20,000 nt of DNA, taken from the IMG/VR virus record IMGVR_UViG_3300047576_000059; one strand, written 5' to 3'. The notes beneath the pieces were generated by a model. The model was not told where the DNA came from and ran no database searches. It worked only from the letters and a program-made list of their open reading frames with translations. Positions 1 through 20,000 of the stretch are shown here, piece by piece. Position numbers and translations under genes: made by a program. Positions within the stretch are counted from its first letter, which is position 1. Every line of letters starts with the position of its first letter. This DNA comes from an uncultured virus (IMG/VR IMGVR_UViG_3300047576_000059). Lineage: Duplodnaviria; Heunggongvirae; Uroviricota; Caudoviricetes.

Positions 1-48
1 TGAAAGAGACCCTGTCGCCACTGCTGCGCGATTCTTAGGAGAACGGCC

Positions 49-237
49 CTGACTGATTTCAACGTGATCGACGGGATGCGCCACGCCGTCAGATGTCCCT
101 ATCTGCGGACGCCGCGCGAACCGTGCGACTGCCATCCGCTGGACGAATCCAGGGCGATGCGAGGCGCGGATGTGCTGCGCATTTTCAAGCCGCTTCCCCA
201 GGATGAGGCCGACGCGCTGCGCGAGTACCTTCCGTAA
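49..237 (+). CDS. small hypothetical protein with H/C motif (HxxxC...CxC)
   Basis: Frame 1 is open to TAA at 235-237. AGGAGA at 37-42 precedes CTG49; GTG64 is an alternative start. Not in the ORF track. Confidence 0.35.
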   Translation: MTDFNVIDGMRHAVRCPYLRTPREPCDCHPLDESRAMRGADVLRIFKPLPQDEADALREYLP

Positions 238-238
238 C

Positions 239-3200
239 TTACGGCAGCCTCGCGCCGCCTTTTCTGGTCACCTGATTGCGAACGCCTGGCGTGCCCACGG
301 ACAGATAGCCATCGTTCTTCTTATTTCTGAGGGTCTGGATATGACGGAACATCGCCAGGGTGATCTTGAGCGCGTCGCCCTTTCGGCGCATGGCCTCGGC
401 CTTGGCCAATCGTTCGGCGACCGGATTGGCCTTATACTTGAACCAATAACTGTTTTCCGAGTTGAACCAGCGCGCGAAAATCTTACTGAAGTGATAATCG
501 ACCTGACCTTTGTCTCTTCCATTTTGGTTGATCTTGCCATAGGTATCGTAGGTCACTTTCACGACATGCGGCGTAGGCATGCGGAAATGATCCAGGCTAT
601 CTGGCTTATGATCGGCCACCCAATCCTTCATCTCGTCATCCATGCTGTCATCGATGAGAGTACTAACGTCCTTGCTACCGCTTGATAACAGGACCTGCAT
701 TACTTCGTTGCTGATCTTGTGGCCATCGCGTCTGATTTCCCCCACCATCTCCAACAGCTTATCGTATTTGTGCTCAGCGAGTTCGACCAGCCATTCATCG
801 ATCTTGTAGCTTCCGATTGTCTTGAAAAATCCCTTCGGCAACATCTGACCATTAGAACTTTCCCAGCTATGCCGATGGCCAATGACACCGTTGAGGAAGA
901 TGAGCGCCATTTTCTCTGCGGAGAAATTGTCGAAGTATGTCTTGATCACCTCTGGCTTATCGTGACCAATCGTGACCAACGTTTTGATGCCAAAATCATT
1001 CAGGTGTTGGCCGAGCAAGGCTGCTCTCTGATCATCTTCGGTGTCGGTGACCAGTTCATCCAACTGACCGTTGCGGATGATTTTATTGAAGATGGCCTCT
1101 TTGCCAGCGGCTTGCGCGGCGGCTTCGTATTTCTTGTACTGGTCCGACTCAGGATCAGTTCGTGACTGGAATACCGGATTATTCCATTTGCTTCTCTTGT
1201 CCACCAGACCATAGCCTCTGATGTCACGGTTCATCAGGGCCTGAATGAGCCTCAGATCATCGTCGCTGAACAGCCGCTCGATGATCGGCTGTGGAATATT
1301 TGGCACCTCGACCAGCAGATCGGGAAATTCCTCGTACACGAAACTCAACAGTTCAACCGAGGGATTCTTGGTTTTCTTGAGCACGTAGCGGGTGGCCTCC
1401 TCGTTGTTGGCCTCCTTGAGCATGTTCATCAGCGTGTCTTTACCGGGCTTGAACCGTTTGAACGCCTTGACGGTGAAATCATTCTTGTAGCCTGATGGGA
1501 CCCGCTTGCTCGCCCAGACATTGCGCAGCGCCTCGAACACTTTCTCCTTGTCCAGCTTGCCCTTGAGGTCGCCCCAGAGATAAGTTTCCCTATGATGATA
1601 CTTGGTCGGTATGGCGGATGCCGCCATGACATCGGGAACAAGCTCTGGCGCGTTGTTGACGAGCAAACTGAAATAATCACCGCGATAAGTATTGCGGATG
1701 AGACCGACGATGTCATTGACCCGCAGCTTGTGAAGGTTCCTGACGAATTCCTCGCTGCCGCGTGGCCCTTGATCATTGTTCCTGTACGGATTGTAATCAC
1801 TCCTGTCAGTCGAACGCGCCCGCATGGCATCTTTATCGATATGACTGACCGCGACTTCGAACGCGCGACTCTTGCCGAGTTTGGTGAAGGCTTGTTGCGC
1901 GGCCACGAATTTCGGGCTCGTCGGATCAAGGTGCGCGACATCGGATGTATTGGGTTCGCGGATCACGGCTTCGACGTTCTTGAGAAAACGTTCAATCGCT
2001 TCACGCGCGTGTGCATGCTTGGCTTCGATCTGTTCCTTATCGGTCAGCTTCCTGTTGTAGTGGATTTGCTTTTTTGGCACATGAGTGGCAGTTGAGTTCT
2101 TCTTGTCCGTCACCATGCGGTAGTCTTTTTTGATCGTCGGAATGGCTTCTGGTCTCAGCGTTTCCATCACCAATGGAAAAATCTCTGGAGCGATGACCTG
2201 TACGGGTTTTAGACGGTCGCCGAAGTGTCGATTACCATCGCGGCCTGTGTTATCCTTGTCAAACAAATATTTCTGAAACTCGAAGCTTGGATTCGGTTCT
2301 TCCGCCAGGTAGAGATTGGTGAATTCATCATTATTGACCGATTCAAGCGCTCGTTCCGTGGTTGGTTGCGACAACGACGCCGGTACTTCTTTTCTGATCG
2401 CGAGGATGAGAAACATCTTCAGCGTGACATTGCTGATCGTGTCGAGCAACTCATCCACGGTGCCCGCGTCCGGTTTGGCGTAGCCGATGATGAAATCGGT
2501 GATCTTCTTGGTCTTCTCCTTGTCGGCGTAGTAGCTGCGCCCCAGACCCTCGCAGGCGCTGATCAGGTCTTCGCCGGACATCTTGTAGCCCAGCTTGATC
2601 AGGTGCCGCATGGCTTCTTCCGGCAACCAATAGAACGCTTCGCGGATCATTTGTTGGTTGAGATCACCGAAGTCGCCATTCTGCCCGACGAACAGGAAGA
2701 ACGGACCCGCCGCGCGTTGGTTTTCCGAATTGAGTTCGCGCTCGATGGCTTCCTCGCCGCCTTGCAACAGCATGTCGCTATAGATGTTCGGCATGGCCTG
2801 AGACAGCGCCGTGACGAACGCCGCGTCCTTGGGTTGCTGATGACGACCGGAGCCACTATTTGTTTCGAGGTGCTGGATGATGGCGGCGCAGACCGAGGCA
2901 TCCGGTTTGGTAATGATCAACAACGGTTTATAGAGATTGGCGGCTGTTTCTGGCATGGCCTGGAACGCCTTCACCAATTGCGCGCTGGTGAATTTGTTGC
3001 CATAGTGTTCAACAACCGGGACCGCGTGTTCTGGCATGTTGGCGAACACATATTCGATCACCTTGTCGGACAATCGGGAAGTGCCGTAGAGCGAGGTGAA
3101 CAATCCAAGCGACATATCCGCCTGGGCTTCTTCCTCATGCCAGGAGCGTCTTTGTCCGGTCCCTTCATAATTCTGAAGGAGCTTCTCGCCTTCCGCGTTG

Positions 3201-4000
3201 TCCGGATCGAGGATCATGTCCTTGAACTGATCCTGCGTCATGGTGACGGACTCGTCACCATTCCAGATACGCAGCAACCCGACATTGCGATGATCGCCTT
3301 CGACCGTCACGCCGTAGTCCGCGAAGAACTCCCTCAGCATCGGCCAGTAGCGGCGCACGGGAGCGCGGTTGCCCTTCCCCTTGATCTGCGCCGTCTTTTT
3401 GTCCGAATTCATCTGGATGGTCGCGTGAGGCTCGTTGTTGGCGTCACGCAGGCTGAAGATATGGCCTTGACCGTTGCCCACGAAACTCGCGTAGGAGCCG
3501 CCGCCCACGCAGTGACCCATCCCCGCGCCTTCCTTGGCGAGGGCGTTCTGTCCCAACAGATCGACCATCCGGTAGCCACCTGGAAATTCCATGAGCGTTT
3601 TGACCTGTTTGGGATCGTCCGGCAGCTTCTTCGCCTGGGCGTTCATTTGCTTGACCCAGAGGTCAGCCGCCTGCACGACGTTCTGGACGCTCATGCGCTC
3701 AAGCCGGGGTATCTCCGGCTTGCTGTCGAAGAAGTCCATGATGTGTTCTAATTCGCCCTCGGTTCTGGGATTGAGGCGAATGTCGTATAAATCCTGGAAC
3801 GAAAAGGCTTTCTTCTGCTTCTCGGTCGCGTTGACCGGCAGATAGGGCAGCTTGTGGAGATTTTCCTGTGATTTGGTCAGCCAGTTGGCGTAGTTCGTGC
3901 GCAGCCATTGCTTCGCCGCGTCATTCGGCGCGCGAGCGATCCACGGGGCTAATACGACATCGACGGGCGAATGGAGCACGACTTCTAACAGACTAACCAT
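239..4000 (-). CDS. large PcfJ-like domain protein with long, probably helical-repeat C-terminus
   Basis: PcfJ-family motif LAKEGAGMGHCVGG..Y...IFSLRD....PHATIQ...QIKGKGN. Start moved from TTG4042 to ATG4000 because a TAAATA promoter (4026-4031) and hairpin lie just upstream. Confidence 0.8.
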   Translation of the reverse strand: MVSLLEVVLHSPVDVVLAPWIARAPNDAAKQWLRTNYANWLTKSQENLHKLPYLPVNATEKQKKAFSFQDLYDIRLNPRTEGELEHIMDFFDSKPEIPRLERMSVQNVVQAADLWVKQMNAQAKKLPDDPKQVKTLMEFPGGYRMVDLLGQNALAKEGAGMGHCVGGGSYASFVGNGQGHIFSLRDANNEPHATIQMNSDKKTAQIKGKGNRAPVRRYWPMLREFFADYGVTVEGDHRNVGLLRIWNGDESVTMTQDQFKDMILDPDNAEGEKLLQNYEGTGQRRSWHEEEAQADMSLGLFTSLYGTSRLSDKVIEYVFANMPEHAVPVVEHYGNKFTSAQLVKAFQAMPETAANLYKPLLIITKPDASVCAAIIQHLETNSGSGRHQQPKDAAFVTALSQAMPNIYSDMLLQGGEEAIERELNSENQRAAGPFFLFVGQNGDFGDLNQQMIREAFYWLPEEAMRHLIKLGYKMSGEDLISACEGLGRSYYADKEKTKKITDFIIGYAKPDAGTVDELLDTISNVTLKMFLILAIRKEVPASLSQPTTERALESVNNDEFTNLYLAEEPNPSFEFQKYLFDKDNTGRDGNRHFGDRLKPVQVIAPEIFPLVMETLRPEAIPTIKKDYRMVTDKKNSTATHVPKKQIHYNRKLTDKEQIEAKHAHAREAIERFLKNVEAVIREPNTSDVAHLDPTSPKFVAAQQAFTKLGKSRAFEVAVSHIDKDAMRARSTDRSDYNPYRNNDQGPRGSEEFVRNLHKLRVNDIVGLIRNTYRGDYFSLLVNNAPELVPDVMAASAIPTKYHHRETYLWGDLKGKLDKEKVFEALRNVWASKRVPSGYKNDFTVKAFKRFKPGKDTLMNMLKEANNEEATRYVLKKTKNPSVELLSFVYEEFPDLLVEVPNIPQPIIERLFSDDDLRLIQALMNRDIRGYGLVDKRSKWNNPVFQSRTDPESDQYKKYEAAAQAAGKEAIFNKIIRNGQLDELVTDTEDDQRAALLGQHLNDFGIKTLVTIGHDKPEVIKTYFDNFSAEKMALIFLNGVIGHRHSWESSNGQMLPKGFFKTIGSYKIDEWLVELAEHKYDKLLEMVGEIRRDGHKISNEVMQVLLSSGSKDVSTLIDDSMDDEMKDWVADHKPDSLDHFRMPTPHVVKVTYDTYGKINQNGRDKGQVDYHFSKIFARWFNSENSYWFKYKANPVAERLAKAEAMRRKGDALKITLAMFRHIQTLRNKKNDGYLSVGTPGVRNQVTRKGGARLP

Positions 4001-4025
4001 ATGGGAATCCAAGAGTGTTTTCCCA

Positions 4026-4031
4026 TATTTA
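4026..4031 (-). promoter_or_regulatory. late promoter TAAATA overlapping 9-bp hairpin (3999-4028)
   Basis: Same motif recurs upstream of 7 other genes; resembles the T4 late promoter TATAAATA. Confidence 0.65.
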
Positions 4032-4038
4032 TGGAAAG

Positions 4039-4485
4039 TCAATCAGGATCGGTGCTTTCCAATCGCTCCGGTTTCGGAAACGCCGTCTCCATCCATTCGT
4101 CGCGAAACTTGATGGCTTCCTCACGCGTGGCGAACGGCGTCACGCCATCGGGGAGGAACCGGTGGTCACTCGGATCATGCTCGAAATTGTAGGAGATTTT
4201 GATTTTGTCGGGATAACGTTTGTCCATCCAGATGGAGATGGTCTCAACGATCACTTTGACCGGTTCGCGTCCATAGGTCATCCACCAGACCCAGACCTCG
4301 GAGCCAACCGGAAACGGAACGTGGATGCGCATCGGAGCCGGAGTTTCGTCCAGAATTTCGGCCAACTGTTCATGATGAACCGAAAACTCGGCATCATCCC
4401 CGATGTCGGTGCTGACCCGCCAATAATCGCCGTCCTGTCTCAGGAGACGCACTGGCATTAGCGCCGTGTCATTGGGTTTGAACAT
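4039..4485 (-). CDS. hypothetical protein
   Basis: 148-aa ORF tightly packed in the minus-strand gene run. Confidence 0.7.
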   Translation of the reverse strand: MFKPNDTALMPVRLLRQDGDYWRVSTDIGDDAEFSVHHEQLAEILDETPAPMRIHVPFPVGSEVWVWWMTYGREPVKVIVETISIWMDKRYPDKIKISYNFEHDPSDHRFLPDGVTPFATREEAIKFRDEWMETAFPKPERLESTDPD

Positions 4486-4888
4486 TTTTCGCCTCTTCTA
4501 CTCGTTTCGCGTCGCGTCGTTCTCGCTTCCGTTGCCTGCTGATCTCCATCCGGTTTTTCTTGCTGATCATGATACCGACGATGATGGCGGCGGCTTTCTT
4601 GTCCATGTTGCGCCGTTCACCTTCAATGATCGCCATCATCAGCAGACCGGTGCAATGCCCAAAGTAGCCTCGCAGTCTATTGCAGTCAACGCAGCACGGC
4701 CTCTTGTTGAAGCGGTCCATGTCCAGACGAGGCGAGAATCTGCCAATGGATTTCGGCAGGATGTGATCGATGGTGCGTGCCCGTCGATCTCCCGAATCAT
4801 GAGAGCCTTGCATGAACGTGCCGCAGTAGTAGCAGAAATCAAGCTCCGCCCGCGAGACGGGGACACGCTCCAGATATTGACTTTTCAT
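4469..4888 (-). CDS. HNH endonuclease-family protein
   Basis: CYYCG...RTIDHILPKS...NKRPCCVDCN zinc-binding HNH pattern; start at ATG4888 (MKSQY) assumed. Confidence 0.75.
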   Translation of the reverse strand: MKSQYLERVPVSRAELDFCYYCGTFMQGSHDSGDRRARTIDHILPKSIGRFSPRLDMDRFNKRPCCVDCNRLRGYFGHCTGLLMMAIIEGERRNMDKKAAAIIVGIMISKKNRMEISRQRKRERRDAKRVEEAKNVQTQ

Positions 4889-4925
4889 CGCCCAATCTGC
4901 GCTGCCGCCTCCGCGCCCCACGTTA

Positions 4926-5315
4926 TCAGTCGACGTTGTAGAAGCGCAGGATGGCGCGCACCTTGTCCTCGATTTCGCCGACCAGCGGACCCACCAGCCT
5001 CAGACACAGGCTGTGCTGACCGTCCAACAAGGCGCGGATCGCCACCGTCGCCGAAATCGCGTCGGGATTGCGTAGAGAATTCAAGACGGTCTCGTCATGG
5101 TCTTCGGTTGGTTCATACTCGATACGGTACCAATCACCGTCGCGAGTACGATGGTCGCTGACCACGACCTTGCATCCCGCCTCCTTGTAGGCTGGTGACA
5201 TGTGTCGTTCGCCGTGACGTTGCGCTTCATCGCGCGTCATCCGGTGATTCATCCATTCGTGGCCGATCTTGACGAGCAGACGTTCAGTCATTGATCCGAC
5301 CACCGGTTTTGACAT
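4926..5315 (-). CDS. hypothetical protein
   Basis: 129-aa ORF in the same operon-like run. Confidence 0.65.
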   Translation of the reverse strand: MSKPVVGSMTERLLVKIGHEWMNHRMTRDEAQRHGERHMSPAYKEAGCKVVVSDHRTRDGDWYRIEYEPTEDHDETVLNSLRNPDAISATVAIRALLDGQHSLCLRLVGPLVGEIEDKVRAILRFYNVD

Positions 5316-5719
5316 ACTCTAGGAAACTGGTCTCGCCCGTCCACGATTTCCTCGCCGAGTCCTTCGCCTTGATCAACGTCGAACAGTTTTCGCACCTCGG
5401 CGTACCGTGGATTGTCCGAGAAGATGGCTGGTTCAGCCTCGAATTGCATGGTGCCCTGCATCACCGAGATGTGTCCGTACATGGTCAACTCGATGAAATA
5501 GAGGCGTCCATCATCGCCATCGACGATGCGCACCTGGTTCGCGTAGGTGAGCACCTTGGGGGTGGTGTGCCTGCCGGATTTCGGATCAATGGTGACCCGC
5601 GTGCCGCGCTGCTTGCCACGGGCGTTGGTCTCCACCCGAAACGTCGCCGTCGCCCGCTGCGACCCAAACGGCCAGTTGGGGATCACGGCTTCCATGCGAG
5701 GATTGCTATAGACCGTCAT
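5288..5719 (-). CDS. hypothetical protein
   Basis: GGAGGA RBS before ATG5719 (MTVYSNP), directly after the stop of the upstream gene. Confidence 0.7.
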   Translation of the reverse strand: MTVYSNPRMEAVIPNWPFGSQRATATFRVETNARGKQRGTRVTIDPKSGRHTTPKVLTYANQVRIVDGDDGRLYFIELTMYGHISVMQGTMQFEAEPAIFSDNPRYAEVRKLFDVDQGEGLGEEIVDGRDQFPRVCQNRWSDQ

Positions 5720-5720
5720 G

Positions 5721-6071
5721 TTATTCCTCCACCCTGCGGGAAACGTACCGATGCGATGGAGCCTGTGCCTGCCACTTTTGCGCGGCGGCAATCGCCCCTT
5801 CCAGGGTTCCGTCAACTTCCCGGTTCCTGGAGCTAAAGATCAGCCCGAAATTCTGCAAGCCGCTGGCGTAACGAACGCTGTAGCCATAGCTGCTCTCGAC
5901 GATCTCGGCCTCGATATAACCCAGACCCGACATCCTGATCTGAAAAGCGACAAGGGTTTGGCTGTCGAAGCACCCCGGCATCTTCAGGGACGGCAGGACT
6001 TGTTCCGCCTTCAGCGTGGCGATCTTGTCCGCAACGTCCTGGCCAGCAACGAAGATACGCTTGGAAGCCAT
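5721..6071 (-). CDS. hypothetical protein
   Basis: GGAG RBS; lies downstream of sigma70-like promoter repeat copy 1. Confidence 0.7.
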   Translation of the reverse strand: MASKRIFVAGQDVADKIATLKAEQVLPSLKMPGCFDSQTLVAFQIRMSGLGYIEAEIVESSYGYSVRYASGLQNFGLIFSSRNREVDGTLEGAIAAAQKWQAQAPSHRYVSRRVEE

Positions 6072-6102
6072 TGGAATACTCCGTGGTTCGATTTGGTCAC
6101 GA

Positions 6103-6130
6103 TACCACGGATTTGAGTTCTGTCAAGAAA
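6103..6130 (-). promoter_or_regulatory. sigma70-type early promoter, copy 1 of 28-bp direct repeat
   Basis: Minus strand TTGACA-N16-TATCGT; identical 28 bp at 6488-6515. Confidence 0.7.
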
Positions 6131-6131
6131 G

Positions 6132-6455
6132 TCAGAGGTCGATTCCACCTTTTTTCAAATCATGCCCCCTCGCGCTAAATTCAGCACGGACGATGGAACG
6201 AACCAATTCCTCGACAAGCAGTTTGTCCAAGATAGTATCCAGCACGGTAATGACGTTCTCATGATCATTCATTCTGGCGATCATCTTGCCCAATCGAGAT
6301 TCCATGGCGTAATGATAGCCGCATCCCATGTAGCTTTTGCCTCTCAGTGCGAACACCCGAGTCGCAAGGCGTGGCACATGTTTGTTGATCCGACGCCGCC
6401 AATCGTAATGTTTTTTGGCTTTCTCTGGATCAATGGTCTCCGACATGTAACCCAT
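6132..6455 (-). CDS. hypothetical protein
   Basis: 107-aa ORF filling the gap between the two promoter repeats; GGAG upstream. Confidence 0.65.
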   Translation of the reverse strand: MGYMSETIDPEKAKKHYDWRRRINKHVPRLATRVFALRGKSYMGCGYHYAMESRLGKMIARMNDHENVITVLDTILDKLLVEELVRSIVRAEFSARGHDLKKGGIDL

Positions 6456-6487
6456 CTGAGTAATGCGCTCCGTTGGTGTTTCGAAGT

Positions 6488-6515
6488 TACCACGGATTTG
6501 AGTTCTGTCAAGAAA
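6488..6515 (-). promoter_or_regulatory. sigma70-type early promoter, copy 2 of 28-bp direct repeat
   Basis: Minus strand TTGACA-N16-TAACTT; identical to 6103-6130. Confidence 0.7.
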
Positions 6516-6517
6516 TC

Positions 6518-6844
6518 TCAGGCTTCGGCGACGAAGATAATTCGACCTTTGATTTCTGGCCCATCATAGAAATATTCACCGGGGTTGTGGGCTTCATAGA
6601 CATCTTTTGCCAACACCATTACACGCAATACGTGCGCGTTCTCTCCCTCGACGACAGCGACATGTTGGGCGTGGCCTATCGCCCAGTTTTGGTTGCGGGT
6701 CACGTAATCCATCGAATGAAGCATCATCTCGGTCGTCACCACGGCGCGATAGATGACGACGTATTTTTCTTTATAGCCGGTTTCCGGCAGGCATTTGCCC
6801 CTCTCACTTCGGCGATCTTCATTGAGGATTTCGTTGATTAGCAT
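6518..6844 (-). CDS. small protein, possible ADP-ribosyltransferase-like fold, with MLINEILNE N-terminus
   Basis: VIYRAV...DYVT...WAIGHA...EYFY resembles phage/polyvalent-protein ART-like domains (by eye). Confidence 0.5.
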   Translation of the reverse strand: MLINEILNEDRRSERGKCLPETGYKEKYVVIYRAVVTTEMMLHSMDYVTRNQNWAIGHAQHVAVVEGENAHVLRVMVLAKDVYEAHNPGEYFYDGPEIKGRIIFVAEA

Positions 6845-6852
6845 CGTGATAC

Positions 6853-9144
6853 TCAGTAGTTGTTGACAACTGATTTGCTGGCTCCGCTGCCACCATCGCT
6901 GATCGCGCCACTGCCATTGATGTTATTCAGGGTAATGACATAGCGGTTGCTCGCGCCGGTCGCCACCGTGACACTGCCGGTATTGAACCCCCAGACCTCC
7001 GAGGTTCCAAGAGCATTACCGATGATGCTGAAATCAGTGACGTTGGCGGATATCTGGATCGCCGAACCACTTGAACCATAAATCTGGTTCTCGGTGATGA
7101 TCGTGTTGACCCCGGCGTCGATCTGAATGCCATAGGGAACATTGGCGATCTGGCAACCACGAATGGTCGCGTCACCCGAGAAACCGGTGGTCAGATTGAT
7201 GCCATCGGATACCGCCTCGCAGGAATTCGCGTAGGTCAGGTTCTCGATCAACAGGCCAGCACCCGAAGTGGCTCTCAGACCAAATTCGAGATAACTGTCG
7301 CAATCGGAATCGGTGATGGTGTTCTTCTGGGGTCCGGTTCCGGCCAGTGTATTGGTCAGATAGATGCCGCCACGATAGGCACCCGACATGTCGCAATGAT
7401 GGAAATAGTTGACATTCGCGCCGGTATCGAGATTGACCGCCACCGTTCCGGTGCCGCAGGCGGTTTGCCAGGTCACGCCATTATCGATGATATTGGAACC
7501 AAACTGTAATGGTGTTGGCGCGGTGCTTCCCGAAGTGCCACCCGAGACGCATTGCAGATAATAGCCGCCCGTCGAGCAAACTTGATTCTGACTATAAGAA
7601 TGTGACGCGACCCAGGCTCCGGTCAGTTGTGAGGCGACGGGTGCGACATTGGTTGGCCAGACCTGATCGATCTTGACTCGCTCGAAGAAACATGCTCCGG
7701 CGTTCTGCACCACCACTGAAGCGGTGCCACTGGAGTTGTAGATTTTATCGCGGGTGAAACAATTATCCGCCGCGCCACCGTTCACCAACAGCGGAATGTA
7801 GCCACCCGTGATGTTGCAATCGGTGATTTTACTTTCGACGCATCCGTTGAATTGCACGGTTGGCATCGTGTTGATCGCGAGATGTGGATCATCGATCCAC
7901 ATGTTCTCAAAGGCGATGGCACCGCCAATGACTTCGAACATGCCGACGCCAGCCGTCAGCGCCTGAAGCAGAGTATTCTGCGTACTATGTCCGGCGAGCC
8001 GGAGGCCGGTGGTGTCGATGACCAGTTTTGTTCCGGTACGATAATATCCGGTTGGAAAAATCAGCGGGCTGATGCCAACTGCTGTGCAATAAGTTATCGC
8101 GTTCTGAAGCGCCGTGTAGTCATTCGTCGTACCGTCACCCTTGGCACCGAACCATTTCACAGATATTCCATCTTTGATACTAAAACGATACCAACTTCTG
8201 CTCGACGCGTCATTGAAGATCGTGCCACCATTATCGGTCGTGCTGCTGCCGATGAAGAGCAATCCTTCACCGCCATCCTGCGCGCCGTAATATCCTTCGA
8301 GGTACACGAGACCTTCTGGATTGGTGCTGCTGGTGATCGCGCGCAGCGCGGTGACATTGGCGACCACTCCGCGTCCCGCCAGGGCTTGCGCGATCTCCGT
8401 CGTGCTGGCCGCGATCACGGGTGTCATCGCCGAGGAAACCGCGACGCTGGGACCTGTTGGGCCGGTGGGTCCGACGACCGTGGAGGCCGCGCCAACGGCT
8501 CCCGTGGGTCCGACCGGTCCCGTGGGTCCCGTGGGTCCGATGACCGTGGAGGCCGCCCCCGTGGGTCCGGTGACCGATGGGCCAGTGGCACCTGTTGGTC
8601 CGGTTGGGCCTGGTACCGTTGAATTCGCGCCGGTCACGCCAATGGGGCCGCGTGATCCGGTCGGGCCTGTCCATCCCGTGGGTCCGGTGATGGTTGAAAC
8701 CGCTCCGGTGGGTCCAAGGGCTCCGGTTGGTCCCGTGGGTCCGGTGTAGCCCGTCGCTCCGGTCGATGAGGCGTTGCCTGGTAAACCCGTGGGTCCGGTT
8801 GGTCCCGTGGGTCCGGTATGACCCGTCGCCCCGGTCGATGAGGCGATGCCCGGTGCGCCCGCCGCCCCGGTTGGGCCGGTGGGTCCGACCACCGTGCCAT
8901 CCGACGAAATCGTGATGTTCCCGTTATTAAGATTGAACAGGATGCCGGGACCGTTGAGAATATTTCTCAGGGTCACGATGACACTGCCAGAATTTTGCGA
9001 CACCGAACTGAATAACTGGAGTCCGGTCGACGGCGTCTGGATCACGAAGCTCGAAAGCGTTTGCGAAATACCGCTCGCCTGCGTCGGTGACGTGGACGTG
9101 AACGTTACATTTCCGCTGAAATTCCCAGAACCAACCGTGGGCAT
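6853..9144 (-). CDS. tail fibre/tailspike: collagen-like stalk plus pectate-lyase-like beta-helix (putative depolymerase)
   Basis: GPT repeats; [23 protein letters not shown]...IFPTGYY beta-helix cap; G-x-x-I/N repeats; TAAATA upstream. Confidence 0.85.
8450..8890 (-). repeat. collagen-like (G-P-T)n coding repeat
   Basis: Repeated gtgggtccggt units encoding GPTGPTG. Confidence 0.85.
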
Positions 9145-9173
9145 TGCTTAAAATCCAAAAATATTCTAAGCAA

Positions 9174-9179
9174 TATTTA
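9174..9179 (-). promoter_or_regulatory. late promoter TAAATA with hairpin 9143-9174 covering the AUG
   Basis: Motif plus ATTGCTTA/TAAGCAAT inverted repeat. Confidence 0.7.
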
Positions 9180-9206
9180 GTTGGATCAGTGCAGTCGTCT
9201 TAAATC

Positions 9207-12200
9207 TTACCGAGGTCCCTGGTTTTGCCCGATTTGCTTCCAACCGTTCGAGATTATCGTGGCACCAGCGCCAGAGTTGATTACCTGATAACCCGCCGCC
9301 GTTCCCGCCGCCGCGTTCACGAATGGATTGCCGCTCAACAATACACCGGATGAATCATAAAGCCCGAGGGCACTCGACCCGTTGGACCAGCCAAACGGAG
9401 AAAACGGAAACGAACCGGTCGCCGTGTAGTACCAGTTCAGCCCTAGGGTGGGGAAAGTGCTATCGCCCGAGCCGCCAAACATCAGACCTTGCGGGGTCGG
9501 AGCGGTGCCGCTTGCGTTATAGGTAATGTTTCCACCAGTGGTGACACCGTTGACGGTGCCAGGGCCGAATGTGATGTTATCGCCGGTTCCGGCACCGCCG
9601 CCTGGCATATACCATGAGTAGACGTTTTGATTGCCATCGGTCACCTGACTCGGGCACGCAGTTGAATCGAAAATGTTGTTGGTGATGAGGTTGTTCTGGC
9701 CACCATCATTGACCGTGATGCCATTCGTCCAGATGCCGAACGCGATATTTCCCGCGACTTTCGCCGCCGAAGTGCTATTGTCGAGATAGAGTGCTTCATC
9801 CCCATTGCCGCAACCTCCATTGGTCACATTACTGACCATGTTCTCCGTGGCGTTGAGGGTGCCAATGGGCAAACCGGAAATGTTGTTGGTGTCATACCAT
9901 CCGAGATAGATCGCCCCGCAATCTGAGTTACCGGTGCAGATGGTGTTGACGACATTGAGATCATAACTGAATGTCATCGAATAACCGCCGAGGCCAGACG
10001 CCCCGGAAGCCCCGGTGATGCCAAACCCAGCCAGGCGCTGAACGAAATTGTGACTGACATCATAGTTCGTCCACCAATCCCATACGGATGTGCCACCGCC
10101 CGCGCCATTGCATGTCGGATCATCGCCGTTGCTCGCGGCCCCGCAGGTATTGTAGAGGTCCTGAAATGTGTTGTCGGTTTCAGTGAGATTGGTTGGATTG
10201 TAATCGTAATAACCACCACCATAGAAATGCTGAAGGGTCAGTCCTTGCCGAGTCATCCCCGTCACATAAGAACCACCGGAATTCGCATAACCGCTCTCGA
10301 ATGCCACGAACACGCAACCGGCAATATCAGGCACGGGAACGTTGCCAGACGAAGAAGGACAGCCGCCGTCAATGACGGGTGTATCTCCCGGCCATGCCGC
10401 CCAAACTTCTCCGTTGTCGGAAGCGGTCTGACAGATCAAGGCATTCGGAATAAGACCGTCACTTCCGCCGCCGTTATGCGTCGTAAAATTGCAGGTTGCC
10501 GGATTGTTGGTTGTCGTGAAATTTCCGCCCGTGCTTCTCAAGAAAATCGTCTTGTTGGAACCACCTTGCGCGGCTGTCTGGGCTTTCGGTAATGTGGCGA
10601 AGCACGATGAAGTGGGAGAACCAGTGCTGGCGATCCCGGAATTGCTGTCGCTGCCGCCAACGTCCACGCAATAAGCATTTCCTGGAGAATAGGTCAGGCC
10701 AGCGATACTTTGCAAATTCGCGCCAGTCAGAGTGGCGTTCACATTGGATGAGTTCTGAATCGTCGCGCCATTCAGGTTGATCGCTGATGATGAGGTGCTG
10801 ACGGTGGCTTCCGCCTGACCGCCCCATACAGTATGTCCAAAATACAGCGTGCTCGTTCCGCTTCCGCTTCCCTTTCCTCCACAATGTTGGGCATAAGTGG
10901 GCTTCGTTCGTACGCCATCAACATCATCACAGAGATAAGCAATGCTTGGGACTGGAGACGTGGCGAGATTCAGGCGAGGATGCCATGATCCACCCACCGT
11001 CACTGCGGTATTGAAATTAACAGAATATACACATACAGTACCAACGCCGGATACGGTTCCGGAACAAGACGACGTGATCGATGAGACCGTTGGGCCACTA
11101 CCACCGCCATTGCCGCCGCCGCAATTTTCCGAGCAATACGAATATTTGAAGGCGACGAAGCCGTAGCCGCCATTGCCTCCGGCTTGTGCCGAGCCAGCGA
11201 CTGTTGCACTTCCACCACCGCCGCCGCATGCGCCGTTTCCAGGAATCGCCGTGATGAATCCCGTGGCTCCGCCACCACCGCCGCCGGAACCATGGATCGA
11301 ATCCCAATTTCCTCCACATCCACCATTGCCAGCGTTTCCCGTGGTGCCAGAACCAGCACCGCCACCACCGAGGGTTCCGTTGCCGCCTGATGCAGTTGTC
11401 CCGACTCCTGCACCACTGCCCAGGAAGTCCTCGCCGCCGTTGCCGCCCGTCGATGACGTGCCGACTGAGCCAGCGGTGCCACCATTGGCCCCGCCACCGC
11501 CTGATCCCGGTGATGGTGATATGTTGCTGCCATAGCCGTTACCGCCATTGGCTCCGGCTCCGTTTGGTCCGGCTGCGCCGCCACCACCTGGTGCTCCGGC
11601 TTGTGGCATCGTGCCCGAGGAACCGCCATTGTATGTCAACGCACCGATGGAATTGGCTGCCAATCCTCCGGTGCCACCGGTCGTGTTGCCACCAACGCCA
11701 AAGTCGGCACATAAGGGCGCGCTGACAGCAGCCGCTGCTGAACAGGTGCCATAGGTGCTGGCGGTTCCACCAAATATCGCGGCTTGAGCACTGGTGCCGG
11801 GATTGAATGACGCACTCGCGGCACCACCAACACCAGGAAGGCCCGCTGAAAATGGGACGACCGTCCCAGGTGACGTTGAGAATGTGGTGATTTTCGCATA
11901 TGCGCCACCACCACCAGCGGCCAAATCTCCGGAATAATCGATGGTATTGGTCGATCCATTCGAACCACCGCCGCCGCCAGCGACTGCTTCAACTGAGAGT
12001 GTCGCGACATAGTTGGCGGGCACGATGAACTGTGAGCCGCCCATCACGTAATTCCACGAACACGTGCCGTCGACTATTCCGGTGCCAGTACCACTCGGAC
12101 CTGACCCGGTCGCCGCTGACACACATGATGCGACAGTCTCGACATACGTGCTGTTGGCTGAAGAGTAGGTATAAACATAATCTGTGCCGTTCGTTCCGGC

Positions 12201-12362
12201 TTCATACGGATAGTTGTTCTGCCATGTGGAAAAATAATCGGTGGTCGTGCTAAGAACGACACCTCCGCCAAGTTGCGTGAAACCAGCGGGGAGACCAATC
12301 TGGGCGGTTGCTGATGTGATGACGAATAAGCAGGAAAGCAGGAAGAATATTGACTTTTTCAT
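9207..12362 (-). CDS. glycine-rich, Cys-containing beta-helix protein with N-terminal signal peptide (fibre/adhesin-like)
   Basis: MKKSIFFLLSCLFVITSATA-Q; AGGGGG/GGNGG glycine-rich region; YCVDVGGSDSNSG...FATL.KAQ and C-terminal parallel beta-helix-like repeats. Confidence 0.75.
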   Translation of the reverse strand: MKKSIFFLLSCLFVITSATAQIGLPAGFTQLGGGVVLSTTTDYFSTWQNNYPYEAGTNGTDYVYTYSSANSTYVETVASCVSAATGSGPSGTGTGIVDGTCSWNYVMGGSQFIVPANYVATLSVEAVAGGGGGSNGSTNTIDYSGDLAAGGGGAYAKITTFSTSPGTVVPFSAGLPGVGGAASASFNPGTSAQAAIFGGTASTYGTCSAAAAVSAPLCADFGVGGNTTGGTGGLAANSIGALTYNGGSSGTMPQAGAPGGGGAAGPNGAGANGGNGYGSNISPSPGSGGGGANGGTAGSVGTSSTGGNGGEDFLGSGAGVGTTASGGNGTLGGGGAGSGTTGNAGNGGCGGNWDSIHGSGGGGGGATGFITAIPGNGACGGGGGSATVAGSAQAGGNGGYGFVAFKYSYCSENCGGGNGGGSGPTVSSITSSCSGTVSGVGTVCVYSVNFNTAVTVGGSWHPRLNLATSPVPSIAYLCDDVDGVRTKPTYAQHCGGKGSGSGTSTLYFGHTVWGGQAEATVSTSSSAINLNGATIQNSSNVNATLTGANLQSIAGLTYSPGNAYCVDVGGSDSNSGIASTGSPTSSCFATLPKAQTAAQGGSNKTIFLRSTGGNFTTTNNPATCNFTTHNGGGSDGLIPNALICQTASDNGEVWAAWPGDTPVIDGGCPSSSGNVPVPDIAGCVFVAFESGYANSGGSYVTGMTRQGLTLQHFYGGGYYDYNPTNLTETDNTFQDLYNTCGAASNGDDPTCNGAGGGTSVWDWWTNYDVSHNFVQRLAGFGITGASGASGLGGYSMTFSYDLNVVNTICTGNSDCGAIYLGWYDTNNISGLPIGTLNATENMVSNVTNGGCGNGDEALYLDNSTSAAKVAGNIAFGIWTNGITVNDGGQNNLITNNIFDSTACPSQVTDGNQNVYSWYMPGGGAGTGDNITFGPGTVNGVTTGGNITYNASGTAPTPQGLMFGGSGDSTFPTLGLNWYYTATGSFPFSPFGWSNGSSALGLYDSSGVLLSGNPFVNAAAGTAAGYQVINSGAGATIISNGWKQIGQNQGPR

Positions 12363-12387
12363 GAACCATTCTTAAACCGGAATGGTC

Positions 12388-12395
12388 TATTTATA
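12388..12395 (-). promoter_or_regulatory. T4-consensus late promoter TATAAATA with hairpin 12365-12386
   Basis: Exact T4 gp55 consensus upstream of ATG12362. Confidence 0.75.
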
Positions 12396-12397
12396 TC

Positions 12398-13012
12398 TCA
12401 ATATATCAGAGCATCTATGCGCTTGTATTTTATGTTGAAGGCATTCATCACGATCTCGACTTCTCGCAGACACTGATCGCGGCCACCGCCAACCAGATAA
12501 GCACCGCTGAATTTCTTCAGTTGAGCGATGGAGATGTCTGGTGTGATCAAAGGGTCGTACAAGACAAAGTCTTGAAAATCGTTCCCGAGAAAGTCGCGGA
12601 AACCCTGTTCGTAGGTGTCTGAATTCTCGCCACCAAACAACCGACGACTATCGTTGATTCTGCTCTGATACATGAGACGCAAGGTCTTGATGATACCTGC
12701 CGGAGAAATCCCCTCGTCCATCCATGCTCTCAGGAAGGCGTAGCCCTTATCGACGATCTGCACGCGTGACCAGTTCTCTTCGTCGAATCCATAATCGTCC
12801 CAGAACATTTGGATGTCCTGAACGGTATCTCCGGAAAGTTGCTGTGCCTCGGCGTTCACGAACATCAGCACGGGGCCGGTCTGACTGTTCACGAACCGTA
12901 TTATCCTTTCAAACACCGGACTTTCATCGCCATACTTGTAATATTCCGGTTGTACGTCGACCACGATACAAGGATGCGCCGAGCCTTCCCATATTTCCTC
13001 GAACCGCATCAA
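12398..13012 (-). CDS. isochorismatase/cysteine hydrolase-like protein
   Basis: IVVDVQ motif near the N-terminus, K in VDKGY, and GGGRDQCL, giving a D-K-C triad-like arrangement. Confidence 0.65.
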   Translation of the reverse strand: MMRFEEIWEGSAHPCIVVDVQPEYYKYGDESPVFERIIRFVNSQTGPVLMFVNAEAQQLSGDTVQDIQMFWDDYGFDEENWSRVQIVDKGYAFLRAWMDEGISPAGIIKTLRLMYQSRINDSRRLFGGENSDTYEQGFRDFLGNDFQDFVLYDPLITPDISIAQLKKFSGAYLVGGGRDQCLREVEIVMNAFNIKYKRIDALIY

Positions 13013-13485
13013 CCTTCCTTCTTGATCTGTTCCCGCAACCGTTTCAGAAGCTCGTTGCGATCCTCGACCACGATGGTATGACCATCGGTGGTGCTGGCTG
13101 CCTGCTCCGCGCCAATGACGTGATTGGTGCGTTTCTCTTCCAACACCAGTTTCAATGCCTTAAGCTGAGCGTCGCGTTTTGAATTCTTGGCGCTCATGGC
13201 GTGGCCATACATGATGGCGGCGATCTCGAAGATGCCGCGTTGACGTGGAATGTCGATGTTGTAGGCATAGGACATCAAGTCCCTGGCATGACCAACGATT
13301 TCATCATGCAGGACATCCATGGCTGCGTCGTGATCGCTGCCATCCAACATGGTGGCGCGTGATGTCAGTTCACGCACACCAGAAACGGCTTTCTCGACCT
13401 CTTCTTGTTCGACATCGACGCCTTGTTCAGCGAGAACCTCATCGAGCGGTCGCAGATTGAGGAAATCTTCCAGTCCCTTCGTCAT
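13009..13485 (-). CDS. conserved phage protein, possibly terminase small subunit-like
   Basis: ATGA overlap with the gp4-like gene; helical IFEIA...AK..K...LK and C-terminal DRNELL loosely resemble T4-like small terminases. Confidence 0.5.
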   Translation of the reverse strand: MTKGLEDFLNLRPLDEVLAEQGVDVEQEEVEKAVSGVRELTSRATMLDGSDHDAAMDVLHDEIVGHARDLMSYAYNIDIPRQRGIFEIAAIMYGHAMSAKNSKRDAQLKALKLVLEEKRTNHVIGAEQAASTTDGHTIVVEDRNELLKRLREQIKKEG

Positions 13486-13958
13486 CGTTTGTATCCGAAC
13501 AACTGGTTCTCGGTGACAAATTTGAACTGCCATCCACGTTCGACGCAGTATTTCATACCAGCGGCGAACTTCGCGGCATTGACGATTTGTTTCGCTTGCT
13601 TCACGGATGACACCTTGCCGGTGAATCCACTCAACGCCACTGGCACTTCATCCAATGGCTTGACCTCGATGACCTCGACGTGTTGCTTGCCATGCCGGTC
13701 GATGTACTGCACCCAGAAATCCGGCACGTAGATCGTCCAACTGCCAGGTCTGAGAGGATTCTGATACGGGATGCCGCTAATGCCATTGTGGACATGATTG
13801 GTTGGCAACGATTCATTCATCCAGTGTAGCACGTCAGGACCTTGATCGAAACGCATCATCACCGACCATTCCCAGGAGGATCGGGCGATGATGTTGTTGA
13901 TGTTATTGCCAAGATATTTCTTGGGATTTCTTGGTGTGAAGATGCCTTTGTCAGCCAT
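13482..13958 (-). CDS. head completion nuclease (T4 gp4-like, TnsA-type PD-(D/E)xK)
   Basis: F.PRNPKKY.G...RSSWE...IPY.NP...YVPDF...IEVKP...KF.A...YC...GW.FKFVTE. Confidence 0.9.
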   Translation of the reverse strand: MADKGIFTPRNPKKYLGNNINNIIARSSWEWSVMMRFDQGPDVLHWMNESLPTNHVHNGISGIPYQNPLRPGSWTIYVPDFWVQYIDRHGKQHVEVIEVKPLDEVPVALSGFTGKVSSVKQAKQIVNAAKFAAGMKYCVERGWQFKFVTENQLFGYKR

Positions 13959-13963
13959 GACAC

Positions 13964-13969
13964 TATTTA
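13964..13969 (-). promoter_or_regulatory. late promoter TAAATA, 5 nt before ATG
   Basis: TAAATA-gtgtc-ATG. Confidence 0.7.
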
Positions 13970-13976
13970 GTGTTGG

Positions 13977-15386
13977 TCAGCACCAACTGTCATCGGCGGC
14001 GGGTGTTGGCGGATTGCTGGCCTGGCTCTGTTGCTGCGCCGAGAAACCGGAACTCGGTCCTGCCGCTGGTGCCGGGTCCCATGTTCCGTTGTCAACGCTG
14101 CCAGCGTTGAACCCGATCTGCGACGTTCCGGTTTGTTGCGAATTGAAGACACCCATGGCAGCCGGGGAAAGTGAGATACCAGCCGAGGTCGAAAACGCGC
14201 CTCCACCACCGATTGCGATGCCAGCGAGTGCCGCCTTGGTGACGCCCACGGAATTGCTGAAAGCACCCATAGCCCCAGCCGTCACGGCGGCTGTGGCTTG
14301 GAACGTCGCGCCACTGACACCGAGCCCCACGCCAATCCCGCCATAAACCCCGATACCGCCGCCAATGCCCGCCGAAACGCCGATGTTGAGGGAGGCGGAT
14401 AACGCTGGATTGCCAAGCGACATGTTCGACAGATTGAGTGAGGCTCCGGCGTAGCCGCCGATGGTCAGGGGTCCGAAGGAGAAACTGCCAAACGTGCCCA
14501 ACGCTCCCAGTGAGAGTGAACCACCAAAGCGGAAGCCATACGATCCCGAATAATTCGCCGCGTAAGCACCCGAGGAATACGAGGCCAGCAGTGATTGCAC
14601 CGAGGGATTGGCGGGCAGCAGGCTGGGGATCGTCGCGAACGGCGAAATCGGAACATATCCCCCAGGGACATTCACTGGATTGCCGTTGAACGCGTAGCTG
14701 AATTCCGGGAAGATCGCGGTGGAGACCAGTTGTTGAGGAAAATACTGGATGTTCTCATAGGCGATGGTGGTGTTGATCGTGGAAATCTCGGAATTCGAGT
14801 AGTCCAGATCGTCGGCCTCCCAACCGGAGATTCTTGGGTTGCCGAGATTGTATTGATCGAAATATCCATCGTAGAAGTGAAAAATTTCCAGCCGATTGAA
14901 AAAGAACATGGCGTCGGAATATTCACTGCCCCCGTTATTGGCGGTGAATCCGAAGCCCGTTCCGGCGAAATCCTTGAAATTCGCGTAGGTCGCGTCGTAT
15001 GAATAAGAGCGATTGCTGCCGGATGGACTGGACGAATTGTTGAAGTCGCCGAAGTAGTATCTAGAATAGATCGTCCACATGTTTTGCGCGCAACCATCCG
15101 CGCTGTCATAAAATTGAAGTTTCAGTGGTTCAATTTTGAAACCGGTATGGATTTGGCGTTTCTTGTTGTACTGGTTCAGTTCTTCGAGTTTCGGATTCAC
15201 GTGCGGACGATCCACCGACTTCACGGCGAAGGTCAGGTTCCCGGTGAACACCGAAGCCAGATAGGAACCAGGCACAAACCGCACGATGAATACATTGCGT
15301 TGCCTCGGAAAGCCGCCCTGTTGTGAAAAAGTAAGGGCGGCTTGCGTCGGCGTTTGTAATGTAGGACCAGAGTAAGACCCACTCAT
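13977..15386 (-). CDS. tail-tube-fold baseplate/tube initiator protein with Gly/Ser/Ala-rich C-terminal extension
   Basis: VKSVDRP...NQYNKKR...EPLKLQFYD...NPRI...DLDYS.....I.YE parallels the gp19 fold; ATGA-coupled to the tube gene. Confidence 0.7.
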   Translation of the reverse strand: MSGSYSGPTLQTPTQAALTFSQQGGFPRQRNVFIVRFVPGSYLASVFTGNLTFAVKSVDRPHVNPKLEELNQYNKKRQIHTGFKIEPLKLQFYDSADGCAQNMWTIYSRYYFGDFNNSSSPSGSNRSYSYDATYANFKDFAGTGFGFTANNGGSEYSDAMFFFNRLEIFHFYDGYFDQYNLGNPRISGWEADDLDYSNSEISTINTTIAYENIQYFPQQLVSTAIFPEFSYAFNGNPVNVPGGYVPISPFATIPSLLPANPSVQSLLASYSSGAYAANYSGSYGFRFGGSLSLGALGTFGSFSFGPLTIGGYAGASLNLSNMSLGNPALSASLNIGVSAGIGGGIGVYGGIGVGLGVSGATFQATAAVTAGAMGAFSNSVGVTKAALAGIAIGGGGAFSTSAGISLSPAAMGVFNSQQTGTSQIGFNAGSVDNGTWDPAPAAGPSSGFSAQQQSQASNPPTPAADDSWC

Positions 15387-15959
15387 CCAATGAACGAACT
15401 TGACAGCAAGATTGGTATCGTTGGCATGAGACCACCAGACTGCGTGGCGTTGTCGAACCGAATCGACATTTCGATGGTCATCGCGTCAGCGGTTGAATAG
15501 TCGAATGTCTCATAATTGCACTCGGCCAGGAAGCAACCTTCGAATACCCATTGCTCAAGAATGGTGTCATCGCCGCCATCGAGCGTATTGATCAGCATGC
15601 CGAATTTATAATCAGCGGCGGAAGCCGGAACCGTCTGATCGAAGAAATTCATCTGCTTCTGAAGCTGAGCGCCAACCAATGACGACACGGAATTCGTGAT
15701 GTCATCACGGACGGTGAGCGAGAGCGCCTGCCATTCCGCCTTACCAGCGTAGTAAGCGATGCTGTTGTATGAATGAACCGTGACCGGATTGAAGTTGACG
15801 TTCGGGCGACCAACCGTGGTGACCTGTTGCGTCAACGCGATGGAACCCGAAGGAATGCCAAAATTGGTCACAACGACGTTGAAACGATTTTTGACCTTGG
15901 GCATGAGCATTCCACCCCTCCCACCCGGTCCCGGTACCAAAGGTACACCAAAATTTTGC
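15383..15959 (-). CDS. tail tube protein (T4 gp19-like), exon 2
   Basis: NFGVP...MLMPKVKNRF...QVTTVGRP...YNS..YYAGK..W...TVRDD...YKF...LDG...LEQW...GCFL...YS....I.M.IRFDNA. The open frame extends upstream of TTG15940 to the intron boundary. Confidence 0.9.
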
Positions 15960-16101
15960 CCTTTATTTTCAATAGAGGTCGTTAGACTCTATCCGCTTTC
16001 GCTGCTATACATTACTGTATAGAGAAGACTATATCACCATCCTTTAGTAAGGACGCTACCCGCTTCGACCCACTTGGGTCTACTCCCTTTCGGGATAGTC
16101 G

Positions 16102-16130
16102 TTGAACCTTGATTAAAGTTTTGATATATT
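16102..16130 (+). promoter_or_regulatory. sigma70-like promoter for the intron endonuclease
   Basis: TTGAAC-N17-TATATT with extended TGn; ATG follows 7 nt later with no SD. Confidence 0.55.
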
Positions 16131-16137
16131 CAAGTAA

Positions 16138-16587
16138 ATGGAACACGAAATATTTCTAGCATACGTGGCTGGCATTATGGACGGTGAGGGTTGTTTTAGG
16201 ATTGAGAAAAAACGTCCTAATGCCGCTCAAAAGTCCATCAAGTACACGATGATGATTACCCTTCAGATGGGAGAGAAGGCAGTGATGGATCACATCGCCT
16301 CTCATCTTGAGATTACCCCTCTGTTCATAAATCTACAACAGTGGAAATACAAAGATAATCAACCTCGTCGTCCAGCTTATCGGATTCAGCTTTTTTCAAA
16401 GCGTGCTGCCGATTTTATCCGCCTGATACTTCCTTATCTTGTCGGCAAGAAAGAGCAGGCGAGGTTATGCCTTGAATTCAACGATCTCATAAGCAGCCAA
16501 GTAAAACTCAAACGAAAATTCACGGAAAGTGAACTTGCTATTCGAGATGACTATTATGAGCGTGTTACATTACTTAAGCATATCTAA
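16138..16587 (+). CDS. LAGLIDADG homing endonuclease (single motif), antisense within the intron P6 region
   Basis: LAYVAGIMDGEGCF motif; ILPYLVGKKEQA C-terminal motif. Confidence 0.92.
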   Translation: MEHEIFLAYVAGIMDGEGCFRIEKKRPNAAQKSIKYTMMITLQMGEKAVMDHIASHLEITPLFINLQQWKYKDNQPRRPAYRIQLFSKRAADFIRLILPYLVGKKEQARLCLEFNDLISSQVKLKRKFTESELAIRDDYYERVTLLKHI

Positions 16588-16679
16588 TTTTAACCCTTGG
16601 CTGCTGATTGTCCTTTTCGAGGAGTTTCCAGCAATTCGAGTAGTTCTCAATAATCATTGCTGATTATTGCCCCAAATTT

Positions 16680-16690
16680 AGGGTTGTTAT
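16680..16690 (-). CDS. tail tube protein, exon 1 (ATA ACA ACC CT)
   Basis: TAAGGAG 8 nt upstream; splicing gives (M)TTLQNFGVP, 195 aa in total. Confidence 0.65.
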
Positions 16691-16738
16691 GGCACATACT
16701 CCTTAAAAAAATGTTTCGAGAGCCATTCTCGTTGCAGA

Positions 16739-16744
16739 TATTTA
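16739..16744 (-). promoter_or_regulatory. late promoter TAAATA for the tail tube operon
   Basis: Motif ~35 nt upstream of the TAAGGAG RBS. Confidence 0.7.
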
Positions 16745-16769
16745 GCTAAAAGAGTAATATACGCAGTTA

Positions 16770-17477
16770 ATGAACAATAGCTATTATGTTTACAACCTGC
16801 TGGACCCACGCTACGAACACCATCCGCCCTTTTACACCGGAAAAGGCAGCGGGAATCGGGCAAACATGCACATGCACGAATCAAAGCGAAGACATGAGAA
16901 TCCACGCAAGTATGCCAAAATTCAAAAGATTAGGGCTGCTGGTCTTGAGCCTATCATTGAATATTACGCTACTGATTTGTCAGAGGAAGATGCATACAAA
17001 TTGGAAGCCGAACTAATCATAAAATTTGGAAGAGCGGGGATTGATGAGGGAGGCATCCTTACAAATCTACTCTTGGATGGTCGCCCTCCCCTTAGGTCAG
17101 GTCCGATGTCAGATGAACAGAAAGAGGCGATCAGAAAAGGAAATTCCGGCAAGATACGCACATTAGAACAGTGTGCAGAACTTTCACGGAATAGAAAAGG
17201 AAGGCCCCGTGCGTCTCCGACCGAAGAAACCAAGGAACTCATACGTCTGGGAAACATCGCCGCCAAGGTTGACATCAGGCTATCGGATGATTTGACAGGG
17301 AGGACATTTGGCTCCTACACTGTGGCAGAAAAAAGTCGAGATGAGCGTCCCAGGATACGTGGTGCCAACGGCATATACTGGAAGTGCCTATGTTCATCAT
17401 GCGATAAGGAAAAAGAAGTTCAGCAATCACAATTGATGAAGGGAACATTCAGGATTTGTTGTCCAACCGCATCCTAA
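16770..17477 (+). CDS. free-standing GIY-YIG homing endonuclease with NUMOD3-like repeats and C-terminal Zn module
   Basis: YYVY.L.DP...PFYTGKG...R..H...E..LI...LTN; MSDEQKEAI and TEETKELI repeats; DLTGRTFG..V...WKCLC..C. Confidence 0.85.
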   Translation: MNNSYYVYNLLDPRYEHHPPFYTGKGSGNRANMHMHESKRRHENPRKYAKIQKIRAAGLEPIIEYYATDLSEEDAYKLEAELIIKFGRAGIDEGGILTNLLLDGRPPLRSGPMSDEQKEAIRKGNSGKIRTLEQCAELSRNRKGRPRASPTEETKELIRLGNIAAKVDIRLSDDLTGRTFGSYTVAEKSRDERPRIRGANGIYWKCLCSSCDKEKEVQQSQLMKGTFRICCPTAS

Positions 17478-17491
17478 CAAAGGAACTTAAC

Positions 17492-17824
17492 ATGAAACCT
17501 GTTATCAAAATACCAGCCGATGTCAGGAATGACTCTGGGCTGTCGCCGCCGGAAATCGAAGAAATGTTCAATAGCCATGATATGATCGAATTGTCATATG
17601 GCGACATCGTGATGATGACGCATAAGAGCGCACTCGCAGACGCTTTAGAATCCGTCAGCAAATACGATGCGGGCCAACTCGCACGCATCAAAGAGTCGGT
17701 GGACATCGCGCTGCGCGCAAATTTAACGAAATTGGCCAACCCTGACACCCTTGTGAAATCGGACGCGGACGACTTCTTCGGTGACTTGCTGTTGTGGGAG
17801 GCGTTGAAAGGGATGTCGTCCTGA
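17492..17824 (+). CDS. hypothetical protein
   Basis: AAGGA RBS before ATG17492. Confidence 0.65.
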   Translation: MKPVIKIPADVRNDSGLSPPEIEEMFNSHDMIELSYGDIVMMTHKSALADALESVSKYDAGQLARIKESVDIALRANLTKLANPDTLVKSDADDFFGDLLLWEALKGMSS

Positions 17825-17832
17825 GGTGGAAC

Positions 17833-19111
17833 TCACAAATCCCTGCCTCGTTTATCGACCCATCCTATGGTGGTGAAACCGATCAGATCGGATGAGTTGA
17901 CGGTTCTGAAACGCGCCTGCGCGGAGGTGTTCGTGAACACGCGAAGCACATCGGAAGAATTGATCGCTGGTGATCCAATGAGACTGAACGCGCTGACGCT
18001 GGGAACGGAATCGCCCACGGCGATAGGCGAGACATACAGGATTGGCACCTCACTACTGGAGTTTTGCAGCAGCACACTGAGAATGGCCTCGGTAACGACA
18101 TTGACCGGCGTGCTCGTCGAGAAAATTTGCGCGCTGGTCGATCCGGATGTCGTTCCAGGTGTTACGTCAACGATTGGAACATTCCAGATGAAGGTGTCAC
18201 CACTTTGATAGAACGCGAGGATTGATCCCGAACCACCCGTGGCGAATGAGCCGATGCGTCGAAACGCCGTGGTGCCAGAGGGTTTGTTGGCCGCTGTCAC
18301 CGATGTATCGAAGAAGATGTCCGCTGAACTGCTGATGATCGCGGCGAACACATGATACCATGTGCTGTCGGCAATCGCCAGGCCATTGCCCATGCCATCG
18401 TTGCCTGATCCGGCCACCCATCCGCCCGCCGTGGATTTGAACATCGCCGGAATGGTCATCATCACGCTGTTGGTGCTGTCCATGCACTGGCCAGCCGCCA
18501 CGTCGATGATGCTGGTCGGCGTGCCGACATCGTTGGACAGGGTCAGACCCGCCAGATAGCTGCGCAGGATCGTCGGACCTGTCGGCCCGGTTGGTCCGGT
18601 CACCGTTGAAGCAGCGCCTGCCGGACCCGTGGGACCGGTCACGGACGCGCCAGTGGGTCCGGTCACCGTTGAGGCGGCTCCGGTCGGCCCAGTGGGGACC
18701 GGCTGGCCCGGTTGGACCCACCGTCGCGCCGCTGGCGATCTTGTTCCAGACGGTGCCGCTGTAGATCGCGATGTCGCCGACGTTCCAGGCGAAAATGCCG
18801 TTGAGGTTGGTTGTGCCCTCGACCGAGGTCACATAGTAATTGCCCTTCGTTCCGGTACTGGACGCGAGGGTTGGTGTGTTGGTGCTGGCGTTCCATGGTC
18901 CTTGATAAACGATGCCGCCGAGCAACGAGGTCGGCACCAATGGAGTCCAGGTGCCGTTTGTGTAGATATCAAGACTTTCGTTGATGCTGTTGAACCTGAT
19001 GGCACCTTGCGATGGGGAAGGCGACAGGTAGGTTGATACCGGCAGGGACAAGGAACCCCCGAGCAGAACCAGTTCCCCTCCAGAATTTCTCGTGTCGATT
19101 ACTTTTGTCAT
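17833..19111 (-). CDS. collagen-like tail fibre protein interrupted by a +1 frameshift at ~18694-18697
   Basis: N-terminal ORF (GAIRFN...YQGPWNASTNTP..) enters GPT repeats; the repeat continues in another frame into the 17833-18666 ORF (WYHVF...FRRIGSF). Removing one C restores a 425-aa ORF. Confidence 0.75.
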
Positions 19112-19116
19112 GCCAT

Positions 19117-19122
19117 TATTTA
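19117..19122 (-). promoter_or_regulatory. late promoter TAAATA, 5 nt before ATG
   Basis: TAAATA-atggc-ATG. Confidence 0.65.
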
Positions 19123-19389
19123 TTAGAACCCGACAGGAGCCCCACCCATGCCACCGCCGCCCATCGGATCGGGTTCATCGGGAATTCCGTACATGATGCC
19201 GAGCAAGTCCTGCCGCTTGAGATTTTCCAGTTTGCGTAAGGCTCTTATGCGTTTTAGGCGATTTAGGTGGCGCAAACTGAGAACTGGACGACGCGTCTGA
19301 TTCATCGTGACAACGTTAGCCTCGTCGGTTGACGGGTCATAGTAGGCGGTCTGATAATCTTCTTGGTCTAACATTTCAAGCAGCTTCAT
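19123..19389 (-). CDS. conserved hypothetical late phage protein
   Basis: AGGAG RBS; TAAATA at 19407-19412; TRRPVLSLRHLNRLKRIR basic helix. Confidence 0.75.
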   Translation of the reverse strand: MKLLEMLDQEDYQTAYYDPSTDEANVVTMNQTRRPVLSLRHLNRLKRIRALRKLENLKRQDLLGIMYGIPDEPDPMGGGGMGGAPVGF

Positions 19390-19406
19390 CGGTTTCTCCT
19401 AGACCA

Positions 19407-19412
19407 TATTTA
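19407..19412 (-). promoter_or_regulatory. late promoter TAAATA
   Basis: TAAATA-tggtct-AGGAG-aaaccg-ATG. Confidence 0.65.
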
Positions 19413-19483
19413 GCAATGGATGATCAAGGAGGATCGACAATTGGTTGGTGTCGGTGACGGCCTGTTGGTAGCTCTTGAGGAAT

Positions 19484-19891
19484 TTACTGTCCACGTTTGA
19501 TCGACAAGATGTAGCGATCAGCCTTGGTGATCGATCCCACGACAAACTCTTCCGCTTCCGCGTATTTGCCCTTCTTTTTTTGACTCTCCGGTCCCATCGA
19601 GATTTCGTTGCTATGACCCCAGTAGTCAATCGGCATGATTTTGTAGTTATGCCGGAGCTTCGTCTGATCCAACACGAAGACCACCGGCCCGAACGTCCTG
19701 GCGAAGCGCGGATCACGAGACATGGAAACACCACGTAATGCTTCATCCGCGTTCAAGACAAAAGCTGATCCACTACTTTGGGTCGTTCTGGCATCGAATG
19801 TGTTGGTCGCGAGAATTCGTGTCGCGTTGTAAAACGCCGTGCCATGATACAGTGGGGCGTCGCGTGCTTCAAAAAGTTCGTACATCAACAT
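19484..19891 (-). CDS. putative ADP-ribosyltransferase-fold protein with MLMYELFEA N-terminus
   Basis: LYHGT...GVSMSRD..FA..F...VFVLD...EAEEFV matches the ART-superfamily strand pattern (by eye). Confidence 0.6.
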   Translation of the reverse strand: MLMYELFEARDAPLYHGTAFYNATRILATNTFDARTTQSSGSAFVLNADEALRGVSMSRDPRFARTFGPVVFVLDQTKLRHNYKIMPIDYWGHSNEISMGPESQKKKGKYAEAEEFVVGSITKADRYILSIKRGQ

Positions 19892-19896
19892 GAAGC

Positions 19897-19902
19897 TATT
19901 TA
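19897..19902 (-). promoter_or_regulatory. late promoter TAAATA, 5 nt before ATG
   Basis: TAAATA-gcttc-ATG. Confidence 0.7.
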
Positions 19903-19912
19903 AGGATTCCGG

Positions 19913-19975
19913 TCAGCGACGCAATTTACTGGCGGCGACCCACGTCTTGCCATTCCAAACCTCTACTTGATCGAC
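19913..19975 (-). CDS. 3' end of a truncated gene (...VDQVEVWNGKTWVAASKLRR*)
   Basis: Open frame from the adapter junction to TGA just before the next promoter. Confidence 0.4.
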   Translation of the reverse strand, partial: VDQVEVWNGKTWVAASKLRR

Positions 19976-20000
19976 AGTACTCTGCGTTGATACCACTGCT
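19976..20000 (-). other. library adapter (SMART/ISPCR; PacBio ultra-low-input) contamination
   Basis: Reverse complement reads AGCAGTGGTATCAACGCAGAGTACT. Confidence 0.95.

Follow-up and report, generated by a model that had tools for sequence, protein, structure and literature searches.

Does a phage tail tube gene depend on a self-splicing RNA for its first residues? The 20,000-nt stretch of DNA analyzed here (the window) comes from an uncultivated and probably very large phage, and in it the reading frame of a predicted tail tube gene begins short of the N-terminus common to its family. An original prediction proposed that a group I intron splits the gene within its fourth codon. Our analysis indicates that 15960-16679 is quite probably a mobile, self-splicing phage group I intron of the IA2 type in codon 4 of the tube gene, with splicing itself predicted from sequence. 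Feature coordinates are collected in Table 1.

The interrupted gene encodes a tail tube protein

Homology searches agree with the predicted identity of the host gene as a T4 gp19-like tail tube: its product matches phrog_4542 ("tail tube protein", E 2.3e-48) and known tubes in Foldseek searches. An AlphaFold model of moderate confidence (pLDDT 66.8) aligns with the T4 tail tube (5w5f_A; Foldseek E 2.2e-8, TM 0.55/0.62), and the tubes of AFP, PVC and pyocin are also returned. The protein had no match in a PDB sequence search, Pfam or NCBIfam. We identified 455 homologs at E <= 1e-3, and among the 120 homologs listed most have 186-213 aa, compared with 195 codons once the window gene is spliced. 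The phrog_4542 alignment begins at profile position 10, corresponding to residue 2 of the exon-2 ORF, which implies that this ORF lacks about 9 residues at its upstream end.

A second tube-family gene lies directly downstream (13977-15386; phrog_13438 and phrog_4542). The pairing of tube and tube-like genes is kept in 11 of 12 relatives' loci, and 10 also show a head-closure gene; locus L020 ends before the head-closure slot and before a full tube-like match.

Table 1. Features of the tail tube locus in the window
Feature	Position	Strand	Details
CTAAATA motif	16739..16745	-	putative late-type promoter for the tube gene; 49 nt separate it from the downstream start position
Hairpin followed by T-run	16717..16731	-	presumed 5' UTR; found by terminator-like scan
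Shine-Dalgarno AAGGAG	16699..16704	-	8 nt before ATA 16690; read from sequence
Exon 1, coding part	16680..16690	-	ATA ACA ACC CT: start position, Thr, Thr, two Leu bases
Group I intron	15960..16679	-	720 nt, IA2-like, P1-P9.2 including P7.1/P7.2
P1	16683-16679 with 16674-16670	-	located by script; U16680 pairs with G16673
P2	16669-16648	-	GCAA loop; located by script
P3	16643-16637 with 16062-16056	-	located by script
P4 (P and Q elements)	16634-16628 with 16607-16601	-	located by script
P5	16624-16620 with 16614-16610	-	located by script
P6	16595-16589 with 16117-16111	-	located by script
P6 loop	16588-16118		471 nt; houses antisense ORF
R/P7	16108-16096	-	true R element GGTTCAACGACTA
P7.1	about 16095-16084	-	UCCC-GAAA-GGGA; located by script
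P7.2	16079-16068	-	located by script
P8	16054-16039	-	located by script
S/P7'	16035-16027	-	located by script
P9	16022-16005	-	located by script
P9.2	15993-15971	-	located by script
Terminal G of intron	15960	-	located by script
Exon 2 of tail tube gene	15383..15959	-	PHROG, homologs, AlphaFold/Foldseek
Possible splicing-independent start	15902..15922	-	GGGAGGGG (15922-15915), then ATG 15910 and ATG 15904
LAGLIDADG homing endonuclease ORF	16138..16587	+	149 aa, single-motif; PF00961, phrog_5046, PDB phmmer
Sigma-70-like promoter match	16102..16130	+	TTGAAC, 17 nt, TATATT, with TG; ends 7 nt before ATG 16138
Free-standing GIY-YIG homing endonuclease gene	16770..17477	+	points away from the tube gene, with 79 nt between it and the tube start position
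122-aa ORF	17456..17824	+	overlaps the end of the GIY-YIG ORF

A complete ribozyme core with two related introns

The proposal that the interruption is a group I intron was borne out by a covariance match to Rfam RF00028, by the core elements and by covariation with relatives. A cmscan search of the whole window, carrying out the model check proposed with the prediction, gave 51.6 bits against a gathering score of 50 (E 1e-10) at 16005-16689 on the minus strand, the sole result above the gathering score across the window. The margin over this threshold is 1.6 bits. We attribute the low score to the 471-nt insert in the P6 loop, which cmscan pushed into J6/7 while aligning a false R element. 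Scripted location on the minus strand reproduced every element coordinate of the original prediction. P1 is short (three G-C pairs, one U-G pair and 1-2 A-U pairs), and P10 can be drawn only 3 nt into exon 2 (AAAUUU with AAAUUU). Subgroup IA2 is defined by extra P7.1 and P7.2 hairpins between P7 and the 3' strand of P3; two such hairpins lie between the R element and the P3 3' strand here, and the IA2 placement rests on this layout.

Two other introns align with the window intron and score far higher against RF00028, one on a metagenome contig (L021, 94.2 bits) and the other at locus L041 (97.1 bits). With the loop insert removed, the window intron is 78.5% identical to that of L021, an ORF-less, 259-nt sister intron in the same tube gene, inserted after the first base of codon 11. 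Its site lies 20 nt downstream of that of the window intron, and its guide sequence differs. An RNAalifold consensus of these three sequences (the window insert cut by script), of modest statistical power, contains 70 pairs, of which 38 are invariant, 7 show one-sided and 20 two-sided changes; 8 of the 70 show a non-pair in at least one of the three sequences. The two-sided changes fall in P1, P2, P3, P7.1, P8, P9, P9.2 and a 2-pair outer helix in flank columns. Three of the four P7.1 pairs are changed on both sides in relatives, and P7.2 is invariant. The core helices P3-P8, with P, Q, R and S, are thus supported by covariation, albeit among three sequences only.

In the wider survey, an E-value Rfam scan of 10 metagenome loci found one intron, that in L021; the absence of introns from L003-L018 was judged from uninterrupted reading frames. 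Scans of L042 and L045-L061 with RF00028 returned no match. A motif search nevertheless found R and S elements resembling a group I core, with sense-strand ORFs, in L042, L058 and L061, which we regard as candidate introns; we take the blank RF00028 result there to reflect low sensitivity with large inserts. Matches in L045-L048 and most of 13 genome-contig matches were rejected as chance word matches. DNA at about 15951-16115 is matched by other phage introns, and an RF00028 search of the virus record itself (G001) gave nothing beyond two halves of the same intron. The same sequence was found in 20 public runs under 20 study codes from 2017 to 2025, three of them flagged as possible sources of the window.

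Intron removal restores the conserved N-terminus

The prediction placed the break within codon 4, and this position held: the codon is a Leu codon, split after its second base. Joining 16680 to 15959 rebuilds the N-terminus common to intronless homologs, M-(T/S)-T-L-Q-N-F-G-V-P-L, again as proposed, and restores the conserved N-terminal 20 residues of the protein. Exon 1 agrees with the ATG-ACx-ACx-CTx/TTA start of intronless relatives. In 24 of 27 relatives' loci (several of which are one contig present in two collections) the gene runs straight through the site, with starts of the type M/V/L/I-x-T-L-Q-N-F-G-V-P; the remaining three, which are distant, read MTVASLTKF or MSVSSLTRF. The splice sites are marked by the U16680-G16673 pair in P1, by the terminal G at 15960 and by a joined frame that matches intronless homologs. 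The choice of G15960 among three consecutive Gs is backed by the L021 intron, which also ends ...GAAAATAAAGG and in which only that G is in frame. An alternative junction, combining a terminal G at 15959 with an in-frame upstream ATG at 16697, was rejected since the 3' end aligns with that of L021, and since an ATG 16697 start would leave a spacer of only 1 nt after AAGGAG. The unspliced message was expected to stop inside the intron; the frame from ATA 16690 indeed ends after 8 codons, at TAA 16666-16664.

Endonuclease genes within and beside the intron

The only long ORF in the intron lies on the opposite strand and, with its 450 nt, takes up nearly all of the 471-nt P6 loop; on the sense strand, no ORF that overlaps the loop is longer than 49 aa. 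The long ORF matches Pfam PF00961 (26.9 bits against a cutoff of 23.1) and phrog_5046 (E 2e-22), and phmmer searches of the PDB align its residues 5-129 with chains of the I-CreI/I-MsoI type (E 6e-6 to 1e-3). Its one motif, VAGIMDGEG, complete with acidic residue, aligns to LAGFVDGDG of an I-CreI-derived chain. Single-motif LAGLIDADG enzymes act as homodimers, and the mobility gene of the intron presumably encodes a homodimeric, I-CreI-like endonuclease of this family. Relatives are few: a large protein database held only 5 matches, the window's own protein among them; homolog P0122 is 69% identical; and viral contigs contained one distant relative locus, L062.

Being on the opposite strand, the gene must be expressed from its own plus-strand transcript. 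The sigma-70-like site just upstream of ATG 16138 is a possible source, and the -35 hexamer of this site reads as the reverse complement of a segment of the intron R element. The evidence for this promoter is weak, since a consensus scan found 7 such sites against 3.0 +/- 1.6 expected in 2.2 kb. A palindrome, CAAAATTTTG, sits 1-11 nt into exon 2; it was rejected as the endonuclease target because the intron does not disrupt it in the allele that carries the intron.

Divergent from the tube gene is a second, free-standing homing endonuclease gene, of the GIY-YIG type (PF22945, 28.7 bits against 27; phrog_314 "homing endonuclease"). Homologs fill the same divergent slot in 3 of 12 loci examined (L008, L013 and L020). 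That of L013 also has NUMOD3, which is not in the Pfam listing for the window protein. The 122-aa ORF that follows is the last of three consecutive plus-strand ORFs set among structural genes of the minus strand, and searches of Pfam, PHROGs and NCBIfam gave no match for it. Vestigial duplicated gene starts are seen in relatives.

RNA contigs confined to the intron

RNA-library contigs from three metatranscriptome runs, each of a different study, cover 15965-16641 (X6), 16098-16663 and 16196-16667. All lie wholly within 15960-16679, without loose ends; a DNA contig, by contrast, continues across 16680. We read these intron-bounded contigs as a weak hint for the intron. Among the assembled contigs of the three RNA runs, where missing cover proves nothing, none spans the spliced 16680-15959 joint and none covers 15901-15964 or 16668-17558, which includes the GIY-YIG gene. 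RNA libraries can also contain DNA.

Because the contigs carry no strand, RNA internal to the intron could be endonuclease mRNA from the plus strand. An unlikely explanation, though one deserving real weight, is that the signal is just such LAGLIDADG mRNA or antisense read-through and says nothing about splicing; both the ORF and its promoter-like site are on the plus strand. Against this, X6 reaches 15965, a point 5 nt away from the terminal G and, in plus-strand terms, 137 nt ahead of the promoter-like site, and the three contigs all end 12-38 nt inside the 5' splice site.

Where translation of the tube would begin

The codon in the start position of the tube gene is ATA (16690), not ATG, and was corroborated by a DNA contig of another run (X4, 16142-17050) with 0 differences. 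ATA is a poor initiator in model bacteria. Relatives also depart from ATG, with GTG (L009), TTG (L013, L014 and L028) and ATT (L034), and in L013 AAGGAG stands at the identical 8-nt spacing before the TTG start. An out-of-frame ATG lies at 16697.

Further upstream, the CTAAATA motif occurs 4 times in the window, each time on the minus strand, compared with an expectation of 0.48, and none of 200 shuffles reached 4. One match (9174-9180) precedes an ORF starting at 9144, the match at the tube gene is likewise close before an ORF start, another stands only 5 nt before an ORF start at 13958, and the fourth (19407-19413) has its nearest downstream ORF start 296 nt away. In relatives, too, tube genes are preceded by this motif or one like it. 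We presume a likeness to T4 late promoters.

The irregular start codon raises a second alternative, that the intron is real and the tube is made independently of splicing: ATA would be dead, translation would start at ATG 15910 or 15904, and the intron would effectively lie in a 5' leader. An SD-like GGAGG (15921-15917) does stand 6 nt before ATG 15910, and 12 of the 120 homologs listed are 173-174 aa long, all 6 of those fetched beginning MPK(V/I)KNRF. We nevertheless consider this reading quite improbable. The product would lack 20 residues that form the best-conserved N-terminal block of the family, in which L, Q, F and G of LQNFG are at least 90% conserved (alignment A1), and the window still encodes those residues, intact and in frame. 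The GGAGG coincides with conserved G-R-G-G codons and recurs in intronless relatives whose start is clearly upstream; in more distant relatives Q replaces the exon-2 Met. The 173-aa homolog calls may merely reflect gene callers halting at introns.

A model for expression and mobility

In the preferred, splicing-dependent reading, late transcription of the tube gene would begin at a promoter of the CTAAATA type, some 50 nt upstream. The pre-mRNA can form P1, with its U-G pair at 16680, and the full P3-P9 core, and is predicted to self-splice by the usual guanosine-initiated, two-step transesterification. Excision of 16679-15960 would join ATA ACA ACC CT to exon 2 from G15959, and translation would start at ATA 16690 with its ideally spaced AAGGAG. 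In this phage lineage, the tube gene's initial 31 coding bases and the slot upstream of them probably form a hot spot for selfish elements, occupied by the recurrent divergent GIY-YIG gene and, at codon 11 of another relative, by the sister intron. That splicing could gate tail assembly, as the original prediction suggested, is speculative.

A more elaborate proposal, which we find very improbable, is that splicing and antisense transcription together set tube output. The endonuclease gene, antisense to the ribozyme and possibly leaderless, would form with the GIY-YIG gene a plus-strand selfish unit opposing the late structural operon, from a promoter whose -35 is complementary to the R element. 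As the 5' splice site follows the start codon by 11 nt, an initiating ribosome and P1 would be mutually exclusive, and the weak ATA (ATT in L034) could have been tuned so that the ribozyme folds first.

That the ribozyme is a decayed, non-splicing relic, with the tube gene a pseudogene or rescued by the tube-like paralog at 13977-15386, is hardly credible: the marginal Rfam score, the mutated start codon and the second tube-family gene directly following might suggest it, but the score is accounted for by the loop insert, no core helix is broken and the helices covary with those of two high-scoring relatives, the same sequence recurs across 20 public runs and study codes, and conservation of the gene pair in relatives argues that the paralog is no substitute.

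Discussion

The T4 td intron has an IA2-type core with P7.1 and P7.2, and its I-TevI ORF is looped out of P6. The window intron shares this core and the placement of an endonuclease ORF in P6. In td, however, that ORF is a sense-strand GIY-YIG gene and the host functions in nucleotide metabolism, whereas here a LAGLIDADG gene is antisense and the host is a late structural gene. The L021 sister intron, in the same tube gene, shares most of its sequence outside the loop insert, and the 3' tail; it differs in lying at codon 11 without an ORF, where the window intron lies at codon 4 with one.

Tail tube introns have been published before. In Staphylococcus phage Twort, group I introns interrupt orf142, later recognised as the tail tube gene (passages of PMC11878797). 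As there, the window intron lies in the tail tube gene of a myovirus-type phage. Unlike Twort, whose orf142 reportedly holds more than one intron, the large environmental phage analyzed here has a single intron 11 nt past the start, with an antisense LAGLIDADG gene in P6, known from sequence only. A Bacillus weihenstephanensis KBAB4 / B. cereus B4264 prophage likewise carries a tail tube group I intron, and according to passages of PMC2504315 it too has early intron stop codons, which there end translation in P1/P2. On the same passages, the prophage intron belongs to another phage lineage and another insertion site, and they describe no antisense endonuclease gene for it.

What is unusual in the window is the antisense endonuclease gene, together with the ATA start. 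In group I introns of nuclear rDNA, homing endonuclease genes can be antisense, one example being I-DirII of Didymium iridis (PMC3073962 and PMC9548176). As portrayed there, I-DirII is also encoded on the strand opposite its intron and requires its own promoter, but genes of its type encode eukaryotic His-Cys box enzymes, with Pol II promoters and spliceosomal introns, whereas ours is a phage LAGLIDADG gene. In listings and abstracts of openly accessible literature, no phage or bacterial group I intron turned up with an endonuclease gene on its antisense strand, and word look-ups in the text of PMC3984707, PMC11878797, PMC2504315, PMC2988022 and PMC11835236 gave none either. Within these sources, antisense intron endonucleases were otherwise described only for eukaryotic nuclear rDNA introns.

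The GIY-YIG neighbor recalls collaborative (trans) homing, in which a free-standing endonuclease acts with an intron (review PMC3984707, in part). As in the systems outlined there, a free-standing endonuclease gene adjoins the intron-bearing gene, and the GIY-YIG slot is filled in intronless relatives. The locus departs from that outline in that the intron carries its own endonuclease gene; here the GIY-YIG gene offers only adjacency and recurrence.

This locus provides a clear example of a ribozyme within the gene for a major virion protein, in an environmental phage that is probably very large. It also illustrates how ORF callers cut intron-split tube genes short, with 173-aa calls against about 194 aa. 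ATA and ATT starts in a gene for an abundant protein merit a look at how these phages initiate translation. Finally, the antisense gene, sister introns 20 nt apart, the recurrent GIY-YIG gene and vestigial duplicated starts constitute a natural series for studying how introns and endonucleases acquire and swap target sites.

A group I intron splits the fourth codon of the tail tube gene

An Rfam scan of the whole window returned RF00028 (group I intron) as the single match over the gathering score, at 16005-16689 (-), with 51.6 bits against a threshold of 50 and an E value of 1e-10. The score is marginal because the cmscan alignment contains a long J6/7 insert and a false R element; the canonical R of this 720-nt intron is GGTTCAACGACTA, at 16108-16096. 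Its helices were located by script, with the minus strand of 15700-16900 read directly, and their coordinates are identical to those of the original prediction. The group I intron that the prediction had placed in the fourth codon is thus confirmed, by a covariance model as well, and its interpretation is supported with two reservations, concerning dependence on splicing and the gating of tail assembly.

Features of the tail tube intron and its surroundings, in window positions
Feature	Position	Strand	Basis or remark
P1	16683-16679 with 16674-16670, U16680 paired to G	-	script
P2	16669-16648	-	script
P3	16643-16637 with 16062-16056	-	script
P4	16634-16628 with 16607-16601	-	script
P5	16624-16620 with 16614-16610	-	script
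P6	16595-16589 with 16117-16111	-	script
P6 loop	16588-16118, 471 nt	-	contains single long ORF
LAGLIDADG ORF	16138-16587	+, opposite to ribozyme	PF00961, phrog_5046, I-CreI/I-MsoI
P7.1 and P7.2	between R and P3 3' strand	-	script
P8	16054-16039	-	script
S	16035-16027	-	script
P9	16022-16005	-	script
P9.2	15993-15971	-	script
Terminal G	15960	-	script
GIY-YIG gene	16770-17477	+	79 nt from tube start position, pointing away
CTAAATA copies	9174-9180, 13964-13970, 16739-16745, 19407-19413	-	motif count

Full-length tube homologs begin M-(T/S)-T-L-Q-N-F-G-V-P-L-G-G-G. Exon 1 reads ATA ACA ACC CT and exon 2 opens G CAA AAT TTT GGT; joining 16680 to 15959 gives in-frame T-T-L-Q-N-F-G-V-P-L in a 195-codon product, restoring the conserved N-terminus as predicted. 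Unspliced, the frame reaches a stop after eight codons, which bears out the predicted in-intron stop. Three consecutive Gs (15961-15959) make the 3' splice site ambiguous from the window alone. The choice is settled by L021, a metagenome contig whose intron ends in the same GAAAATAAAGG and whose junction is in frame only with the second G, backing the omega-G originally assigned. Among 27 relatives' loci with the tube 5' region (14 viral and 13 metagenomic, several being one contig in two collections), 24 read uninterrupted through the intron site; the remaining three are L021 with its intron, L019, cut by the contig end, and L023, with unrelated GC-rich DNA upstream. In L023 (1-770) this sequence replaces the first codons of the tube gene, a sign of contig chimerism or of rearrangement.

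The intron has relatives with a conserved fold

RF00028 scored 94.2 bits on the ORF-less L021 intron and 97.1 bits on an intron in L041, a viral contig. With the P6-loop insert sliced out by script, the window intron shares 78.5% identity with L021 and 68% with L041, and the RNAalifold consensus of the three is a textbook group I fold. This fold has 70 pairs: 38 are identical throughout, 20 vary on both sides and 7 on a single side, and 8 are non-pairs in at least one of the three sequences; covariation is strongest in P7.1, P9 and P9.2. Small as a sample of three sequences is, the pattern is that of a real ribozyme. Matches by blastn to phage genomes are confined to the 3' core (about 15951-16115) and represent introns of Lak, PhiPA3, SPbeta-like and other phages.

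The L021 sister intron (183-441) lies in codon 11 of the tube gene, 20 nt further downstream than the window intron; its guide sequence differs and its 3' half is near-identical. A contig from X6, an RNA-library run, touches the window at 16080-16111 and 16595-16614 and derives from a related intron, in which a 29-nt hairpin takes exactly the place of the 471-nt insert of the window intron.

An antisense LAGLIDADG gene occupies the P6 loop

Sense-strand ORFs overlapping the P6 loop reach at most 49 aa. The protein encoded on the opposite strand matches PF00961 above cutoff and phrog_5046 (E 2e-22), and has one homolog at 69% identity. Its residues 5-129 align to I-CreI and I-MsoI chains, its VAGIMDGEG with their LAGFVDGDG. 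These matches suggest an intact enzyme of the single-motif type. Upstream of its ATG, ending at a distance of 7 nt, is a sigma-70-like site (TTGAAC, 17 nt, TG-n-TATATT) whose -35 hexamer is reverse-complementary to part of R. This part of the window contains only about twice as many such sites as shuffles do, which makes the candidate promoter a lead rather than a finding.

Motif inspection of three other loci (L042, L058 and L061) revealed group I core-like R and S motifs with a sense-strand ORF, and an Rfam scan of these loci called no intron. If they are introns, their ORFs would have the usual sense orientation. L042, a viral contig, has apparently two tandem core-like stretches in a tape-measure-like gene (about 1170-1620, intron orientation); one holds a sense-strand HNH-type ORF, and neither was called by Rfam.

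Published passages describe antisense endonuclease genes for nuclear rDNA introns (PMC3073962, PMC9548176); none turned up for introns of phages or bacteria in the open-access text searched. Tail tube group I introns appear in passages on Twort orf142 (PMC11878797) and a Bacillus prophage (PMC2504315), and large gut phages are reported to carry introns often, a finding backed by metatranscriptomes. The core finding therefore belongs to a known kind. The window intron departs from the known pattern in its antisense LAGLIDADG gene, its insertion only 11 nt past the start, the ATA start of its host gene, and a sister intron that occupies another site of the tube gene.

The host gene encodes a T4 gp19-like tube

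ORF 15383-15940 matches phrog_4542 'tail tube protein' (E 2.3e-48) from profile position 10, and about nine residues are therefore absent upstream of it. Sequence searches of Pfam, NCBIfam and PDB gave no match to the tube protein. Its AlphaFold model (22 sequences; pLDDT 66.8, moderate confidence) resembles the tubes of contractile systems, including the T4 tail (5w5f_A, E 2.2e-8), AFP, PVC and pyocin. The gene is followed by a tube-like paralog and a head-closure gene. The tube and tube-like pair is kept in 11 of 12 relatives' loci examined and the head-closure gene in 10, with L020 ending before the head-closure slot and before a full tube-like match. The paralog (13977-15386, minus strand) is a 469-aa tube-family protein with a long C-terminal half rich in Gly, Ser and Ala. 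G001, the virus record containing the window, is 66.5 kb and rated 14% complete, and tube homologs occur on contigs up to 638 kb, which makes a very large phage probable.

Tube production likely depends on splicing

The codon at the start position is ATA (16690-16688, minus strand), with AAGGAG 8 nt upstream; L013, a relative's locus, has a TTG start at equal spacing. The ATG at 16697 lies in another frame, only 1 nt from AAGGAG. Other relatives use GTG (L009), TTG (L014, L028) or ATT (L034:1580-1582), and L034 lacks any ATG, GTG or TTG from the upstream stop to its conserved S-T-I-S-N-F codons. For an abundant virion protein, starts such as ATA, ATT, GTG and TTG are non-canonical. An assembly slip at ATA is ruled out by a 909-nt DNA contig from another run (16142-17050, 0 differences).

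Internal initiation at ATG 15910 in exon 2 could yield a tube protein 20 residues shorter without splicing. GGAGG lies 6 nt ahead of this ATG, 12 of the 120 homologs listed are of that size (173-174 aa), and the six of these inspected begin at its equivalent. Dependence of tube production on splicing remains likely, with this internal start as its rival; that splicing gates tail assembly is speculation.

The 15300-17000 region is present at least partly in 20 of 22 public runs listed, eight of these 20 being RNA libraries. Contigs of three RNA runs were compared with those of a single DNA run. The RNA contigs over the intron (15965-16641, 16098-16663 and 16196-16667) show 0 differences and no loose ends, and all fall within 15960-16679; separate contigs cover exon 2, and the DNA contig continues across 16680. 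This is a weak hint that intron-sized RNA exists. The spliced joint is absent from the contigs of these four runs, contigs are strandless and RNA libraries may include DNA; we therefore only infer splicing of the window intron.

The 5' end of the tube gene is a recurrent landing site

CTAAATA has four copies in the window, all of them minus-strand, where 0.48 would be expected: two closely precede ORF starts, one stands 5 nt before and one 296 nt from the nearest. The tube copy lies 49 nt ahead of the start, giving exon 1 its own promoter-like signal. The motif, a late-promoter candidate, also appears upstream of relatives' tube genes. A collagen-like (G-P-T repeat) tail-fibre gene (17833-19111, minus strand) falls into two overlapping ORFs, the frame shifting by one base in a CCCC run near 18686-18700; assembly error, real frameshift or slippage could each account for the break.

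The GIY-YIG gene is followed by a 122-aa ORF without known family. Of 12 relatives' loci examined, 3 have a GIY-YIG homolog in this divergent position (L013, L020 and, as a fragment, L008); other relatives have unrelated genes there, such as NYN, ART-PolyVal or a NUMOD3 protein. L020 (3375-3460) and L021 (110-165) each retain a vestigial copy of the tube's opening codons, placed after the promoter-like motif and ahead of the working start. A 6-codon mini-ORF in L020 terminates within the real tube start (ATGA overlap), which suggests coupled translation. Taken with the sister intron at codon 11, the vestigial copies and GIY-YIG recurrence mark the first 31 coding bases of the tube gene and the slot upstream as a recurrent landing and recombination site, a pattern that repeated endonuclease cuts would yield.

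Follow-up and report, generated by a model that had tools for sequence, protein, structure and literature searches.

The locus analysed here raises the question of how a group I intron in a phage structural gene can keep a homing-endonuclease gene that lies on the opposite strand, and from what transcript such a gene would be expressed. Bacterial and phage intron endonuclease genes normally lie on the intron's own strand, an arrangement that pits translation against ribozyme folding. The window, a stretch of 20,000 nucleotides from IMG/VR record IMGVR_UViG_3300047576_000059, comes from an uncultured giant phage from peat. The original prediction had placed the endonuclease gene on the + strand and the intron and its host gene on the - strand, as is borne out by the match to the Rfam model RF00028, by Pfam and by the exon junction. 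It had also proposed a leaderless promoter embedded in the ribozyme core, which fared less well.

The intron, its tail-tube gene and the ribozyme core

The interrupted gene is read on the - strand. Exon 1 (16680..16704) comprises a Shine-Dalgarno sequence (SD; AAGGAG, 16704-16699), an 8-nt spacer and ATA ACA ACC CU (16690-16680), and exon 2 (15383..15959) matches the tail tube protein family phrog_4542 (E 2e-48). Between them, after codon 4, lies a 720-nt group I intron of IA2-like build (15960..16679), the borders of which were set by alignment with intronless tube genes. Joining U16680 to G15959 regains the host reading frame and yields ITTLQNFGVPL, in agreement with 14 intronless homologues (M[ST]TL[QS]NFGVPL forms the start in L001-L016); the tail-tube product is 47-76% identical to 16 viral-contig homologues. 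RF00028 matched the - strand at 16005-16689 over the full model (1-253), with 51.6 bits against a gathering score of 50 (E 1e-10). In a 66.5-kb record (G001), which holds the intron and the endonuclease gene in single copy, the same intron falls below the RF00028 cut-off where the search splits it. P1 is formed by 16683-16670, with a U16680-G16673 wobble at the 5' splice site, and the omega G is G15960.

The GC content is 37-43% over 16000-16800 versus 50-58% in the flanks, a difference that would speak for a foreign origin of this segment. When 15383-17900 was searched as DNA against the phage collection, 160 records matched, all of them in the conserved intron core only (query 569-733), and no close phage was found. 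Outside the intron, a free-standing GIY-YIG endonuclease gene (Pfam PF22945; 16770..17477, +), divergent from the tube gene, constitutes a neighbouring mobile element; at the corresponding position L011 has a 47%-identical copy in the same orientation, and L006 a fragment.

Core elements flank the endonuclease gene on both sides. Element R (GGUUCAACGACUA; 16096..16108, -) is invariant in seven related introns, and the 5' strand of P7 (16100-16095), which overlaps R, keeps its pairs in 7/7. At the other end, the string AAUCAGCAGCC (16599..16609, -), assigned by eye, covers element Q, the 3' strand of P4 and the first part of P6; Q proper is AAUCAGCAGC (16609-16600), and the AAUCAGCAGCC string is also found behind the endonuclease stop codon of relatives. 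The gene thus sits where it had been predicted, between Q (16609-16600) and R (16108-16096) in the P6 region, as read by eye. It is bracketed by an AU-rich extension of P6, whose 3' strand (16107..16137, -) includes the complement of the -10 box discussed below and pairs imperfectly with 16603-16573, again read by eye. The duplex has -11.3 kcal/mol versus -7.5 +/- 2.5 for shuffled sequences, 40/500 of which were as low, modest support that makes the pairing plausible at most.

The 3' half of the ribozyme (16005..16094, -), supported by covariation, comprises P7.1 (16094-16085), P7.2 (16080-16067), P3' (16062-16056), P8 (16053-16040), the P7 3' strand (16032-27) and P9 (16022-16005). Over seven elements, 98.4% of the 189 cells in P7, P7.1, P7.2, P8 and P9 are paired, against 38-48% in slid controls, and compensatory changes on both sides occur in 16 of the 27 pairs; this structure was drawn from the same sequences as were tested, and P3-P6 were placed by eye only. 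Because the pairs include G-U, they fit the - strand only. Judged by this covariation, the ribozyme of the clade is conserved alongside the open reading frame (ORF).

The endonuclease and its clade

The endonuclease gene (16138..16587, +), in the P6 loop, encodes 149 amino acids and matches phrog_5046 (2e-22) and Pfam LAGLIDADG_1 (PF00961; 26.9 bits, cut-off 23.1) in one stretch, residues 11-106, so that the predicted single-motif LAGLIDADG ORF is confirmed as intact and I-CreI-like. A TAA stands immediately upstream of its ATG, and the ORF and the intron signals are far above chance. The protein aligns with I-CreI and I-MsoI across residues 5-129, GIMDGEG facing I-CreI GFVDGDG and LVGKKEQA facing LKLKQKQA. 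In seven relatives, 28-67% identical, GIMDGEGCF and P..L.GK..QA are invariant, as are E17, K104 and Q107; we take E17 to be the catalytic acidic residue, and the lysine is aligned with the K98 region of I-CreI. An AF2 model (pLDDT 85.1, pTM 0.78) adopts an alpha-beta-beta-alpha-beta-beta-alpha fold, for which Foldseek returned I-MsoI, I-CreI and I-CvuI (E about 1e-7, TM 0.70-0.74, 145-150 columns). These three homodimers of algal 23S rDNA introns share size, single motif and fold with the window protein at 14-23% identity, and by analogy with them this enzyme of the I-CreI type is presumably homodimeric. Their genes are sense-oriented, in organellar rRNA introns. Homodimers of this type cleave a pseudo-palindromic site of ~22 bp at the intron insertion site. 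The predicted 10-bp palindrome CAAAATTTTG is present at 15949-15958, one base into exon 2 and adjoining the junction; beyond it the halves agree at 1/6 positions (read by eye).

The antisense layout is not confined to the window. In six more distinct metagenomic introns, each located in an HK97-type capsid gene, an endonuclease gene of the same clade lies antisense in P6, and the survey of homologue orientation proposed in the original prediction thus returned 7/7 distinct clade elements with this layout. A match to RF00028 overlaps the endonuclease ORF on the opposite strand in L021, L022, L025, L027, L028, L048, L049 and L051; the Rfam scan covered the loci other than L017/L040 (one contig), L043 and L044. 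In every related element the complement of R precedes the start codon and the complement of Q lies at or behind the stop codon, encoding the final codons and the stop itself (..RC*) in five of the seven. A branch with SH-aLRT 90 separates the nine antisense rows of the tree from the others, and the antisense label needs a single change, a number as low being reached in 0/500 shuffles. Three target sites are represented in the clade, two in HK97-type capsid genes, at a distance of 9 nt from each other, and the third in the tube gene, which argues for past mobility. On this comparison of sequences, the antisense layout is best read as the ancestral state of the clade, shared by at least seven elements, and not as a one-off accident of insertion. 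Two further opposite-strand intron matches were not counted: that of L077 (E 0.0005) lies 800 nt away, and at L099 (E 0.0017) the best BLAST match is on the other strand.

LAGLIDADG genes of six cultured phages (StenR_269, Cyanophage PP, CcrRogue, Faust, Poludnitsa and Bacata) belong to the same family at 28-36% identity. Unlike that of the window, they are free-standing, intergenic and co-oriented with their neighbours, and no intron was detected at the 4/6 loci scanned, CcrRogue and Faust (L043, L044) being outside the scan.

Comparison with known intron endonuclease genes

Antisense endonuclease genes of introns had been described in the original prediction as best known from nuclear rDNA. 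The statement needs amending, since Pope et al. (2013, PMC3706429) describe a single-motif LAGLIDADG gene, encoded by the bottom strand, in the capsid-gene group I intron of mycobacteriophage LittleE, the splicing of which was demonstrated by RT-PCR. That paper devotes a single sentence to the bottom-strand gene and offers no expression analysis; in the LittleE record, gene 14 lies within the split gene 13, on the other strand. The two loci are alike in that an antisense LAGLIDADG ORF lies inside the borders of an intron in a phage structural gene. They differ in that the ribozyme core of LittleE (L045 1859-2062) wholly precedes the ORF (2065-2598), which places that ORF beyond P9 and not in P6, and the two endonucleases are 26% identical and fall in separate clades of the tree. 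A phage precedent thus exists, at another intron position and with another endonuclease clade. Our literature searches on orientation found no treatment of the antisense orientation of phage intron genes, and a text search of two reviews (PMC3984707, PMC11835236) found the words 'antisense', 'opposite' and 'orientation' to be absent.

As described in PMC3073962, I-DirII, from an rDNA group I intron of Didymium iridis, is likewise antisense and expressed from its own promoter. In contrast to the window gene, I-DirII is a nuclear enzyme of the His-Cys box family, whose gene has a Pol II promoter and a spliceosomal intron and whose mRNA ends in a poly(A) tail. A likeness in position is offered by the td intron of phage T4, which is also of IA2 type and holds its ORF, for I-TevI, in the P6 loop, the ORF ends overlapping core helices; unlike the window gene, that of I-TevI, a GIY-YIG enzyme, lies on the sense strand. 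Ribosome occupancy of the td intron is reported there to impair splicing (PMC3073962), and because ribosomes on the intron have this effect, translation of I-TevI is restrained by a hairpin over its ribosome-binding site.

Proposed transcription of the antisense gene and its meaning

The tube pre-mRNA is unable to encode the enzyme, so a separate + strand transcript is required. The sigma-70-like motif proposed as its start, TTGAAC-N17-TGaTATATT (16102..16130, +), is present in every part, as a candidate scoring 9/12 with TG in a promoter scan: TTGAAC at 16102-16107, a 17-nt spacer, TG, TATATT at 16125-16130 and seven bases (16131-16137) before the ATG, with no purine-rich SD read in the sequence before that ATG. 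Read in reverse complement, TTGAAC gives the GUUCAA of R. The -35 half is thus dictated by the ribozyme core, and the -10 lies inside the strand of the P6 helix. Giant phages may use polymerases of their own, a point against the motif. Sites reaching at least 9/12 number 7 in 15300-18000 versus 3.9 +/- 1.8 after shuffling, and 24 in the whole 20-kb window versus 14.7 +/- 3.5, two of the 24 with TG; by itself, the motif occurs at background frequency and not above chance.

The promoter comparison comprised the six related elements with surrounding DNA available, a 69%-identical relative (P0002) being left out for want of it. None of the six (0/6) has a -10 at the spacing of the window motif (N16-18 after TTGAAC). 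Their start codons follow TTGAAC by 6-27 nt, in 3/6 with an SD-like AGAGGA 3-6 nt before the start, and the window element alone has an extra 30 nt bearing the TG-extended -10. With the motif missing in 6/6 relatives and at background frequency, a leaderless promoter in the ribozyme core is not supported. We keep the motif tentatively as the best candidate in this particular element for the start of a leaderless + transcript, a reading that we hold to be doubtful; an mRNA driven by it would begin at the AUG or one base before. A different -10, in the complement of element S (GACTATATCAY), was dropped, since its hexamers vary (TATCAT/TATCAC) and no -35 was evident by eye.

The available RNA bears on the same point. 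In four of four peat RNA-library runs a contig was found inside the intron, with 0 differences, and two contigs (15965-16641 and 16098-16663) reach upstream of the proposed start at ~16137, which is what RNA of the excised intron would give; metatranscriptome contigs carry no strand information. Presumed Illumina adapter remnants occur at 15445 (exon 2) and at 16169 and 16646 (intron) in one direction, a weak hint that the RNA over the ORF is intron-sense, if the library was dUTP-stranded. Among the RNA contigs of the four runs, none joins the exons, crosses an intron border or covers exon 1, and none lies on 16786-17547, over the GIY-YIG gene, such gaps being uninformative. Short RNA pieces at 16061-16110 and 16080-16111 were assigned to other introns sharing the core.

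The alternative that survives best is a start further upstream on the + strand, giving a leadered mRNA and making the motif a by-product of R and of the AU-rich P6 helix; we consider it rather unlikely. Candidates for such a start are the complement of P7-P9, antisense exon 2 or a phage-specific promoter. It draws on the relatives, where SD-like leaders with no -10 mean that transcripts must begin upstream of the R complement, on the RNA contigs that extend to 15965 and 16098, and on the background frequency of TTGAAC/TATATT. Opposed to it are the TG-extended -10 exactly 7 nt before an SD-less ATG, found in the window element only, and the lack of any better + strand promoter-like site among those listed in 15300-16102. 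Leadered mRNAs without an SD are also poorly translated in most bacteria, which counts against this alternative.

Very unlikely, in our judgement, is a silent or decaying endonuclease gene, its orientation a neutral accident of landing in P6, in an intron kept through splicing only. In its favour, the RNA contigs are strandless, the more distant homologues of cultured phages are free-standing, and homing-endonuclease genes often decay once fixed (PMC13405050). Yet seven distinct elements, a mere 28-40% identical, all retain an intact ORF in which the motif, K104 and Q107 do not vary; the clade is spread over three target sites, and a separate 1006-nt contig is identical to the window across 16045-17050. 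About as unlikely would be a protein acting mainly as a maturase aiding intron folding, or as a weapon against co-infecting phages in the way that the PhiPA3 intron endonuclease is described as interfering with a competing phage (PMC11620839), instead of as a classical homing enzyme, given that the catalytic E17 and the lysine aligned with the K98 region of I-CreI are conserved and that either role is compatible with homing.

We therefore regard as the probable explanation a mobile group I intron with an inherited antisense homing gene in P6, which is expressed from a separate + transcript and homes into tube alleles. The element in the tube gene would be a mobile IA2-like intron with P7.1 and P7.2, of a clade that would have moved among three target sites while its ribozyme kept covarying and its antisense ORF stayed intact. 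With a separate + transcript, ribosomes translating the enzyme would never be on the ribozyme strand, and the level of enzyme would not depend on the very strong transcription that structural genes undergo late. From what is known of the family, in co-infected cells the enzyme would cleave tube alleles that lack the intron, close to the ...ACAACCCT|GCAAAATTTTGG junction, after which repair would copy the intron in.

Early, sigma-70-driven timing of the endonuclease is speculation, as is any influence that antisense RNA might have on splicing. In phage T4, homing succeeds although the intron endonucleases are produced late ('Better late than early', cited in PMC3073962), so that the proposed earlier expression is not an advantage that homing requires. 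We consider improbable the wider reading of an opposite-strand lineage whose core complement doubles as -35 or leader, and whose tube member makes a leaderless sigma-70 mRNA early, with antisense RNA tuning splicing and tube supply. The R complement would there serve as -35 or as 5' leader, the promoter being composed of the R element and the P6 helix strand; synthesis of the endonuclease would be host-driven, and it is by pairing with the late tube pre-mRNA that the antisense RNA would act.

A clade that keeps an opposite-strand gene over three sites offers a natural experiment separating translation from folding. If the start of the + transcript were mapped, it would become testable whether the complement of a ribozyme core acts as a promoter or a leader, and whether antisense pairing alters the splicing of a highly expressed late gene, for the parallel study of which LittleE constitutes a cultured system. 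The clade also adds compact enzymes of the I-CreI type, whose target sites, in conserved genes for capsid and tube proteins, are new.

The intron and its tube gene

The group I intron is matched on the minus strand at 16005-16689 by Rfam family RF00028 (51.6 bits against a gathering score of 50, E = 1e-10), and the minus-strand ORF below it (15383-15940) encodes a tail-tube protein (phrog_4542, E = 2e-48), a second tube-like protein being encoded by the next ORF downstream. The window belongs to a 66.5-kb viral record with a completeness rating of 14%, and since homologues of the tube gene are present on 578- and 608-kb contigs, a giant phage is its probable source; its sequence occurs in RNA and DNA from peat and permafrost samples.

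Sixteen tube-gene homologues were found on viral contigs, and all 14 that include the gene start are uninterrupted there, opening with M[ST]TL[QS]NFGVPLGGG or a close variant. Exon 2 of the window begins ...QNFGVPLVPGPGGRGGMLMPK, and the minus strand before the intron reads, by eye, AAGGAG-tatgtgcc-ATA ACA ACC CU, then AAAUUUGGGG; a short P1, with a U16680-G16673 wobble, is formed at the border of exon 1 and AAAUUUGGGG. Joining U16680 to G15959 yields ITTLQNFGVPL, a codon-for-codon match to the homologue L004 (ATG ACC ACT TTG CAG AAT TTC), and because this joining restores the N-terminus of the homologues, we place the intron at 16679..15960 (minus strand, 720 nt, final G). An in-frame UAA is reached five codons into the intron. 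GC content is 37-43% over the intron and its gene (16000-16800) versus 50-58% in the flanking structural genes, consistent with a foreign origin.

The spliced tube gene apparently starts with ATA, 8 nt past the Shine-Dalgarno (SD) sequence AAGGAG (SD to ATA, 16704-16688, minus strand), and the ATA is included in an independent 1006-nt metagenome contig (L021) that is identical over 16045-17050. The homologues start with ATG or, in a few, with GTG or TTG. An ATG at 16697-16695, only 1 nt past the SD and 7 nt upstream of the ATA, would share the reading frame only if the 3' splice site lay one G later, the product then beginning MCHNNPQNF; another SD with ATG, GGGAGGGGTGGA-ATG at 15912-15910, is found 20 codons within exon 2.

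Directly outside the intron lies a free-standing GIY-YIG endonuclease gene (16770-17477, plus strand), divergent from the tube gene and about 65 nt upstream of its SD. A 47%-identical copy has the same place and orientation in the intronless giant-phage contig L011 (2174-2740), and a fragment occurs in the homologous locus L006 (2649-2810). Like the gene within the intron it lacks an SD, and 9 nt separate its ATG from a weak TTGCAG-N17-TAATAT upstream. Elsewhere in the window, GPTGP collagen-like repeats are present in two overlapping minus-strand ORFs, 18197-19111 and 17833-18666; the former matches tail-protein families, beyond which it has an arginine-rich tail, and the two may be one tail-fibre gene frameshifted in the repeat region. 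ORF 13482-13958 (minus strand) matches both PHROGs head closure (phrog_218, 1e-27) and, in Pfam, the N-terminal domain of TnsA-like endonucleases (9e-15).

The endonuclease ORF within the ribozyme fold

The RF00028 and PF00961 matches bear out the original prediction of a single-motif LAGLIDADG ORF on the plus strand inside an intron and host gene on the minus strand. The ORF (16138-16587, 149 aa, one motif; Pfam PF00961, 26.9 bits versus 23.1) can be aligned with I-CreI and I-MsoI from end to end (residues 5-129), GIMDGEG standing opposite GFVDGDG and LVGKKEQA opposite LKLKQKQA, and a structure model built from seven relatives (pLDDT 85, pTM 0.78) superposes on I-MsoI, I-CreI and I-CvuI with TM scores of 0.70-0.74. 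Judged by alignment and model, the product belongs with the single-motif LAGLIDADG enzymes that act as homodimers, and is itself a putative dimer.

Read from the Rfam match and the sequence, the minus-strand ribozyme comprises P2 (16669-16648), P3 (16643-16637 with 16062-16056), P4/P5 followed by Q (16609-16600), R (16108-16096), P7 (16100-16095 with 16032-16027) and, in the 3' half of the intron, P7.1, P7.2, P8 and P9; P7.1 together with P7.2 is the build of phage IA2 introns, a subgroup reading made by eye. The ORF thus falls between Q and R and occupies the P6 loop, where it had been predicted to lie. The 31 bases on each side of it (16603-16573 and 16137-16107, minus strand) could form an imperfect AU-rich helix in which 14 of the outer 15 positions are paired, two as G-U; the gain in duplex energy is modest, at -11.3 versus -7.5 +/- 2.5 kcal/mol in shuffles, 40 of 500 of which were as low.

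The fold was further assessed by aligning seven related introns over their 3' halves, which cover 27 pairs of P7, P7.1, P7.2, P8 and P9. Pairing was present in 98.4% of 189 cells and both-sided changes occurred in 16 of the 27 pairs, against 38-48% paired when control partners were slid by 1-3 columns, a result somewhat favoured by the structure having been drawn from the same seven sequences. The helices include G-U pairs, which fit minus-strand RNA only.

Four peat RNA-library runs each gave one contig, free of differences, lying fully within the intron (15965-16641, 16196-16667, 16098-16663 and 16169-16646, all strandless), together with exon 2 contigs; no contig crossing an intron border was found in the four runs. 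Two of the contigs reach upstream of the proposed transcript start, which would be expected of excised intron RNA. Three loose ends (15445, 16169 and 16646), all in one orientation, resemble Illumina adapter remnants. If the libraries were dUTP-stranded, the RNA over exon 2 and the ORF would be of the minus strand, a hint only, because both the adapter identity and the protocol are assumed. In one RNA-library run (X1), a contig joins 16111 to 16595, a 29-nt hairpin replacing 16112-16594; matched over only 20 nt per side, it looks like a related ORF-less intron.

Inheritance of the antisense layout

A word-based protein search returned few relatives, one of them 69% identical (P0002). Related loci numbered 20 in the metagenome scan, 61 in the viral scan and 10 in the genome scan, each locus being set with the endonuclease gene on the plus strand, and 95 loci (19, L040 being omitted for its size, plus 71, four from cultured phages and mycobacteriophage LittleE) were scanned with Rfam at E <= 0.01. 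RF00028 matches were found in 18 of the 95. They overlapped the ORF on the opposite strand in L021 (the window copy), L022, L025, L027, L028, L048, L049, L051 and, weakly, L099; further opposite-strand matches were ORF-less introns near the ORF in L026 and L028, and one at 800 nt in L077. Same-strand matches abutted the ORF in L050, L108 and L112 and lay 270-700 nt off in L084, L059 and L103. The four cultured-phage loci scanned had no RF00028 match. The cultured-phage homologues are free-standing and oriented like their neighbour genes.

Among the capsid genes that carry an antisense-endonuclease intron, two contain an additional group I intron that lacks an ORF, at a position upstream of the first (L028, 4074-4302, and L026, 1080-1287, both minus strand), that of L028 (59.5 bits) directly before the first capsid exon. 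Separately, a weak match to YrlA (Y RNA-like; 35 bits versus a cut-off of 69) occurs in L096, L097, L098 and L117, about 970 nt downstream of the LAGLIDADG match end; these four loci share one endonuclease sequence.

The orientation of homologous endonuclease genes, which the original prediction had proposed to survey, proved to be antisense within P6 in all seven distinct elements of the clade: window/L021, L022, L025/L026, L027, L028, L048/L049 and L051. In all seven the intron strand carries the R and P7.1 string GUUCAACGACUAUCCCG.AAGGGAGUA, and all have in common an endonuclease start directly past the R-complement and a Q-complement at the stop or right behind it; in five, the stop TGA lies within GCTGCTGATT and the protein ends in ..RC. 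The distance from TTGAAC, supplied by the R-complement, to the start codon is 6 nt in L022, 8 in L025, 9 in L027, 12 in L028 (a GTG start), 21 in L051, 27 in L048 and 30 in the window, and AGAGGA stands 3-6 nt before the start in L027, L028 and L048.

The six relatives are hosted by HK97-type capsid genes, inserted at either of two positions separated by 9 nt, ..KERNIP/PY.. (L025, L027, L028, L048) and ..KER/NIPPY.. (L022, L051). Exon 1 ends in AACAUCCCU at the KERNIP/PY site and in AACAACCCU in the tube gene; both pair with a GGGG guide, and this shared sequence would suit a role in directing site choice. In a tree from a quick maximum-likelihood search over 83 distinct proteins, a branch with an SH-aLRT of 90 separates the nine rows of the clade from the rest (100 for the capsid subgroup, both values being from that quick search), no sense or free-standing member of the tree falls inside the clade, and none of 500 label shuffles needed as few changes. 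The window branch is long (0.86), its placement not being starred. The antisense orientation is confirmed as real and inherited: the structurally conserved ribozyme and, on the strand opposite to it, the conserved I-CreI-type gene have been co-inherited through three target sites.

Proposed expression and precedents

The original prediction had read TTGAAC-N17-TGaTATATT as a sigma70-like promoter for a leaderless mRNA. Our scan recovers the motif in its claimed place, with TTGAAC (16102-16107), 17 nt, TG and TATATT (16125-16130; score 9/12), 7 bases before the ATG and with no SD; a start 7 nt past the -10 would be A16137, one base before the AUG. The -35 hexamer is indeed the reverse complement of R, an invariant ribozyme element, and the -10 half sits within the P6 helix strand, spacer and -10 box being the plus-strand complement of the 3' strand of the P6 extension. 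Sites of this quality number 24 in the window versus 14.7 +/- 3.5 in shuffles (TG in only two of the 24), and the window alone has a -10 at N16-18 from TTGAAC, none being found in the six relatives. The background frequency, the ribozyme-fixed -35, the helix-borne -10 and the absence of the motif from relatives make its significance doubtful, and we regard it as a reasonable candidate promoter, tentatively held and below a finding. The original interpretation is supported in part: the orientation holds, and the promoter and the timing of expression stay conjectural.

The terms 'antisense', 'opposite' and 'orientation' do not occur in a review on group I introns in bacteria (PMC3984707) or in a 2025 intron and endonuclease database paper (PMC11835236). 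I-DirII of Didymium is antisense and has its own Pol II promoter, and ribosomes on intron sequence impair splicing, I-TevI being a case (Edgell et al. 2011, PMC3073962). An earlier known phage intron with an antisense endonuclease gene is that of LittleE (L045), a capsid intron that is spliced (Pope et al. 2013, PMC3706429). In its record the ribozyme core (1859-2062, plus strand) precedes gene 14 (2065-2598, minus strand), so that the ORF lies beyond P9, whereas that of the window lies in P6; the gene 14 product is 26% identical to the window endonuclease and belongs to another clade. No further phage cases were found in the open-access literature.

We propose that the enzyme is translated from a plus-strand transcript of its own, which in the window may begin at the AUG, driven by the TTGAAC/TATATT motif; the transcripts of the relatives must start further upstream. 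A separate transcript would leave the ribozyme free of ribosomes and uncouple the enzyme level from late structural-gene transcription, and the enzyme would cut intronless alleles near the junction during co-infections. The antisense RNA might conceivably affect splicing as well. What the present case adds is a conserved clade in which the ends of the ORF overlap the ribozyme core on the opposite strand.
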